Source: a virus
Virus record (IMG/VR): IMGVR_UViG_3300001533_002283
Coordinates: 108,182-172,181 of that record
Strand: one strand, 5' to 3'
Length of the DNA stretch: 64,000 nucleotides
Part shown: positions 1 through 64,000 of the stretch, piece by piece
How positions within the stretch are numbered: position 1 is the stretch's first letter
How the letters are laid out: each line of letters opens with the position of its first letter
Notes under the pieces: generated by a model
Told to the model about the DNA's origin: nothing
The model's database searches: none
Seen by the model: only the letters and a program-made list of their open reading frames with translations
Made by a program: the position numbers and the translations under genes

Positions 1-423
1 TATGGGTGTAGGTAAATCACCCGTAATTCTATCTGGCCCTTTGATTGTAATTTTCTTTTTAACTTGAAATGGGACACGAAAAAAGAAAAAGTTTAGATAT
101 TTGGTTTTGTAAATAACTTCTTCCCGCTCAAAAATAAAAGAAGCCGATATTTTTTCATCCCACGAAAAAACTCCATTAGAGTAAGAAATTCCGTAATTAG
201 CTATAGTGACTTTAATATCATCGGGAATCTGTGCCCATATTAAACGCGGCATTGACACGCTGTATTTACCCTTGATATAAGCCCCTTTAATTGCCTCAAA
301 TATAAATCCAAAATCTTTCATTTCAGTCCGACCGACCCTAGTAACATACCATCCGTGCGGCCACTCGTTGGTAATTATCTTTTGTTTTTTACCTTTAAAA
401 AGATTTTTTATTAGTTTTTTCAT
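1..423 (-). CDS. Hypothetical protein, partial (MKKLIKNLFKGKKQ..., runs off window start)
   Basis: Manual translation: open frame from ATG at 423 to window edge, abutting the stop of the upstream gene. Confidence 0.6.
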   Translation of the reverse strand, partial: MKKLIKNLFKGKKQKIITNEWPHGWYVTRVGRTEMKDFGFIFEAIKGAYIKGKYSVSMPRLIWAQIPDDIKVTIANYGISYSNGVFSWDEKISASFIFEREEVIYKTKYLNFFFFRVPFQVKKKITIKGPDRITGDLPTPI

Positions 424-424
424 A

Positions 425-1237
425 TTATTTTATAATTAAATTATGCTTAAACATTTCCCGTTTTTCTAACTTACTTAACTCTGTCGCCACCTCAACCTCA
501 CGCCCCGCCTCCGCGCCCCATTGTTTCCGCCAAAAATTCCGATTGATTTCGACTCTCCGCTCAAGATCAATCCATCCGTAGTGAACTACATAGGGTAAGT
601 TTTGTTCGCGGAGAAAATTCGCAGCGGTTTCCTTAGTGGAAAAACTTGGTTCGTCAAAGTAGAGAAACGCGGGGACTAAATCCCCATAGGTGTTAAGAAG
701 TTCGCAAGAGTCTGATTTGTTGGTGTCATGCGTCCCGTCCGCGTTCTTGGAGAAGTTAACCACTCCCCGCTTTAGCCCGCGCTTGTGCAAATACCACTTG
801 GAGGTAAACGATGAAAAATGTTCTTTGTCACTGTATAGATTTACCGAAGGGATAAACGCAGCTTGAAAAATATCACTCTCTAAAACAATCTCAGAAAGTT
901 TATCCCAATATTCCAAATTATGCAACGACATCTTTTCATCAAAGTCCAGTTGCAACAAAATGTCACCCCCGCACGCCTGTAATGCGGCGTTTTTCAAATC
1001 ACCGTCAAAGGTGGGAGTAAATTGTTTTAACTCTGTCTTAATTACCCGCAATTTTGGATAATCCTTGGCTTTACCCAATAAATACTCGTAAGTCCTATCT
1101 GCATCCTCAATCGTCGCCACTACCACCTCATCCGCCCAGACGGAAAAATTATCTAGGTGTTCATCAATATTGAACTTATTAGTTTTATAATTAAAAAGTG
1201 TGGTATAAATAGACTTCTTAAAAGTGGGAATTGACAT
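425..1237 (-). CDS. Glycosyltransferase, GT-A fold (GT2-like)
   Basis: WADEVVV...D.T, KNAALQAC.GD.LLQLDFDE (DxD), later HYGW, typical of GT2 beta-glucosyltransferase-like proteins. Confidence 0.75.
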   Translation of the reverse strand: MSIPTFKKSIYTTLFNYKTNKFNIDEHLDNFSVWADEVVVATIEDADRTYEYLLGKAKDYPKLRVIKTELKQFTPTFDGDLKNAALQACGGDILLQLDFDEKMSLHNLEYWDKLSEIVLESDIFQAAFIPSVNLYSDKEHFSSFTSKWYLHKRGLKRGVVNFSKNADGTHDTNKSDSCELLNTYGDLVPAFLYFDEPSFSTKETAANFLREQNLPYVVHYGWIDLERRVEINRNFWRKQWGAEAGREVEVATELSKLEKREMFKHNLIIK

Positions 1238-1271
1238 GATTGGTTAGTATTAACCTTTTTAATGAAACCCG

Positions 1272-1793
1272 TCAAGAGAAATCTTTACGGGGCAATTCTT
1301 CCTCGCTAACAATTTTTAGTTCAAAATGATTATTGGTAACTACATCACCAGAGTATAATAAATAACCGTCTTTAATTTCGTGAATTTTATACCCATTGGT
1401 TTTAACTTTGTATGCGACGAACTCATTCATTTTATAGGTAAAAACCGATTCATACCTACAAAGTTCCACGTTAAGAATGAAATCCCTTAGTTTGTGGGGG
1501 TCTAATCTCTTATTACCACCTACCAAAACAATCAAATCACATTGAGAATGAATTGCAGAGTCGATGGCCATTTGTTCTGGTTCGTAAGGATTAGAAGAAT
1601 AAAAAACTTGATCTAGCCGGTAATCCATAAAATATTTTTCCGCCTCTTCGTCTTCTTTTTCCGTATGTGTTACTCCAATTATAACATACTTAAAGTTTAA
1701 CAAATTATGTCGGCGAAAAAGTCTCAATTCGGCGCAATTTTTACGATAAAATTCCCCAAGGGGAGAATCAATGATAAAACAAATTTTTTTCAT
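1272..1793 (-). CDS. Hypothetical protein
   Basis: 173-aa ORF in tight operon; TAACATT precedes ATG. Confidence 0.7.
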   Translation of the reverse strand: MKKICFIIDSPLGEFYRKNCAELRLFRRHNLLNFKYVIIGVTHTEKEDEEAEKYFMDYRLDQVFYSSNPYEPEQMAIDSAIHSQCDLIVLVGGNKRLDPHKLRDFILNVELCRYESVFTYKMNEFVAYKVKTNGYKIHEIKDGYLLYSGDVVTNNHFELKIVSEEELPRKDFS

Positions 1794-1797
1794 AATG

Positions 1798-2025
1798 TTA
1801 TTTTAGGCCGCGTAGTTTTTTGAAGTCAGATATTCCTTCTAGTAGGGTTTCGTCCTCAACATGATACTTATCTTTCTTCGCGTAATCCCGTTCAAAAAGA
1901 GAGATAACTTGATAAAACCTCATATCAGGATATTTCTGCCAGACCGATTCAATCTGACCTAAAACCTCCTTGATTCGGGCCGGGTCGCGGGGCGGGGCGT
2001 TGAATAGTTTTCCGGTAAAGGGCAT
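1798..2025 (-). CDS. Small conserved phage protein (YihD/DUF1040-like)
   Basis: RDPARI..VL..I..VW.KYPDMRF.Q pattern. Confidence 0.55.
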   Translation of the reverse strand: MPFTGKLFNAPPRDPARIKEVLGQIESVWQKYPDMRFYQVISLFERDYAKKDKYHVEDETLLEGISDFKKLRGLK

Positions 2026-2030
2026 GAGTG

Positions 2031-2216
2031 TTATAATTTATTTTCCTTTTCTAATTCTTCCGCGAGTAAACCGTTGACTTTTTCTTGGGATGGTTCATCC
2101 AAGTCTGATATAAGCATGTGAGTTTTTCTATCCTCCCAAACGACCCACACCACGCCCTTATTGCGAGATAATCCCTCAAATTTAATTTTGCTTCCACTTG
2201 TCGTTCTTAAGTCCAT
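2031..2216 (-). CDS. Hypothetical protein
   Basis: 61-aa first ORF of leftward operon downstream of a TTGACG box. Confidence 0.6.
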   Translation of the reverse strand: MDLRTTSGSKIKFEGLSRNKGVVWVVWEDRKTHMLISDLDEPSQEKVNGLLAEELEKENKL

Positions 2217-2227
2217 TGCGGAAGATA

Positions 2228-2290
2228 GTCACTATTTTAACTCGCCTCGTCAAGAAAAAACTTGACTTTTTGCCCTAAAAGTTTAAAGAT
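2228..2290. promoter_or_regulatory. Divergent sigma70-type promoter pair
   Basis: TTGACT 2262-2267 on + with AAAGAT at 17-bp spacing; TTGACG on - at ~2248-2253; lies at the strand switch. Confidence 0.5.
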
Positions 2291-2360
2291 TCCTTTTGTT
2301 AGCCGAGATTTCATATAAAATTCCCTATTAGCCCACCTGTCTCGGCATCCTAAAAACATT

Positions 2361-2400
2361 GAAAATCTCCCTTGGTTGACTCCTCGGGAGATTTTCTTTT
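2361..2400 (+). terminator. Intrinsic terminator
   Basis: GAAAATCTCCC...GGGAGATTTTC stem followed by TTTT. Confidence 0.65.
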
Positions 2401-2567
2401 GCCTAATTCAGTCCAACTTGAAGCCCTTTTTTGACGCAAAAATCCAACAAAACCTTGACATTCGGCCCAAATTCCAAAATACCTTACCTATGAAGATCGG
2501 AAAATTACATTACTTAGTAGGTGGTTATACCGGAAGGTATGGTGGTTGTATTTAGTATGTATTTAGT

Positions 2568-3863
2568 ATGCATGTTTCTAAGTATAGTCTTTATCAGCTT
2601 AGGGGTTCTTCTATTCCTAATCTGTCTTACTCTTCTGACCTTTCTTTCTTTAAGAGGTCTATTTGTGTTTATTGTTTTATATCGGAATCTAATCTTATTC
2701 GCATAACCGAATTTAATTGTTCTGATTTGGTAAAAATTAAATGCTTGGGTCTTTTAATGGAATTAAAGAAAAGGTCTCAGATTTACAGGGGAAATGCCGA
2801 TGCGTTAAACCGGAACGAGGGTTGGGTTACTCTGAACTCGCAAATTCTTATTGAAAATTATGGATCGAGAGATTATCCGGCGGCTATTCGGGTGTTGCTT
2901 GAACTTGGTCTAATTGAGGAAGATATTAGGTATAAAATCAGAAAAAGAAGTGAGGGAATAGAGGGTTTTTCAAAATCCTACCGCCTAACGGAAAAGGCAA
3001 AAGAGGGCCGCGCCGCTTTTTATGTAAAATACACGGGGAAAATCACCGATTACTTGAATGGCCAGAAAAAGAAAAAGGGCGGCTCAGAGGATAAAAATCT
3101 TCTAGTTGATGTTTTGATGGAAAATTTACGCTCCGTTTCTCTTTGTGATACCCCCGCAAACATTACCGAAAAATATCCTTCAATAAAAACTCACGAAAGC
3201 GCCTGTTCGTTTGATACCCTTTGCGATATTCAAAACAAAGAGTTTTACATGATTGAATGCAAGAAAAGCGGGCGGCGATTCCACAACCTGTTAGGAGTGT
3301 CCAGAAATTCGCGCAGGGCGATACTTATAGATGGTGAAAAATGCGCCGAAGTTGACTACTCGGCATGTCACCCTTGGTTATGCTATAGTTTTTACGAAAA
3401 AACCGATTCTGATGAAAAAAAGGAATATCTGGCGGCTTTGAATTATGGGTTTTATAAATATATCGGGGATGGAATCTGCGCCGACATTTCAAACGATCAA
3501 AAATACCAAGATTTCAAAATTTCTTGTATCGCGCAAATTTTTTACGATTGCCCGAGAGAAGAAGATGGGTTAAAGTTAAGATTTTTCAAATCGCGTTTTC
3601 CGAATTTGTATCACGTTATTCAGTCAGAGAAACACAAGAGCAATAGTGATTTTGCATATAAGTTGCAAAAGATGGAGGCAAATGTTATGTTTGATGGCGC
3701 ATTTTTCGGGCTTTTTAAGGAAAATATCAAAGCGGTTCCGATTCATGATGGGTTGATCTGTAAAAAAACAGATGCAGAGAGAGTTAAGTCTATCATGGAG
3801 AAAGAATTTTTCGCCATTTATCAATATTTCCCAAAGGTAGGAATAAAGGACTTGACATACTAG
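2568..3863 (+). CDS. Minimal family-A polymerase-like protein (palm/fingers only)
   Basis: GRRFH, EVDYSACHP (motif A Asp), LQKMEA, PIHDGLI (motif C); no exonuclease domain. Confidence 0.6.
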   Translation: MHVSKYSLYQLRGSSIPNLSYSSDLSFFKRSICVYCFISESNLIRITEFNCSDLVKIKCLGLLMELKKRSQIYRGNADALNRNEGWVTLNSQILIENYGSRDYPAAIRVLLELGLIEEDIRYKIRKRSEGIEGFSKSYRLTEKAKEGRAAFYVKYTGKITDYLNGQKKKKGGSEDKNLLVDVLMENLRSVSLCDTPANITEKYPSIKTHESACSFDTLCDIQNKEFYMIECKKSGRRFHNLLGVSRNSRRAILIDGEKCAEVDYSACHPWLCYSFYEKTDSDEKKEYLAALNYGFYKYIGDGICADISNDQKYQDFKISCIAQIFYDCPREEDGLKLRFFKSRFPNLYHVIQSEKHKSNSDFAYKLQKMEANVMFDGAFFGLFKENIKAVPIHDGLICKKTDAERVKSIMEKEFFAIYQYFPKVGIKDLTY

Positions 3864-4324
3864 TGTTAATTGGCAAGCATACTCTCACAATGAGTTTCCA
3901 GACATATTCAATCCCAACCAAAATCGGAAGCATTGAGTTCTATCCGATTGGGTTCTTTTGGGAGAATAAAGAGGCGGCAAGCAGGCTTTCCATTTGCTCT
4001 TATTTTAGGGACGGTTCAATTCGTCAACCAAAACCAAAAGATGATCCTGATGATTTTTTCCGCGCAGAGGCTCAATTGTATATTGATAATGTTATAAAAA
4101 CACTAAAGCGTGAAAAAAGAGTCATTTACGTTAGTTTGATTGACTCAAAGTTTGTCGCGTTTTTTGATGAAACTCTTGGCAATCCAGACTCATTTATCAA
4201 CGGAATTGGCCGTTTTATCTCTACAGGCGATATTCGCAAGTTTTGTTGTAACAATGATTTTGCCGAGTATTGTAAGATTTTGCGGCGGGAGAATGGGATC
4301 GAGATAGATTTTAAAAAAGAATAA
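3863..4324 (+). CDS. Hypothetical protein (start probably ATG ~3890)
   Basis: ORF track, operon packing. Confidence 0.65.
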   Translation: MLIGKHTLTMSFQTYSIPTKIGSIEFYPIGFFWENKEAASRLSICSYFRDGSIRQPKPKDDPDDFFRAEAQLYIDNVIKTLKREKRVIYVSLIDSKFVAFFDETLGNPDSFINGIGRFISTGDIRKFCCNNDFAEYCKILRRENGIEIDFKKE

Positions 4325-4325
4325 T

Positions 4326-4727
4326 ATGAAAGATACAAAAGAGAGTTCTTCTATTTTTTACGTGCCAAGTATTAAGTTTGGGTATTTTTATGTCTGCCCT
4401 TTGCGGGAAGAATCCTTCAACCTTGAAGACTCGGTAGAATGCCTCTTAACACCAGACATTGAGCGCATTTTGTCGCCCGCTGATTCACGGAAAACCATTG
4501 CACGAATTTTAGTAGCGAATATCATCAAGCATGCGAGAACAGTAATTAAGGACAAGAAGTTCTATATTCACTCTTATTTTAACAAAAATTTTGTATTTTA
4601 TTCCGTTGGGGAAGTAGCTTCCGAAGCTCAGGCAACAAAACTTGTTAAAGAAATTGATTCCCACCCTTCAACTTTCCCCGCAAACGAGCTGTTTTTTGAG
4701 AAAATTAAAAAATTTTCTAGTGAATAA
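4326..4727 (+). CDS. Hypothetical protein
   Basis: ORF track, operon packing. Confidence 0.65.
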   Translation: MKDTKESSSIFYVPSIKFGYFYVCPLREESFNLEDSVECLLTPDIERILSPADSRKTIARILVANIIKHARTVIKDKKFYIHSYFNKNFVFYSVGEVASEAQATKLVKEIDSHPSTFPANELFFEKIKKFSSE

Positions 4728-4732
4728 TTCCC

Positions 4733-4993
4733 ATGCCTCCCGAACTCCAATTAGCCTTCACACTTTTCTTCCTCTTCTGGTTATTGAACCATAGTTTGAT
4801 TCTCGCAAGTTTTAAGGAAAAACTTTTTGGTGTTTTACCGGAGAAAGTGAAATATGCTTTAGAGTGCCCAATTTGTATCTCATTTTGGATTTTGCTACCC
4901 ATCAACTACTTACAAAACAACCCGCTCCACTACCAACTAAGCATCCCCGCGATTGTCATGTTCCTTGAGTTGATTCGGGCAAAATTAGCTTAA
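4733..4993 (+). CDS. Small membrane protein with CxxC (DUF1360-like)
   Basis: Hydrophobic helices and LECPICISFW motif. Confidence 0.55.
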   Translation: MPPELQLAFTLFFLFWLLNHSLILASFKEKLFGVLPEKVKYALECPICISFWILLPINYLQNNPLHYQLSIPAIVMFLELIRAKLA

Positions 4994-4999
4994 CCCCTT

Positions 5000-5524
5000 A
5001 TGAGCAACACGATGTTTGACAAAGTGAAAATCGAAGGAAAACCCTACACGAAAGGCGATTGGCGAAAATATGCAGTTCACACGGACACCGAAATAAAAGG
5101 TTTCTTTGGCGATTATCGTTTTCTTTCAAATATGTGGCCGGTTAACGTCTATGGTTTTCCCTCGGTCGAGAACGCATACATGGCCGCGAAAATTGTTAAA
5201 GAGGAAAGGGATTATTTCAAGACTTGTTCGCCCTATGAAGCAAAGAAAAATTGGCGGAAGTTTAAACTGATTGATTCCACCCCTGCCGATTGGGATAATA
5301 GAAAGTTTGACGTAATGAGCAGGTTAGTTTTTGAAAAGTTTTTAGTCGATAAGGCGTTACGGGCAAAATTGCTTGAAACAGAGGATAAATACTTGGAGGA
5401 AAAAAATTTTTGGAACGACTCCTACTGGGGGTGCGACATTAAAAGGGGCGGATTTAACCACTTGGGGGAAATCCTCATGGGTGTTCGCGCGTTTTGGCAA
5501 ACTCAAACCGATATAAAACTATGA
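5000..5524 (+). CDS. NADAR (YbiA-like) family hydrolase
   Basis: F.GDYRFLSN, FPSVENAYMAAK, KF, LL.T, L.E.N.WNDSYWG, G.NHLGEILM. Confidence 0.9.
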   Translation: MSNTMFDKVKIEGKPYTKGDWRKYAVHTDTEIKGFFGDYRFLSNMWPVNVYGFPSVENAYMAAKIVKEERDYFKTCSPYEAKKNWRKFKLIDSTPADWDNRKFDVMSRLVFEKFLVDKALRAKLLETEDKYLEEKNFWNDSYWGCDIKRGGFNHLGEILMGVRAFWQTQTDIKL

Positions 5525-6126
5525 CCAATATTTCCACCTCCTCCCTCTCCTCCCTCTCCGACCTAGACTTAATCCAAGAGGTCAAAATCAACAACAATTC
5601 CACCGCAATTTCCATCCTGACCGACCGCCACAGTGGAGTTTACCACACGATTGCTAATCAATATAAGTTTAACCCCTATGTATGTTATCCCGATGTGATA
5701 AAAAATAAGGATTTTGTGGTATGGCAAGCAGCGATAAAATACGATGCGGGGAAAGGTAGTTTTGCCAATCTCGTTGCCAACATGGCGCGTTATGAGTGTT
5801 ACTCCATGATTAACGAGAGTAAAAAATATCGGGTGAACCAACGGGCGGGACTAGAAGACGCGGCGGAACTACCCCAAGAGAATGACAAAGGTGAACTCAC
5901 CCATATGGTTAGCTACATCGAGGAGATTTTACCAGACGACCCGAAAACAAAAAAGATTATCATGGACCGTTTTGTTAATGGCGGGGCAAAACCGACCCCT
6001 TGGCGCGAAGTGGCGAAGAAGAACGGGATGAGCCATTGGGGGTGCGTGTTGCGGGCGCGGGATGCAATTAAGGAGATTCAGGGAAAGATGCGAAGTGAAT
6101 TTAGAGATTTGCCAAAAATTGATTAG
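5521..6126 (+). CDS. Phage sigma-70-like factor (regions 2 and 4)
   Basis: SDLDLI, WQAAIKYDAGKGSFANL (region 2), C-terminal HTH PWREVAKK; ATG overlaps NADAR stop (ATGA). Confidence 0.7.
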   Translation: MTNISTSSLSSLSDLDLIQEVKINNNSTAISILTDRHSGVYHTIANQYKFNPYVCYPDVIKNKDFVVWQAAIKYDAGKGSFANLVANMARYECYSMINESKKYRVNQRAGLEDAAELPQENDKGELTHMVSYIEEILPDDPKTKKIIMDRFVNGGAKPTPWREVAKKNGMSHWGCVLRARDAIKEIQGKMRSEFRDLPKID

Positions 6127-6146
6127 TTTGAAAGTATATTTTCACA

Positions 6147-7229
6147 ATGATTAACGTTAATGTAGCGATCAATAATCTCTCGCTTGGCTATTGTGGTTAT
6201 CAAATCACTTCGCAATTGCTCAAACAAGGCATCTCATTTAATTTTCAAAACCTTGGTAATGAGGTAGATACGTCGTGTTATAACAAACGTGCGTTCAACT
6301 ACGACGCCACAATATCCTCAAAACTTCAATCTTTCCGCAAGAATTATTCCCGCCGCGACCCCACGTTAATGTGTTGGCATTTGAACGGAAGTCAAAACAC
6401 CATCGGCACCGGTAACCACCTCTTTACCTTTCACGAACTAGACTCCCTCACCCCCGCCGAAGTTAACGTCGCTAACAACCAAGAACAAATTTTTGTTTCC
6501 TCGCGCGAGTCGGTAGAAGTGTTTAAGGAATATGGGGTGACGGTCCCCGTTTCGTATATTCCCCTCGGTTACGACACCGACCATTTTTACCCCACGGGAC
6601 GGAAATATCTTAAAGGTGCGACCGTCTTTGGCATTTTTGGCAAATTTGAGAAGAGAAAAAACACTGCGAAAACTATTCGTGCGTGGTTGAAAAAGTTTGG
6701 TAACAACCCTGCGTATCGCCTTCACTGTTTTATCTACAACCCGTTTTTTACCGCCGAACAGAATAAAGAAATTGCGTTGAAAATTGTTGAGGGTAAGGAC
6801 TATAATAACATTAACTTCTTTGGTTACACCAAGACTCTCGTGGAACTTAACGATGCTTTTAACTGCTGCGATGTTGTCTTAGACATGAGTGGCGGGGAAG
6901 GATTTTCACTCGGTTCTTTTCATTGCGTAGGTATGGATAAACGCGCAGTAATCCATAATGTAACCGCCATGAAAGATTGGGCGATTGATTCGCCTAATGT
7001 AAAATTGGTAGAACCTTGTGAGAAAAATCCTGCCGCTGACGGGGTGTTTTTTGCAAAAGAGGGAGAGTTCAACATCGGCAATATCTACGGGTGGAATGAA
7101 GATGAATTTTTGGGCGCGCTGGATGAGATTGTAAAAATAGAGAGCGTTCCGGTTCGAGATGAATTTACCAAGAAATACTCATGGGAAAATACGGTGAATG
7201 AGATTTTAACAAAAATGGGAGTAAAATAA
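6147..7229 (+). CDS. Glycosyltransferase, GT-B fold (GT4-like)
   Basis: IPLGYD, GKFEKRKN, EGFSL motifs. Confidence 0.8.
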   Translation: MINVNVAINNLSLGYCGYQITSQLLKQGISFNFQNLGNEVDTSCYNKRAFNYDATISSKLQSFRKNYSRRDPTLMCWHLNGSQNTIGTGNHLFTFHELDSLTPAEVNVANNQEQIFVSSRESVEVFKEYGVTVPVSYIPLGYDTDHFYPTGRKYLKGATVFGIFGKFEKRKNTAKTIRAWLKKFGNNPAYRLHCFIYNPFFTAEQNKEIALKIVEGKDYNNINFFGYTKTLVELNDAFNCCDVVLDMSGGEGFSLGSFHCVGMDKRAVIHNVTAMKDWAIDSPNVKLVEPCEKNPAADGVFFAKEGEFNIGNIYGWNEDEFLGALDEIVKIESVPVRDEFTKKYSWENTVNEILTKMGVK

Positions 7230-7234
7230 AATTT

Positions 7235-7621
7235 ATGAGACAGCTAACAGATCACAAACTAAACGGGCTGAATGACGCCCTAAATATCACCGTTATTGAT
7301 GAACGCGGCGCGGGTAATGCCAATTATGTCTATGAAATCACTTTGCCTGATTGGACTAGAGACCCTGATGGAAATAATGCTCACAATATCTGGACGATCA
7401 ACTTTCAGAACGGCCCGATTAAAGAGGCTGGGTTTAACGGCGTGTCTGGTGAGGCACTATTAGCAATTCTTATAGACCAATTACGCGGATTTCAGTCGGG
7501 CGAATATGCCTGTCGGGATAACGACATGGCGTTGGCACACCTTGAAGCGGCTCTGTTTTGGTTACAAAAACGCACAAGGGAGCGACTGAATCGCGGAGTC
7601 GAGGGAACAAGTGCTAAATAA
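7235..7621 (+). CDS. tad1: Tad1/Acb2-family anti-defence nucleotide-signal sponge
   Basis: G.GNA...Y, FQNGP, L.I..D.L..FQ.G.Y.CR.N..AL.HLE.AL.WL..R...R..RGVEGT matches Tad1 over its full length. Confidence 0.8.
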   Translation: MRQLTDHKLNGLNDALNITVIDERGAGNANYVYEITLPDWTRDPDGNNAHNIWTINFQNGPIKEAGFNGVSGEALLAILIDQLRGFQSGEYACRDNDMALAHLEAALFWLQKRTRERLNRGVEGTSAK

Positions 7622-7646
7622 TTCACTTTCTCCCTAAAAATCTGTA
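7621..7646 (+). promoter_or_regulatory. Putative phage late promoter ATTC-N17-CTGTA
   Basis: One of 14 fixed-spacing copies. Confidence 0.7.
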
Positions 7647-7683
7647 TAAATTCTTTAAGGTAACTAGGTAAAATTAACACATC

Positions 7684-8118
7684 ATGGCCCTCTACATCTT
7701 CGAACACCCCCAAACTGGCGAAACTCGCGAGGTATATTTCAAGCTGGACGACAAAAAAGAGTATTTTGGCGAGGAAGATGAAGATAAAATCAAGTGGCAC
7801 CGTCGTTTCACCATTCCTTATGCCGCCTCTAACACGAAAATCTCCGACCCCTTTTCTCAAAAAGATTTTGTAAACTCTACCGATAAGAAAAATATTACCT
7901 TTGGCGAAATGTGGGATGCGAGCGCCGCCATGTCCGAAAAGCGTGCCAAAATCAATGGCGAAGACCCTGTTAAATCCCAATATTATGATAAATACGCGGA
8001 GAATCGCAACGGCTTAAAACATTTAAGAGACGGGCGGGAAAAGAAAGCGGTTCAAGAAAAGTTTGGCAAAACCAAGAAACCAAAAGCTCCGCCACAACCC
8101 AAACGCGGGCGCGGGTAA
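7684..8118 (+). CDS. Hypothetical phage protein (FmdB-like N-terminus without cysteines)
   Basis: MALYIFEHP start, basic C-terminus. Confidence 0.6.
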   Translation: MALYIFEHPQTGETREVYFKLDDKKEYFGEEDEDKIKWHRRFTIPYAASNTKISDPFSQKDFVNSTDKKNITFGEMWDASAAMSEKRAKINGEDPVKSQYYDKYAENRNGLKHLRDGREKKAVQEKFGKTKKPKAPPQPKRGRG

Positions 8119-8141
8119 ATTTAATAATATAACACCCTAAC

Positions 8142-8588
8142 ATGCCTTACTCACCCATTTCAGTTCGACAAATTAATCAAGGGGAACTTTCTGGTTTTAC
8201 CGACCAATATGTTCAGGCGTTCGCGGTGGGCCTAACCGGCAATCAGGTAATCTCCGGTCAAAAGACTTTTATCAATGTATTAGTCCCGGCGGCGGGCTTC
8301 CTCTATAACAAAAACTACGTCAATGGTAGTTACACCGTCGATCAAAACGATTATTTTATCTGTGTAAATGCCAGCGGTTCGCAAAAAACCTTAACTTTCC
8401 CCCAAACTGGTTTTCTGATGGGTAAAGAATATATTGTGAAAGACTTTCTTGGTTTGTCTCAAACTAATCCTATCACACTTACCGGAAGCGGCGTTACTTT
8501 CGATTATCAACCCTCTTTAACAATTTCTGGAAATTTCGCCTCGCTCTATCTCGTTGGTGGTAGCGGGTTTAACTACGAAGTTAATTAA
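8142..8588 (+). CDS. Small fibre/decoration-like virion protein
   Basis: TGNQVISGQKTF fibre-shaft motif; C-terminal domain paralogous to the C-terminus of 37287..38549. Confidence 0.6.
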   Translation: MPYSPISVRQINQGELSGFTDQYVQAFAVGLTGNQVISGQKTFINVLVPAAGFLYNKNYVNGSYTVDQNDYFICVNASGSQKTLTFPQTGFLMGKEYIVKDFLGLSQTNPITLTGSGVTFDYQPSLTISGNFASLYLVGGSGFNYEVN

Positions 8589-8602
8589 CTCGAATTTTCA
8601 TC

Positions 8603-8631
8603 TTGACTTTTTCTCTTAACAGGGGAATACT
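8603..8631 (+). promoter_or_regulatory. sigma70-type promoter
   Basis: TTGACT-N17-AATACT upstream of SSB. Confidence 0.55.
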
Positions 8632-8689
8632 ACAAAACGTAAACTAAAATAAACACAAAACACAATACTAACCTAAATAAAATATCACT

Positions 8690-9364
8690 ATGCCTATTGG
8701 AAACCCAAATCGAAGCGACAGTAACAAGAAAATGATTTTCGTGAATGTTATCACGAAAGACGAGAATGATATGGACGTAAAGCCCTACTTCTCTTTCAAA
8801 GCCGGAATCGGCGAAGATAAAGACGGTAAGAAACAATACGAGGAAATCGCCAAGGATAATTCCTTTAGCGGTTCGCTCGTCAAGGTTGAGCCTTACGAAA
8901 AGGAAATTAAGTCTAAGGGTATCAAGCAGCCCCGCGTTAAGGTTCTTTTTGAAGATGAAGATAGCGTCTACTATATGGATTTGAGTTATACGATTCTTTC
9001 GCGCTCTTTCTTTAACTCTCTCCTCTCCCTCAACTCTACCGAAGACCTTTCTCTTTCTATCTATCAGACTAAGCCTAATGATAAGGGCAAGGTTTATCCC
9101 CAGATGAGTCTGCGCCAAGGGGCCGCCAAGGACAACATGGTTCGTTGGCTCTATGAGCGTTCTGAACTGCCCGAGATTAAGAAAGTTAAGGTCAAGGGTC
9201 AGGAAATGAGCGATACCGAAGATGTTGATAATTTCTTCCGTGATAAGTTGAGTGAGAAGTTTGCCGAGATTAGCAAGCTGGGTGGTTCTGCACCCGCCCC
9301 AAAGGCAAAGAAGGAAAGTAAGGCTAGTGATGAATCTTTAGCAGATTCCGATCTGCCTTTTTAA
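8690..9364 (+). CDS. Single-stranded DNA-binding protein
   Basis: Beta-rich core, low-complexity linker, acidic tail ending DSDLPF; own promoter and terminator. Confidence 0.65.
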   Translation: MPIGNPNRSDSNKKMIFVNVITKDENDMDVKPYFSFKAGIGEDKDGKKQYEEIAKDNSFSGSLVKVEPYEKEIKSKGIKQPRVKVLFEDEDSVYYMDLSYTILSRSFFNSLLSLNSTEDLSLSIYQTKPNDKGKVYPQMSLRQGAAKDNMVRWLYERSELPEIKKVKVKGQEMSDTEDVDNFFRDKLSEKFAEISKLGGSAPAPKAKKESKASDESLADSDLPF

Positions 9365-9390
9365 AAAGTCTTAACCTTAAATAACAACTC

Positions 9391-9425
9391 AAAGCCGCAT
9401 GGTGATAAACCTTGCGGTTTTTTAT
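9391..9425 (+). terminator. Intrinsic terminator
   Basis: AAAGCCGCA..TGCGGTTTT hairpin plus T-run. Confidence 0.65.
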
Positions 9426-9459
9426 TGCCAAAAAGCACCTCACTTTCAAGTATAACATC

Positions 9460-11364
9460 ATGGGTAAAAAAGTTATTGCGATTCAAACCGATGGACCAAT
9501 GCGTAAAAGCGGATTAGGCAGAAATGGTAAAGCTCTCGCCAAGTATCTCCATAACACGGGTAAGTATGAAGTCGTTTACTTTGCCCAACAAGGTTACACT
9601 TATGACGACAACGAGTTAAAGAAACTACCTTTTCGCGCGCACGGGATTCTTCCTAATAATCAAAACGAACTAATTGCCGCGCAAAATGACCCGACAAAAT
9701 TTCGTGATGCAACTTACGGGAATCTTTGCATCGACCAATTTGTAAAAGACGTTAAGCCCTTTGCCATGATTTTTTCCAATGATTCATGGGCTTTTCCTTA
9801 TCAATCGCGCCCTTGGTGGAATAAATTTCATTGCTTGCCACACATTACCCTAGATTCTCTTCCTTTTCAAAAATCCCAAACAGAGTTTATTAAAAAGTCC
9901 AAAACCCACTACGTTTGGGCAAAGTTTGCGGAAGAAGAGGCTGTTAGAATCGGACTCAACAATGTTAAAACTATTCCCGCGATTATTGACGATGAGTATT
10001 TCAAACCGCTTGGTCGGGAAGCAAAATATCAGTTGAAAAAGAAACATGGTATCGACCAAGACACTTTCATAATCGGTTTTGTTTTTCGTAATCAGTTAAG
10101 AAAAGAGGTAAAGCCCCTTCTTGAAGGTTTCGCACAATTTAAGAAACTTCACCCAAAAGCAAAAGTTAAATTACTTCTCCATACTAATTTTAATGAAGGC
10201 TGGCGAATTTTTGATTTTCTTGAGGAGTTAAACATTCCCGCCTCTGACATTCTCACTACTTACTACTGCAAAGAGTGCGGCGAATACGAGATTAAGACCC
10301 CTGCCGGTTCAAATCTTCCCTGCAAATATTGTGGCGCGAAAAAATCTCAAGACTATTGCGGGATTCATGGCGGTGTTAATGAGGAACAGTTAAACGAGGT
10401 ATATAATCTCATGGATGGTTATTGTCACCCTGCAAATGCTGGTGGGTGCGAAATGCCCATTATTGAGGCTCTTTATGCCGGTTTACCCATTTCTACTGTC
10501 AGTTACGCCTTTGGCAAGACCTTTACTGACGAACCATTTTGTCACACTATTGAACATGCTTGGACTGTTCAAGATGGGACACAATTTAAGCGGGCATGCC
10601 CCCACCCCGAATCAATTCAAGATTTTATCTCATTTTTATACTTCACCCCGATTGACGAGAGGGAAGAAATTGGTGAAGAAGGTAGAGAGTTCGCCTTAAA
10701 TACTTTTTCTCCCAAAGTGGTCGGCGCACAATGGGAAAAGGCGATTGATTCGCTTCCCGATTTTTCCTACGATTATGAGTTTGCCGAGAAGGAGAAAAAT
10801 CCGAATTACCCTATGCCAGTTGGCGTGAGTGACGACGAGTTCGTAACACTTTTATACAACAATGTATTGTTCCAACCTGAACCAGAAGATGGGGATGGTC
10901 GCAAACACTGGCTAAAGACTCTGGCGGGCGGTATTCCACGAGAGGAAGTTTATAAGTTTTTTATCAATGTAGCATTAAATGACAATGCGAAGAATAAAAA
11001 AGTAAAGTTAACCGACTTTTTTGACAAGGATGATGAAGGCAGGCGTGCATTGTTTTACGTGGAGGGAAATGCCGAGGATGTGTTTTTGACCACCGCGTTA
11101 CTCCAAGATTTTAAGCAAATTCACCCCAACTTTAACATTTACTTTTCTTGCGGGGAAGACCATAAGATTTTGTTGAAAGGTAATCCTTATATCCATAAAC
11201 TGTTACCTCTAATACCGGAATTTGGCGATGCTACAATTATGAAGGGGGTTGTGACGGGAGAAAAAATAATCAACTATCTTTATATTCCAAATTTACAAAC
11301 GGCAAAAGTTCCCACCAGACTTGGAGAAGATGCGGAAGAGTTAAATAAAACCCTTATTAAATAA
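9460..11364 (+). CDS. Multidomain glycosyltransferase: GT4 with Zn-ribbon insert plus C-terminal GT9-like N-lobe
   Basis: SGLGR, RNQLRK, GGCEMPIIEALYAGLP; CKEC..CKYC insert; EDVFLTTALL...HP...LLKGNPYI. Confidence 0.8.
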   Translation: MGKKVIAIQTDGPMRKSGLGRNGKALAKYLHNTGKYEVVYFAQQGYTYDDNELKKLPFRAHGILPNNQNELIAAQNDPTKFRDATYGNLCIDQFVKDVKPFAMIFSNDSWAFPYQSRPWWNKFHCLPHITLDSLPFQKSQTEFIKKSKTHYVWAKFAEEEAVRIGLNNVKTIPAIIDDEYFKPLGREAKYQLKKKHGIDQDTFIIGFVFRNQLRKEVKPLLEGFAQFKKLHPKAKVKLLLHTNFNEGWRIFDFLEELNIPASDILTTYYCKECGEYEIKTPAGSNLPCKYCGAKKSQDYCGIHGGVNEEQLNEVYNLMDGYCHPANAGGCEMPIIEALYAGLPISTVSYAFGKTFTDEPFCHTIEHAWTVQDGTQFKRACPHPESIQDFISFLYFTPIDEREEIGEEGREFALNTFSPKVVGAQWEKAIDSLPDFSYDYEFAEKEKNPNYPMPVGVSDDEFVTLLYNNVLFQPEPEDGDGRKHWLKTLAGGIPREEVYKFFINVALNDNAKNKKVKLTDFFDKDDEGRRALFYVEGNAEDVFLTTALLQDFKQIHPNFNIYFSCGEDHKILLKGNPYIHKLLPLIPEFGDATIMKGVVTGEKIINYLYIPNLQTAKVPTRLGEDAEELNKTLIK

Positions 11365-11370
11365 CACACT

Positions 11371-12558
11371 ATGAACACCTTAGAATCTTTTTCGCTTTCA
11401 ACAAATCTCGCGCCCGCCACCCCCCACCTTCAACGGGATTATTTCCCCCTAGACATCGACTTGTCCCGCGCTGTTTTAATCCTCAACACTTTTGAAGATC
11501 AGAGAAAAACCGCACGAGTCTATGATTACTTTCAAGACGTGATTGATTTTAGTGCGAACGAATTGGCAAAACACGGGTATTTTTTCTTTCAGCCTTTAAC
11601 AGGGCGCGAGCCGGTTCTACGTTGCGCAAATTCAACCTTCAATTTAACACCCAACCAAGTCGCTTACCTAATTGACGGTTGTGCCGCTGTAATCTCTAAC
11701 GATGGGGTTTATTCTCATGTGGCAAATGAAGCTGGGGTTAAATGCCTCACCTTATTTGGTTCAAGCTCCCCTTCTGCCCACACTCCGAAATTTCACCCTG
11801 ACATCTTTACCCCCATTAGAGAATCTAATAGTGCGCCTAGTTATCGCTCAAACGAATCTCCAAAGCAAGTAAACGAGAACAGGGTAGAAACCATAATTAA
11901 ATCTCTCTTCTCCTTACTCTCACTTAAATGTCATTTACCACTCAAAACCGTCTATATGGGGCAGCATTATGGTCTTAAATTCTTAGAGGTGATCCCCGAT
12001 TGCGTGTTAAGTCCAGATAATTTTAAATCCGATTTGGTTACATTTCGTATGGATTATCTTCACGACGAGAGTGTGCTTTTTGCTAATCTTCAATATCGGA
12101 AGTGCAACATTATTGTTAAAAATCCCCTGGATTTAGATAAACTAAAAGTGTTTAAAACCAACATTGTTAATTTTAATTACGAGATTGATAAAAATGTTGA
12201 TTTAAGTTACGTGAAAAAACTAATCAAGACCGGTATAAAAGTCACCTTTTTCTCTGACGAGAAGGACGCCGATTTGTCGCTCGCCCGAATGAAAATGCTT
12301 GACGTTGGGATAGTTGAATCGCTGGAAAAACCGGGAGTGGTTCCCGAGGTGTTGGCAAAAATCACGGAGGATACTCACTATCGTTCCAATAAATTCACCC
12401 TTTCTGACGGAAAGATTTACTCGTCTTACAGTGCATATCTCAACAAAACCCCTATCCCTAGCTTTAATCACAACGTTGTTAAATTCAACAAAGATGACCC
12501 GCTTTTATGGGAAGATTTGCGATTCTCTTTCCTTTTTGATTTGACAAAGACAGGTTAA
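11371..12558 (+). CDS. GT9 (heptosyltransferase-like) C-lobe-containing protein
   Basis: AAVISNDGVYSHVANEAGVKCLTLFGSSSP resembles GT9 consensus FIGNDSGPMHLAAALGVP.VALFG. Confidence 0.65.
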   Translation: MNTLESFSLSTNLAPATPHLQRDYFPLDIDLSRAVLILNTFEDQRKTARVYDYFQDVIDFSANELAKHGYFFFQPLTGREPVLRCANSTFNLTPNQVAYLIDGCAAVISNDGVYSHVANEAGVKCLTLFGSSSPSAHTPKFHPDIFTPIRESNSAPSYRSNESPKQVNENRVETIIKSLFSLLSLKCHLPLKTVYMGQHYGLKFLEVIPDCVLSPDNFKSDLVTFRMDYLHDESVLFANLQYRKCNIIVKNPLDLDKLKVFKTNIVNFNYEIDKNVDLSYVKKLIKTGIKVTFFSDEKDADLSLARMKMLDVGIVESLEKPGVVPEVLAKITEDTHYRSNKFTLSDGKIYSSYSAYLNKTPIPSFNHNVVKFNKDDPLLWEDLRFSFLFDLTKTG

Positions 12559-12578
12559 AAAGTCAAATTAACACCACT

Positions 12579-13412
12579 ATGGCACGACCTAAGAAAATTA
12601 CCACTGAAACCTCACCCGTTACTGCTCCCGACCCGCTCCGTCCGGGCATGAAACTAGTTGAGCGAGATTCCTACGGATTACTCAAAAATACTGAATACGT
12701 CTTTGACGACAACGGAAATGTAAATTGGCGCAAGATGGTGCCGGTAGAGTTTCTTTATGTAAATGGGGATGCTCGGCGAAAGGAAATGATTGAGCGGAAG
12801 TATAAAAAGAGTGTTAAGGAAATTGACGTTGTAGCTGATAATGTTGAAGACCGTGATTTAGTTATTACCTTGGCGGGCCTCAAACACCTGTTACGTTTAC
12901 GTGGTTATTCTAGTGTCTCGTTTCACACCAACGAGTCTAGCGAAACTTTTGCGAGTGTAAACTGTTATATTGACTTTCTACCTAATTTTGAAACAGAGGG
13001 TGTCGCCCAATCTTATTCTGAGAATGGTTCTGCTCACCTCCGCTCAACCGATGGTTTCATGCGGGCGTATCTGGTAGAAGCTGCCACAAATCGTGCGTTT
13101 GCCCGTTGTATCAGAAATTACCTCAATATTAATATCGTTAGTCGCGAGGAACTTTTTGACGAGAGTAAGGCGGCGCAAATTGACGGGGGTAATTCCCCGC
13201 TCCTTACTAATGGCTCCCCCCAGTCTATTCTTGAAAAAAAGTGTTCGGAAGCGGGGTTTGGATTCAATGCGTTGAAACTTGCGGCGATTAAATATAAAGA
13301 TAAACTTGGTAACGCCCCCGAACCTTGGACAAAATTCTCTGATATTCCCGCGCAGGATTGCTATGTTTTACTGGAAATGATTAAGACAAAGGACGATAAA
13401 CCTAAGTCTTAA
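12579..13412 (+). CDS. Putative ssDNA-annealing protein (Rad52-like)
   Basis: ITLAGL...GSA.......EAATNRAFARCIRNYLNI pattern; own TTGACA at 12541. Confidence 0.4.
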   Translation: MARPKKITTETSPVTAPDPLRPGMKLVERDSYGLLKNTEYVFDDNGNVNWRKMVPVEFLYVNGDARRKEMIERKYKKSVKEIDVVADNVEDRDLVITLAGLKHLLRLRGYSSVSFHTNESSETFASVNCYIDFLPNFETEGVAQSYSENGSAHLRSTDGFMRAYLVEAATNRAFARCIRNYLNINIVSREELFDESKAAQIDGGNSPLLTNGSPQSILEKKCSEAGFGFNALKLAAIKYKDKLGNAPEPWTKFSDIPAQDCYVLLEMIKTKDDKPKS

Positions 13413-14431
13413 GCCATCTCCCTCCAAGGGCACGTTCTAACTCGCAAGTGCCCCACAAACTCCCCTTCAGTCTCATGATATACGTTATACAGCGTATATT
13501 TTTTTTCGTCGCCACCTTTTTTCTTTTCCCAGATAACATGGTCAGCAGGGCAGTGAGGCAGAACGGCCATTTTAATTCCATTTGGATACCAACGATTCCA
13601 ACCGATATAAAGGTCTTCGGTGCCGTGTCCTTCATATCCTTCAAAGTAGGCCAGTTCTAAAGCCTTGGCATTCATTAGCGTGCAGCCAAACCCCACCCAA
13701 TCGGTAGGGATTAAACTGCCCTTACCAATACCCGGAAAAGCGTTTTCTAACCACCCTCTTCGCCTCCATTTTTTCGCGTTTAACGCAAATACGTTACCAA
13801 AAGGAGGGCAGTTTTTAATTCTTTCTTTTATTCTTTTTAGCCTATTAATCTCTTTCTCGGTCTCTTTTTCTTTTAGTCTTTTTTCATTCTCTCTCATAAG
13901 AATTTTTAACCTCTCTGGCAAATTACGTTCTTCTGGCAAAAAATCTTCGCAAATTTGATTTTGGGGCGTCCCGCGCCCTCCAAGAAAAGCAGTATTTGGA
14001 TATGGGCACATTGCCACACTATAATACCCATCGTCAAAATTTATCGCATCAACCATTACTCGAAGAGCGTTTGCATGGGGCAGAGTATCACTATCTAGAC
14101 TCCAACAGTATTTTGCATTTAATTTAATTGCTGCGGAGTGAGCGGTTTGCCGCATATCTGCAATGAGAAGTTGAGCTTTTTGTTTGTAGTTTTCCCCTCC
14201 TTCAACGAATGCGGGGTTTTTAATCAGGTGAATACGCCATCCTTCGGGAAAAATATCGGTCCAGTATTTAGCGACCGATTTCAACTCTTCCGACTCGTCT
14301 CCAACAATTACCACGTCACCGCCCATTACCTTTGCGTTTTTAATACATGTCGCAACACGACGCCCCTGAGAGTGCATTGCGTAAGTATATGATTTTGTCG
14401 CACAAACAGAAATAACTAGATTTTCTATCAT
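13409..14431 (-). CDS. Glycosyltransferase, GT-A fold
   Basis: WSLDSD (DxD), WVGFGCTLM, TED, C.H motifs. Confidence 0.65.
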   Translation of the reverse strand: MIENLVISVCATKSYTYAMHSQGRRVATCIKNAKVMGGDVVIVGDESEELKSVAKYWTDIFPEGWRIHLIKNPAFVEGGENYKQKAQLLIADMRQTAHSAAIKLNAKYCWSLDSDTLPHANALRVMVDAINFDDGYYSVAMCPYPNTAFLGGRGTPQNQICEDFLPEERNLPERLKILMRENEKRLKEKETEKEINRLKRIKERIKNCPPFGNVFALNAKKWRRRGWLENAFPGIGKGSLIPTDWVGFGCTLMNAKALELAYFEGYEGHGTEDLYIGWNRWYPNGIKMAVLPHCPADHVIWEKKKGGDEKKYTLYNVYHETEGEFVGHLRVRTCPWREMA

Positions 14432-14471
14432 GTTTTATGGTTTGAAATAATTCCGCTTTCGTCAACCTTGA

Positions 14472-16436
14472 TTATGTTATCTCATAATTAACGTTCGTTT
14501 GAGTGAAATAAACTTGAGACGCAACGAAATCAGTGTTTTCTCTTCTAACTTGATTAACGTTTAATAAAACTAGGGGTTTGTCTATTGCAAGTTCAATTTG
14601 ATTAATGTTAGAATTTTGAGATTCAAAAGAAGAATAAAGTGAACTGGTTGAATCAGAAGATATTCTTGTGGCTCTTAACAATCCGTCAAAAAATAAGTAA
14701 GCCGTGAGAGATTGTGAAGCCGCCCCCATTCCTGCAAAACTATCGTTACCGAATCCAAGTGAGATTGATTTTCTGCTAGATTGAAAAGTTTCTCCGTTTG
14801 AGTCTGTTAGGGTAAAAAATGAAGGTCTCTGAGAAGCAAATCTGATTATATTTGCCGATGTAATTGCCCCCGTCCCAGCAGAATTACCATCTGGAATTAA
14901 CACATCGGTATAAAGCCTCGTTTCTGAACTTTCAAAGTTGGTAGTTGAACCGCCCGTTGCGCCAAATCCATTCGTTAAGGTGCTGGTTGAAGAAGATGAA
15001 GTATTAGATACCGTTCTATTGTCCAACAAATTTAACCATTCAGAAAACGTGCCTCTTCTTTGGCCCGTAAAAAACACAACCCCGGTGCCGGTGCTTGTGT
15101 CGCTTTGAAAAAGCGCACTTGAAGAGAATGTTGTTGAATGGCCATATCTACCAGTAATTGATATTCTTTCCCTTGCCGCCGTCTGAGTTGTTTCCTGCGT
15201 TTGCGGATTTTGCCAGTTCAAAGTTCTATTAGAGCTAGTGTGAATGACGTTTGTTCCAGAATTAAAAACGGTTAATGAGGGTAGCTGGCTACTTGTTGTT
15301 TGTAGTGATATTCCAGAAGATGAAACGGTAAATGTGTTTCTCTGTGGCGCAGTATCGCCAACAGTTGTAAAATTAACTGTGAATCTTGTGCTAGGATTTG
15401 TTAAAAAATCTGAACCAGAAAAAGACGTGAGAATAGGGAAAAGAACTTCTGCGTTTTCTGCTTCGTAAACCGTTGCATTTGCAAAAGATGCGCTTCTTAA
15501 TATTCCCGTTGTGGCATATTCAGTTGTTGTTACTGGCCTTTCTGAGAAAACGCTAGACACCCTAGTTAGAGTGGTTGTTTCGAAAACCAAGGAAAAACTT
15601 GTTGAGTAAGTTTGAGTTTCTGTTGTTGTAAGGCTTACGCTTGTTGCTTTTGTTCGGGTAGAAGTAGTAAAAGTATCCTCTCCATTCCATGTTTGACTGT
15701 TTGAAAGGGAAGAAGTTATTGTTGATGCTGTTAAAAAAGAATCGGAAGCCGTTGTTTCGGTTGAACTACTTGAAAGAATAGAACCAGTGGTTGAATTATT
15801 AGTTTTAAAAGTGCGAGATATCGCAATTAGGGCGGTATTAAAAAAAGAGGAAAATGTTTCCGTTGTTGAAAAAAAAGAAGAGGTTCTTCCTGTTTTATCA
15901 AAATAAACGTAAAACTCTCTTTTTGTTAGTGCGCTGGCCTGCCTTGTTAAACTTTGGCTTTGCACCAATGCATTTGCTCTACCTAGTATATCCCCTCCAC
16001 CAGCTTGAGAAATAGAACTGGAAGACGAACTAAATGCAGAGTATGATCCTATTTCTGTAAATAAAAAACCGAGAGAAGAGCTAGTTTGAGAAAATGTAGT
16101 GCCCTGTGACGGCAAGAAAATTGTCTCACTTAAGGACTCTGAATCTGTTTGACCTGCAATATCGTGTGAAAAAAATCTTGAAATACTATAAGAACTATCA
16201 CGAAAATTTGATAAAGACGTTGATGAAACGCTATTATTTCTTGATGTTGTTATAGTTAGCAAAAAGGCATTTGATTCGTTTCTTGTGTATGTGAAAGAGG
16301 CCCCAAAAGCAATCCCCGTAACGCCCGCGACAGAAGAGGTAAATGTTCCATCCGTTCGACTGCTTATAAATACAGAAGAAAGACTTCTTGGATGATTTTC
16401 GCTGTTATCCGTAAGTATTACCCAAGAAATAGCCAT
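14472..16436 (-). CDS. Ser/Thr-rich mucin-like protein, probably virion-associated
   Basis: 654 aa dominated by S/T/F, very few Lys, no Cys; distal end of tail operon. Confidence 0.7.
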   Translation of the reverse strand: MAISWVILTDNSENHPRSLSSVFISSRTDGTFTSSVAGVTGIAFGASFTYTRNESNAFLLTITTSRNNSVSSTSLSNFRDSSYSISRFFSHDIAGQTDSESLSETIFLPSQGTTFSQTSSSLGFLFTEIGSYSAFSSSSSSISQAGGGDILGRANALVQSQSLTRQASALTKREFYVYFDKTGRTSSFFSTTETFSSFFNTALIAISRTFKTNNSTTGSILSSSSTETTASDSFLTASTITSSLSNSQTWNGEDTFTTSTRTKATSVSLTTTETQTYSTSFSLVFETTTLTRVSSVFSERPVTTTEYATTGILRSASFANATVYEAENAEVLFPILTSFSGSDFLTNPSTRFTVNFTTVGDTAPQRNTFTVSSSGISLQTTSSQLPSLTVFNSGTNVIHTSSNRTLNWQNPQTQETTQTAARERISITGRYGHSTTFSSSALFQSDTSTGTGVVFFTGQRRGTFSEWLNLLDNRTVSNTSSSSTSTLTNGFGATGGSTTNFESSETRLYTDVLIPDGNSAGTGAITSANIIRFASQRPSFFTLTDSNGETFQSSRKSISLGFGNDSFAGMGAASQSLTAYLFFDGLLRATRISSDSTSSLYSSFESQNSNINQIELAIDKPLVLLNVNQVRRENTDFVASQVYFTQTNVNYEIT

Positions 16437-16440
16437 AACA

Positions 16441-16917
16441 TTAAACGGTATTTACCTCGTATCCATACCAAGAAATGAAAGGTCTCTCTCCCGCTGGAAC
16501 GGGTGAGGTTTTATCTGTTCTGAATAACTCCACCGGATTTGCCCATAAAGAACCACATCCAATAGCACGTTCTGCAACCCTATCCTCAATAACATGAGTA
16601 AATATTTTTAACAAAGTTGGTGGACCACCTTCCGTTGCGGTAAACGGAGCCGGAATAGACGTTTCTAAGGTAAAATTAACCGAGGTCGCAACTCCCGTTG
16701 CCAACGTAACATTTGCAATTAAATACACCGTTCCACTTGCGGGCGCACTCAACCCAGTCAAAACGGGCACAATCCCATTGATTGTTCCGGTTGTTTGGTA
16801 AGAAACATCGCCCGTTCCCGAGTTTACAGATATTTCTAAAGGACAGCTAACCCCCGCATCCGCCTTAATTACGGTATTAGGAAAATTAAAATATTTACTT
16901 GCGTTATTGACAGCCAT
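16441..16917 (-). CDS. Putative tail-tip/fibre adaptor protein
   Basis: Beta-rich, position in tail operon. Confidence 0.5.
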   Translation of the reverse strand: MAVNNASKYFNFPNTVIKADAGVSCPLEISVNSGTGDVSYQTTGTINGIVPVLTGLSAPASGTVYLIANVTLATGVATSVNFTLETSIPAPFTATEGGPPTLLKIFTHVIEDRVAERAIGCGSLWANPVELFRTDKTSPVPAGERPFISWYGYEVNTV

Positions 16918-16937
16918 AGTGTTATATATTTCTTTTA

Positions 16938-18026
16938 TTATCCCACACTTAATACATAATTATACCCAGTATTAAATCCCGAATAGTTAATACTCAACAG
17001 CATTGCGCTCCCCGTAATGTTTCTTCCCACCCTATAATTATACCCGCTATTCCCCAAGGTGTTAAAATCAAATTGGTAGCCGGTAACACTTGGAACATAA
17101 TCTATGTTGCTAAAACTACTACCCGTTGGCAAGTTGGCAACAGCGGCGGAGAAAATACTGTTGAATGAGTTTGCGCCGGTGGTTCCCGAAAGATAAGAAA
17201 TGGTGAGGCGCGCTGGTAGAGATTCGTTATATGGAGTCGCCCCCTTAAAGTTACTCCAAGAAAAAGAAGAGGAGCCGGTTGAAACTCCCGATAACGATAA
17301 AATTTCTGAGAAATCCAAGGTTTGAATTATTGGAAACTGAGTCTCCACATTCACCCTCTCATTAAACACCCCAAAATTACTATAGATGGTAAAATCATAG
17401 GGGGTAACATTATCTGAGAGTTCGGCTTGTGTTAACAACGTGTAGTTTCTAATCAAATCGAAGTTTCTCACGCCCGTAACATCACTAGTGTTATTAACAA
17501 AAGAGAACAAACCTGATTGCGAAACCCCGCTATAAACCCGGAATAAAACGGGTGGGTTTAAGTTCGTGACTGTTCCCGTGCCAGAACCTCCCGCGCCGGA
17601 AAAACGGAATGATGAGAACTGATAGGAAGGGGGTTTACCGCTTAGGGTAAAATCCAAAGAGCAAGTGCAATTTATTGGCTCTACTCCTATTTTATCAATG
17701 TATGGGGAGAACTCTTCTGTTCCGCTCGTATTTAGAACATACAAATCATTATAATAATAATTTTGATTTTCACCACTACGAATTATTTTAATAGAGTTGA
17801 TTTCGTTACGGTTTGCCCCTCCAATGTATTTGTTATTTAAACTTTCAAGAACTCTTCCGTTTGCAACAGATACACTGTTAATAAACTCTTGTGATCTTCC
17901 GAATAAGTAGAAATGACATTGACTCCCACTAGTGTTATCTAGTGAAAATTTAAATTCATAACTTCCCACGTCATTTAAAGATTGAGAGGAAAAAGTTTTT
18001 TCAGTATATCCGGTGATTAATTTCAT
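16938..18026 (-). CDS. Putative tail/baseplate structural protein
   Basis: SG/TG-rich beta protein in tail operon. Confidence 0.55.
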   Translation of the reverse strand: MKLITGYTEKTFSSQSLNDVGSYEFKFSLDNTSGSQCHFYLFGRSQEFINSVSVANGRVLESLNNKYIGGANRNEINSIKIIRSGENQNYYYNDLYVLNTSGTEEFSPYIDKIGVEPINCTCSLDFTLSGKPPSYQFSSFRFSGAGGSGTGTVTNLNPPVLFRVYSGVSQSGLFSFVNNTSDVTGVRNFDLIRNYTLLTQAELSDNVTPYDFTIYSNFGVFNERVNVETQFPIIQTLDFSEILSLSGVSTGSSSFSWSNFKGATPYNESLPARLTISYLSGTTGANSFNSIFSAAVANLPTGSSFSNIDYVPSVTGYQFDFNTLGNSGYNYRVGRNITGSAMLLSINYSGFNTGYNYVLSVG

Positions 18027-18030
18027 GGTG

Positions 18031-20190
18031 TTAAAAATACCTTACGGCCCTTCCTCTTCTGATAATTATACTAGGAACTTGTCCCAACTCTTGTTTTTTC
18101 TTTGCGGGGTCGTAAAAATAACGATAAAATACATCGCTATTTCTTACCCTCATTTTTTCATTCCCAAAACGGTAAGTAGTTTGCACGCCATTTGCGCCGA
18201 TTGAAACGGAGAAGCCGAGGAGGCCGGTTCCTAGACTAAGTGATGGCCCCTCTAAATCAATATTAGGAATGGTTAAAGTGGAGGAGAAAAACGGTTCAAT
18301 TTGACTGGTTTTTGTGCTCTCCAAAACGTCATTCGCGGCAGATGTGAAAGCTGCTTGGTTTGCGGAAGAGTTTTTATAATAATAAGCGGACGCCCCCAAC
18401 ACTTGTTCTTCCGATAAAATTTCGGATGAAAAATCATAGTAGTTTACATTAGCGGTTTCAGGGGGGGAATAAGTGGTTAATTCCGTTTTGGCCGCAACCC
18501 CTCCTTCGTTAATTCTAATACCACCGGTTTGTTGTGCGGTGAAAGTAATTGGTTGTTCTGATGGGTAACTTACTGGCTGCAAAGACTCTCCCGAAGTAAC
18601 CCCAAAATAAAATATAGGCTTTCTAACTTCATCCTCTATTCTAAAAAAATCTGTATCGTCGTCACTTCCTTCTATAATCACGTATTTACCTATGTCAAAA
18701 AGAAACTCTGTTTTTTGTGGATTCCACACTGGATCAATTTCCATTATCAAATAACCATTTGTTGGCGCATCCAAAGAACTTCCCGTGGGGGGAGTCCCTT
18801 CGTTAAGCTCAATAAATTCCCTTAGAGTCAAAGTGTCATAATCTTCAATAAACTGTTGCAATGGAGACAAATAATCTCTAAAAATATCAACATTTTTTAG
18901 CAAAATATATTCGTCATAAAATTTACCTTCTTGTCCGAAAATAGACTGAGCCCGCTCTAGGGTTGGTAATTTTTTCCAATAAAATCTCCCATAGAAGTTA
19001 GCATAAGCAGAATATATATTATATAATTGTTCAATATTTCTATTTTTACTTCCTATCTTTGCCGCTCTCCATTTGTAATTAGTCCTGCTATCATAAAAAG
19101 CCGTTCCGTCTGTAATTCTGTCTCTTACCGTGTCATTAATTTCTTCTGTGTCAATGATGTCCTTCACCTCGCTATTCACTCCGGGCGTTTCTAAGGCAAG
19201 ATTTAACAAAAGCTGGGGAACTCCATAATAGGCATATTTTGCACGTTTATCAAAGAGGGTAGTTTCCTCACCTAGTTTATAACTAGGGTCCATTGAAAAT
19301 CTTATTCTAATATTAGAAAACAAATAATCAGTAGTGTCATCATTTACGTTCGGCACGTCTTGTAACACTTCCCCGTCTTTCCCAAAAAATACTTCAACGC
19401 CTTTGGTGTAAGTGTCGCGCAACGAATGTCCATAAGAATTAGACTGGATATTGTTGGCCAGTTTTACTGATTCCGCCAAGGCTTCTACCGCGCTTAGATT
19501 TGCGGGATTTCTTAGGTCAATAAAATTAAGTTTACGATTTTCCCAGTAGAAACCCAACCCTAAATCATTACACCACGCAGACAACACCTCGCGCAATTTC
19601 CCCGCGTAATCTCGGCGGTATCTTGTGGCGGGGGCATCCAAGGCAGGAACGATATTAATAAATGTTGAAATTTTTTCCAATAATTCTGGAAAAGTATAAT
19701 CTACGTCCGTAACTTCTAATAAGTTAGATGCTTCCGCGCCGGTTGGACTCTCCCCCGGAAGAATGGTGCCCACGACCCCTTCGGTGACAGCGGCGTTTCG
19801 CGCACGTTCAGTTCCAACGACAATAGTGTTAATGTAAGATTCGCCTGTTACTCCACGGGTTTTTAACTTCACTACTCTTTTATCCAAATAAACTATCGAC
19901 TCATCAATGTAATCTACCCGTAGAGTTTTTCCACTTGGAGAATCCTCAATTTGATATTCAATAGGGAACATGTGGAGTGTTATCTTGCTCCCCACGGTAA
20001 TCGTCACGGGATTCCCCAAAGTAGTTAAATCGTTTTTATCAATATCGAATATTCCAGATTCATTAGTTACCTCAACAGATAACTCGGAAGGGGCTTCTCC
20101 AAAATTAGGGCTGTAAGAGAGAGAGTAGATATATCCGCCCCATGCGCGATTTTGACCATCTATGTTAATATTGTCGATTTTTTTAATCAT
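18031..20190 (-). CDS. Putative tail hub/central tip protein
   Basis: 719 aa; N-terminal hub-like beta region, LREVLS.WC.D.G..FYW pattern; synteny. Confidence 0.5.
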   Translation of the reverse strand: MIKKIDNINIDGQNRAWGGYIYSLSYSPNFGEAPSELSVEVTNESGIFDIDKNDLTTLGNPVTITVGSKITLHMFPIEYQIEDSPSGKTLRVDYIDESIVYLDKRVVKLKTRGVTGESYINTIVVGTERARNAAVTEGVVGTILPGESPTGAEASNLLEVTDVDYTFPELLEKISTFINIVPALDAPATRYRRDYAGKLREVLSAWCNDLGLGFYWENRKLNFIDLRNPANLSAVEALAESVKLANNIQSNSYGHSLRDTYTKGVEVFFGKDGEVLQDVPNVNDDTTDYLFSNIRIRFSMDPSYKLGEETTLFDKRAKYAYYGVPQLLLNLALETPGVNSEVKDIIDTEEINDTVRDRITDGTAFYDSRTNYKWRAAKIGSKNRNIEQLYNIYSAYANFYGRFYWKKLPTLERAQSIFGQEGKFYDEYILLKNVDIFRDYLSPLQQFIEDYDTLTLREFIELNEGTPPTGSSLDAPTNGYLIMEIDPVWNPQKTEFLFDIGKYVIIEGSDDDTDFFRIEDEVRKPIFYFGVTSGESLQPVSYPSEQPITFTAQQTGGIRINEGGVAAKTELTTYSPPETANVNYYDFSSEILSEEQVLGASAYYYKNSSANQAAFTSAANDVLESTKTSQIEPFFSSTLTIPNIDLEGPSLSLGTGLLGFSVSIGANGVQTTYRFGNEKMRVRNSDVFYRYFYDPAKKKQELGQVPSIIIRRGRAVRYF

Positions 20191-20204
20191 GGGGTGTTAT
20201 AAAA

Positions 20205-21386
20205 TTAGTAGGTCGGGAAACCAGACAGGTCTACTTCGGTGAGTTGGTAGCCGCCGCCCAACGCGGTCATCATGGCGTTGATTGCGGTTTTATGGTATCT
20301 TATTGACGTTCCAGACCCGGCACCGCCGTAGGTCCAGACTGTTAAAATAACCAGTTGATTATTTATCCAAACAAAAGCGGGATTACCACTGTCTCCTCCT
20401 ATTTTTGGTTCGTAAAATTCGATTCTTTTTTCCTTGAGCGGCGCACGAAAGCTTGAAAATCCATTAGAATCGTAAAACCAGTCGGTTACTAATGCCTTTT
20501 CTTCTTGGTCCAGCGTCAAAGCCGGAAGTGTGCGTATTGTTCCAAGTTCTGGAATGTAATTTGTCCAGTTATCTGGCAGGACCCTGGCAAAATTAATCGA
20601 GCTTGGAACGTCTGCATCTAATACACCAATAGTTATGTCAGGGTAATAAGGGCGATAATCTGGATGTGTTAATTTATTTACTAACGTGCGAGTTATAACC
20701 ACGTTGTCCATTGTTACAAACCGGACAGACGCGCCAACACCTAATTGGTAATGTGCAGCAAACACAATATGACGAGGTGAGATCAAGGTTCCTGCGCGAG
20801 TTACCCCTCCGGAGCTGTTCCAAGGACTAAAGCAAGACAGATCCCAATCAGCGCACCATACGTTAGGGTTTCTTACATACAAACTACCGGCGTGGTTCTG
20901 AGTGGTAAATATGCGCAAAGATTCGCCGGCATTCTTATTTAAAATCCTTGAGTCAACACCTGTGCTTATATGCTCGGATAAAGACCCAGCTACATACTCT
21001 TTTAGCACAAACGTGATGGCTCCGTTTACGGTAGAGAAAGTTAAGGTAAGAGAGACCGTTTTCCCTTGTGTAGAAAAGCTTAAAACAGCCACACCGTCAG
21101 AAACATGAGATACAAATCCAAGCTGATCTATTGTGGCGACCGAAGTGTTGCTGGATGAAAAAAATCCAGACGAAGAAACGCCTCCAAAAGAAAGTAAAAC
21201 TAACTGGTAGTCTGTTACCGAATCCCCGCCTGCGCTTCTAATTAAAACCGCGTCTTTATCAACTAATTCACTCACGACGCCGCCAGAGACCTGACGTAAA
21301 GTTAATGTAGGGGTAATGTTGCCCACAAACTCAAACGCAGGAACAACGCGCAATATTCGCGAGCTCGGTGATGCAACGATTTTCAT
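20205..21386 (-). CDS. Ig-like (Big2) domain fused to trypsin-like serine protease
   Basis: SSSNTSVATIDQLG.V (Big2); GTLISPRHIVFAAHY, DITIG, GGDSGNP triad. Confidence 0.8.
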   Translation of the reverse strand: MKIVASPSSRILRVVPAFEFVGNITPTLTLRQVSGGVVSELVDKDAVLIRSAGGDSVTDYQLVLLSFGGVSSSGFFSSSNTSVATIDQLGFVSHVSDGVAVLSFSTQGKTVSLTLTFSTVNGAITFVLKEYVAGSLSEHISTGVDSRILNKNAGESLRIFTTQNHAGSLYVRNPNVWCADWDLSCFSPWNSSGGVTRAGTLISPRHIVFAAHYQLGVGASVRFVTMDNVVITRTLVNKLTHPDYRPYYPDITIGVLDADVPSSINFARVLPDNWTNYIPELGTIRTLPALTLDQEEKALVTDWFYDSNGFSSFRAPLKEKRIEFYEPKIGGDSGNPAFVWINNQLVILTVWTYGGAGSGTSIRYHKTAINAMMTALGGGYQLTEVDLSGFPTY

Positions 21387-21389
21387 GGC

Positions 21390-22316
21390 TTAAACTGAAG
21401 GCGTTGCGGGCCAGTTAACCCAATCGGCAACCACTGTAATTCCTGTTTTACCTTTTATTGTTTGCCCCGCCCCTAAGGTCCAGCCAGCGGGCGTGAATGG
21501 AGCGGGTCTTAAATGAATGGTGTTTATGTTGCTTCCTGATAGCGCCTCCGAATCCAAACCGGAAAAGGGGGCATTTAAAAACAAGTCCTGAAGCGAGCAG
21601 CTGTCAAAAACTTCGTCTCCCATAGAAACAACTGAGGGTATTGACAGCAGAGCTAGAGACTCGCATCCCTGAAACGCCGAGTCGCCTAAGGTTTGAGCTG
21701 ATCTGAAATAAGCGGAAGCAAGCAAAGTTGCGTCGGCAAAAGCGCTTTGTTCTATGGTGACAACTCTGGACCCGGTTATCGTTTGAAGACTTGTTGCATC
21801 AGCAAAGGCTCCTCTACCTATAAGCTCGACAAAAGGAATACTTACACGAGTTAGATTCGAGCAGCTCTCGAAACACTCTCGACCAAGAGTTTTTAAGCGT
21901 GCGCCCCCGTAAAAGGCTAAAATTGAACTCACTCCGAAACTCGTAGACCACGAATTAGGCGTGCTTGCGAGATCGAACAGCGAAACGGTTGGAGCCGGAG
22001 AAGCCTGTAGCGTGACCGCGCTATACGGGCTGATTCCAGTCACAACGGGAAGACCATTTGAGTCTCCAAATACCAAAGAATTTATTGAGGTATCCGCCGC
22101 TATTTCATTTTCTCCCAAACTCGCAGCTTCCAAATACGCGGAGGTCCCGCCTAGCACTTGGATACGGGCGTCGATTTCGTCTGGCAGTCGTTCTGATGGT
22201 AATTCCCCCTCTGTCAAATTAGATGCGTTATTGGCTCCAATTTCCTCCCTAGCCTCCTCCCCATCCGCCGCCTTCATAAAATTATCTATTGTGGGTGATA
22301 CGATTATATTACTCAT
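21390..22316 (-). CDS. BspA-type leucine-rich-repeat protein with fibre-like N-terminal anchor
   Basis: Repeats such as IG..AF..ATSL and LGDSAFQGCESL; NASNL..G.LP..RLP at N-terminus. Confidence 0.75.
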   Translation of the reverse strand: MSNIIVSPTIDNFMKAADGEEAREEIGANNASNLTEGELPSERLPDEIDARIQVLGGTSAYLEAASLGENEIAADTSINSLVFGDSNGLPVVTGISPYSAVTLQASPAPTVSLFDLASTPNSWSTSFGVSSILAFYGGARLKTLGRECFESCSNLTRVSIPFVELIGRGAFADATSLQTITGSRVVTIEQSAFADATLLASAYFRSAQTLGDSAFQGCESLALLSIPSVVSMGDEVFDSCSLQDLFLNAPFSGLDSEALSGSNINTIHLRPAPFTPAGWTLGAGQTIKGKTGITVVADWVNWPATPSV

Positions 22317-22352
22317 AGTGTTATGCTTTATTTGTTTTTATTAAAAATTGTT

Positions 22353-24146
22353 TTACCCCACCCAATCGTCCATCACATTATTATTTACCAAACTCAAATT
22401 TTCGGCAAGAAGGTATTGGCCTGACAAAGGAGCTAGATAAGAGTGCTCTACGAAATGTTGTTTTGGGTGGCGAATGCCGTTTAGATAGTAGGAAGTAGAG
22501 TTGGGTAGAAATTTATTAGTTTTATACGCGGAAACGTCACCCGTGTTTCTTTGAAAATCTTTTCCGCTCACGAAAAGTAATTTCCCGCCCGATAAAACCG
22601 ATTGAATTTGTGAGGAAAAATTAAAGTTGGAACCCGCGACGGTATAATCTTCTCCTGAAACCAACTTTTGCCCATTTCCAAAAATTAAATCAAAATTACC
22701 CCTTGGCAAACTCGCCTCACCCGAATAATTAACTATCGCCCGATTTTGTTGGTTATTATTATCGTAGAGAAGATTATCAGAGGTAAAAACCGCCTCTTTG
22801 AAATCAAAATATTGACTGTCAACAAAGAAGTCTGCAATGCCAGATTTACCCACGTTGAAAAATTGTCCGGTCGTTTGAAAACCACTTTCCACCTGAAACA
22901 CCCCATTCAAAAACGCATTACAGTTTCCACTAGGATAGAACGAATCGGCGGAGAAATCCCCCCTAACAATATCAAACACGCCATTTTTATTCACATAGTT
23001 GACTCGTTCAGGTGAGACACTATTGTAAATTTCGCTAGATTGTGAATATAAGTCGCGCCAAGTGTAACTCACCGAATCATACCCCATCTCCATGAGTCTG
23101 CCAGTGTTAATTGCCACTCCACTTCTCTCTGGTGAGATTTGAAAATTTCCAGTAATTGGCCCATATAAGGGGAAAAATCCTGACACGGAACTTAACATTC
23201 CAAATTCAGGAGTAATAGAATAAACTGGATAAGTTGGCCCGCAACCGCCTAGTGGGCTGGCATAAAAAATAATATCGTCAGGAGTATAAAGTTCGTCATC
23301 GGGGGAAGCGAATAAATCTTCGCCCTCTCCAACACTTTTGAATCCTGAAAATTGATAAGAGAACCCGGTGATGCCCGAGGTGGGGAGGCTAGTGGCGAAC
23401 CCTACAATTCCAGTTGATACCGTTTGGCCACTAACGGCAGGGAGTAAAGTTGGATAAGAGTAAAACCCACTAACAAGTCTCGTCATCGAATTACGAGAAA
23501 GAGCGCGATTAAATCCTAAAAACCCCGCATAATACCCTGAGAAGTTTTGCGCGCCAAGTTCTGGTAGTATATTTCCACCTAAATGCCATTGATTTGAAAA
23601 TAGAAGAAAATCAGAATTTATTGAAAAATCCTCTGAAACAAATTGATGGGAATTAACATCATACCAATTTACCCCGATATTATTTAACCCTACGCTTACC
23701 CCTACCACGTTAGTTTCGGCCAAACGAGTTTCCGAAGTGAGAATTACCGGACCCGCGTTATCATAATATTGGAAGTAGAGGTGATTAGCGTCATTCACCC
23801 CGATGTTGAAACCGCTCTTGAATGCCGTGCCGGTCAACGAACTGAATAATACCCCGTTGGTTCGCGCCGTGCGAAATTTGAATAAAAACGAAAAATCAGA
23901 AGAGAAATCTGATTGAGAAACATTGTTAATCTTAATCCGGTTTTGGTTAGATGCGGAGAATAAACCAGAGTTATTTTGGGTAGCGATTAATCCCGCCGTG
24001 CCGGAATATTGAGGGTCGCCAAAAGAGACGCTATTAATAACGGTGGACGAGTGATTGGCTGGCGAAAAATCATAGAAAATCTTGAAGTTAGATTGATCTA
24101 ACCCCAAGAAATCGTAGAAATAGTTTATGCCAGTTGTAATGCTCAT
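22353..24146 (-). CDS. Tail protein with LamG/concanavalin-like domain
   Basis: FSFLF.F, GFNIGVN, HLGG...FSGY...F..ALS pattern. Confidence 0.6.
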   Translation of the reverse strand: MSITTGINYFYDFLGLDQSNFKIFYDFSPANHSSTVINSVSFGDPQYSGTAGLIATQNNSGLFSASNQNRIKINNVSQSDFSSDFSFLFKFRTARTNGVLFSSLTGTAFKSGFNIGVNDANHLYFQYYDNAGPVILTSETRLAETNVVGVSVGLNNIGVNWYDVNSHQFVSEDFSINSDFLLFSNQWHLGGNILPELGAQNFSGYYAGFLGFNRALSRNSMTRLVSGFYSYPTLLPAVSGQTVSTGIVGFATSLPTSGITGFSYQFSGFKSVGEGEDLFASPDDELYTPDDIIFYASPLGGCGPTYPVYSITPEFGMLSSVSGFFPLYGPITGNFQISPERSGVAINTGRLMEMGYDSVSYTWRDLYSQSSEIYNSVSPERVNYVNKNGVFDIVRGDFSADSFYPSGNCNAFLNGVFQVESGFQTTGQFFNVGKSGIADFFVDSQYFDFKEAVFTSDNLLYDNNNQQNRAIVNYSGEASLPRGNFDLIFGNGQKLVSGEDYTVAGSNFNFSSQIQSVLSGGKLLFVSGKDFQRNTGDVSAYKTNKFLPNSTSYYLNGIRHPKQHFVEHSYLAPLSGQYLLAENLSLVNNNVMDDWVG

Positions 24147-24164
24147 CCTTTAACCGAATGAGAT

Positions 24165-24190
24165 TACAGAAAATTTTCACCAAAACGAAA
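24165..24190 (-). promoter_or_regulatory. Putative late promoter TTTC-N17-CTGTA
   Basis: Fixed-spacing motif upstream of 24146. Confidence 0.75.
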
Positions 24191-26089
24191 TTACAGGGTG
24201 TTAATAAAGGGATAGTTCTCTCCACTAATCACCCCTTCACCGGCATAACTCCACGCGGCAGTAAAAGAAACTCCCTCGGCATTGTTTTGACCTAATGAAT
24301 AATTTTCCAAATAAATTCCTGAATAACCGCTAGAAAACCTGACGAACTCTCCACGAATTGCATTTTTAACCGCTTCGAGTGATGCACTACCAGAAGTCGC
24401 ACGATTTGGAACAGCTTCACCCGCAATGGTGAGGTTGCCCCGAGTGTTAAAACCAATGTCTGTTACCTCATATTTAGAATAAGTTTGCGTGCCGGTTTTA
24501 GAAATGAGGGGGGTCGTAGCGATTTTTCTCAATGGAGGGGTAACATCCAAAGTATAATTAAATTCTAATAAATCTGCATTGGGCGGGGGCGTCTTATCTT
24601 GGTAGGAAAAGTTGAATCCAATCGCTCCATTGAAACCGTCGTAACTTACCGATTCAGCGGTCGGATTTGGGTCAAGAAACACGCCCGTTCCCGCGTAATC
24701 TGCAAAACCTTGTGAAGCAACCACATAAGGATTAAATAACGAGTAAGTCTCCCTCACTCTATCATACCGGTTTTTTAAATCCCCGCGCCCATTTACTTCC
24801 CCATCGACTGTCACCGTGATTAAATCAACCCCACTATCTATACCAACATTATAAACCAAATTTGTTTGGTAATTAGGGTTATCATCATACGACAAATTAA
24901 AGTCTATCTTACGAGTATTCTTGTTCTCCGTAAACTGCTTTGTGAGGGGTATTGGGTTAAGTTTTACCCCTTCTGCGATTCCATAAAGTAGTGATGAATA
25001 ATAGTCAAATTCGCCCGCGCGAGTTTTAATCCGGCTAAAATCATCGTTAATCCCACCCTCAAAACTCCCTTGAATTGCGGCAGTGTTAAACCCGGCCTGA
25101 TTTCTATCGTAATCGACAGTGAAGCGTAATACCCCATAATCACAAGGGTAAAACTGGTCGCTTGTGTAAGTTTCTACTAGTGAGAAGGTTGAATCAAGAC
25201 GATTAACACTTTCTTGTTGTGATTTTAATACACCAGACGGAATACTCTTTTGAATAAACTGTGGTGCAACGTAATTAGAGAAGCCGGTTCTAGAAAGAAC
25301 AAAGTCCTGAGCGTTTTCCAAGGCATTAAATCCGGCCAAAGTTTGGATACCGCGCGCCGAAACGGTGTGAGTTATATTAATAATTCCGTCCTCGCTCTGA
25401 TCAAAAACCCATTCGTCAGAAGGGTCCAAAATTCCATAAAATCCCGAAAAGGAAGATTGCGGGTAGTAGGATAGTTCTATTTGATAAGGTAAGAGTTTTA
25501 CATAGTTCGAACTAGGAAAGTTTATATTATTAACAAAAACGTTTTCAAATGAGTTTACATCTTGTTTAACAGAAACATATCCACCCGATGCTACGGAAGG
25601 AGCGGGGGGTGTTCCGCCCGGAACTCCGGCAACTTGATAAGTGAGTCCGACTGGGCTTGCGTCTCCCGTTGTAACTGAATCATACCACAGAGAAATGAAA
25701 ATGCCGCTCCCAGAAGTGAACATCCATTTGTTAAAAGAATTGCTATATGAAAGAAAAACGTTTGCATCTATTTTTTTAAACCCGTTGTTATTTTGTATAT
25801 ACGTTCCATTAAAACCCGGGTCGCTCGCCCCGCTTACAATAACGGATTCTACCAAAACATCTTCTTGTATCTTTAGTGTTTGAAAATCTTTATTAAAACC
25901 GCTGATGATTTTATTTTGAGCGGTGGTTAAATCTGAAAAGTCACACCCCGTTAATTGACCAACAAGAGAAATTCTTTCAACACTTCCCCATCTCTCCCCA
26001 TAAGAAATATTTTCCTTGGCGCGGCCCACAAAAGGGGTCGGTTGACCGGAGAAAACATTAAGATTGTTATATGTGATGATGGTTGACAT
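24191..26089 (-). CDS. Tail-tip structural protein
   Basis: Repeated beta modules; paralog-like to 26106..27710. Confidence 0.55.
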   Translation of the reverse strand: MSTIITYNNLNVFSGQPTPFVGRAKENISYGERWGSVERISLVGQLTGCDFSDLTTAQNKIISGFNKDFQTLKIQEDVLVESVIVSGASDPGFNGTYIQNNNGFKKIDANVFLSYSNSFNKWMFTSGSGIFISLWYDSVTTGDASPVGLTYQVAGVPGGTPPAPSVASGGYVSVKQDVNSFENVFVNNINFPSSNYVKLLPYQIELSYYPQSSFSGFYGILDPSDEWVFDQSEDGIINITHTVSARGIQTLAGFNALENAQDFVLSRTGFSNYVAPQFIQKSIPSGVLKSQQESVNRLDSTFSLVETYTSDQFYPCDYGVLRFTVDYDRNQAGFNTAAIQGSFEGGINDDFSRIKTRAGEFDYYSSLLYGIAEGVKLNPIPLTKQFTENKNTRKIDFNLSYDDNPNYQTNLVYNVGIDSGVDLITVTVDGEVNGRGDLKNRYDRVRETYSLFNPYVVASQGFADYAGTGVFLDPNPTAESVSYDGFNGAIGFNFSYQDKTPPPNADLLEFNYTLDVTPPLRKIATTPLISKTGTQTYSKYEVTDIGFNTRGNLTIAGEAVPNRATSGSASLEAVKNAIRGEFVRFSSGYSGIYLENYSLGQNNAEGVSFTAAWSYAGEGVISGENYPFINTL

Positions 26090-26105
26090 GGGTGTTATTC
26101 CTAAC

Positions 26106-27710
26106 TTATATTACTTCCGCCGCATCTCTCTGGAAAGTCCAAGCCGCATTTAACGCAAATTTTTTCTCAACGGGGGAATAATTATATTGAAGAGAGTTCA
26201 CAAAAACATCTTGGCCGGTTGGAATATATTCGTTGGCGGTCGCTCTTGCATATTCTTTAACCACTTGGTAGCTATGGTCTTTGGTGAGACTAAAATCTAT
26301 GGATAAGGAGCGATTACCCAAGGTAGAGTTATCTTGAGGTTGGACGATTTCCGCCACATTATAAATCTCAAATTTGTTGAGTAGGCGGGTTGGGATACTA
26401 TCGGTCGCGTTAATCTCCCTAGTCTTAACCCCGCTCACTCCATCGTTGTGAACCGGATTATCAGAGAAAGTAAAGCCATATTGGACACTCCCATCGAATT
26501 GAGACGAGGTAGAGTTTTCCCCAACGCGTTTTAGTGTAAGAGGCACTCCAACATATCCAGTATAAACCCCATAGTTTCGCGCGAAAACATTTTCTCTCAC
26601 ACCCTGATAAAAATTCTTGGCGCGGAAATACCCGTCATTTTGCGGAACGCCATGTCCAACGATATTACCATTTTCCCTCACATTGTAATATCTGCCATCT
26701 TTTTCAATCTCATTGGTAAAACTCCAAGAGCAGCCACTAATTTGAGACGGGTCGTTAGTGTAGGAGATGTTATACTCGGCAGTGTTGGCGAAATGATTAA
26801 GTGATTGGGAATAAGAGAGATAGCCGGTATAAAGAGGATGCGCGCCGATGTCGGAATAATCGGTGAAGAGTTCATTACATCTTGAATAAGAACCACTTAC
26901 GATAGAATCTACCAACTGTGGTAACTTGTTAAAATTCACCATGTTAAGATTCCCACTAATGTTTTTTACGCTGCCATTTTCGCCCACCACGGCAATCCCA
27001 TCGGAGCCAAGGTTAAAAGAATTGGTTCTGGTAAATAAAAACCCACTAGTGTTCTTCGGGCGGGTATAAGTCTCGGTGAATGAACACTGATTGGTTATAA
27101 TATTGTAGGACTCATTATAGATTTTGAATCCAATATCTTGATTTTCCTCAAAAGAAAGTTCACCAAGAGGAACGTTACTAGCGATAAGACTCGCGGCGAA
27201 AGATTTAGCGAGGTCGATTGGCGAGATGAGCAGTCCGTTTCCACTATTTAGTTTTAATGAGACGTTGTGAGTGTAACCGTAAGTCTCCCCGTCACGATTA
27301 TAAGAAAAAACTTCACTTAAATTATCAATTAAATCGTAGCGATTGCCAGAAGACGGTGCGATTCCACTGTAGTAGGCTCCGCTCAGGTTAAAAAGATTGC
27401 CAGTTTCGTAGCAAATTATACTCGCGGAGTAAGACTTTAACCTAACATCATTTCCCTCGGAAAAGTTAATTGAGGTGATTTTACCTTGGCCGAAATCGTA
27501 TCCATTGATGATAACGCTGGAATAGTCTTCGTCGGTTGAGAATAAATCGTTGATACCACTCTGAATGCCAGAAACGCCCTCGGTGTTGCCCACATCACGA
27601 ACAACACCCTCCACCGTTAAACTCTTTTGATTTTGGTAACGAAAAGATTCTCCAAAAAATTGTGAAGTTTGGTTGTAAGAGAGGATGGAAGCGTTGGAGA
27701 GGTTTAGCAT
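26106..27710 (-). CDS. Distal-tail-like structural protein
   Basis: Immediately follows tape measure; repeated beta modules. Confidence 0.55.
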   Translation of the reverse strand: MLNLSNASILSYNQTSQFFGESFRYQNQKSLTVEGVVRDVGNTEGVSGIQSGINDLFSTDEDYSSVIINGYDFGQGKITSINFSEGNDVRLKSYSASIICYETGNLFNLSGAYYSGIAPSSGNRYDLIDNLSEVFSYNRDGETYGYTHNVSLKLNSGNGLLISPIDLAKSFAASLIASNVPLGELSFEENQDIGFKIYNESYNIITNQCSFTETYTRPKNTSGFLFTRTNSFNLGSDGIAVVGENGSVKNISGNLNMVNFNKLPQLVDSIVSGSYSRCNELFTDYSDIGAHPLYTGYLSYSQSLNHFANTAEYNISYTNDPSQISGCSWSFTNEIEKDGRYYNVRENGNIVGHGVPQNDGYFRAKNFYQGVRENVFARNYGVYTGYVGVPLTLKRVGENSTSSQFDGSVQYGFTFSDNPVHNDGVSGVKTREINATDSIPTRLLNKFEIYNVAEIVQPQDNSTLGNRSLSIDFSLTKDHSYQVVKEYARATANEYIPTGQDVFVNSLQYNYSPVEKKFALNAAWTFQRDAAEVI

Positions 27711-27721
27711 GGCGTGGTATA

Positions 27722-30700
27722 TTAGCGACGAGCACCAGAGGGCGCGGCGGTTGGCATAGTGTTCAATCCGTTATCCTTATTATTCTGATTCTTTAATTCC
27801 AGAACCATTTTTACAGTTTTTTCTACCGTCTCTTTTATTTGGGCTATTTCCTCGGGGGTAACGCGACCATCTTTTACAATAACTTCAAGAGCGGCGTTGA
27901 TTTTATTTTCAACCGCAATTTTGGTTTTATCGCTGGCCCCTTCAAGAGCCTCGGTTAACCCTTTGTTGATAGAAGCACCAAATGCTAATCCACCTTCTTC
28001 AGCGGCAGCTTTAAAATTAATAGCAGCGGTTTTTTCGGCCAAATCTTTTTCCTGATTTTGTCTATTTTTTTGACCCGTGGTAAATCTGCCTGATGTATCG
28101 TTGTTAAATTGAGCGTCAATGGCGGCGCGAGCAGGAACGTCGGCAAGACTATTTTGGACGTTAAAAAGAGATTGGTTTGAAAGGGTGGTTCTACCCGTAA
28201 AAGTAGACTCCATTGTTGGAGCGCCGGGTTTAGGGGCCGAGCCATAAACTTCCTTAATCACATCCTTAACCCCCATGAAGAGATTTAGATTCCGGGTTTC
28301 TTCGTTCAGTCTCTCCTCGGCCTGATTAAACGCTTCGGCGGCAGATTTAACCCGCTCGCCAAACTCGAAAACTTCGGTATTTAATTTTTCGAACAAAGCT
28401 TGAGAGCGTTCGGGGGCGAAAGAGAAAATAAGCTGTTTTAGCTTTTCATCTTGACCCTCTTTGTTTGGCGATAAAAATTGAAGGAAGTTTTGAGACGCCT
28501 CGTTACCTTTGAATCTTTCTGCTATTTCGCTGACACTTCCACCCCTTGATATTTCGCGAGTTAACAAAGAAGTAGAGTCCTGTAGTCTCAACGTCGGATC
28601 TTTTTTAATAAAATCTTGTAGATTTCTCCCGGAGACCGCTTGGGCGGCTTGGTTGAACGCTTCAGAAGAAGTTCCTCTTAATAGACCGCGAGCAGAATCA
28701 CTAGGTGTAACAAAAGCCATTCTATCCCTCAGCTCATTCGCACTTGTTTGTTTTCCAATTAAGGCTTGCTGCTCTTCTTTTAATTTTGTTTCTGCCGCTG
28801 TTTTAGCAACTCCAGCATCAATAACCTTTTGTCTCTCGGCGAAAACAAGTATTAAATCTTCAATAGCCGCGATAGTGTTTTTAGTATTTTCCGCAATATT
28901 TTTTGCCGTAGTTAGCTCCTCTTTTTGTAACGCCAACGGGGTAACAAATTGATCGTTGGCTCTAACCATGGCGGCTTCCCTTGACAATCCAGCAACCTGA
29001 CCGGCAGACCCAACAATGCCCCTTAATCTTCTCGCGGCGTCAGGATTACGAATGCCTAAATTGGATGTTTCTAACACTCTTTGGGCTTCTGAATAATCGG
29101 TCCCCCCCTTGGTTCTATCCAGCGTCAACGCCTCAAATAATCTACGTTGCAAATCTCTACCTCCAACATCACCACCGGGACCAAACGCGCCCCCCGCTTG
29201 AAACTCGCCTTCAAAAAACCCTTTAAGTGACGCTGCCAACACTTGACGGTTTTTTTGCAAAATATCAAATTGATTAGCGTCGGCCACTCTTTCCAGATTC
29301 TCCGGAGTTCTAAATGAATCAACCATTTCGGGTAGAATTTGGCCAAGTTGAATTAACCCTTGTGCCTCCGTAATTCTACCTTGTGTAGAACCAATCCCCG
29401 CCGCCATTCTCTCTTCGGGAAACATAAACGCGCGACTTCTCAAAGTTTTATTCGCCGCATTCACGCCCGCCCCCGCGCGAGCACCTTCAAAAATCGCCGT
29501 GGGATCTAATTCTTGTCCTAAACCACCGCCAAAAATTCTACCTAAGTCTCTACGACGAAGTAATTTTTCCTGAGTTTTAAGCTGCAACTCCTGAATTTCC
29601 GTCTGTTCATTTTGACGAATCGCCATTTCCTGAGCGTTTTTAAGAAAAGAGCCGAGTAAATCTTGAATGGCCTTGCGCGACTCTGCAATATTCTTAAAAC
29701 TATCATCTCCAAGGGCTTCTAATTTTCTTAATTCGTCCACCACATCAATGCTCGCTCTCGGGTCTTTTAACGCATCAAGGAAAGCGGTTTTTAGCGGTCC
29801 TTCTTTTAAGTTATCCGAGCCAAAACTGACCAGCCCGCTTCTCGCGGAACTTCTTAAAGCCCGATCTTCTTCTGATTTGGAAAACTCCAGCTCTCTCCGC
29901 GCCATATTAGCCTGACGCAGAAACACACTGGATTCAGTCGCACCACCCGCCGAAAGAAGTTTAAGTTGTTCCGCCTGTCCCGCTAAACCAATTCTTCCAG
30001 TAGATGAAGATTGCAATTCTAAAATTTGTCTCGTATTATCAATGTCGATAACAAGTTTTTTAAAATCCTCGTTGTATTTTTGAAGCTGGAGAACATATTT
30101 TTGGTCTATTTTAGAGCGTTCCTCCATCTCCTTTGTTATCCCGCGACCCTGAATTGCCGAGTCTAGAACAACAAGAAGCTCGTTTACATCTTTTCCCACT
30201 TTTGAGGCGTCTAAGCCGAATTTTGATAAAGCCTCGGATACCGCCTTTATATCTCCACCGGTTCTTAAATTTTCAAAATTTTTCCTAACTTCCTCAAACA
30301 CCTCGGGTTTAATTTTAGAGGAAATTGCTAAAGAATCACCAATTTTTGCCAAATCTTCTGTTCTTGCGGTTCCACCAAAACCTAAAGTTTTATTAACTCT
30401 CCCCGCGTTCGCCGCAGTAATCGCAACCCCGACACTCTCTTCTGCCAGCTTCAACGCATTTTTATTAGCAAGTTCGGAAACCGCTTTGTTTAGTGCATCA
30501 ACATTGCCCGCCGCATCAAGGAACTTACGACGAGTTTCATTATCACCAATGTTATTAAAAAGTGTGGTTAATTGAGTGTTTAAATTGGTTATATCAGAAG
30601 TTTTGGCGTTACCCGAAGCAATCAAATCTGAAAGTTGGGCCTGAACGGTGGCATATTGTTGAGCGTTGGTAACATTTGATTCCAAGCTAGCCGATAACTG

Positions 30701-33700
30701 TTGGTAAGCATCGGCGGCGGCTCTAAACTCTTTTTCTGATTTTTTTGCAGCGGCACCGAGAGTTCCAACGGCAAGACCCAAAGTTCCCATCACGGCGATA
30801 CCCATTGGACCGGCGAGAGAGCCTAGCGCGGCACCACTTGCGGCACCTTGAACACCACCGGCAACAACTCCGCTACCCAACACACCGGAACCGGCCAAGG
30901 CAGATGCACCAAAACTTGCGGCAATCGCGCCGCCAGTTAATCTACCCGAACGTAATTGACGAGTTTGCTGTTGACGAGTTTCTAGCGCAATTTGCTGTTG
31001 CGGGGTGAGTTTTTGTCCAGCGGGAACACCCAAGGTATTTCTTAATGCTTTTTCGTCGCCCTTGGCAGAACCAAAAAATCCAGCTATCCCACGCTCACGA
31101 GTGGCAAAAGTTCCAGAAAGTGCTTGGTCAAAATTAACAGCGGAACTAGCCTGAATAAACTGACTTCTGAACTCCCCGATTCTTTTACGCAAAAGTTCCC
31201 TCGCAACCGGATCGGCTTTTATTTGATTAGAAGTGAACCCCCTAAATTCATCACTCTGAATAGCCGAACGAAAAGCGGCGGCGTCAATAGCTCCTCTCTG
31301 ACGCTTGTCAAGTTGAGAAAATCTAGTTCCAGAAGAAATTGATTCCTGAGCGCCAGATAATAATTCTGATATATTTCTTCCTTGGGAAGCGCGAGCAATT
31401 TGACCTCTTAAAGAATTCATCTCAATAGAACCGCCACCCCTTAATCCAACTGGAATAGAAGGTGAATAAGGAATGCCTGTGGCATATCTAGCTTGCTCCC
31501 TATTTCTTATAGCAGTCATCCTTGCTTCCGCCTCTTCCGTGGAAAGTTTATTACCGCCGCTTCTAAAAATAGAAGCCAATCTCTTTTCCTCTTCGGCCCT
31601 TTCTGCCATGACTTTACCTAGCTTCGCGCCCGCGTTTTGAATTACTGTATTAACCTTGGCCAATCCAGAATTTGTTAAATTAAGGGTTTTAGTATATTCG
31701 TTAAGTTCCCTTACAGCGTTACTAAAATCTTGCGGCGAAACCGCCATTCTAACTTTAGAAGAAAGAGAGCGTAGTTTTTTAGCCTCATCCGCAAATAAAG
31801 TCTGTTCTCCACTTAAAATAGAAACGTTACCCAAAATATCTTTAACCTTGCCCGTAGGAGTTCTTCTTGAGACATTATCAAATTCGGCAAAATTCGGAAC
31901 AAACCCATTCCCTGTCCCTTTCTTCGGGTCCATACCAAGCGCGATTGCGCGATTTACCCCTTGAAAGCCACCAAGAGGTTCGTCACGACGATTCGCAACG
32001 AGTAGTCCCATTGGATTCCGAGGGGATTTTACACGGGGATCTCTATCAACGTAAATAGACGACGCAGGAACTCCGGCCATTTTTTCTCTATTAACGGCCT
32101 GAGCAATAGGGTCGGCAAAACGCGGAGCCTCCCCCTTAATGTTGAATTTTCCCCCACTAAAACTCATTCCCGCCTCACCAATCTTACTTTGCCCAATACC
32201 AACTCGGCTTAAACCACCACCAGAAGCAAAACCGGGGGAAAGATTAGAGGTAAGAGCCCCAGCCGATGCGCGTAATGCAACTTGTTCTCTTACAATAGCT
32301 AAAATTCTTCTTTCAACCTGCTCTAGACTAGTTGCTCCCTTAATAATATCAGCATAAGATTTACCAGAAAGTTCGAGTAATTTTTGCACTTCCGCCTGAA
32401 CTTGTCTTTGGCGTTCGACCCCCCGAACGTTATCCAGAATTGACTTACCCGCTTGAACGGCGAAAGAGCCAAGGCGAAGGAAAAGAGCTATTAAACCAGC
32501 GGAGGCAAGGGCCAATCCGGGGCCGCTTAGTGCGCCGCCAATGCCCTTGAGTAATCCTTCTCCAATGCTAGTTCCTGCCTTTTCTCCCTCTTGCGATGAA
32601 AAAATCTTTAGGAAAAAATTAGCCCAAGTCTCCAACTCTTTGATAACGGGTCCAAATATATTAGAGCCAAGTTCCGCACTTAACTGAGTAATACCAACTT
32701 TAATAGCATTGAGAGAAGCTGCCGTGGTTTTATTTAATTCTTCGTTACGGCGAATAGCTTCGTCAGTAGCGTCGTTAGCAACCACAAGAGCGCGAGCATA
32801 AAACCCATATTCTTTGCTCAAATCATTTAATTGCGCTTTTAACTGATTGATTTGGAAAACACCACCGACCAACTCGGAAACGAAAGCCTTTTGTTCTTGA
32901 CCTAATCCGTCATAGACTAGTGAAAGATTTTTAAGAATTTGAGGAGCACCAAGTAACTCTCCATTAACTTGACGAACCGCCACGCCAATCTTTTCCAACT
33001 GTTCCAAAGTAGAACTACGTTGAAGGCGGGTGAAAATAGTTTTAAGAGAATTACCAATAACCGCGCCGCCACGAGCCGTAGTCTGTTGAGCGGCAGTTAC
33101 TAACGCAACCAGTTCATCAAAACTCACACCCGCGTCACTCGCCGCACTAGCAGAACGCTTAATAGCTTCGGTAAGGTCTCGTTCTGAAACCGCGAACTTG
33201 GCGGCAACATTCGCGAGTTTATTAACCACCACTACGTCATCGAGAGCTTCTTTGCTAAATGAGTTGATTGCTGCGGTAAGACCCTCAACCGCATCCTTGG
33301 CCTCCAACCCGCCTAAACGAGCAAGAATCAGCGCGGCATTTAATCTTTTTGTGGTAGCTTCGGCACTAAGACCTTGGCGGGATAACTCTAGTGCGGCCTC
33401 GGCGGCAACTTGAAACCCCGTTCCGGCATTCTTCGCGGCTTGAAAAATTTCATCGGTGAACTTAGCGAGATTCTTATTGGTCTGATTGAGAACACTGTTA
33501 ATATCCGCGATAACTTTCTCCACCTCAATAGCATCGGTGATTACAGCGCGTAAACCTCTCTGAACGGCGAAAATAGCCCCGGCAGAAGCACCGAATGCCA
33601 AAACACGGGCGTTGGATGCCTCCATTGATTTGTTAAACTCATTGGCCTGCCCCGTGATTCTACCAAGGGGACCACTCAGGCGATTCAACCCACTGGCATC

Positions 33701-33802
33701 AATTTTGGGCCTAAGGTTCAGCGCACGTTCAGCCGAGCGAGCACCACGAATGATACTTTGCTCAATTCCTGTAACTTTGCCTGTTAAAATAATTGATTCC
33801 AT
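27722..33802 (-). CDS. Tail tape measure protein
   Basis: 2026 aa helical; TP901-type core (G..IGNSLKTIF.RL), glycine-zipper hydrophobic segments. Confidence 0.9.
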   Translation of the reverse strand: MESIILTGKVTGIEQSIIRGARSAERALNLRPKIDASGLNRLSGPLGRITGQANEFNKSMEASNARVLAFGASAGAIFAVQRGLRAVITDAIEVEKVIADINSVLNQTNKNLAKFTDEIFQAAKNAGTGFQVAAEAALELSRQGLSAEATTKRLNAALILARLGGLEAKDAVEGLTAAINSFSKEALDDVVVVNKLANVAAKFAVSERDLTEAIKRSASAASDAGVSFDELVALVTAAQQTTARGGAVIGNSLKTIFTRLQRSSTLEQLEKIGVAVRQVNGELLGAPQILKNLSLVYDGLGQEQKAFVSELVGGVFQINQLKAQLNDLSKEYGFYARALVVANDATDEAIRRNEELNKTTAASLNAIKVGITQLSAELGSNIFGPVIKELETWANFFLKIFSSQEGEKAGTSIGEGLLKGIGGALSGPGLALASAGLIALFLRLGSFAVQAGKSILDNVRGVERQRQVQAEVQKLLELSGKSYADIIKGATSLEQVERRILAIVREQVALRASAGALTSNLSPGFASGGGLSRVGIGQSKIGEAGMSFSGGKFNIKGEAPRFADPIAQAVNREKMAGVPASSIYVDRDPRVKSPRNPMGLLVANRRDEPLGGFQGVNRAIALGMDPKKGTGNGFVPNFAEFDNVSRRTPTGKVKDILGNVSILSGEQTLFADEAKKLRSLSSKVRMAVSPQDFSNAVRELNEYTKTLNLTNSGLAKVNTVIQNAGAKLGKVMAERAEEEKRLASIFRSGGNKLSTEEAEARMTAIRNREQARYATGIPYSPSIPVGLRGGGSIEMNSLRGQIARASQGRNISELLSGAQESISSGTRFSQLDKRQRGAIDAAAFRSAIQSDEFRGFTSNQIKADPVARELLRKRIGEFRSQFIQASSAVNFDQALSGTFATRERGIAGFFGSAKGDEKALRNTLGVPAGQKLTPQQQIALETRQQQTRQLRSGRLTGGAIAASFGASALAGSGVLGSGVVAGGVQGAASGAALGSLAGPMGIAVMGTLGLAVGTLGAAAKKSEKEFRAAADAYQQLSASLESNVTNAQQYATVQAQLSDLIASGNAKTSDITNLNTQLTTLFNNIGDNETRRKFLDAAGNVDALNKAVSELANKNALKLAEESVGVAITAANAGRVNKTLGFGGTARTEDLAKIGDSLAISSKIKPEVFEEVRKNFENLRTGGDIKAVSEALSKFGLDASKVGKDVNELLVVLDSAIQGRGITKEMEERSKIDQKYVLQLQKYNEDFKKLVIDIDNTRQILELQSSSTGRIGLAGQAEQLKLLSAGGATESSVFLRQANMARRELEFSKSEEDRALRSSARSGLVSFGSDNLKEGPLKTAFLDALKDPRASIDVVDELRKLEALGDDSFKNIAESRKAIQDLLGSFLKNAQEMAIRQNEQTEIQELQLKTQEKLLRRRDLGRIFGGGLGQELDPTAIFEGARAGAGVNAANKTLRSRAFMFPEERMAAGIGSTQGRITEAQGLIQLGQILPEMVDSFRTPENLERVADANQFDILQKNRQVLAASLKGFFEGEFQAGGAFGPGGDVGGRDLQRRLFEALTLDRTKGGTDYSEAQRVLETSNLGIRNPDAARRLRGIVGSAGQVAGLSREAAMVRANDQFVTPLALQKEELTTAKNIAENTKNTIAAIEDLILVFAERQKVIDAGVAKTAAETKLKEEQQALIGKQTSANELRDRMAFVTPSDSARGLLRGTSSEAFNQAAQAVSGRNLQDFIKKDPTLRLQDSTSLLTREISRGGSVSEIAERFKGNEASQNFLQFLSPNKEGQDEKLKQLIFSFAPERSQALFEKLNTEVFEFGERVKSAAEAFNQAEERLNEETRNLNLFMGVKDVIKEVYGSAPKPGAPTMESTFTGRTTLSNQSLFNVQNSLADVPARAAIDAQFNNDTSGRFTTGQKNRQNQEKDLAEKTAAINFKAAAEEGGLAFGASINKGLTEALEGASDKTKIAVENKINAALEVIVKDGRVTPEEIAQIKETVEKTVKMVLELKNQNNKDNGLNTMPTAAPSGARR

Positions 33803-33828
33803 AGTGATGCCTTATACCTTAATTATAT

Positions 33829-33854
33829 TACAGGGTTTTAGAGTAGAAAAGAAA
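33829..33854 (-). promoter_or_regulatory. Putative late promoter TTTC-N17-CTGTA
   Basis: Upstream of tape measure. Confidence 0.75.
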
Positions 33855-33872
33855 TAGGGTGAGAATATAATA

Positions 33873-34898
33873 TTAAGGCTGGTCCCACTTTTTTATCCCA
33901 CCCGTTTGTCTCAGTTCGGCCATCTCTCTCCCCGTCAAACTACCCTTGCCAGTCTCCTTCAATTTCTTTCTCGCCCAAACGGCCTGAGAATTATCCACTT
34001 TCATCCCCATTTTTTCATAATCTTCATTGGTAGCCCCCACCTGACTAACCGCGCCAAGCTCTCCCTGAGTGTTGGTAAGATTCTTTTGGGCCTCATTATT
34101 AAGATTCATAAACGAGATAAGTTTTTCAGGGTCGGATAAGATTTCGGCGGGAATCCTATTCTCACTATTATTTATCATATTTTTGAATGTTTTACCCCAG
34201 TAAGATAAATCCGATTGGAAAATAGTGAGGTCTAAGATTCTTTTTCCCCAAAATTCCTGTATGGAATCAGTGAGGTAAAAAAGATTTTGAAAGAATGGTT
34301 GAAGTGCTATCTTTTTAATCGCCAACCCATCAATATTACCCACGCTCGTATTAAAACAGTGAGTTAGTTGATTTAATTGATATTCTTCCAACTCGTCAAA
34401 ATCACTCTCGTCAAATAACATCTCGTTCAAATCACCTTTTCTCATCGAGTAGAAAATAAAATACTCGTTAAGTCGCTTATTAGCATAGATTTCCGCAGTT
34501 TTACCAACAAACCCGTATTTTTCCTCTTGTAAATCATTCAGCTTTTTTTGCTCATCTTTTATCTGATCCTCCAGTGCTTTTCTTTGGGACGGAACGGCAA
34601 TTTTATTCAGGGTGGCGTTCAAACGAGTGATAAAATCCTTTGAGTAAAAAATTTTATCCTCATCTGTTTTGGTCCAGAACCCTTGTTTGTCCAATACTCT
34701 TAATCTATCCTCTTCTTTTGGAATGCCCCGCTTGACCGCGTAATCATGATACTCTTGCCGGAATGTATCAATTTTCGCCTGATCCTCCAAATTAAGATGC
34801 TTTATCTTTATCTCTTTCTCATCAAATTTCCCCACGGAATATCCTTTGGAAATGTCGATAAACATCCCGCGAAGAAGACTGGCCTGAACCTGTGACAT
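33873..34898 (-). CDS. Putative tail assembly chaperone
   Basis: Helical protein between tube and tape measure. Confidence 0.5.
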   Translation of the reverse strand: MSQVQASLLRGMFIDISKGYSVGKFDEKEIKIKHLNLEDQAKIDTFRQEYHDYAVKRGIPKEEDRLRVLDKQGFWTKTDEDKIFYSKDFITRLNATLNKIAVPSQRKALEDQIKDEQKKLNDLQEEKYGFVGKTAEIYANKRLNEYFIFYSMRKGDLNEMLFDESDFDELEEYQLNQLTHCFNTSVGNIDGLAIKKIALQPFFQNLFYLTDSIQEFWGKRILDLTIFQSDLSYWGKTFKNMINNSENRIPAEILSDPEKLISFMNLNNEAQKNLTNTQGELGAVSQVGATNEDYEKMGMKVDNSQAVWARKKLKETGKGSLTGREMAELRQTGGIKKWDQP

Positions 34899-34900
34899 TA

Positions 34901-35635
34901 TTAGGTCAACTCTTCCTCTAGCGGCTTAAAGTCTTCCTTGGTTTTTGCGCCGGAGGTAAACCAATAGGCAATATAGGCACTAAGTTTATCTTTCGCGGCT
35001 AATACCACGGGGTCTTCGGCGTCAACCTTAGTTTCGTAATCATCAAGGCGAGCCTCAAAATCCGCGCCGGAGAAAAGTTCAGTAATTTTACCATCCTCCT
35101 CTTTGTAAGACAGAAACACGGTGAACCAATTTAGCAAGCGATAGAAAGCCTTGTTGTCGGCAGTGTGATTAAAAATTTCACTACGCTGGGTTTCAAAATC
35201 AATGATTTGGCGCTTGACAATAGTGATGGTAGTAAGGGCTTTCTCTCCCGCTTTTTTATCTTCCTCGCTTGCAGACTCTCCACGAGATAAATAACGTTGA
35301 GCCTCTAACGTAGCAGCGGTTAACTGCCCTTGTAAATCCATATAAAGGTCAATCTCGGGCTTGCTCAAATCGCCGCCTTTATCATTATACTTTTTCGCAA
35401 CCTGTTGTTTGGTAAGAAGTCCCGCGTCCTGCATCTTGAAGAAAAACCGGGAGTATTCCAAGTCCGCTTCTTCGCGCTGGCGGCGAGTAGGTTTCTTAAC
35501 GAGAATCTTCACGGTTTTGTCCTCAACCGTTTTGGTCTTGGTCAAGGTCTTAACGTCACCGTCAACAACCTCCGTTTCTTTCTCTACCTCAACGGGATAG
35601 GAAACATTAAAATCAAAGATATATTTGTCGCTCAT
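34901..35635 (-). CDS. Putative tail assembly chaperone
   Basis: Synteny; VKKPTRR pattern. Confidence 0.5.
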   Translation of the reverse strand: MSDKYIFDFNVSYPVEVEKETEVVDGDVKTLTKTKTVEDKTVKILVKKPTRRQREEADLEYSRFFFKMQDAGLLTKQQVAKKYNDKGGDLSKPEIDLYMDLQGQLTAATLEAQRYLSRGESASEEDKKAGEKALTTITIVKRQIIDFETQRSEIFNHTADNKAFYRLLNWFTVFLSYKEEDGKITELFSGADFEARLDDYETKVDAEDPVVLAAKDKLSAYIAYWFTSGAKTKEDFKPLEEELT

Positions 35636-35655
35636 AGTGTTATGTTATAAAATTG

Positions 35656-35946
35656 TTACTTATTATTCTTGAAATTTATATCAAATTTGGCAATCTCTGT
35701 TTGAATTGCCCGCGCGCATTCGTTGCCCGCATCAAGAGTTTTCTTTCTAAGGTATTCAAACGCCCTCTCATCTAAATAATTGGCTTGAACGATCTGATTT
35801 TTCTTATCGTCGGGCAAGGATTCAAAAAGTTTGGTAAAACTAATATCGTGTTGTTCCTTCAAGTCTTCTAAGAGACCGAGAAAGTGCTTAAACATTATTC
35901 TCACCTCTTTTTGAGTGTGGAAATCTAGATATTCTTTTGTGTCCAT
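35656..35946 (-). CDS. Hypothetical protein (MDTKEYL...)
   Basis: Start reassigned downstream of the promoter motif at 35995-36020. Confidence 0.65.
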   Translation of the reverse strand: MDTKEYLDFHTQKEVRIMFKHFLGLLEDLKEQHDISFTKLFESLPDDKKNQIVQANYLDERAFEYLRKKTLDAGNECARAIQTEIAKFDINFKNNK

Positions 35947-35994
35947 GAGAGTGCCTTTTACCAATTCGCTAACATCCTTCTGCCTGTTCTCCGT

Positions 35995-36020
35995 TACAGA
36001 AGAAACCCGAAAAAGAGAAA
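35995..36020 (-). promoter_or_regulatory. Putative late promoter TTTC-N17-CTGTA overlapping tail-tube terminator
   Basis: Fixed-spacing motif. Confidence 0.7.
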
Positions 36021-36056
36021 TCCCAACTGGAACTAAATCCAATTGGGACTTTCTCT
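36010..36056 (-). terminator. Intrinsic terminator after tail tube gene
   Basis: AGAGAAAGTCCCAATTGGA...TCCAGTTGGGATTTCTCT stem plus TTTT on minus strand. Confidence 0.75.
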
Positions 36057-36075
36057 AACTCTTAATTTTTAACTA

Positions 36076-37191
36076 TTAACCCTGACGCGAACCAGAGATA
36101 AAGAAGTTGCGCTGTTGATCGCCGGGGCCACCAACAGAGGAGGTGAAGGTCATATCGACAGTTTGAGCGGGGCCGATTGACGCACCGAAGTTTTGCGAAT
36201 CAAGTTGCGCGCCCTTGAGAGAGTAAACAAGAAGATTGCTACCAGCGGAACCATCGCAAGTCTGAGTTTTGCAATAAACGTCGATGTTATAGCGACGGTC
36301 GTTACAGAACAGAGTGTTAACACTACCAGAGTTAATCTCGTTTACAAAGGCGTTGATACCGAGGGAAACGTCAACGGGGAAAGTGATTTCGCGGGCATAA
36401 GCAAAACGATTACCGAGACGATTAAGGGCTTCGCGACCAATAGGAACATTGATATTAAAACTCTGAATGTGTGCGCCACCAACGCCAGTGAGTTTTGCAC
36501 CGATATTATCAACGGCGGTAAAATCAACGGTGATGTCACCCTGTTTGATTACGATGGGCTGATTAGCTGTGCCAGAAGTAGCGGTAGGAATAACATAATT
36601 CCGGCCGGTAATAGCGGTGCCATTAGTGGGATTAATAGCGGGAATGTTGTTACCAGAACCACCAATATCATACTTGGCGTTAATACCTTCAACGGTGACG
36701 TTAGAAGTAAGGAAACCGCCAACAGAACCTTCAACAGAGTAGGATGAGATGAAGCCGTTGCCAACCGCGCGAACGTCAACGACGCCGCCGAAAGGAGTTC
36801 CGACCGCATCTTCGCCCTCCGCAACCGTGGTCACGAAATAATTACGTTCGTCCGAAATATCGCGAAGGATGTTAGTGAGAGCACCGGAGGTGTTAGAACC
36901 GCTAGTAACAAAACCAAGTTTCTTTTCGTCCAGACCGTCCGTGGGGTAGTAAGAGAAGGAAAGATTAACGGTGGGGGAGTCGGTAATCTCACGAGAGATA
37001 GGGGCTAGTTGACCGAACTGGGAAACATTTTGACGGGGTAGTTCAAAACCGTCGTTGATAGACTGAACACGGGAAATACCCATGAGAAGATTCGCGCCAG
37101 AATTACCGGACGAAAGATGTTGGCCAGTGGCGTTAAAACCAGAGGGGCCGACATAGAGGAACTGCGAGCTATAAATGCGCCGATTGAACAT
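36076..37191 (-). CDS. Major tail tube protein
   Basis: RVQS...R.....QFG, R..L..LG......REI.FP two-repeat tube pattern; biased codon use; own promoter and terminator. Confidence 0.75.
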   Translation of the reverse strand: MFNRRIYSSQFLYVGPSGFNATGQHLSSGNSGANLLMGISRVQSINDGFELPRQNVSQFGQLAPISREITDSPTVNLSFSYYPTDGLDEKKLGFVTSGSNTSGALTNILRDISDERNYFVTTVAEGEDAVGTPFGGVVDVRAVGNGFISSYSVEGSVGGFLTSNVTVEGINAKYDIGGSGNNIPAINPTNGTAITGRNYVIPTATSGTANQPIVIKQGDITVDFTAVDNIGAKLTGVGGAHIQSFNINVPIGREALNRLGNRFAYAREITFPVDVSLGINAFVNEINSGSVNTLFCNDRRYNIDVYCKTQTCDGSAGSNLLVYSLKGAQLDSQNFGASIGPAQTVDMTFTSSVGGPGDQQRNFFISGSRQG

Positions 37192-37237
37192 GTGTATTTA
37201 GAAGTTAAGAGTTAAGGGACTATTATCTTTGGAGGAA

Positions 37238-37263
37238 TACAGTTTTTGTGCTTAAAAGTGAAA
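37238..37263 (-). promoter_or_regulatory. Putative late promoter TTTC-N17-CTGTA
   Basis: Upstream of tail tube. Confidence 0.75.
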
Positions 37264-37286
37264 ATAATTTAAAGAGCCTCCTCAAC

Positions 37287-38549
37287 TTAATTTACCTCAT
37301 AGTTAAATCCACTGCCCGCGATAAGATTAACCGAAGCAAAATTACCCGAGATGGTGTAAGTGGGTTGATAGTCAAAGGTGACGCCATTGCCACTAAATGT
37401 TATCGGAGTTGTTTCGCTCGCTCCCACGTAATCCTTGATCATATAACCCCAACCTTGGCGGAAATTATCTTGATCGAATATCAACACTTTTCCATTGCCG
37501 CTACCAAGAGTCGCATAATAAGCTATTTCATCCGGCGTATATAAACCACCTTGATTTGACTCAAATAATTGCTCTCCCAAAGAATTAACATTAACCGCCA
37601 AATAATAATCGTCGGCTTGAACAGTGTAAACGTCCGCGTTGATATACTTGATGTAATAATTGGGAGCGGGGGGAACAGGAGCCGGAATTGTCGTCGGTTT
37701 AATTCTAGGGAACCTTACCGTATTAACATCAAATTCTAAATAAGACACGTAATAATTATCGTTTTTATTCGCATCCTCCGAGGTTTTCGCTGTATAAACC
37801 CTGTCAATCCAAGGCATAGTCCCCGGAAAACCATAGCGGGAGATGATTCCATTGTAGTTATAATAACCGCTTTTTAAATCATTAAAGAAGTCCAAGGGAA
37901 CTTCGGTAGAAGGCGCGATTGGGAAAGGTAAGTGATTGGTATCGCGAAAAATAGACTGGAGACCATCTTGTTGCCATAAATCCTTAGAAATTGTAATCGC
38001 GCGAATTGTCGTCTCCGTCATATCTTCCCCGCCGAACGCGAAACCTTTATTTTGGCTATTGGGTAGGTCCAGAATAACACACGGGGCTTTATAAAGTCTC
38101 GGGGCGATTCCCGTTGCGGGGTAACTCACGTTAGGATTACTACCTTTTGCGCTCTCAAATATAAATTGAGAAGAGTCACGGTTAGTAATATAAGTGTTAA
38201 ACTCTTTTGTGGCGAAACTTCCGCTAAAACCCGCTGGATGATTTACGCCAGAGTCAAAAAAGATTCGGCCATTTTGATAATCAATTTTTAATCCGCTAGT
38301 TCCGCGAGGTATGAAAGTGTTGCTACCCACGGGATAAACCCCGCTGATGATATTGGCGTTTGGAATCGCGCTATCGTAAACAAATTGTTTGTAGGGACTT
38401 GTATAAACCGAGTAACCCGGCAAAGATTCGTCGTTTTGCGGGTAGAATACGCCGGTTTGATTTTCAAACGCCTCCCCATTAGCCAAAAGCTGATTCTCAA
38501 ACCAGAGAGTGAATGACGTGAAGAGTTTATGATTAAATGTTTCTTTCAT
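37287..38549 (-). CDS. Putative tail terminator/neck protein with extra C-terminal domain
   Basis: Synteny; Pro-rich linker then domain shared with 8142..8588. Confidence 0.55.
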   Translation of the reverse strand: MKETFNHKLFTSFTLWFENQLLANGEAFENQTGVFYPQNDESLPGYSVYTSPYKQFVYDSAIPNANIISGVYPVGSNTFIPRGTSGLKIDYQNGRIFFDSGVNHPAGFSGSFATKEFNTYITNRDSSQFIFESAKGSNPNVSYPATGIAPRLYKAPCVILDLPNSQNKGFAFGGEDMTETTIRAITISKDLWQQDGLQSIFRDTNHLPFPIAPSTEVPLDFFNDLKSGYYNYNGIISRYGFPGTMPWIDRVYTAKTSEDANKNDNYYVSYLEFDVNTVRFPRIKPTTIPAPVPPAPNYYIKYINADVYTVQADDYYLAVNVNSLGEQLFESNQGGLYTPDEIAYYATLGSGNGKVLIFDQDNFRQGWGYMIKDYVGASETTPITFSGNGVTFDYQPTYTISGNFASVNLIAGSGFNYEVN

Positions 38550-38552
38550 AGG

Positions 38553-39194
38553 TTATCCCCGAATTTTCCTCTTGAATATTTCGATGAACTCAAAGAGGTA
38601 ATTTCCCTTGTAAGGTTTAAACTCCCCGCGACCAGTGTTGATTAATTTGCCGGTCTTATCTTTGGCTTCGATGCCGCCGCCGCTTAAACTGTAAGCTTTA
38701 TCGCTAAAATCCCTAAATAAGAAGTTAGGAAGCCCCCTTAATCCATTTACCAATGCATCAATCCAGCCGCGTTGCGTTCCCCAAGGTAATTTACTTATAT
38801 TATTTATTTCTTGAATTTGCGGTATTTGAACTTTACCGGTAATAACATACTCCCCGCGTTGATTAACTCCACCTTGGGTTAAACTCACTATTCTAACATT
38901 ATCTTGTAAAATCTCTCTAACTTCTTCTACGGGATTTCTATCGTCTTCAATACCGAAAAAAGCATAAAGATTTCCATTCGGGACTAGTCCATCTTGAAAC
39001 TCTCCGCGTTCTGCTCTGTCCATATTAGAGGCGGATTCTAATGAAACGCTTGGAGGCGCACTTTCAAACGAGCGAATCAGTTGATTTTTCGCCACTTCTA
39101 CTTCTCTCGTTATCATTTTTTGTAAACGCGGGGCCATTGAGCGATTTAGTCCTTCGCCCATTTCCCTTCTTAAATTTACAATATTGACTTGCAT
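38553..39194 (-). CDS. Putative neck/tail-completion protein
   Basis: Synteny in head-tail joining block. Confidence 0.45.
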   Translation of the reverse strand: MQVNIVNLRREMGEGLNRSMAPRLQKMITREVEVAKNQLIRSFESAPPSVSLESASNMDRAERGEFQDGLVPNGNLYAFFGIEDDRNPVEEVREILQDNVRIVSLTQGGVNQRGEYVITGKVQIPQIQEINNISKLPWGTQRGWIDALVNGLRGLPNFLFRDFSDKAYSLSGGGIEAKDKTGKLINTGRGEFKPYKGNYLFEFIEIFKRKIRG

Positions 39195-39655
39195 TAGTTA
39201 AGAGCCATTAAATAGTAATCCCAAAATTGCGGGCCAACTACTCCGTGAGGGCGCGGGTCTGATTCAACCGAAAAAAGAGTTCCGTCAAATTCAATTCTTT
39301 CACATTTTTCTAAAATTGGCTTGACTGTTATATCTACTACCAGTTTCACCTTCCAATCTTTTCTCTTTAGCTGAATTTGGTCATCATTTTTTGCCCCGCC
39401 CGCACGAAGAAGCTGTTCAAGGGTAGATTCTTTGGGATAGTGGATTCTAGCTTGATAAACACCCTTGTTTATAACTTCTTCTGTTCTTGTTTGCGCCGGA
39501 CCAGAACCATAAAGAAAGTTATGATTAGTATTAGTCGATACCACCGTTTTTTTTGCGGTCTGATAGATTACAATGTCGCGTGCAAAAGTATCGTGCAAAT
39601 CCTGCATGGCAGATGCATAATCGGTGCGCTCGGAAAGTGTTAAAAGGTCTGGCAT
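39194..39655 (-). CDS. Putative head-closure (stopper) protein
   Basis: Synteny; beta-rich C-terminus IEFDG..F.V. Confidence 0.5.
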   Translation of the reverse strand: MPDLLTLSERTDYASAMQDLHDTFARDIVIYQTAKKTVVSTNTNHNFLYGSGPAQTRTEEVINKGVYQARIHYPKESTLEQLLRAGGAKNDDQIQLKRKDWKVKLVVDITVKPILEKCERIEFDGTLFSVESDPRPHGVVGPQFWDYYLMALN

Positions 39656-39665
39656 CTTCTACAAA

Positions 39666-40178
39666 TTAGAGTCTGCTACGGTTAAATCCACCATCATAAA
39701 AATCAGTGTTAGAATAAGGGTTAATCTCGTTATTGTTACCCATATTAACAAACCCAGCGGCGGCATTATTCTGTTGATAAGAAAACACCATGTCTTTCAA
39801 ATTATCATAAGATTCTTTTCTGAGTGACACGAAAGTTTTCGCCACCTCGTTTTTGTTATGACGCTTAATAGTGCTCACATCGTCTTTCAACTCTAACCAA
39901 GAATCAGTCAACGCGGCGTTAGTGGCAGAACTAACTCTACCATCGTAATAAGAAATTTTATACAACTCGCGATAAATCGCAGACTCCGCACTGCCAATTT
40001 CTGGACTCAAACAACCACTCACTCCACTATAACAAGTGTTCAGGGTGTTATTCAACTTGCCGATTCCCGCGTTGGAGGTGAACCAGCCGGAGATATAACC
40101 GATGGAAGGGGCAGAGGGTGAGCCTAATTCCTCCCATGTTCCGCTAGCTAGAATGAGAATATTTTCTTGGCAGGTCAT
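39666..40178 (-). CDS. Putative head-tail adaptor
   Basis: Synteny; start reassigned to MTCQENI. Confidence 0.5.
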   Translation of the reverse strand: MTCQENILILASGTWEELGSPSAPSIGYISGWFTSNAGIGKLNNTLNTCYSGVSGCLSPEIGSAESAIYRELYKISYYDGRVSSATNAALTDSWLELKDDVSTIKRHNKNEVAKTFVSLRKESYDNLKDMVFSYQQNNAAAGFVNMGNNNEINPYSNTDFYDGGFNRSRL

Positions 40179-40207
40179 AAAAAAGAGAAAAACTATACCT
40201 TTTAAGA

Positions 40208-40233
40208 TACAGTTTTTTCCCCCCAATCTGAAT
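40208..40233 (-). promoter_or_regulatory. Putative late promoter ATTC-N17-CTGTA
   Basis: Fixed-spacing motif. Confidence 0.7.
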
Positions 40234-40244
40234 TGTTTATCGTG

Positions 40245-40622
40245 TTATTTACCGCGCGACATAATATTTTGAACGGTGCGCAGCGATTCTTTATCTTTGT
40301 GAAGATTTTGAAACCCCTCTTGTTTCGCGGCAGTGATGTTATACCCGCTAGTTTGAACGCAAAATTCACGAAGTAGTCGCTCTAAGAGTTGAGAGCGATT
40401 ATCAATAGGGAGGATGCCACACTCATAAGCGTGGGTTTGCAACTCGGAATTTGATAGAGATTTGATATAAGCAACATATTCATCTCTATCACTGGTTTTA
40501 TACTTGTGGGTTTTCTTGCCCAAAATATCATAAATGTTGCGGGGTTGCTTAGTGGCAACAGTTACATCTTCGCCATCGGCGGCTTGCATATTTTCTAGCG
40601 TTACTTTTTTAGGACGGGTCAT
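40245..40622 (-). CDS. Hypothetical protein (MTRPKK...)
   Basis: ORF after capsid; start reassigned. Confidence 0.65.
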   Translation of the reverse strand: MTRPKKVTLENMQAADGEDVTVATKQPRNIYDILGKKTHKYKTSDRDEYVAYIKSLSNSELQTHAYECGILPIDNRSQLLERLLREFCVQTSGYNITAAKQEGFQNLHKDKESLRTVQNIMSRGK

Positions 40623-40683
40623 GTTTGTAGTGGGTTTAATTGTTAGTTTGTGTGGGGCTATCCCCCGGTGTCTCAAGCGGACA

Positions 40684-40709
40684 TACAGAAAAAAAAACCG
40701 GATGTGAAA
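40684..40709 (-). promoter_or_regulatory. Putative late promoter TTTC-N17-CTGTA
   Basis: Fixed-spacing motif. Confidence 0.7.
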
Positions 40710-40744
40710 AGTGAAGTGAAAATAGTTTTAGAATTTTGGAGAAT

Positions 40745-40777
40745 AAAAAAACCGCCCGAATGAACGAGCGGCTTTTT
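40745..40777 (-). terminator. Intrinsic terminator after major capsid gene
   Basis: AAAAAGCCGCTCG..CGGGCGGTTTTTTT hairpin on minus strand. Confidence 0.7.
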
Positions 40778-40822
40778 AAGAACGAATTAGGGTTAGCTAA
40801 CTCGTTGGGTTTCAAGGGTTTA

Positions 40823-41941
40823 TCAAAGAATAAGGCCGCTAATGCTGCGTGAGTCAACCACTGCGTAGCCTTCTTCAAGACCACCAGAGAAACCAATCTT
40901 GCCCTGACGACGAACATACTGGTCATCGGGGACAACAACAACCTGACTGGATTTGTCGCCATTGGTAGCGACAGGACGCCAGAGGCCGTCAGTATTGGCG
41001 TTAACACCAATAAGGATTTCCTCGTTGGCGGCGTTGAACACGGAGGTGCCGGAACCAGAGTGGTCAGGATACTGGATGGTACCAGCAGCCGCGCCGAACA
41101 GAGTGTTATAAGCATAACCAACACCAAGTTCATTCATCTGATGGATTGACACGTCATAGAAGCTGAGAGCACCAGCGGACTTGTAAATCTCTTCGCGGAG
41201 TTTTTCGTGAGCGGGAATGTTGGTGACGGTGCCAACGGTGTTGACGGGGTTGAAACTGAGACCGCGCAGCTTGCGAAGAACCTCCGGGGAAACCATGAGG
41301 TCAGTGAGGGACTGAGCACCAAAGACGGGGGTGCCACCGTTCCACGCGGCAAGAATACGGGCATTAAGTTCGAACATACCGAGGAAGTCATCAAGAACGA
41401 TAGTGTTCGCGGTAGCGGTGCGCTTAACGTGTTTCTTGGCAACTCCACCGTTAGTGGTTTCGGCCTGAGCAAGGGCAGAGAGAAGAACGAACGCGGCGTT
41501 AGTATCACGCTTGATAAGGAACTCTTGAGCCATGCGGTTCAGGGTCTTGGCAACAATGTCCACGTTACCCTGAGCGGCGAATTTCTTAAGGAAAGAAACG
41601 GCAGACTCAAGTTCATAAGTGGAGAATTTTAGTTCATTGATACCGTGAACTTCGCTGGAGGGAAGACCACCGGCCATTGACTGTTGCCAGACGCGAACAT
41701 ACTCGGTTTCCTTCACATCATAGAACAAGTCTAGGGGGAGGGAAGGATTAGAATATTTATCGAAAGCATAATCTTTGAAAAGATTGCTGATAGTAGGAGC
41801 CTTGTTGATAACAGTCTGGATGGTAGGACCGGCAACGGCGGCAAGAGCCTCTTGGGCCTGCATCGCCTTTACAGAATCGGTAGAAGCCATTGCTTTGACA
41901 AGTTCAACCTGCTCGGGGGTTTTTTCTAGGAAAATAGACAT
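40823..41941 (-). CDS. Major capsid protein
   Basis: 372 aa, strongly biased codons, follows protease/scaffold and decoration genes, terminator downstream, HK97-like ending EEGYAVVDSRSISGL. Confidence 0.85.
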   Translation of the reverse strand: MSIFLEKTPEQVELVKAMASTDSVKAMQAQEALAAVAGPTIQTVINKAPTISNLFKDYAFDKYSNPSLPLDLFYDVKETEYVRVWQQSMAGGLPSSEVHGINELKFSTYELESAVSFLKKFAAQGNVDIVAKTLNRMAQEFLIKRDTNAAFVLLSALAQAETTNGGVAKKHVKRTATANTIVLDDFLGMFELNARILAAWNGGTPVFGAQSLTDLMVSPEVLRKLRGLSFNPVNTVGTVTNIPAHEKLREEIYKSAGALSFYDVSIHQMNELGVGYAYNTLFGAAAGTIQYPDHSGSGTSVFNAANEEILIGVNANTDGLWRPVATNGDKSSQVVVVPDDQYVRRQGKIGFSGGLEEGYAVVDSRSISGLIL

Positions 41942-41981
41942 TTTATTTTATAATTTAATTGTTAAAAAGTTAAACTTGGTA

Positions 41982-42566
41982 TTAGAGGTCGAGGAGGAAC
42001 AGGGCGTTGCCACCAAACTTGGCGGAATTGGCGCTAATGAACTTACCGACAATCTGATCAGAGGTGTAGCCAGCACCGGTAACGGCGGAAGGGGCGAGGG
42101 CTTGAATGCGGCCACTACCAGAGTGAGAAATCACGCCAACGGAACCAATCGCGGGGGTGCCGAGGTAAGCGCCAGACTTGAGGAGGAGCATACCGCGTTT
42201 AGCAACGGGAACATTTTGACCAGAGATAACGCAGTTAAGTTTGGTCGCAAGTTCAGGATGGAACAGGAGAGATTCGCCGTTCTCGTCAACTTCGCGAGTG
42301 TCTTTGAGCATAACGCCGAGGACGCTATACTTAGTATCACCAGAAGCGGAGAGGGCGATCTTGGCCTTGCTCTCGTAACGATTAGAGAAAGTGTTGCCAT
42401 ATGTAGCCCCAACGCCGATAGACGAATAACCGTCAGCATTGTCGAGGTCGAAAGCGGTGGGTTTTACGAACAGACCGGCTTCACCGGTAGTATTGAGCGC
42501 GAAAAGGTTGATTTCCTCGTGGGGACCAACGTCGCGGAAAGGGAGTAACTTGTTTTGGATTGTCAT
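41982..42566 (-). CDS. Head decoration/cement protein
   Basis: Small Gly-rich beta protein directly before MCP with the same codon bias. Confidence 0.65.
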   Translation of the reverse strand: MTIQNKLLPFRDVGPHEEINLFALNTTGEAGLFVKPTAFDLDNADGYSSIGVGATYGNTFSNRYESKAKIALSASGDTKYSVLGVMLKDTREVDENGESLLFHPELATKLNCVISGQNVPVAKRGMLLLKSGAYLGTPAIGSVGVISHSGSGRIQALAPSAVTGAGYTSDQIVGKFISANSAKFGGNALFLLDL

Positions 42567-42609
42567 GTTATTAGTTTTTTACAGTTAAACTTTTGTTTAC
42601 AAAACCTGT

Positions 42610-42635
42610 TACAAGGATTTATGTGATTTGTGAAA
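42610..42635 (-). promoter_or_regulatory. Putative late promoter TTTC-N17-TTGTA
   Basis: Variant motif upstream of decoration/capsid. Confidence 0.65.
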
Positions 42636-42752
42636 TAAGATTTTAATTATTTTTCACTTTTTTCTTGACAAGTGGTTTTAAGCTATTCGCACAATAAAAA
42701 AGAGGCACCGATTAAAGTGCCCCTAGTTTAACATGATTTAAGACTAACTTTA

Positions 42753-44831
42753 TTATTTTTTCGCTCCGCGAACTTTAACTCCGCTAGAGAAAACACCCTT
42801 CATCTGTTCAAGAACGGCGGTAACGGGCTCAAGACCGGGGGTAAGAATGGTAGTGGCGGTGGCTTTGGCAGACGCAAGAGCTTCCTCAACAACCTCTTCT
42901 TTAGATTTTTCAACAGAGGCGACGGCCACTTCTGCTTTAGCTTTTTCAGCTTCGGCCTTAGCCTGTTTAAACGCCTTGGTCTTTTCCTTACACATTACAG
43001 CAACCTCTTTCTTGTAACCGGCATAAGCTTCGTCGTCCATGTCTTTAATCTTACCTGCAACAACTTTGCGCTCGTCATCATCAAACTCATACTCCGCGTC
43101 CATCTCGCACATACGCTCATTATATTTCTCGGCGGCGGCGCGCTGCATTTCGGCGGCTTTAATCTGTTCCATTTGGGCCTTCATTTGTTCAACAGCAGCT
43201 TTGGCTTCGGCGGCGCATTTTTGAGCTTCGGCAACGGCAGCTTCGGCAGCTTCCGCCTTGGCTTTCTCAGCCTTAATCTTTTCACACCACTCTTCGGAAG
43301 CTTTCATAACTTCTTCTGCAATTGCTTTTTTAACAACGTCGATACCCGCTTGGGCTTCGAGTTTGGAAATAGCCTCCCAATTGGCGGCGAGGTCGGCGGA
43401 TGATTTGATGTTGTCCATAGTGGTTTTAAATAAATTAGGGTTAATTATAAGGGGTGTTACAGAATTTTTGGTATCTTGTGAAGAAATTTTTTCTACCAGA
43501 TTTTTGATAGATTGAATTGGGGAAACATTTTCAGTGAAATAAGCATGAGATATTTCCACCTTGTTAAGTTCGCTTCCATCCTCTAGGGTAACATCGCAAA
43601 GGTAGCTCTTGTTAAAGTCTAAACCAGCCAATGATTCCGCCACTTCTTTACTAACTTCTGTGCAAGAAAAATCTTTTACAAGTTCTAACAGTGATTTGAT
43701 ATCAGTGGAGAATTTAACCACAGAAATTTTTTCACCCGTTTCTTTTGCCGCTAACCATTGATGATGCCCATCTAAAATATAATCATCGGAGGAAACTAAC
43801 ACCGAACGATTTCCGCCAGTGTATTCTTTAGCATTTTTAACTTTCTCGGGCGAATATTCCGCTTGGGTGGGTTTTAAAGTGGTTGAATCAACCTCGTTTT
43901 TAACATACTCCACATCTTTCCCTTTTAAATATTGAATCAACGCCCCTCTATATACCGATTTAATTTGCGGCATTTCGTTGCGGGGGACGCCTAAAGTTCC
44001 TGAGTCTTCACCAAATTTTTCCCAGTCTGAACCGGCTCTTGCAGATTCGCCCTCATTTTTAATATTGAGGCTACCCGTGTCAATTACTTCAATGCCTTTT
44101 ACAGCGGCGGCGGGGTTAATCACAAAAGAATACCCACCGATGATAACATTCGGGTTTTCGGGGCCATTAGTGTTTTTTACAACGCGATAAACATAACCCT
44201 CATCACATTTCCCATTTCCACCAAATTTTTTCAAATAAGGTTTATACTTTTCTTTCTCTCTCTCGTCCGAAACTAAACGAGCCTCTTTTATCACCTTACT
44301 GCCTACAGCAATATCAAAGTTATTAAAAAAGATTTCCCAAGAGAGTGAGACGCGATGGAAGTTTATACTAGAGGGATCACTAGATTCTACCAACAACTTT
44401 ACCAAATCTTTATTAACCGCGCGCCAAACCCCGCCCGCAACGGCAAGGTTGAATACTGATTCTTTGGATGCTTCCTCGTCATTTAACAACACTGACTCAC
44501 CGAACTTACTAGCGCCTGATTGAAGAACGAACCCTACAACCTTATCCTTCTTATGGTCAACGTTGAAATATTTATTCTTTGTTAGTTTTAATACTTCTAG
44601 TGCGGTTTCAACAGTTATAGCATCACCATTTGCGTTACACATCCCGGCGACCGCACCGTTCGCGGCGAGATATAAAATATCAGGGGAGGTTTCGGGGGTT
44701 ATATCAGGGGGCAATAAACCTTTAAGATTGTTTAAACTCGCTTTGGCAAAATACTGATCTTCATCTTCCGGCAAAATAATAGAAGCCGAGGAGAAAAACT
44801 CGGAGGAGTAAAGAAAATCTTCGGGCTGCAT
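42753..44831 (-). CDS. Prohead protease-scaffold fusion with inserted ParB/Srx-like domain
   Basis: N.NGD, NVDH, SLSWE, NPAA protease motifs; LKPTQ...ILDGHHQW insert; C-terminal AEK-rich coiled coil. Confidence 0.75.
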   Translation of the reverse strand: MQPEDFLYSSEFFSSASIILPEDEDQYFAKASLNNLKGLLPPDITPETSPDILYLAANGAVAGMCNANGDAITVETALEVLKLTKNKYFNVDHKKDKVVGFVLQSGASKFGESVLLNDEEASKESVFNLAVAGGVWRAVNKDLVKLLVESSDPSSINFHRVSLSWEIFFNNFDIAVGSKVIKEARLVSDEREKEKYKPYLKKFGGNGKCDEGYVYRVVKNTNGPENPNVIIGGYSFVINPAAAVKGIEVIDTGSLNIKNEGESARAGSDWEKFGEDSGTLGVPRNEMPQIKSVYRGALIQYLKGKDVEYVKNEVDSTTLKPTQAEYSPEKVKNAKEYTGGNRSVLVSSDDYILDGHHQWLAAKETGEKISVVKFSTDIKSLLELVKDFSCTEVSKEVAESLAGLDFNKSYLCDVTLEDGSELNKVEISHAYFTENVSPIQSIKNLVEKISSQDTKNSVTPLIINPNLFKTTMDNIKSSADLAANWEAISKLEAQAGIDVVKKAIAEEVMKASEEWCEKIKAEKAKAEAAEAAVAEAQKCAAEAKAAVEQMKAQMEQIKAAEMQRAAAEKYNERMCEMDAEYEFDDDERKVVAGKIKDMDDEAYAGYKKEVAVMCKEKTKAFKQAKAEAEKAKAEVAVASVEKSKEEVVEEALASAKATATTILTPGLEPVTAVLEQMKGVFSSGVKVRGAKK

Positions 44832-44840
44832 TAGGAAGTT

Positions 44841-44866
44841 TACAGAATTTTGGGATAAAATTGAAA
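44841..44866 (-). promoter_or_regulatory. Putative late promoter TTTC-N17-CTGTA
   Basis: 9 nt upstream of protease ATG. Confidence 0.75.
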
Positions 44867-44885
44867 CGGGTATTACAATGGACTT

Positions 44886-45161
44886 TTATAAAACTTCCGC
44901 CTGCCCCGATTTAACCAACTCCTTTAATCTATTGCCATGAGTTTTAGCTTCTGCGAAACCACCATCCGTAAAAGCCAACCAAATGGTGTTACCATTCTTG
45001 TTTACCACTTCTACCATTTCTTTCTCCACGTCGGTCCATCGGTGGGCATTCTTCACCCTCACAAGCTTAATCACTCCAATATCTCGCCTCTTCCAAAATT
45101 TATAACATAGAAAGAGTCCAATCAGAGTGTTTAACACTAGGGCGATTTCGGCGGCGTTCAT
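44886..45161 (-). CDS. Small membrane-anchored protein (MNAAEIAL...)
   Basis: N-terminal TM helix; ATG overlaps previous stop. Confidence 0.55.
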   Translation of the reverse strand: MNAAEIALVLNTLIGLFLCYKFWKRRDIGVIKLVRVKNAHRWTDVEKEMVEVVNKNGNTIWLAFTDGGFAEAKTHGNRLKELVKSGQAEVL

Positions 45162-45256
45162 TTGAGCAGGAGGGCGAGGATTTGAACGGCGATCACCACG
45201 ACGAGAAACGCGGCAATCGCTCGCCATTGGTCGCGGATTTCGTGGAGGAGGCGCAT
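45158..45256 (-). CDS. 32-aa membrane peptide (MRLLHEIRDQW...)
   Basis: Fills the gap exactly, ATGA-coupled to next gene, single TM helix. Confidence 0.45.
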   Translation of the reverse strand: MRLLHEIRDQWRAIAAFLVVVIAVQILALLLK

Positions 45257-45258
45257 GG

Positions 45259-45762
45259 TTAGGCGGGCCAGTTGGCGTTTGGTAAATCGGCGAGGGCGGG
45301 CGGCGAGGCGAGGAGGGCGGCTTCTTTCGCGAAGCACGCGGCGATGTGGGCGAATATCGCCGCGACGATTACGAGGATGTCGGCGGCGGTAAGGGGGACG
45401 AACACACCGTCGAGGGTTTTCCAACCCTGCACGAGGCCGGGGTTAGCTTGGGCTTGGCCCTGCATCGCGAGCCACATCACGCGGTTTTCGCGCGTCGTGT
45501 CGAAGCGGTGGCGACCGGAGGAGACGGTTACCGCCACACCGCCGGTCTCGACGCCGTAGCGGAAGGCGGCGATGTCGGCAGGTGTGGCGAGTGGAACAGG
45601 CGGGTTGGCGATGTCGTGCTCGACGTTCTGCGGGCTCGGCGTAGTGGCGGAGCGGATACCGATGGTGCGGCCGTCGGCGGTGGCGATGATGTAGCTGCCG
45701 TCCTCGTGGCCGGTGACGGTGCCGAGGCTGCAAGTGTAGGACTCGAAGGGTGTTTCGCTCAT
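45259..45762 (-). CDS. DUF4376-like tail fibre assembly protein
   Basis: RY..ETGG, FDT.R, WKT.DG.FV.LTA, HI.ACF..E motifs. Confidence 0.75.
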   Translation of the reverse strand: MSETPFESYTCSLGTVTGHEDGSYIIATADGRTIGIRSATTPSPQNVEHDIANPPVPLATPADIAAFRYGVETGGVAVTVSSGRHRFDTTRENRVMWLAMQGQAQANPGLVQGWKTLDGVFVPLTAADILVIVAAIFAHIAACFAKEAALLASPPALADLPNANWPA

Positions 45763-45767
45763 GGTAA

Positions 45768-47738
45768 TTAGACGCTGTGGCCGGTGATGGTTGTGCGGAT
45801 GGGGTCGGCGGTGGAGGAGCCGACCCAGACGTTTGCGGTGGCGGTTTTGCGAGTGACGAGCGCGGGCGTGTTGATGCCGGCGGCGAGGGCTCCGCTGGCC
45901 TTGTATTGAGCCCCGCCCGATGCGCTGCCGACCGTCGTGGTGGGCGTGCCGGTCTCCGGCCTCTGCTCGATGCTGTCGAGGACGTCGCGGGCGGCGTTGA
46001 GGAACGAACCGCCGAGGAGTTGCTCGTTGCCGGAGGTCGCGGTGTGAACGGTGAGCTCCCAGTCCTTACGGGTCGTCACCGGAGTGATCCCGACGAGGCG
46101 GGCGGGGTTGTCGCCGAGGAAGGTGCCGTCACCGAGCGCGGCGATGGGTAGGACTACGGGCAGGGAAAGGGCACTTTCCACCCGTCCTCTGACGTCCGCG
46201 ATATAGGCCGTGCCCGCCGATACGGTGCGGAACAACATCGACCCCACTGGGGTCGGATTTGTAATGCTGACGGTTATCTGCGTCCACGCATCTTTGACAT
46301 TCCTCGCGCCGGTTATGACCAATCCGTTCGGTGTCGCGATGCCGTTCCCTAGCACTTGCACGTCGGGCTGACCACTGGAAACGTAATACCAAACTGTGAA
46401 AACCGTTTTACGAAGATAGGTTTCCGAGGTAATCCAGCTATACCCATTGTTGGCTGAAGTAGTAAACTTTATAGCCTTTGTGGCTCCGGTCGGGTGGGAG
46501 GGCAAGCTGTCGGGGTTGGCAACGAGATCGTAGATGGACTGGGTAAAGCTAGTTTGTGCGAACATTCGGCACAGAAACCCTACCCCTATAAAAACAGTAG
46601 GGGTCTGACCGTCCGTAAAGTCTTCCGTCCAAACCCCCCCACCTAAAGCCACCCACACCGGAGGCCGCCCCGTGATGCGCCACGCTTCGCTCTCCGCGTC
46701 GGTGAGGTGGGCGTTAATCCAGCATCCGAGCGGGGCGGGACCGGCGGGCCAGTTGAGGCCGGTGACGTGGTTGGTCGCAACGAGGGAGGCGCTCAGCCAG
46801 TCGGGATCGGTGCCCGCGCCATCGGCGGCGGTGCCTGCGATTACTGTGCCGTTTACGCTCACAACCGGGGCCGAGGTGCCCGCCGTGATGCGCACCTCCA
46901 GCCAGATGCGTTGACCCGAAAAGTTGGTGCGAAGCGCGGAGCAGGTGAAGGTGCGAAAGTCGGTCGCGGGGGTCGCGCCGTTCGCGCGGACTACGAGGTC
47001 GTTCGTGATCCACGCAATGCCGAGGCTCCAAGCGGTGGCGGATGCGAGCGCGGTGGACGAGGAGGAGATGCCGGCGATTTCGGCGGTCGAGGAGGCGGTT
47101 GGCACCGTCACCCACCCGACCCAAGAGGCCAGCGTAGCCCCGGCGAGGTTGCCACGCGGGCCGGGGGTCTGGATTTGGCCGCGGTTGGAGGTGGCCCCGT
47201 CGCTCCAGAGGTAGTCGGCGGCATCGCGATACCCGTCGCCCGTTTCTAATTGCCCCACCGTCGCCGCATTTCCCGCCGCCGTGCCGCCGATGCCGGGAAC
47301 GGTGCCTGCTGTCGTGTCCGTCGCAGCAACTGCGCCTTGGTCAACTTGATTTGGGCCGTAGCTGCCGCTGTGGAAAATGCGCCGGATGACGAGCCCCTCC
47401 TGCGAGTATGCAGTCCCGCCGATTGTCGCGGTGCCGTTGCGGACGACGACTTCAAAGCCCTTGCCCTCGACCGGCACGGCAGGGTCGGTGTAGGTCGCGG
47501 TGGCCACGTTGTGGTAGACCGTATCAACCTCGGCTTGCTGGTTCGCGGAGACGACGACGGGGGTGTTGGATTTGGCGTTTAATGCAGTTTGAGTCGCACT
47601 ACTAATCGGTTTGTTAACATCACTAGTATTATCAACATTTTGAAGGCCCAAAGCGGTTTTTCCGACTGTTGGATTAACATTGCTTAATGTTTTCGTCGCC
47701 GCCCCAATTGCATCTGGTTTATCAATATTATATGCCAT
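45768..47738 (-). CDS. Tail fibre / receptor-binding protein (mosaic)
   Basis: Phage-tail-repeat LGLQNVDNTSDVNKPISSATQTALNAK, lectin-like domains, followed by chaperone. Confidence 0.75.
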   Translation of the reverse strand: MAYNIDKPDAIGAATKTLSNVNPTVGKTALGLQNVDNTSDVNKPISSATQTALNAKSNTPVVVSANQQAEVDTVYHNVATATYTDPAVPVEGKGFEVVVRNGTATIGGTAYSQEGLVIRRIFHSGSYGPNQVDQGAVAATDTTAGTVPGIGGTAAGNAATVGQLETGDGYRDAADYLWSDGATSNRGQIQTPGPRGNLAGATLASWVGWVTVPTASSTAEIAGISSSSTALASATAWSLGIAWITNDLVVRANGATPATDFRTFTCSALRTNFSGQRIWLEVRITAGTSAPVVSVNGTVIAGTAADGAGTDPDWLSASLVATNHVTGLNWPAGPAPLGCWINAHLTDAESEAWRITGRPPVWVALGGGVWTEDFTDGQTPTVFIGVGFLCRMFAQTSFTQSIYDLVANPDSLPSHPTGATKAIKFTTSANNGYSWITSETYLRKTVFTVWYYVSSGQPDVQVLGNGIATPNGLVITGARNVKDAWTQITVSITNPTPVGSMLFRTVSAGTAYIADVRGRVESALSLPVVLPIAALGDGTFLGDNPARLVGITPVTTRKDWELTVHTATSGNEQLLGGSFLNAARDVLDSIEQRPETGTPTTTVGSASGGAQYKASGALAAGINTPALVTRKTATANVWVGSSTADPIRTTITGHSV

Positions 47739-47789
47739 AAGTTTTATGCTTGCTTAATTTTTATTCTATATTGATTCTCCATTACCTTA

Positions 47790-49787
47790 TTATTCCTTTA
47801 CAGAATTTTCTTCCATTTTAGAAACTTTGGAGTGTAAAAGAATCGCGGCGTTGTAACGATCTAATTCTAAATTGGTAGAAACTTCTGCCACCCTTTCAAC
47901 AAAGGCCGCATCCTCCGTCATTTTTTCATCCTGAATGAATGAAGCGAGGGCTGTTTCCCACGCATTTTTAACATTAGAAGATATAATGTTCTTAGCTATA
48001 CCGAACGCTACATCTTTTTGTGCATCATTAAGTTTCTTCACCCCGTATTTCTTCTTCAACAATCCTTCCGCTACCTGTTCTAACTTAGACGCTTCCGCAT
48101 AAACCCCTTGAATTTCCTTCAATGAATAAAGTTCGTCAATGGAGGCTTTGCCGCTGCCCGTCACCCCGACATTTTTAGTAGTTTGTGGGGCTTTCGTGCC
48201 ACCGGGCCGACCATTCTCTTGTTTCGCGCCGCCAAGTAAGGGATTGAACAATCCTTTATCCCTCAACTTTTTATACTCGCCCTGTTTCTCTTCCATTTCA
48301 TTAACATCTGGGTATAAACCAGACTCCAGAGTTTCAATAGCTTGTTCGCCCGTGATAATACCAATCTCGGCAAGGCGAGTAACAACCTTGGCGAATTGCA
48401 CCTCATCTTTTAAATCTACCTGTTCAAACTTGGGGGTGGGGCAATCGCGGAATCCCATATCGTCGCAAATCTTTTGCATTTCAGGAATAAGGAAATTGTT
48501 AAGAAAACATTCTTGGCCCTCGCTTAATCTCTCCAAAAATACTTTCGTCTTGATAAATTGATTAGCAAACTTTTCGCTACCGTGTAGGATATTCTGTAGT
48601 CCCTCTTTAATATCATTATCTACCACCTGATATTTCTCAGGCCCAAGAATATCTTCTAATTTAGGAATAACGAACTCCGCCTTGGTAGTATAGTCACTAA
48701 CAATAACTCGACCCGCCGCTTGTGAACGAAATAATTCTTGCATGGCGGCAATATTCTTATAGTTGATACCACCCTTGTCCTTTTCCGCGCCCATCGTTAC
48801 TAACAAAATGATATTTTCCACCGTGCGGCTTAACGCCATATCCATTTTCTTAAGACTCAGCTTCCATTCAATATCGGGTAGAACGGGATAACCCATCGGA
48901 ATAGCGAAGGGTTCATAACTTTGTTTCTTATAAAAAATTGAATAAACATCCTCAGACTTTAACGGCATATAGATATTCTGCCAGCCGGTTCCGCCCATGT
49001 CGATTTGTTTTAGAATGTATGCGGGTAAGGCCGCTCTTAACGCTTTCTCCTCGTCTGTTTTGGGCTTTCTAATTTTTTCAATTTCAAAGGTGGAAAGTAA
49101 CTTTACATAGGAAAAGTCATAAGAAACTACACCTTGCGCGGCAACAGTAACGGGATTAACAATGATATACTTTACTGGAATTTGATTCTTACTGATTCCC
49201 GCCGCTTGGAGTTTGATATAATCGGTGATGGAAAATTGACCGTTGACTTTATAGATGAATACATTGCCCGAGCGGTAATATTCCCGAAAGAACTCTTCTT
49301 TGAATTGATAAAGTCCCACTTTCTGAAACCACTTCTCGAAAAACCTGCGAGATGCGGCACTGCCCCCGCGAAGGTGAAGTTTTGAGTTGCTGAACTCTGT
49401 CATTACATCAATAGTGTTTTTAAACACGCTAACGTTGGCATAAGCGAGTTGGCATAGGTAGATTGCATCACTTACGGTAATATTCCCATTGTTATTGGCG
49501 TAAGGCAAGAATCCAGAGCGAAGATTGGCGAAATTCTGTTGGTTTGTTATGCCAGATTGGGGAGAAACTGTCCAGCCGCTACGGTTGGAGGTAGTTCCGC
49601 TATAGCAACTTGCCTCGCCAACATGGAATGGCACTCCGATGGTTTCAAAATTGATAGTTTGCGCGTTAGCTTGTTCAGTGGCAGAATTAAAACTTGTGAC
49701 AGTGCTTGTCCCCGCCCCCATACCCACATTTCCGCTCTCCTTGCGTTTTTCCCAATAGTCTGACTTTTTGTTATACGAGCGCGGCAT
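47790..49787 (-). CDS. Portal protein
   Basis: Follows terminase; EYYRSGNVF, K.Q.YEPFA.P, C-terminal GRPGG motif. Confidence 0.8.
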   Translation of the reverse strand: MPRSYNKKSDYWEKRKESGNVGMGAGTSTVTSFNSATEQANAQTINFETIGVPFHVGEASCYSGTTSNRSGWTVSPQSGITNQQNFANLRSGFLPYANNNGNITVSDAIYLCQLAYANVSVFKNTIDVMTEFSNSKLHLRGGSAASRRFFEKWFQKVGLYQFKEEFFREYYRSGNVFIYKVNGQFSITDYIKLQAAGISKNQIPVKYIIVNPVTVAAQGVVSYDFSYVKLLSTFEIEKIRKPKTDEEKALRAALPAYILKQIDMGGTGWQNIYMPLKSEDVYSIFYKKQSYEPFAIPMGYPVLPDIEWKLSLKKMDMALSRTVENIILLVTMGAEKDKGGINYKNIAAMQELFRSQAAGRVIVSDYTTKAEFVIPKLEDILGPEKYQVVDNDIKEGLQNILHGSEKFANQFIKTKVFLERLSEGQECFLNNFLIPEMQKICDDMGFRDCPTPKFEQVDLKDEVQFAKVVTRLAEIGIITGEQAIETLESGLYPDVNEMEEKQGEYKKLRDKGLFNPLLGGAKQENGRPGGTKAPQTTKNVGVTGSGKASIDELYSLKEIQGVYAEASKLEQVAEGLLKKKYGVKKLNDAQKDVAFGIAKNIISSNVKNAWETALASFIQDEKMTEDAAFVERVAEVSTNLELDRYNAAILLHSKVSKMEENSVKE
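47799..47824 (-). promoter_or_regulatory. Putative late promoter TTTC-N17-CTGTA in portal 3' end
   Basis: Upstream of tail fibre gene. Confidence 0.7.
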
Positions 49788-49796
49788 AGTTAGCAA

Positions 49797-49822
49797 TACA
49801 AGGAAAGTGGGCGAAAGTGAAA
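49797..49822 (-). promoter_or_regulatory. Putative late promoter TTTC-N17-TTGTA
   Basis: Upstream of portal. Confidence 0.65.
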
Positions 49823-49849
49823 TTAAAAGTGAGAATTTGTTACTTTCGG

Positions 49850-51733
49850 TTAGATTGCGAACGGTGTAAATGTATCGGGAACATCTTCTTCGATAATTTC
49901 TCGTGAAGCCAAATACATTTTGGTAGCCCAGTTGGCGAGCAACAGCGCGGAGTAACCGTCTTTTCGGATTCTATCCGGATTTTTACTTCTACGGAAATTC
50001 AACGGCAAATCCCAAGATTGCGAACCGAGTGCGCTAGACGACACTTCAATCATCGCACATTGTTGCTTCAACTTATCCATCAAAGTGTCTTGCCATTCAA
50101 TGAATTGATTAACCGACATATCTTTATAATATTCGTGCTGGCTTAACATTCCTATATCTGCGTCGAGAGCCCGCGCGCCCTCTGTTTCATTGGCGGTTAA
50201 CTTACCCGCGAAGAAAAGACGCTTAAAGTCCAAACACCCTTGCATATATTCGTTGGCGGATTTAGTGAAAGTCCCACCGAATGGTTGTTTATGGACGATT
50301 CTGCCCGACTCTTTATTATAAGATTGGCGAATTTCTTTCGGAGTCTCGCTTTGGTCATCGCGTTTAAAATCCGCTTGAATATCAACGATATTGACTTTGT
50401 TGTTTTTGAAAAGTTGAGAGTTGTTGGCGGAGGTGATAAACTCATTATCGCCCTGTGAAGAGTCGATAGAAATATAGATGATGTTAAAGTTTTTTAGTAA
50501 GAAATAAAGGTATAGAATGTGATCTTGGAAGTTACCACCCGCGACCATATAGTTGTGGACAACCATTGGGACTATCTCATCACCCTTTTTAATTAACTTT
50601 ACTACCACCATTGCAAAATAGTCGCTGTATTCGGCGCTGGAAAAGGAAGGGTCAATACCTAAAACGTATTCATCACCGGGAGTTCCGATAACTTCAATGC
50701 AAGGCGACTTACCATCTTCAATAGTGCATTCTTTCATTTTTTTAGCACTAAAGTAGGAATCGGAATCAGCGGTAAAGATAGCCCTATACTCTCGGTTGAA
50801 AACGGATTCGGAGGTTTGGCCGTTTTTGGCTTCCTCAATGGTTTTCATATTAACTAGACCATCGGGGGCGGCTTCGTAACTGAGGCGAGAAACAAAATAT
50901 CTTGCTCCGTCAAACTCAATGGTTTTCTTTTCTTCTGTTTCCGTAAAAGTCCCTAAGATTTTCCCCTTCCAATTGCAATACTCCCTATACATATCTTCGA
51001 ACTGATAACCAGCGGAAGAAAGGTTAATCACCTTAATATCGCTCTCCATTTTCGCCCGCTCACTCTCCAACATTCTACCCTCTTTAATCAAACGATCTTC
51101 CTCTCTTTTTATCCTAAGTTGTTCTTTGATATTGTTATTTGCTGAGAGGAACGGCTGGACTATAGACAGGAGGATTTCTGAGCTTAAGAAATTTCGCTCA
51201 TCCACAATTACGGTTTCCGCACGAATACCACGGAGTTTTTTACCGTCGCCAAGAGGAACGCAAAGAACACTGGCTCCATTTGGCAGCACCCATTTCCACT
51301 CATCGTTTTTGCGATTCATGTCTTTGGGGAAACAATTTTTTAGCAAGCCATTTTCGTCTTCTTTTACAAATGACTCAACCTGTTCTAGAATGCGGCGAGA
51401 AGCACGGAAAGCAAAGGAGATAATTACAATGCGACAACGGGGGTTAAATAAGGCCCAAAACAAACAAAACATTGCCGCCATATAGCTCTTACCATTGCCA
51501 CGACCCATCACCGTGAGAGAATAATGATTTCTCATCCAACCCTTCATGATGATTTCTTGCATGGGGAACATTTCCATTCCGCCAAGGATATTCAAGGTAA
51601 GTCCCGGATTTGCGAAAAGAAATTCCGCGAGGGTGGCCATTGCCTCTTCGTCGGATAACTCGCCCTCCAATTTTCTCATTTCCGCATTAACGTCCTTATG
51701 CGGGCGTCCTTTGGCTAATCCCGCTTCCCACAT
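49850..51733 (-). CDS. Terminase large subunit
   Basis: FPMQ, GRGNGKS Walker A, LRG.RA..IVDE Walker B, LSSA, LGIDP, RKD.YSA. Confidence 0.92.
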   Translation of the reverse strand: MWEAGLAKGRPHKDVNAEMRKLEGELSDEEAMATLAEFLFANPGLTLNILGGMEMFPMQEIIMKGWMRNHYSLTVMGRGNGKSYMAAMFCLFWALFNPRCRIVIISFAFRASRRILEQVESFVKEDENGLLKNCFPKDMNRKNDEWKWVLPNGASVLCVPLGDGKKLRGIRAETVIVDERNFLSSEILLSIVQPFLSANNNIKEQLRIKREEDRLIKEGRMLESERAKMESDIKVINLSSAGYQFEDMYREYCNWKGKILGTFTETEEKKTIEFDGARYFVSRLSYEAAPDGLVNMKTIEEAKNGQTSESVFNREYRAIFTADSDSYFSAKKMKECTIEDGKSPCIEVIGTPGDEYVLGIDPSFSSAEYSDYFAMVVVKLIKKGDEIVPMVVHNYMVAGGNFQDHILYLYFLLKNFNIIYISIDSSQGDNEFITSANNSQLFKNNKVNIVDIQADFKRDDQSETPKEIRQSYNKESGRIVHKQPFGGTFTKSANEYMQGCLDFKRLFFAGKLTANETEGARALDADIGMLSQHEYYKDMSVNQFIEWQDTLMDKLKQQCAMIEVSSSALGSQSWDLPLNFRRSKNPDRIRKDGYSALLLANWATKMYLASREIIEEDVPDTFTPFAI

Positions 51734-51737
51734 AATG

Positions 51738-52490
51738 TTAAATTAACCCCTTTCCAAACAATCTTTCCTTCGCAATATTAAAATATTTTTCTTCCTTTTC
51801 TATTCCTAAGAATCGCCGATTTAGATTGCGGGCTGCGAGACAGGTTGTGCCGGAACCTATGCAATTATCTAAAATTAAATCATTTTCGTTTGAATGAGTT
51901 TTAATTAAATACTCAAAAAGCGCGACAGGTTTCTGCGTTGGATGTAAACACCCCTCGTTTTCCGCTGTCACGAAATACTGAACACTTCTTGGGAATCTAT
52001 CTCCTTTGTTATCATTTCTGAAAGTAGGATTAGGAACGTCATTAACCAACTCTGTTTTAGACCCCTTTTTGGACCTACCCTCTCCTTTGTATGGTTTTCC
52101 CAGTGTTTTTTGAGGATTGTAGGTTGGGTTTCCGCCACCGTTACAAAAAACCAAAATGTCCTCGTGTGCCTTAAGTGGTTGTTTTTTTGCCAAAAGAAAA
52201 TTACTAGCTTTTGACTTTTCCCAAACCCAAGAGTATTTAAAATCTTTAGGGTTGCTCATTACAAGAGCCGAAGTAAAAGGTTGAGAGGCTGTCAAAACAA
52301 TAGCCGCGCCGTCTTTACATACGCGACGGTATTGAGCCCACAAACTATTAAACGGAATTACCGAATCCCATTTCGCGGCAGTCGTCCCATAAGGTAAATC
52401 GCACAAAATCATATCTACTGATTTATCAGGGATTTGTGTCATTAAATCTAGGCAATCGCCAAGATAGATGTTGTTGGACTGTAGATTCAT
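51738..52490 (-). CDS. DNA methyltransferase, beta class, orphan
   Basis: DLPYG, HPTQKP, DNCIGSGTT. Confidence 0.93.
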   Translation of the reverse strand: MNLQSNNIYLGDCLDLMTQIPDKSVDMILCDLPYGTTAAKWDSVIPFNSLWAQYRRVCKDGAAIVLTASQPFTSALVMSNPKDFKYSWVWEKSKASNFLLAKKQPLKAHEDILVFCNGGGNPTYNPQKTLGKPYKGEGRSKKGSKTELVNDVPNPTFRNDNKGDRFPRSVQYFVTAENEGCLHPTQKPVALFEYLIKTHSNENDLILDNCIGSGTTCLAARNLNRRFLGIEKEEKYFNIAKERLFGKGLI

Positions 52491-52494
52491 AATT

Positions 52495-53418
52495 TTAAAT
52501 TAATTCTTTCTCAATGGAGAATAAAAGGTCAGTAGTTTTTGCCTGTTCGCCTAATTGGTAAATCTTCAAGATAGTATCAGCGAGTTTTGTGCGCCCATCG
52601 CAAAAGATAAATTGCAGGTTATTAAACTCCAGCATTAAATCCCTCATGTTTTTTTGAATATGTTCCGGCGATACCTTTGTAAATTTTTTCATCCTCCAGT
52701 CCTTGTCAAAAGACTGGAATTTATTATAATCTACTTCTACCGCGACGATTAAATATGCGTCGTCTTTTCTCGCACGCTCTATCTCTCTGTAAAATCTTTC
52801 ATAACCACTTGAGATCGTTGAAATCAAATCGCTTAGGGACTTCCTCTCCACAAAAATATTGCTATTTCCCTCACTTAGGGTGTAATCCCCGTAATTTAAT
52901 TTCTTAACCTCACTTTTAATGAATTTCAATGGAGTTTGTTCGCGCGAATCGCACAACACCTTGAAGTTGGCAGGTGGCGGATTAAACACCAACGGGCGCA
53001 CGTAATCAAACTTGGGGATTAACCCGATGGATTCGCACATCTCGTTATAATCACAATGTTCTTGCAAAAACTTAATGGAGGGGCAAAACAATGTTCTTAA
53101 CTCAAAATGACTCGGGGCATAGGTAAGCCCCTTTTCTTTTTTTCGCGCGGCAAGGTAGTTTTTAGTCCACTCTACGGCATCTTTTGGGTTTGCCCGCGCC
53201 CATTTGTTGAGATTATTCTTGTTAAGAAAATCGGTCTTAAAGTAAGATTTGTAATCTTTAAAGAGAATAAGTTCTCCCGTAAGCCTGTCTTTACGTGGAT
53301 AATGGGTTTGATAATAGTCGGCTTGCTTAACTTTTATTCTTCGTAAATGAAGATGTAGGTCAGGAAGGGTAGGGTGACTTGACCCATCAATTTTACATAT
53401 AAGATTTGGTTCATTCAT
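52495..53418 (-). CDS. ERCC4-domain nuclease
   Basis: DSREQ, GDY, VERKS..D; N-terminal Zn-finger-like. Confidence 0.8.
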   Translation of the reverse strand: MNEPNLICKIDGSSHPTLPDLHLHLRRIKVKQADYYQTHYPRKDRLTGELILFKDYKSYFKTDFLNKNNLNKWARANPKDAVEWTKNYLAARKKEKGLTYAPSHFELRTLFCPSIKFLQEHCDYNEMCESIGLIPKFDYVRPLVFNPPPANFKVLCDSREQTPLKFIKSEVKKLNYGDYTLSEGNSNIFVERKSLSDLISTISSGYERFYREIERARKDDAYLIVAVEVDYNKFQSFDKDWRMKKFTKVSPEHIQKNMRDLMLEFNNLQFIFCDGRTKLADTILKIYQLGEQAKTTDLLFSIEKELI

Positions 53419-53422
53419 GGTG

Positions 53423-54565
53423 TTACCTACTAATGTTTTTTTCATCTAAACCATAAATTTCGGCTTTTAACTGATCCAATGTGGAAAGTCGCTCAACTTC
53501 TTGTTCCAACTCCTTACCCCTATCCATTGCTCGGTCTATCATCTTATCGCGGGTTTCCTTCTGTTTCCATAAATTCACCATGTTATATAAAGTAGCGTTA
53601 GTTGATTTTGCCTCAATTCTCTTGGAGCGGTCTTCAATCAACATGCTCATCAACTTCGCATACTTATCCTTCGCATCCTTTTGTCTCTGCCGAAACTTAT
53701 CTAAAGTCTCCGCCAAAGTAACCGACATTTTCTCATCACTAGACCCATTCAAAATTTCATTATACTTATCGTTAATCATTTGAATGTTGCGCTCAATTTG
53801 CGCAATCGACACAATTTCCACACACAACGAAATATAATTATGAATATCCTCTTTTAAACAATCCGGCTTATCATAAAGGAACTCGATAAAAGTGCTTTCA
53901 AACAAATCACGGTCCAAACTGTTTTTATACTGATTGATTTGGTATAAAAATCGGTAATTCGTCATATAGTCCAACAACGAGTTCAAATTTCTAATCTCGG
54001 CTTGTTTCAACTCTTTTATTTCCAAAAACGGTTTTGTTGAATCGCCGGTTTTCTTAAAATATTTGTTAACCCGTGGGATTAGTCTTGCCACGCTAGAAAC
54101 GGGAATGTATTCCTCTGCCAACTCATCCTCTGGTAACACTAAACTCGGACCAAGTTCCTTATAATATTTGATAACCGCGCGGGCCTCGCGACTTAATTGA
54201 CTTAACTTGATATTGTTAAAAAGCGTCCTCGTGCATTCCAAAGGCCGCATAGAATTTGCATTCTTGCGAACGAACTGCATTTGTTCCTTGGTAAGTTCAA
54301 GGTCTCCCGCCGCCTTGAATAAAGTAGTTTTTAACTTATCTTTTACCTCTTGTCGCCCATATTGGTGAATCAAATATTCCTTAATCGCCCTACCTTCAAA
54401 CGTCTGTCCCGTAACGCTCTCATCCTCAAACACTTTTCGCGCCAACTCGTCCAAATTCATCTTATCCCAATAAACCGAAATCATTTTCATCTGATTCTCG
54501 GATAGAGAGGCAAGAGCCTCCTTGGTGCTACCAAAACGTTTAGAACTTTCTTGTGGGGCATCCAT
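53423..54565 (-). CDS. Helical protein, possibly terminase small subunit
   Basis: Position upstream of large terminase; coiled-coil C-terminus. Confidence 0.4.
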   Translation of the reverse strand: MDAPQESSKRFGSTKEALASLSENQMKMISVYWDKMNLDELARKVFEDESVTGQTFEGRAIKEYLIHQYGRQEVKDKLKTTLFKAAGDLELTKEQMQFVRKNANSMRPLECTRTLFNNIKLSQLSREARAVIKYYKELGPSLVLPEDELAEEYIPVSSVARLIPRVNKYFKKTGDSTKPFLEIKELKQAEIRNLNSLLDYMTNYRFLYQINQYKNSLDRDLFESTFIEFLYDKPDCLKEDIHNYISLCVEIVSIAQIERNIQMINDKYNEILNGSSDEKMSVTLAETLDKFRQRQKDAKDKYAKLMSMLIEDRSKRIEAKSTNATLYNMVNLWKQKETRDKMIDRAMDRGKELEQEVERLSTLDQLKAEIYGLDEKNISR

Positions 54566-54568
54566 AAA

Positions 54569-55234
54569 TTAACAAATATCCTTGTTTCTAAGTAACTCTT
54601 TTGCCTTTCTCACAAATAAATCTTTATAGTTTTTTATTTGACGATAACCCGGCGCGCGGTTCACTTCGTTAGTTTTAAACTTCATAGCTTCAGCAACCTC
54701 CAAATCACTCTTGTTTTCAATAAACATTAGTTTAAACACTTTATACTCTAATGGATTTAACACTTGTTTCATTTCTTCGAAAAGTAATCCCTTGGAAGTT
54801 TCCACGTTAAAAAAATCTTGCTGAATATTATGAATTTCCCAAGTGTGATTCTCCACACTAAGGGGAATCTTTACGTCGAATGCGGCCTTTTTGCTCTTTT
54901 CCCACGCGGCGTAAAACGGGCATTCGGCGCACTTTTTTCGACTTTCCGTAAACTTACAATCATCCTCACCCTCATCCCCAACACACTTAAAACACGGCGG
55001 AGTATAATTGGTGTAACTCTCCTCCGTAACATTAATTAAATAGTTCGTGATTAAAGTATTAACCCACGGGCCGAACGGACGCTCCTGATCCCACTTATCC
55101 CATTTGTTGAAGACCCTCAATCTTATACCCTGTGCCAAATCATCAAAATCAATGTGGGGATACCTCCACTTACCCCGCCTCTTTTGAATTTCCTTATCTA
55201 TTTGTTCCGAGTAGTCTTGATACTTGTAAGGCAT
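54569..55234 (-). CDS. ECF-like sigma factor with Cys-rich insert
   Basis: FDDLAQ.I, KWD..RPF.PW...LI.N (region 2); CxxC/CxxC; L...E.KVF...FIE.KS..EVA..M (region 4). Confidence 0.8.
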   Translation of the reverse strand: MPYKYQDYSEQIDKEIQKRRGKWRYPHIDFDDLAQGIRLRVFNKWDKWDQERPFGPWVNTLITNYLINVTEESYTNYTPPCFKCVGDEGEDDCKFTESRKKCAECPFYAAWEKSKKAAFDVKIPLSVENHTWEIHNIQQDFFNVETSKGLLFEEMKQVLNPLEYKVFKLMFIENKSDLEVAEAMKFKTNEVNRAPGYRQIKNYKDLFVRKAKELLRNKDIC

Positions 55235-55277
55235 AGGGAGCGTTTGGTTTTAAAAGGGTGGTGGTTTCCCGCCTTTT

Positions 55278-55706
55278 TTACTCTCCCACCTCGGTTGAGG
55301 CTTCTGGACTTTGTTTGATAAACTTACGGCGTATTTCCAACTGGGCTTGTTTCGGGTCTGTCATATTACCCACGGGGCGGTCAGAATCGGCAACGAATGC
55401 CCCATTAGATTGAATGTCTCGCAATGTCACTTTCTTGCCTATATTCGCCACGCCAATTTTGAATTCACCAAGTTCCGCAATGTCGTTGTCGTCCGTTTCT
55501 TCATCGCGGGTTGAAAGTTGAAAAGTGAAGGCGGGGCGGGACTGGGGTTGCGCGGCGACTTTTTTAGCAGCCGGTTGAGTTTGTGCGATGGCAAAATTAA
55601 AACCACCGGAGAAAGGTTCTCCGCAGTGAGCGCAAAATTTAGGTTTAGCAGCCTCGTAGTGTGTTACCTTGGCGCAAGAGGTGTTAGAACAATAGATTTT
55701 ATTCAT
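55278..55706 (-). CDS. Zn-ribbon protein
   Basis: YC....C...KPKFCAHCG. Confidence 0.7.
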   Translation of the reverse strand: MNKIYCSNTSCAKVTHYEAAKPKFCAHCGEPFSGGFNFAIAQTQPAAKKVAAQPQSRPAFTFQLSTRDEETDDNDIAELGEFKIGVANIGKKVTLRDIQSNGAFVADSDRPVGNMTDPKQAQLEIRRKFIKQSPEASTEVGE

Positions 55707-55749
55707 CTTATGGTAATAATTGAAAATTGTCGAAAAAGTGGCAAGGGCG

Positions 55750-55816
55750 TTTCAAAATCGCATAAAAAATCTGTAACGTCCGAAAATCGTTACAGATTAA
55801 AAGTTTAAAAGAGAAA
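55750..55816. promoter_or_regulatory. Convergent pair of late-promoter motifs (+ 55750-55775; - 55791-55816)
   Basis: Both perfect TTTC-N17-CTGTA. Confidence 0.65.
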
Positions 55817-55821
55817 TTTAA

Positions 55822-56340
55822 TTAAAACTTAATTAAAAATATAGACTCTTTTTCGGTTTGTGTTAGATTTAACATTTTGCCAGTTTGAGGCTCAAAGAAT
55901 ATGAATCCATCCTTGGTTAATATCAGGTTAATAGCATGCCCAACAGTTCCATCCTTTTTGTAATAAAGCTCCGCAACCGCTAATGCCTCTCCTTCCCCAA
56001 ATTCTTTTCTTGATTCTACCAAATGCTTGATTTGTAAAAAACTTGCGAAAGACTGGGAGAACCGATTGCAATCAAATTGCCGGTCCCAACGAACAACACC
56101 TTTGTTAAACAAATCTTGGCGATATTCATCATAATATTTCCCCAATTTACTAATGTCAAATACGGAATAATTGGCGTCTCCAGTGATTGGATAGGCTCTT
56201 AAAGAGCCAAAAACCTGAAAACTCATATCTTGTTTTGTTAAAACTGGATTCTTTGGCGGCGGGCCAAGGGGCTCGTTAAGCGGGACGCACCCAACAAGAA
56301 ACAGTGACGTTAAAATTAAAACGATGTTAAATTTTTTCAT
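55822..56340 (-). CDS. Lipoprotein with papain/transglutaminase-like Cys-His-Glu domain
   Basis: Lipobox LVGC; FDC..F, GHAIN, FEPQ. Confidence 0.65.
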   Translation of the reverse strand: MKKFNIVLILTSLFLVGCVPLNEPLGPPPKNPVLTKQDMSFQVFGSLRAYPITGDANYSVFDISKLGKYYDEYRQDLFNKGVVRWDRQFDCNRFSQSFASFLQIKHLVESRKEFGEGEALAVAELYYKKDGTVGHAINLILTKDGFIFFEPQTGKMLNLTQTEKESIFLIKF

Positions 56341-57373
56341 AATGGCGCAAAACCTCTTTGATGTAGCCCGTCGCTTCTTTATCCTCAACTTTATCATCTT
56401 TAACATATTTCTTATTATATTCTTCTAGAATAGGTTTTAACGCCTTATACTTCTCTGGCTGAGTTTCCTTAAATTCCTGAATGGCATTAAAAGCGTTTGC
56501 GGAACTCTGAGAAATAATCCCTACTTTTCTAAATAGGAAGTAAAGGCCGAGAATGATAGCGATAGTAAAAATGATAGTAAAGTGCAACGGCTGCATGAAT
56601 ATGATTAATATTGCACCCGCGCCAGTAATCGCAGAGAAGGTAAAGGCTTGTTTTTTAAATAAAGGTAGGTAAAGGCCAATGAAAAGAGCGGCAACGCTCA
56701 ACACCCCCAAAACACTCATCGCTAACCTTTTGTTTTTCTCTATCGCCTCGTGCCGCGCTTTGGCAATTCCCTCCGCGTCTAGCAATTTATCTTGAAGCTG
56801 AGACAGTTCGCCTTGGGCCGAAATAATTTTATCATCATATTCTTTCTGAATCTTAATTTTTTCCGCCTCTAAGAGAATTACCTGTTCTTTGCTTAAAGCC
56901 GTCTCAGTAACCAAACCTTCTTTTTCTTTCACTACCTCACCGTGAACTCTTTGAAGTTCGGCCAAACTGGTTTGTTTCTCGTCCAGTTCTTTCACTAACC
57001 GCTCTTGTTCTGCTCTCATGGCCTCCAAGGTTGGACTAACACCTAACGCCGCCATAGCCTCATCAATGCGATTGAATGTTATCAGCGTCACTCGATTTTC
57101 CTCCTCGTATAATGGGCGAGTGAGTTTTGCGCCCCACAAGCTATTCGCCGCCGATTGAATCTGAGCCCCTTGATTATTAATAACTTGCGACAACCCCTGT
57201 TTTATCTCCGCCTCTTTTGCCGCGACAGCCTGCGTTCCCTCAATTTTAATCCGTTCAATCTCGGCCCGCGCAACCTCTACCTTTTGATACCCCGCACGAT
57301 TTGCAATGTGAGAACATCCCGTCAGGAGTAACGCCCCGAGTATAACAATTAATATTTTTTTACCTTTTTTCAT
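56327..57373 (-). CDS. Coiled-coil lipoprotein with C-terminal TM helices
   Basis: LTGC lipobox, long heptad region, three hydrophobic segments. Confidence 0.7.
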   Translation of the reverse strand: MKKGKKILIVILGALLLTGCSHIANRAGYQKVEVARAEIERIKIEGTQAVAAKEAEIKQGLSQVINNQGAQIQSAANSLWGAKLTRPLYEEENRVTLITFNRIDEAMAALGVSPTLEAMRAEQERLVKELDEKQTSLAELQRVHGEVVKEKEGLVTETALSKEQVILLEAEKIKIQKEYDDKIISAQGELSQLQDKLLDAEGIAKARHEAIEKNKRLAMSVLGVLSVAALFIGLYLPLFKKQAFTFSAITGAGAILIIFMQPLHFTIIFTIAIILGLYFLFRKVGIISQSSANAFNAIQEFKETQPEKYKALKPILEEYNKKYVKDDKVEDKEATGYIKEVLRHYEKI

Positions 57374-57803
57374 TGGTTTTATCCTTTTTTTTAAAATAGT
57401 GTTTTTTCCAGAACTCTTTGGCGTTTTTAAAACCCTCTTTGGTTAACTCTGGGGGAGAGAAGGGAATGCCGAACATTTTTAACATGACGTTGGCTCGTTT
57501 TACCGCGTCCATTTCCGCGTCAATGATTTGTTCAAAAATTTCTTCGTTAAATGGTTGCTTGGCTTTCATCTTGAAGAATTCTGGAAATTCGTTATATCTA
57601 GCTTGCTGCCAATGAGATCGTTCATGACACAAGTAATAGCAACCTTCTAAAGTTTCTTTATACTCAGAGGATATTGTAACAAGGTCTTTGACTGGGCAAT
57701 ATAAACCACCCGCCCCATTCAACTTTCTATGAATAATTTTAACGCCTTCCCCCCGAAAGGTTTTTAAAAGAAGAGTGTAATAGCCTTGGGGGGTAATAGG
57801 CAT
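57360..57803 (-). CDS. Zincin-like metallopeptidase
   Basis: HERSH..Q and downstream E.DA. Confidence 0.65.
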   Translation of the reverse strand: MPITPQGYYTLLLKTFRGEGVKIIHRKLNGAGGLYCPVKDLVTISSEYKETLEGCYYLCHERSHWQQARYNEFPEFFKMKAKQPFNEEIFEQIIDAEMDAVKRANVMLKMFGIPFSPPELTKEGFKNAKEFWKKHYFKKKDKTNEKR

Positions 57804-57808
57804 GGCGT

Positions 57809-58600
57809 TTATTGGAACATTGGTTCCGGTTGAGGATTATAGGTGCCTTCAATTTTGTCCAGAACAAAGCCTAGGAATTTACTTCTGACAATATCGGCGC
57901 GGGTAAAGCTAAAACAGTGAATACCATAATCTTTACTCTCGCCATTATTAAATAAATCAAACATAGGCATAAAACCAGATTTTTCTTTTAAGTCGCTTTG
58001 GCCGGGGTCGCCGCAAACAATTAACTTGCTGTATTTCCCCAGTCTTGTCACAATGGTCTTCAACTCCAGAGGGGTAAGGTTTTGGCTTTCATCCACGATA
58101 ACATATTTAGCGTTCCAAGAAGAGCCTCGAACGAAATTAACCACGTTTCCAGCAATTCGATTTTCTTTTTTAAGACGATCAACATCGCCTTTGGGTAAAA
58201 GTTCTTCTAATTTGTCATAAAGTGGTGCTAGATAAGGACTTACCTTAAGTTCCAAATCTCCGGGAAGCGCGCCCAAAGATTTACTTGCACTTTCGATAGC
58301 AGAGCGGAGATAAAGAATATCTGATTGGGCTTTATTATTTAAAGCGAGTAATCCCGCGTAAATTGCCGTGAATGACTTAGATGTTCCCGCGCACCCCGAA
58401 ACGAAAACAATATTGGTTTTTTTATCAAGAATAAGTTCGATCAACTCTTTTTGTTTATCGGTTAAATCTTTTCTATGAAAAATAGTTAATTCCGATTTTA
58501 GTTTATCTCTCTGAGGGATAATTGGACTTTCATCTTTCTTAGCTCCCACTGGTGACTCGTTATCTTTAACAGAACGGTGTTTTTTACTCATAAGTGTCAT
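57809..58600 (-). CDS. phoH: PhoH family ATPase
   Basis: G.AGTSKS, LGALPGD, FVRG, DESQN, TRLG, GD..QSD, DIVRS. Confidence 0.93.
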   Translation of the reverse strand: MTLMSKKHRSVKDNESPVGAKKDESPIIPQRDKLKSELTIFHRKDLTDKQKELIELILDKKTNIVFVSGCAGTSKSFTAIYAGLLALNNKAQSDILYLRSAIESASKSLGALPGDLELKVSPYLAPLYDKLEELLPKGDVDRLKKENRIAGNVVNFVRGSSWNAKYVIVDESQNLTPLELKTIVTRLGKYSKLIVCGDPGQSDLKEKSGFMPMFDLFNNGESKDYGIHCFSFTRADIVRSKFLGFVLDKIEGTYNPQPEPMFQ

Positions 58601-58607
58601 AGAATGA

Positions 58608-58633
58608 TACAGTTTTTCCTCGCTTTTTGGAAA
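58608..58633 (-). promoter_or_regulatory. Putative late promoter TTTC-N17-CTGTA
   Basis: First promoter of the long leftward block. Confidence 0.75.
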
Positions 58634-58702
58634 AGGGGCTGATGGAATAAATTTGTGTTAAAAACTTGACAGGTTGGCGCGAAAAATGAATAACTACCTT
58701 AT

Positions 58703-59404
58703 ATGATTATCAAAACCGATATTCCCAGCAACCTGATTGAACACCCTGAAGACGCGCCCTCTCGTGTCACCCATCCTAAGTTCATTACCATCAATGAGTT
58801 TAGTGAATATGCCTATAGCCGTTTTGTCCAAGCATTTAATCAGATGTTGCAGGAGCCACAAGATATTATACCCGTCGCGATTGATAGCCCCGGCGGCAGT
58901 ATTGTCTCGCTTATGGGTATTCGAGACCTAATCGCTTGCTCTCCTAAACCCGTCCTCACCACGGTTGCTTCCTGCGCGGCCTCGTGTGGGGCTCTTCTTC
59001 TTGCTCTTGGCACTCGCGGTTATCGTTACGCTTCTCCCAACGCCATGATTCTTATACATGAAGCGAGCACTTCTACCGAGGGTAAAACTTCCGAGATTAT
59101 GAACGAGGCTCTTTATGTTGAAAAACTGAATGACAAACTACTGGATATTCTTGCCGCCCACTCTAATCGTTCCAAAGATTTTTACAAAAAACTGATTAAC
59201 AAAAATAATAATTCAGACCTTTTTATTACACCCGAACAGGCACTTGAATGGGGTATCGTAGACCACATTGCGATTCCAAAAATCACGATGAGTGTTAAAT
59301 TAGATTATAAAGTTGAGCCGATTTATCCTAATAAGGTAGTTAAAATGTCTAAGATTAAGACGAAGGGAAAACCCACAAAAGCTGTTAAGGTTGTAAAGCC
59401 TTGA
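58703..59404 (+). CDS. clpP: ClpP-like protease
   Basis: IDSPGGS, AASCG, ILIHE, D.F....ALEWGIVD; TTGACA at ~58666. Confidence 0.88.
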   Translation: MIIKTDIPSNLIEHPEDAPSRVTHPKFITINEFSEYAYSRFVQAFNQMLQEPQDIIPVAIDSPGGSIVSLMGIRDLIACSPKPVLTTVASCAASCGALLLALGTRGYRYASPNAMILIHEASTSTEGKTSEIMNEALYVEKLNDKLLDILAAHSNRSKDFYKKLINKNNNSDLFITPEQALEWGIVDHIAIPKITMSVKLDYKVEPIYPNKVVKMSKIKTKGKPTKAVKVVKP

Positions 59405-59547
59405 TTCTTAACCAGTCGAACCACACTAACCAAGCGGGAGAAATCTCTTCTCGGTTTTTTCGTTTTTTTAAGATTTCCGCTTGACAATCACCCGTGAAAA
59501 CATAATTATTCTTTTTGTGAAAGCTAAAAATGATTCTGATTTACCAC

Positions 59548-59646
59548 CCCTAACGTTAAAGATGAGCCATGCACGCCGATGGCACTGGATGTGCGTAAGC
59601 ACAGACTGTGACAGCGGTGGGCATTGGCTCCGTCGCCTTGTTAGGC
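59548..59646 (-). repeat. attC: Integron attC site 1
   Basis: Minus strand GCCTAAC AAGGCGACGGAGCCAATG...CATGGCTCATCTTTAAC GTTAGGG; imperfect palindrome, 99 bp. Confidence 0.9.
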
Positions 59647-59715
59647 TCCCTTATTTTCCTTATCTGGTTCAAGGTTGCGTGATACTGATAAGCATGATTG
59701 TCACTTTCGGGCTCG

Positions 59716-60111
59716 TTAGATTATTTTGGCTATAATCGCAGTAATAATAACCGATGAAATCCAAATCAAAAACGTGACTAAATTAGTGAACATAAACTTC
59801 GCAGAGGGCCAAATATATCGTCCCCACATTCCCGGAGGATTCATAATCTGATTCCACTTTTCTTGATCGGTAAGAATCAATCTATGATCTATTCTTTGTT
59901 TTCCTTCTTTATCCGTAAACTCAAAGGGTTCGATCAACTTTTCATGCTCAAGAATGGTGAATATCTGATAGGCAACGATTCGGTCAAATCCGAGTGTTTC
60001 GGGGTCGGAATTTTCTTTCGTCAAGTCCTTGTAAGACCAATCAACAGAGCGATGCTTTCGAGCGTAAAGCCAAGATGCGGCTTTTGCGGTTTGTTCTGAG
60101 TATACGTTCAC
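59716..60111 (-). CDS. Cassette protein, unknown function, C-terminal TM helix
   Basis: Single ORF of the 638-bp cassette. Confidence 0.7.
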   Translation of the reverse strand: MNVYSEQTAKAASWLYARKHRSVDWSYKDLTKENSDPETLGFDRIVAYQIFTILEHEKLIEPFEFTDKEGKQRIDHRLILTDQEKWNQIMNPPGMWGRYIWPSAKFMFTNLVTFLIWISSVIITAIIAKII

Positions 60112-60185
60112 TGGAGACTTTAATTTTATGTATAACGATAAATCTAATCAAAAATCCATTGAATCCCAAGGCTCGGATTCTCTCT

Positions 60186-60301
60186 GCCTAACGTCCAAGA
60201 TGAGCCATGACTGTGATTGGCACTGAGCGTGCTGCCTTGTCGCGCAAGCGACTGCACGATCTGTGACAAGCATAGGCATTGGCTCTAGCGCCTTGTTGGG
60301 C
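60186..60301 (-). repeat. attC: Integron attC site 2
   Basis: GCCCAAC AAGGCGCTAGAGCCAATG...CATGGCTCATCTTGGAC GTTAGGC; begins right after the TGA of 60302..60568. Confidence 0.92.
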
Positions 60302-60568
60302 TCATTTGTATTTTATTATAACGCTGCCGGAGTCTTTTCGGGCAGCGATTAAAACCTTGGCGCTTTCGGGAAGTGCTTTCGTATATTTATATCCCAAAGA
60401 TATCCTTCTATACTTTCTGTCTATCCTCTTTTTTCCTAGAAACCAATCTCCCAAATAAAAATCAATTTCGGTCAAATTCCCGAAAACTGATTCAAACTCC
60501 TTATCTTGGCGGCGTGGCCATATAAAATATCCGTATTCTCTGCTTCGCTTGGTAAATTCAACCTTCAT
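60302..60568 (-). CDS. Small basic protein, possibly DNA-binding, R-M associated
   Basis: 88 aa K/R-rich; stop abuts attC2. Confidence 0.65.
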   Translation of the reverse strand: MKVEFTKRSREYGYFIWPRRQDKEFESVFGNLTEIDFYLGDWFLGKKRIDRKYRRISLGYKYTKALPESAKVLIAARKDSGSVIIKYK

Positions 60569-60613
60569 TTATGTTTGGTAAAGCTTAAAACAAGCTTAAA
60601 TCAAGCAAAAAAA

Positions 60614-61450
60614 CTAAATGGCTATCTGCATCTGCTGGGGCTTCGCTGCAATTACTTCTTCTTCCTTCGGCTCATAAGGCAAATCTACGCGAGTGCGAGC
60701 TATCGCGCAGTATTCCTCGCTGACATCAATTCCGATAAAATGACGGCCCAACTGTTTGGCGACTTTGCAGGTGGTGCCGCTTCCGCACATTGGATCTAAA
60801 ACAATATCTCCTTCGTTAGTCCAAGATAATATATGGTCGCGGGCTAGCTGACACGGGAAAGGTGCGGGGTGACCCTTCGCTTCCTGATCTTCGGCATTCT
60901 TTCCTACAACATACTCCCAGATATTTCCTTTTATCTTCTGATCCTTTACAGGATTCGCCATTTTCTCTCTGGTCTGAACCGTCTTAGAATAATTCTTGTA
61001 GGTTGTGCCGTTAAGTTGGAGTCCAGCGTGTAGGCAATCAACCATTATAGGATTGTGCGTCTTCACTACCCCCTTGCTGAATACAAACATATACTCAAAC
61101 TCATTATTATATCGTTTCCGATATATCTGGGGAATCGGATTCTTCTTCCTGAAAATCATTGTGTCATGAAGATTAAATCCGACTTCCTTAAAAAACAAAG
61201 CCTGCTTAAAGCTAGTGCCGGTTTCTGAACCTTCAATCGTCGCGTCACTAATAACCCAAACAACAACCCCGCCCGGTTTGAGGACTCTGAAAAGCTGCTT
61301 AGCTATATCCTCAAATCGAAAAGTATACCCATTATAGTTTCGTAGGTTGTCGTATGGCGGCGAAGTAACTACCAAATCAACCGATGACTCAGGCATCGAG
61401 GCTATCATCTCAACACAATCACCCTGAATAATTCTGTCTGTAAAATCCAT
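60614..61450 (-). CDS. DNA methyltransferase, beta class (SPPY)
   Basis: TSPPY, HPAPFP, DPMCGSGTT. Confidence 0.93.
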   Translation of the reverse strand: MDFTDRIIQGDCVEMIASMPESSVDLVVTSPPYDNLRNYNGYTFRFEDIAKQLFRVLKPGGVVVWVISDATIEGSETGTSFKQALFFKEVGFNLHDTMIFRKKNPIPQIYRKRYNNEFEYMFVFSKGVVKTHNPIMVDCLHAGLQLNGTTYKNYSKTVQTREKMANPVKDQKIKGNIWEYVVGKNAEDQEAKGHPAPFPCQLARDHILSWTNEGDIVLDPMCGSGTTCKVAKQLGRHFIGIDVSEEYCAIARTRVDLPYEPKEEEVIAAKPQQMQIAI

Positions 61451-61457
61451 AACTCTA

Positions 61458-62399
61458 TTATATGTCCATTATGCCATTATTGTCAACTGCTTTGATGGTC
61501 GCTATGCGGCTTTCAATCCGGTTTATCTTAATGAGTTCACGCAAAGCCTCATCATGACTCATTCTCATAATTTTCTCTCTTTCGTCCGCCAAATAAGCTA
61601 AGGCTAATTCTTTCGCTGCTGCAACCGACTCAACGGCAGCTTGCTTCTCATTCTTCCACAAATCTGAAATTCTCTTATCGAAAGAAAGCATAGCGCGATT
61701 AACGGAAGTCCAATATGCAATGGCATCTTTCGACGGATTAATTGCTGTGACCGATTTTAAAATGTCATGCAATAATCCTTCTGAATTCCCGCCTGCTGCT
61801 GCAAAACATACTAAAACGGAGAGGTGAGAATAAGTGAACACACAAACATTTCGGGATGTGGCTTGTTCATAAATCTGACTAGATCTGACCGGCAACTGAT
61901 AGATGGGGCAGACAACAACGGCATATGGTTTCCCGCGCTTCCAGGTATCCATCGCCGCGACCTTAAAATCTTTCTGGTTTTTAGCTGTTCGGCTTAGTCT
62001 AAAGGCCTTTGCGTCAGCAACTAAACTATAATTCTTACCGAATGCCTCAACATCTGCCGAGTCGCCACGCTCAGTTAAAATCAAACTTTTTAATCCAGAG
62101 GATGCGAAAGCATGGGATAAGAGAGCGTCCGTATACTTAGAATATAATTTCTCCTCACTAGAATCATGGTCATATTGCTCTGGAATGTCTCCACAAAGGC
62201 GCAAGTGATCTATAATGGAACCGACTCCGTTCTTGGAAAACTCATCTTTAAGCTCTCGCTCTAGTTTGGTGAAATCATCCACAAAGTTTCCGCTCAGCTT
62301 TTGGATTTCGCCTATCCAGTATTTACGGCGCGCAATCGCTTGATGACCAATGATATTTGACATTCGGAAAAGTGAAGCTAATTTAGGTGTCTCGGTCAA
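61458..62399 (-). CDS. HindIII-family type II restriction endonuclease
   Basis: HDSSEEKLYSK, ADV, DAKAFRLSRTAKNQKDFKV, P...SQIY match HindIII family. Confidence 0.88.
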   Translation of the reverse strand: MTETPKLASLFRMSNIIGHQAIARRKYWIGEIQKLSGNFVDDFTKLERELKDEFSKNGVGSIIDHLRLCGDIPEQYDHDSSEEKLYSKYTDALLSHAFASSGLKSLILTERGDSADVEAFGKNYSLVADAKAFRLSRTAKNQKDFKVAAMDTWKRGKPYAVVVCPIYQLPVRSSQIYEQATSRNVCVFTYSHLSVLVCFAAAGGNSEGLLHDILKSVTAINPSKDAIAYWTSVNRAMLSFDKRISDLWKNEKQAAVESVAAAKELALAYLADEREKIMRMSHDEALRELIKINRIESRIATIKAVDNNGIMDI

Positions 62400-62720
62400 G
62401 TTGATAGAGGCTGCGCGTTAGCGCGGCCCCCTCTTTTTCGTTGGCTGCGGTGATGTGGGCGTAGCCCACGGTAGAATTTGGAGTGCAAAGCACTTCATGA
62501 GCACGGCTTGCCGCGCGCAATGATGTGCGACGCACGGCTCGGGGTTCGTTGGTTTGGTTTTTGCGTGTTAAGCCTCGCCACCAGAAAGACGACTTTGTGA
62601 GGATTTGTGCGGCTTGTCCGCACGAACCGGAACAATGTCGGTAGGAACGTAGCCCCGTAGCCGAAAGTATTTTTGACATTTCGCCCGCGAATCGTAATAA
62701 TACTAATATATGGGCATCGC

Positions 62721-63131
62721 TCAAACCAAGGTAACTCTAAAAACTCCACGAATCCACTTCTCTGGAATCGCGTCGAGTTCATTTGGTCTATTCGGATTCA
62801 TGACCAAGACAGCCTCTTCCTTTTTATCTACGAATCTGACGAAGTGCTTATTCCCTTCGTCACCCCTCCAGTGTATATACAACAGAATGGCTTCTTTATC
62901 TGTAAGAGTAAACCCACCAAAGACGGGTGAAATAGAAAAACCGGCTCGCTTACCAAATTCGGTAAGGAAATCGGAGCTGATACTACCTTCTATTTTCGTC
63001 CCGCCATTAAATAAATCGAGATTCTTTGAGATGAAGTCTCGGTGGCTGAAAGCGCGCCCGTTATCGGAAAAGAACGATTCGATGCGGGCACCGACACACG
63101 CGAACGGATTGTATTGCTGGATAATTTTCAT
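62721..63131 (-). CDS. C39-like cysteine peptidase domain protein
   Basis: Q.....C near N-terminus, HFV, VMNP spacing typical of C39. Confidence 0.55.
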   Translation of the reverse strand: MKIIQQYNPFACVGARIESFFSDNGRAFSHRDFISKNLDLFNGGTKIEGSISSDFLTEFGKRAGFSISPVFGGFTLTDKEAILLYIHWRGDEGNKHFVRFVDKKEEAVLVMNPNRPNELDAIPEKWIRGVFRVTLV

Positions 63132-63264
63132 ATGAAAGAGTATAAATTCAACATTAGTGAGGAACAGTCAAAAAGGGCTTTGGCCGAAAAGTGGAAAGCG
63201 GGCGAATTTCATGCCGAACACGGCCCCGATGGAGGTGATCCTACTCCTTGTTTGGTTTCTTTCT

Positions 63265-63363
63265 GCCCAACGTTAAAGATGAGCCATGTAGATGATTGGC
63301 GCGAAATGTGCGCAAGCACAGATCGTGACAAGCATCGGAATTGGCTCCATCGTTTGGTTAGGC
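63265..63363 (-). repeat. attC: Integron attC site 3
   Basis: GCCTAAC CAAACGATGGAGCCAATT...CATGGCTCATCTTTAAC GTTGGGC; 99 bp. Confidence 0.92.
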
Positions 63364-63414
63364 TCCTTCCTTTTTATTCATATATTCAACGCCGAAAAGA
63401 ACACGGTATCGCGG

Positions 63415-63621
63415 TCAGCCTTTTAGCTGACTCACAAGAGTTTCAAGCGTCTGTTTCCGAACTAAGGTCTCATTTGCTAAAATCCTAATCTTTTCTTTTT
63501 CCGCGTCTGGCAGGTCTAATTTATTAGCGAGTAAATGAAGGATAAGACCTTCGTTTTCCATGCAGGCCGCAACATAACCACCAAGGCCGGCAATCATAAG
63601 TTTAATATTTTCGTTTTTCAT
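63415..63621 (-). CDS. Cassette protein, unknown function
   Basis: 68-aa ORF upstream of attC3. Confidence 0.6.
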   Translation of the reverse strand: MKNENIKLMIAGLGGYVAACMENEGLILHLLANKLDLPDAEKEKIRILANETLVRKQTLETLVSQLKG

Positions 63622-63624
63622 TTT

Positions 63625-64000
63625 TTATTTCTGGGTTATAGCGAATCCAAACAAAATAATTAGAGCAATCATCATCACAGCCATTGTTTCGCCAACAGCG
63701 CGTCCTATTCCAAGTATTATTGCTGCAGTTATTCCTGAAAGGGCAGAAGGCAGTACAACTTTTCTAATCGTTTGCCATTTTGTTGCACCCATGGCAAGAG
63801 ATCCTTCTTTGTAGTGTCGCGGCACAGCATTTATTGCATCTTCTGCAACACTAGTAATAGTTGGAATTGCCATGATGCCAAGGATAATAGAACCAGCAAG
63901 CCATGTTTCACCAGTTGGAACACCATATCCTTTATATATCCAGTCAACTAGGATTATAAGCCCAAAAAAACCATAAACAACAGAGGGGATTCCAGCTAGA
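63625..64000 (-). pseudogene. pstC: Phosphate ABC permease PstC fragment, C-terminally truncated/fused
   Basis: LAGIPSVVYG, SLAMGATKWQT, GRAVGETMAV; then an unrelated short tail and stop. Confidence 0.8.

What the first reader, a model, noticed from the sequence alone, without database searches (positions are those of the whole stretch)
59481..63670. Integron cassette array joined to phage DNA at an attC crossover point
Seen: three related 99-116 bp attC sites with R''/R' boxes and inner GAGCCA/TGGCTC arms, each downstream of minus-strand ORFs. Cassette ends pair perfectly, as expected for once-circular cassettes. Cassette A starts G|TTAGGC (60192) and ends GCCTAAC; cassette B starts G|TTGGGC (63271) and ends GCCCAAC. 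The two internal cassettes begin TTRGGCAGA, but the terminal site reads G|TTAGGGGTGG and runs into AT-rich phage-like DNA with a TTGACA box, next to clpP. Known: IntI recombines between G and TT and can use GTT-like secondary sites. Inference: a host integron integrase has inserted cassettes into a phage genome (a phage as a cassette vehicle), or the phage has been joined to a host array through attC. The insertion appears to cut a short phage ORF (VKAKNDSDLPP...).
Basis: partly seen in the sequence, partly recalled or inferred. Interest (0 to 1): 0.9.

Follow-up and report, generated by a model that had tools for sequence, protein, structure and literature searches.

The report
Integron gene cassettes in a phage
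A 172-kb freshwater phage, probably of Verrucomicrobiota, carries three genuine integron cassettes but no integrase; one cassette is a complete restriction-modification system, and the array meets phage DNA at the integrase cutting point, a phenomenon already reported for other phages.

Summary
Three attC sites (window 59548-59646, 60186-60301, 63265-63363) belong to an attC family found in Verrucomicrobiota integrons. They fold as canonical bottom strands on the + strand. They bound cassette A (638 nt, one 131-aa ORF), cassette B (3079 nt, HindIII-type restriction enzyme, methylase and two small ORFs) and part of cassette C.

The same attC1 and cassette A occur at 99.7% identity in other metagenomes, followed by a different cassette. 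Identity to the window ends within 5 nt of the G|TT crossover.

The window is the last 64 kb of a 172-kb viral contig with no tyrosine recombinase. Three related phages place clpP next to the gene at this contig's start, so the array fills a variable phage slot. An independent assembly crosses the junction without a branch, at phage-like depth.

The last 329 nt of the contig are a low-depth fragment of a gene nearest to archaeal ones, probably a chimeric tail. The upstream end of the array is therefore unresolved.

Best reading (0.55): a host integron integrase inserted the cassettes into the phage genome. The kind is known (Qi et al. 2023; attG insertion, Loot et al.), and this scan has noted phage-borne arrays on other DNA before. 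This is a new member of a known kind.

The parts
58703..59404 (+). Phage clpP (233 aa), the last clearly phage gene before the array
   Evidence: Pfam CLP_protease E=2.7e-29. 66-70% identical ClpP in three related phages with conserved phoH-clpP synteny.
59405..59553 (+). Spacer on the phage side: clpP terminator-like hairpin (59435-59453 plus T run), a sigma-70-like box (59481-59509), then the target half-site ending ...CCCCTAA
   Evidence: Contigs of two other runs that carry attC1 run on into different sequence at 59549. No homologue in related phages or cassette loci. Caveat: 10 nt (ATCAGAATCA on the - strand) are shared with the leader of the cassette that follows the same attC1 in L030.
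59548..59646 (+). attC1 (bottom strand is +), belonging to cassette A. Crossover between 59553 and 59554. Its outer box is a hybrid with phage DNA (CCCTAAC).
   Evidence: Model score 114.8 bits. Fold z -5.2. An identical site with a normal cassette boundary occurs in L030 and L031.
59716..60111 (-). Cassette A ORF, 131 aa, with a C-terminal hydrophobic stretch; function unknown
   Evidence: No Pfam, PADLOC or NCBIfam match. The same cassette at 99.7% nt identity lies in other arrays.
60186..60301 (+). attC2 (116 nt, longer variable loop), belonging to cassette B
   Evidence: Model score 98.6 bits. Fold z -4.4.
60302..60568 (-). Cassette B, 88-aa ORF of unknown function
60614..61450 (-). Cassette B, N6/N4 DNA methyltransferase (278 aa)
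   Evidence: Pfam N6_N4_Mtase E=5e-52. PADLOC MTase models to E=2e-75. A perfect TTGACA-18-TATAAT box lies just upstream at 61486-61457.
61458..62399 (-). Cassette B, HindIII-family type II restriction endonuclease (301-313 aa)
   Evidence: Pfam RE_HindIII E=6e-106. PADLOC REase_II E=7e-102.
62400..62720 (-). Cassette B, 321-nt G+C-rich non-coding stretch, predicted to be strongly structured
   Evidence: RNA fold z -4.2. No Rfam match. No attC by the model or by a box scan.
62721..63131 (-). Cassette B, first ORF, 136 aa, function unknown
   Evidence: No family match. Only weak language-model leads to small cysteine-peptidase clusters.
63265..63363 (+). attC3, belonging to cassette C
   Evidence: Model score 113.3 bits. 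The identical site in L029-L031 is followed by a different cassette.
63415..63671 (-). Cassette C, 3' part only: 68-aa ORF (63415-63621) plus the last 16 codons of an upstream 102-aa ORF
   Evidence: The exact 68-aa protein lies on 7 contigs from several samples, preceded there by a 102-aa ORF and followed by other cassettes.
63672..64000 (-). Foreign tail, not part of the element: residues 124-233 of a fused PstC/PstA phosphate permease. Probably a chimeric contig end.
   Evidence: 93-98% identical to 647-aa permeases; the named ones are from Thermoplasmatota MAGs. Joined mid-gene with only 4 nt of overlap. Depth 2.6 against 11.3, and no overlap with the neighbouring contig.

Best explanation
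The region is a cluster of attC sites lacking an integron integrase (a CALIN). It sits inside the genome of a large phage that carries no integrase and probably infects Verrucomicrobiota. It lies in the variable slot between clpP and the gene at the contig start.

Proposed mechanism: during infection, the host's integron integrase took cassettes excised from the host array, singly or as a C-B-A circle. It recombined the folded bottom strand of attC1 with a GTT-containing secondary site in phage DNA. This left the hybrid junction G|TTAGGGG.

The phage has no integrase of its own, so further exchange depends on a host enzyme. The cargo is a complete HindIII-family restriction-modification pair with its own promoter, plus four small ORFs of unknown function.

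Shown: the site identity, the cassette boundaries, shuffling of the same cassettes between samples, and contiguity with phage DNA. Inferred: the enzyme, the single-step insertion, residence in packaged phage DNA, and any benefit of the cargo.
For: 1. attC identity. The sites have RYYYAAC/GTTRRRY boxes, unpaired spacers and a GAGCCA/TGGCTC inner stem with one conserved bulged T on the 3' arm of the + strand. In the stem, 90% of cells pair, against at most 42% when partners are slid, and 10 pairs show compensatory changes.

2. The family belongs to real integrons. An exact-pattern scan found 17 loci, apart from two likely chance matches, almost all labelled Verrucomicrobiota. Four of five such genomes encode an integrase above the TIGR02249 cut-off, against 0 of 14 control genomes. 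One locus shows intI, then attI (GCACG|TTAGGC), then cassettes.

3. Mobility. The identical attC1 with cassette A (99.7% over 646 nt) is followed by cassette C in L030 and L031. In the window the order is C-B-A. Identity ends at 59549, 5 nt past the crossover. Contigs of two further runs also diverge at 59549.

4. Phage context. The window is the end of a 172,181-nt viral contig. Three related phages have phoH, clpP, about 1.4 kb of variable small ORFs, then the homologue of the ORF at this contig's start. The contig start is 86% identical to another phage, L037. A large terminase subunit lies at 49850-51733.

5. No tyrosine recombinase is present in the 172 kb.

6. The junction is real DNA. 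Separate Logan assemblies of two run records (probably one library) cross it in single contigs of 6790 and 5774 nt with no branch, at depth 11.3 against 9.3 for the neighbouring phage contig.

7. Precedent exists in the literature.

8. GTAC is almost absent from the phage (3 in 168 kb) and absent from the array (0 in 4.1 kb). It is also nearly absent from most loci of this attC family. This fits a shared host lineage.
Against: 1. The upstream end of the array is not assembled. The contig turns into a foreign fragment at 63672, and the other contig end stops inside a phage gene. The array is therefore not shown to be closed by phage DNA on both sides.

2. The junction is seen only in what is probably one library filed twice (near-identical contig depths in X1 and X2).

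3. The target half-site (GGTG at positions 6-9) does not match the CRGM motif reported for efficient genomic sites.

4. The 10-nt match between the phage side and a cassette leader may mean that the last 45 nt are a cassette remnant. The true boundary would then lie elsewhere.

5. The contig already carries one probable chimeric join.
Confidence: 0.55

Rival explanations
1. The contig shows a co-integrate. The whole phage genome was joined to a bacterial chromosomal array, by attC1 x GTT recombination or as a prophage that happens to abut the array. The cassettes are then host DNA flanking the phage.
For: It gives the same junction sequence as the best explanation. The array lies at a contig end and its upstream side is unresolved. 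The same cassettes exist in arrays that are not joined to this phage.
Against: No tyrosine integrase is present in the phage, only a 213-aa resolvase-type gene. The junction-bearing contig has no branch and a phage-like depth, so nearly every phage copy would have to be integrated. It requires cassette C both upstream of B and, by the order seen in L030, downstream of A. The only apparent host gene turned out to be a low-depth fragment nearest to archaeal genes.
Confidence: 0.2
2. The array is in the phage but was not placed by an integron integrase at G|TT. An array fragment was picked up by illegitimate or homologous recombination. The stretch after attC1 is the remnant of a further cassette, and the real phage boundary lies between 59405 and about 59530.
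For: A 10-nt identity with the leader of the cassette that follows the same attC1 elsewhere, and a similar AATCAGA leader in L013. Qi et al. suggest such routes for phage attC clusters.
Against: The first 12 nt after the crossover differ from every cassette leader collected, and no ORF or attC follows. The chance that an unrelated breakpoint falls within the 6-nt crossover window of a 638-nt cassette is about 1% (inference).
Confidence: 0.15
3. The phage-array join at 59553/59554 is an assembly or library chimera.
For: The same contig carries a probable chimeric tail at 63672. The junction was found in no other collection.
Against: The two contexts share only 6 nt, too few for an assembler to join. 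Logan assemblies cross it within one unbranched contig at depth about 11, whereas the chimeric tail has depth 2.6 and is not connected. The join falls at the biological crossover.
Confidence: 0.07

Closest known systems
CALINs (clusters of attC sites lacking an integron integrase) in phage genomes, Qi, Rajabal, Ghaly, Tetu and Gillings 2023 (PMC9892861)
   Same: Two or more attC sites with co-oriented cassettes sit in a phage that has no integron integrase. DNA methyltransferases are among the cargo. Qi et al. likewise note GTTRRRY-like motifs at element boundaries.
   Different: The attC family can be tied to integrase-bearing integrons of one phylum. The identical cassette and attC are seen in non-phage arrays, which fixes the breakpoint to within 5 nt of the crossover. 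The cargo is a complete restriction enzyme plus methylase pair, not an orphan methylase. The phage is an uncultured 172-kb lineage (large terminase at most 26% identical to any GenBank phage).
attG insertion: integrase-catalysed cassette insertion outside att sites, Loot et al. (bioRxiv 10.1101/2022.09.11.507474)
   Same: A cassette-borne attC is joined to a non-att site at a G|TT (GWT) triplet. This leaves a complete attC on one side only.
   Different: The published work was done in E. coli with IntI1. Here the event is natural, the target is phage DNA and the enzyme is unidentified. The right-hand CRGM motif is not present at positions 6-9.
Chromosomal integrons of Verrucomicrobiota (for example the intI-attI-cassette locus L039)
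   Same: The same attC family, the same cassette leader style (G|TTAGGCAGAA...ATG) and ORFs on the strand opposite the folding strand.
   Different: The phage contig has no intI and no recognisable attI.

Membership tests
Integron attC recombination site | Outer inverted core sites RYYYAAC ... GTTRRRY | tested here: met
   GCCTAAC/GTTGGGC and GCCCAAC/GTTAGGC. Site 1 has CCCTAAC as the hybrid box.
Integron attC recombination site | Inner L boxes that form a stem, separated from the R boxes by unpaired spacers; structure conserved with covariation | tested here: met
   32-pair model: 90% of cells paired, 10 pairs with compensatory change, covariation 0.224 against 0.087 in shuffles.
Integron attC recombination site | Extrahelical base or bases on the bottom strand that set polarity, with ORFs on the top strand | tested here: met
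   One bulged T (CAT-T-GGCTC) is invariant in 26 sites, on the 3' arm of the better-folding + strand. All cassette ORFs lie on the - strand. A second extrahelical G was not identified.
Integron attC recombination site | Length about 57-141 nt | tested here: met
   99, 116 and 99 nt.
Integron attC recombination site | The first bases of each cassette are complementary to that cassette's own R'' box (legacy of a circular form) | tested here: met
   Cassettes A and B in the window. Cassette C in L030.
Integron attC recombination site | Recombined by an integron integrase | not testable with these tools
   Indirect only. The same cassettes occur in a different order in other samples. The family co-occurs with integrases above the TIGR02249 cut-off in 4 of 5 genomes.
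Complete integron | intI gene and attI site next to the array | tested here: not met
   No match to TIGR02249 or PF00589 in the 172-kb contig. The upstream end of the array is unassembled, so absence holds only for what is held.
CALIN | At least two attC sites less than 4 kb apart with no integron integrase nearby | tested here: met
   Three sites with spacings of 638 and 3079 nt and no intI.
Type II restriction-modification system (HindIII family) | Adjacent restriction endonuclease and cognate-type methyltransferase genes | tested here: met
   PF09518 E=6e-106 and PF01555 E=5e-52, 8 nt apart on one strand. Specificity and activity were not tested. AAGCTT occurs 21 times in the phage.
Phage-resident element | Phage DNA on both sides of the element in one molecule | tested here: inconclusive
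   The downstream side is shown. The upstream side is lost at 63661-63672. Circular order is inferred from relatives.

The most novel reading that the evidence does not exclude
A bacterial integron integrase joined an entire, integrase-less 170-kb phage genome to a chromosomal cassette array by attC x GTT recombination. This would be a route to lysogeny-like carriage, or to phage inactivation, that needs no phage integrase.
Probability: 0.12. Interest if true: 0.8.

Novelty: new member of a known kind. Interest (0 to 1): 0.45.

Why it matters
The case adds a well-delimited natural example of integron cassettes in a large phage that carries no integrase.

- The same cassette and attC are seen both in ordinary arrays and joined to phage DNA, with the break within 5 nt of the integrase cutting point. 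This is direct sequence evidence that secondary-site insertion, shown in the laboratory, also loads cassettes onto phages in nature.
- A complete restriction-modification system travels this way, which links integron defence cargo to phage genomes.
- The attC family and the shared GTAC avoidance give a host assignment (Verrucomicrobiota) for an uncultured phage lineage.

The phenomenon itself is published, and physical closure of the array in phage DNA is not yet shown.

Tried and rejected
Scans that found nothing:
- Exact-pattern scans for the phage side of the junction and for the contig start, in viral contigs.
- Exact-pattern scans for a sequence next to the contig start and for the junction itself, in metagenome contigs.
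- Searches for closer phage relatives with the 580-aa and 169-aa proteins.
- A near-length protein search for the cut ORF at the contig start.
- Rfam over 59300-64000.

No empty-site variant or second sample of this phage was therefore available.

Host flank rejected: I first took the permease fragment at 63625-63999 for a bacterial host flank. It is nearest to genes of Thermoplasmatota-labelled MAGs, is cut mid-gene and has low depth.

Phage boundary at contig base 203 rejected: I considered the Logan contig stop there as a phage/array boundary. A related phage is homologous across it.

Absence of cover: runs X3 and X4 gave no cover over the phage part 56000-59470. This is absence of cover only and is not used as evidence.

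L004 left open: the second viral contig that matched the pattern (L004) has two weak model hits (34-36 bits). They overlap ORF starts and a repeated coding motif, and about one chance pattern match is expected in that collection.

No further attC: none was found inside cassette B, by the model or by a box scan.
Full report
WHAT IS THERE

The window is bases 108182-172181 of a 172,181-nt IMG/VR viral contig. The finding therefore lies 0.3-4.5 kb from the contig end.

Three related repeats sit at 59548-59646, 60186-60301 and 63265-63363. They are the only copies in the contig.

Each repeat has the same parts:
- an outer RYYYAAC/GTTRRRY pair;
- 9-nt unpaired spacers;
- an inner GAGCCA/TGGCTC stem with one bulged T;
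- a variable loop.

The + strand folds with z of -4.4 to -5.2. The - strand folds with z of -0.6 to -2.7. All ORFs between the sites lie on the - strand. The + strand is therefore the recombinogenic bottom strand and the genes are in the canonical orientation.

Read on the - strand, the cassettes are:
- cassette A, 59554-60191 (638 nt);
- cassette B, 60192-63270 (3079 nt);
- cassette C, which starts beyond 63671.

The first six bases of A and of B are complementary to their own R'' boxes.

IS IT A REAL attC FAMILY?

An exact scan for the conserved core found 19 loci in one-genome-per-species contigs. Two look like chance matches. The other 17 are almost all labelled Verrucomicrobiota: Opitutaceae, Geminisphaera TAV2, and Chthoniobacter, Prosthecobacter and Akkermansia-labelled MAGs.

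On an alignment of 16 sites, a 32-pair attC structure has 90% of cells paired, against at most 42% for slid partners. Ten pairs carry compensatory changes.

A covariance model built from that alignment scores the window's sites at 98-115 bits. It finds no other site in the window, in the contig start or in three related phages.

Four of five genomes that carry the family encode an integrase above the curated TIGR02249 cut-off. None of 14 control genomes does. Locus L039 shows the textbook layout: intI, then attI (GCACG|TTAGGC), then cassettes with these attC sites.

ARE THE CASSETTES MOBILE?

The exact 68-aa protein of cassette C lies on seven contigs from several samples.

In L030 and L031, cassette A with attC1 (99.7% identical over 646 nt) is followed by cassette C and then by a DUF6966 cassette. 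In the window the order is C-B-A.

L030 and the window are identical up to 59549, which is 5 nt beyond the G|TT crossover at 59554/59553. After that they are unrelated. Contigs of two runs from another study carry attC1 and also diverge at 59549.

The break therefore coincides with the integrase cutting point to within a shared TTAGG.

IS THE FLANK PHAGE, AND IS THE ARRAY INSIDE THE PHAGE?

- Synteny. clpP and phoH are syntenic with three related phages (ClpP 66-70% identical). In all three, clpP is followed by about 1.4 kb of differing small ORFs and then by the homologue of the 169-aa ORF at bases 292-801 of this contig. The two contig ends are thus neighbours on the phage map, and the array fills a variable slot.
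- Contig start. It is 86% identical to another phage contig that continues with a 119-aa gene and a 580-aa SASA/fn3 gene.
- Phage genes. A large terminase subunit lies at 49850-51733. No GenBank phage is close; the terminase is at most 26% identical.
- Recombinases. The contig has no tyrosine recombinase and only one small resolvase-type gene.
- Independent assembly. Logan assemblies of two run records cross the junction in single unbranched contigs (56872-63661 and 56951-62724). Their depth is about 11.3-11.5, against 9.3-9.5 for the adjacent phage contig. The two records have almost identical contig depths and are probably one library, so this counts as one sample.

THE CONTIG END

The apparent permease gene at 63672-64000 corresponds to residues 124-233 of a 647-aa fused PstC/PstA protein. 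It is 93-98% identical to proteins whose named members come from Thermoplasmatota MAGs, where the gene sits in a normal pstS-pstCA-pstB-phoU operon.

The fragment is joined mid-gene, with only 4 nt of overlap, to the last 16 codons of cassette C's first ORF. Its depth is 2.6, and its contig does not overlap the 6790-nt contig.

I read it as a chimeric tail. Consequently the upstream end of the array is unknown. This is the main weakness of any claim about where the array resides.

CARGO

Cassette B holds, in order on the - strand:
- a 136-aa ORF;
- a 321-nt structured non-coding stretch (fold z -4.2);
- a HindIII-family endonuclease (E=6e-106);
- an N6/N4 methyltransferase (E=5e-52) preceded by a perfect -35/-10 pair;
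- an 88-aa ORF.

The other ORFs (131, 136, 88 and 68 aa) match no family. Language-model look-ups gave only weak leads.

HOST LINK

GTAC occurs 3 times in the 168-kb phage, against 205-600 expected, and 0 times in the 4.1-kb array, against about 5-15 expected. It is also nearly absent from most loci of this attC family and from the related phages. It is not depleted in the archaeal pst locus. This supports a Verrucomicrobiota host by inference.

CAVEAT ON THE MECHANISM

On the phage side, 10 nt (ATCAGAATCA on the - strand) match the leader of cassette C, which follows the same attC1 in L030. This may be chance. It may instead mean that the last 45 nt are a cassette-leader remnant. The half-site also lacks the CRGM motif reported for efficient genomic sites.

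COMPARISON WITH WHAT IS KNOWN

Qi et al. 2023 reported 17 attC clusters lacking an integrase in temperate and virulent phages. Methyltransferases were among the cargo, and they showed that phage attC sites recombine with attI1.

Loot et al. showed efficient integrase-driven insertion of cassettes at GWT-centred genomic sites, which they named attG.

Earlier notes of this scan also describe phage-borne arrays, including one in a putative Verrucomicrobia phage.

This finding is therefore a new member of a known kind. It is notable for three things: the precisely mapped breakpoint, the complete restriction-modification cassette, and the host link.

VERDICT

- Observation: confirmed.
- Best explanation, confidence 0.55: cassettes inserted by a host integron integrase into the phage genome.
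- Co-integrate with a host array: 0.2.
- Phage-borne, but acquired by another route: 0.15.
- Chimera at the junction: 0.07.

Noticed in passing
window 63672-64000: The last 329 nt of the viral contig are a mid-gene fragment of a fused PstC/PstA permease, 93-98% identical to proteins of Thermoplasmatota-labelled MAGs. Depth is about a quarter of the phage's. It looks like a chimeric contig end that could be mistaken for a host flank or an auxiliary phosphate gene.
   Followed up: yes
whole contig (G000 1-167734) and loci L006-L026, L037: GTAC is almost absent from the phage (3 sites in 168 kb), from its relatives and from most Verrucomicrobiota loci that carry this attC family. Eleven palindromic hexamers (for example ATCGAT, GGCGCC, GTCGAC, CTGCAG) have zero copies in the phage. 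This is strong restriction-site avoidance shared between the phage and its presumed host lineage.
   Followed up: partly
window 62400-62720 (- strand): A 321-nt G+C-rich non-coding stretch inside cassette B folds far better than shuffles (z -4.2). It has no Rfam match. Contigs from other runs break near 62484 and 62724, which suggests a module boundary or an unrecognised element.
   Followed up: partly
L004 1399-1499 and 2970-3091 (IMGVR_UViG_3300028299_000002, 90.6 kb): A second viral contig has two weak matches (34-36 bits) to the same attC model, flanking a 522-aa C5 methyltransferase gene. Both overlap ORF starts and a repeated coding motif, so they may be decayed sites or coincidence.
   Followed up: partly
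G000 contig bases 1-44: The first 44 nt of the contig diverge from the related phage L037 directly after a run of eight glycine codons in the 119-aa gene. This is either a mosaic C-terminus or another doubtful contig end.
   Followed up: partly
window 45000-47700: A 2.7-kb stretch at 54-63% G+C in a 40% G+C phage, covering a 656-aa ORF without family match and a DUF4376 protein. It is probably a tail-fibre-type module.
   Followed up: partly
run X3, loose ends at window 60194 and 63274: In another study's run, both cassette A and cassette B are preceded by the same non-attC sequence (about GTTTAGTCGGAATNGGTTCCAT on the + strand). This may be the attI of the array that natively holds these cassettes.
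   Followed up: no
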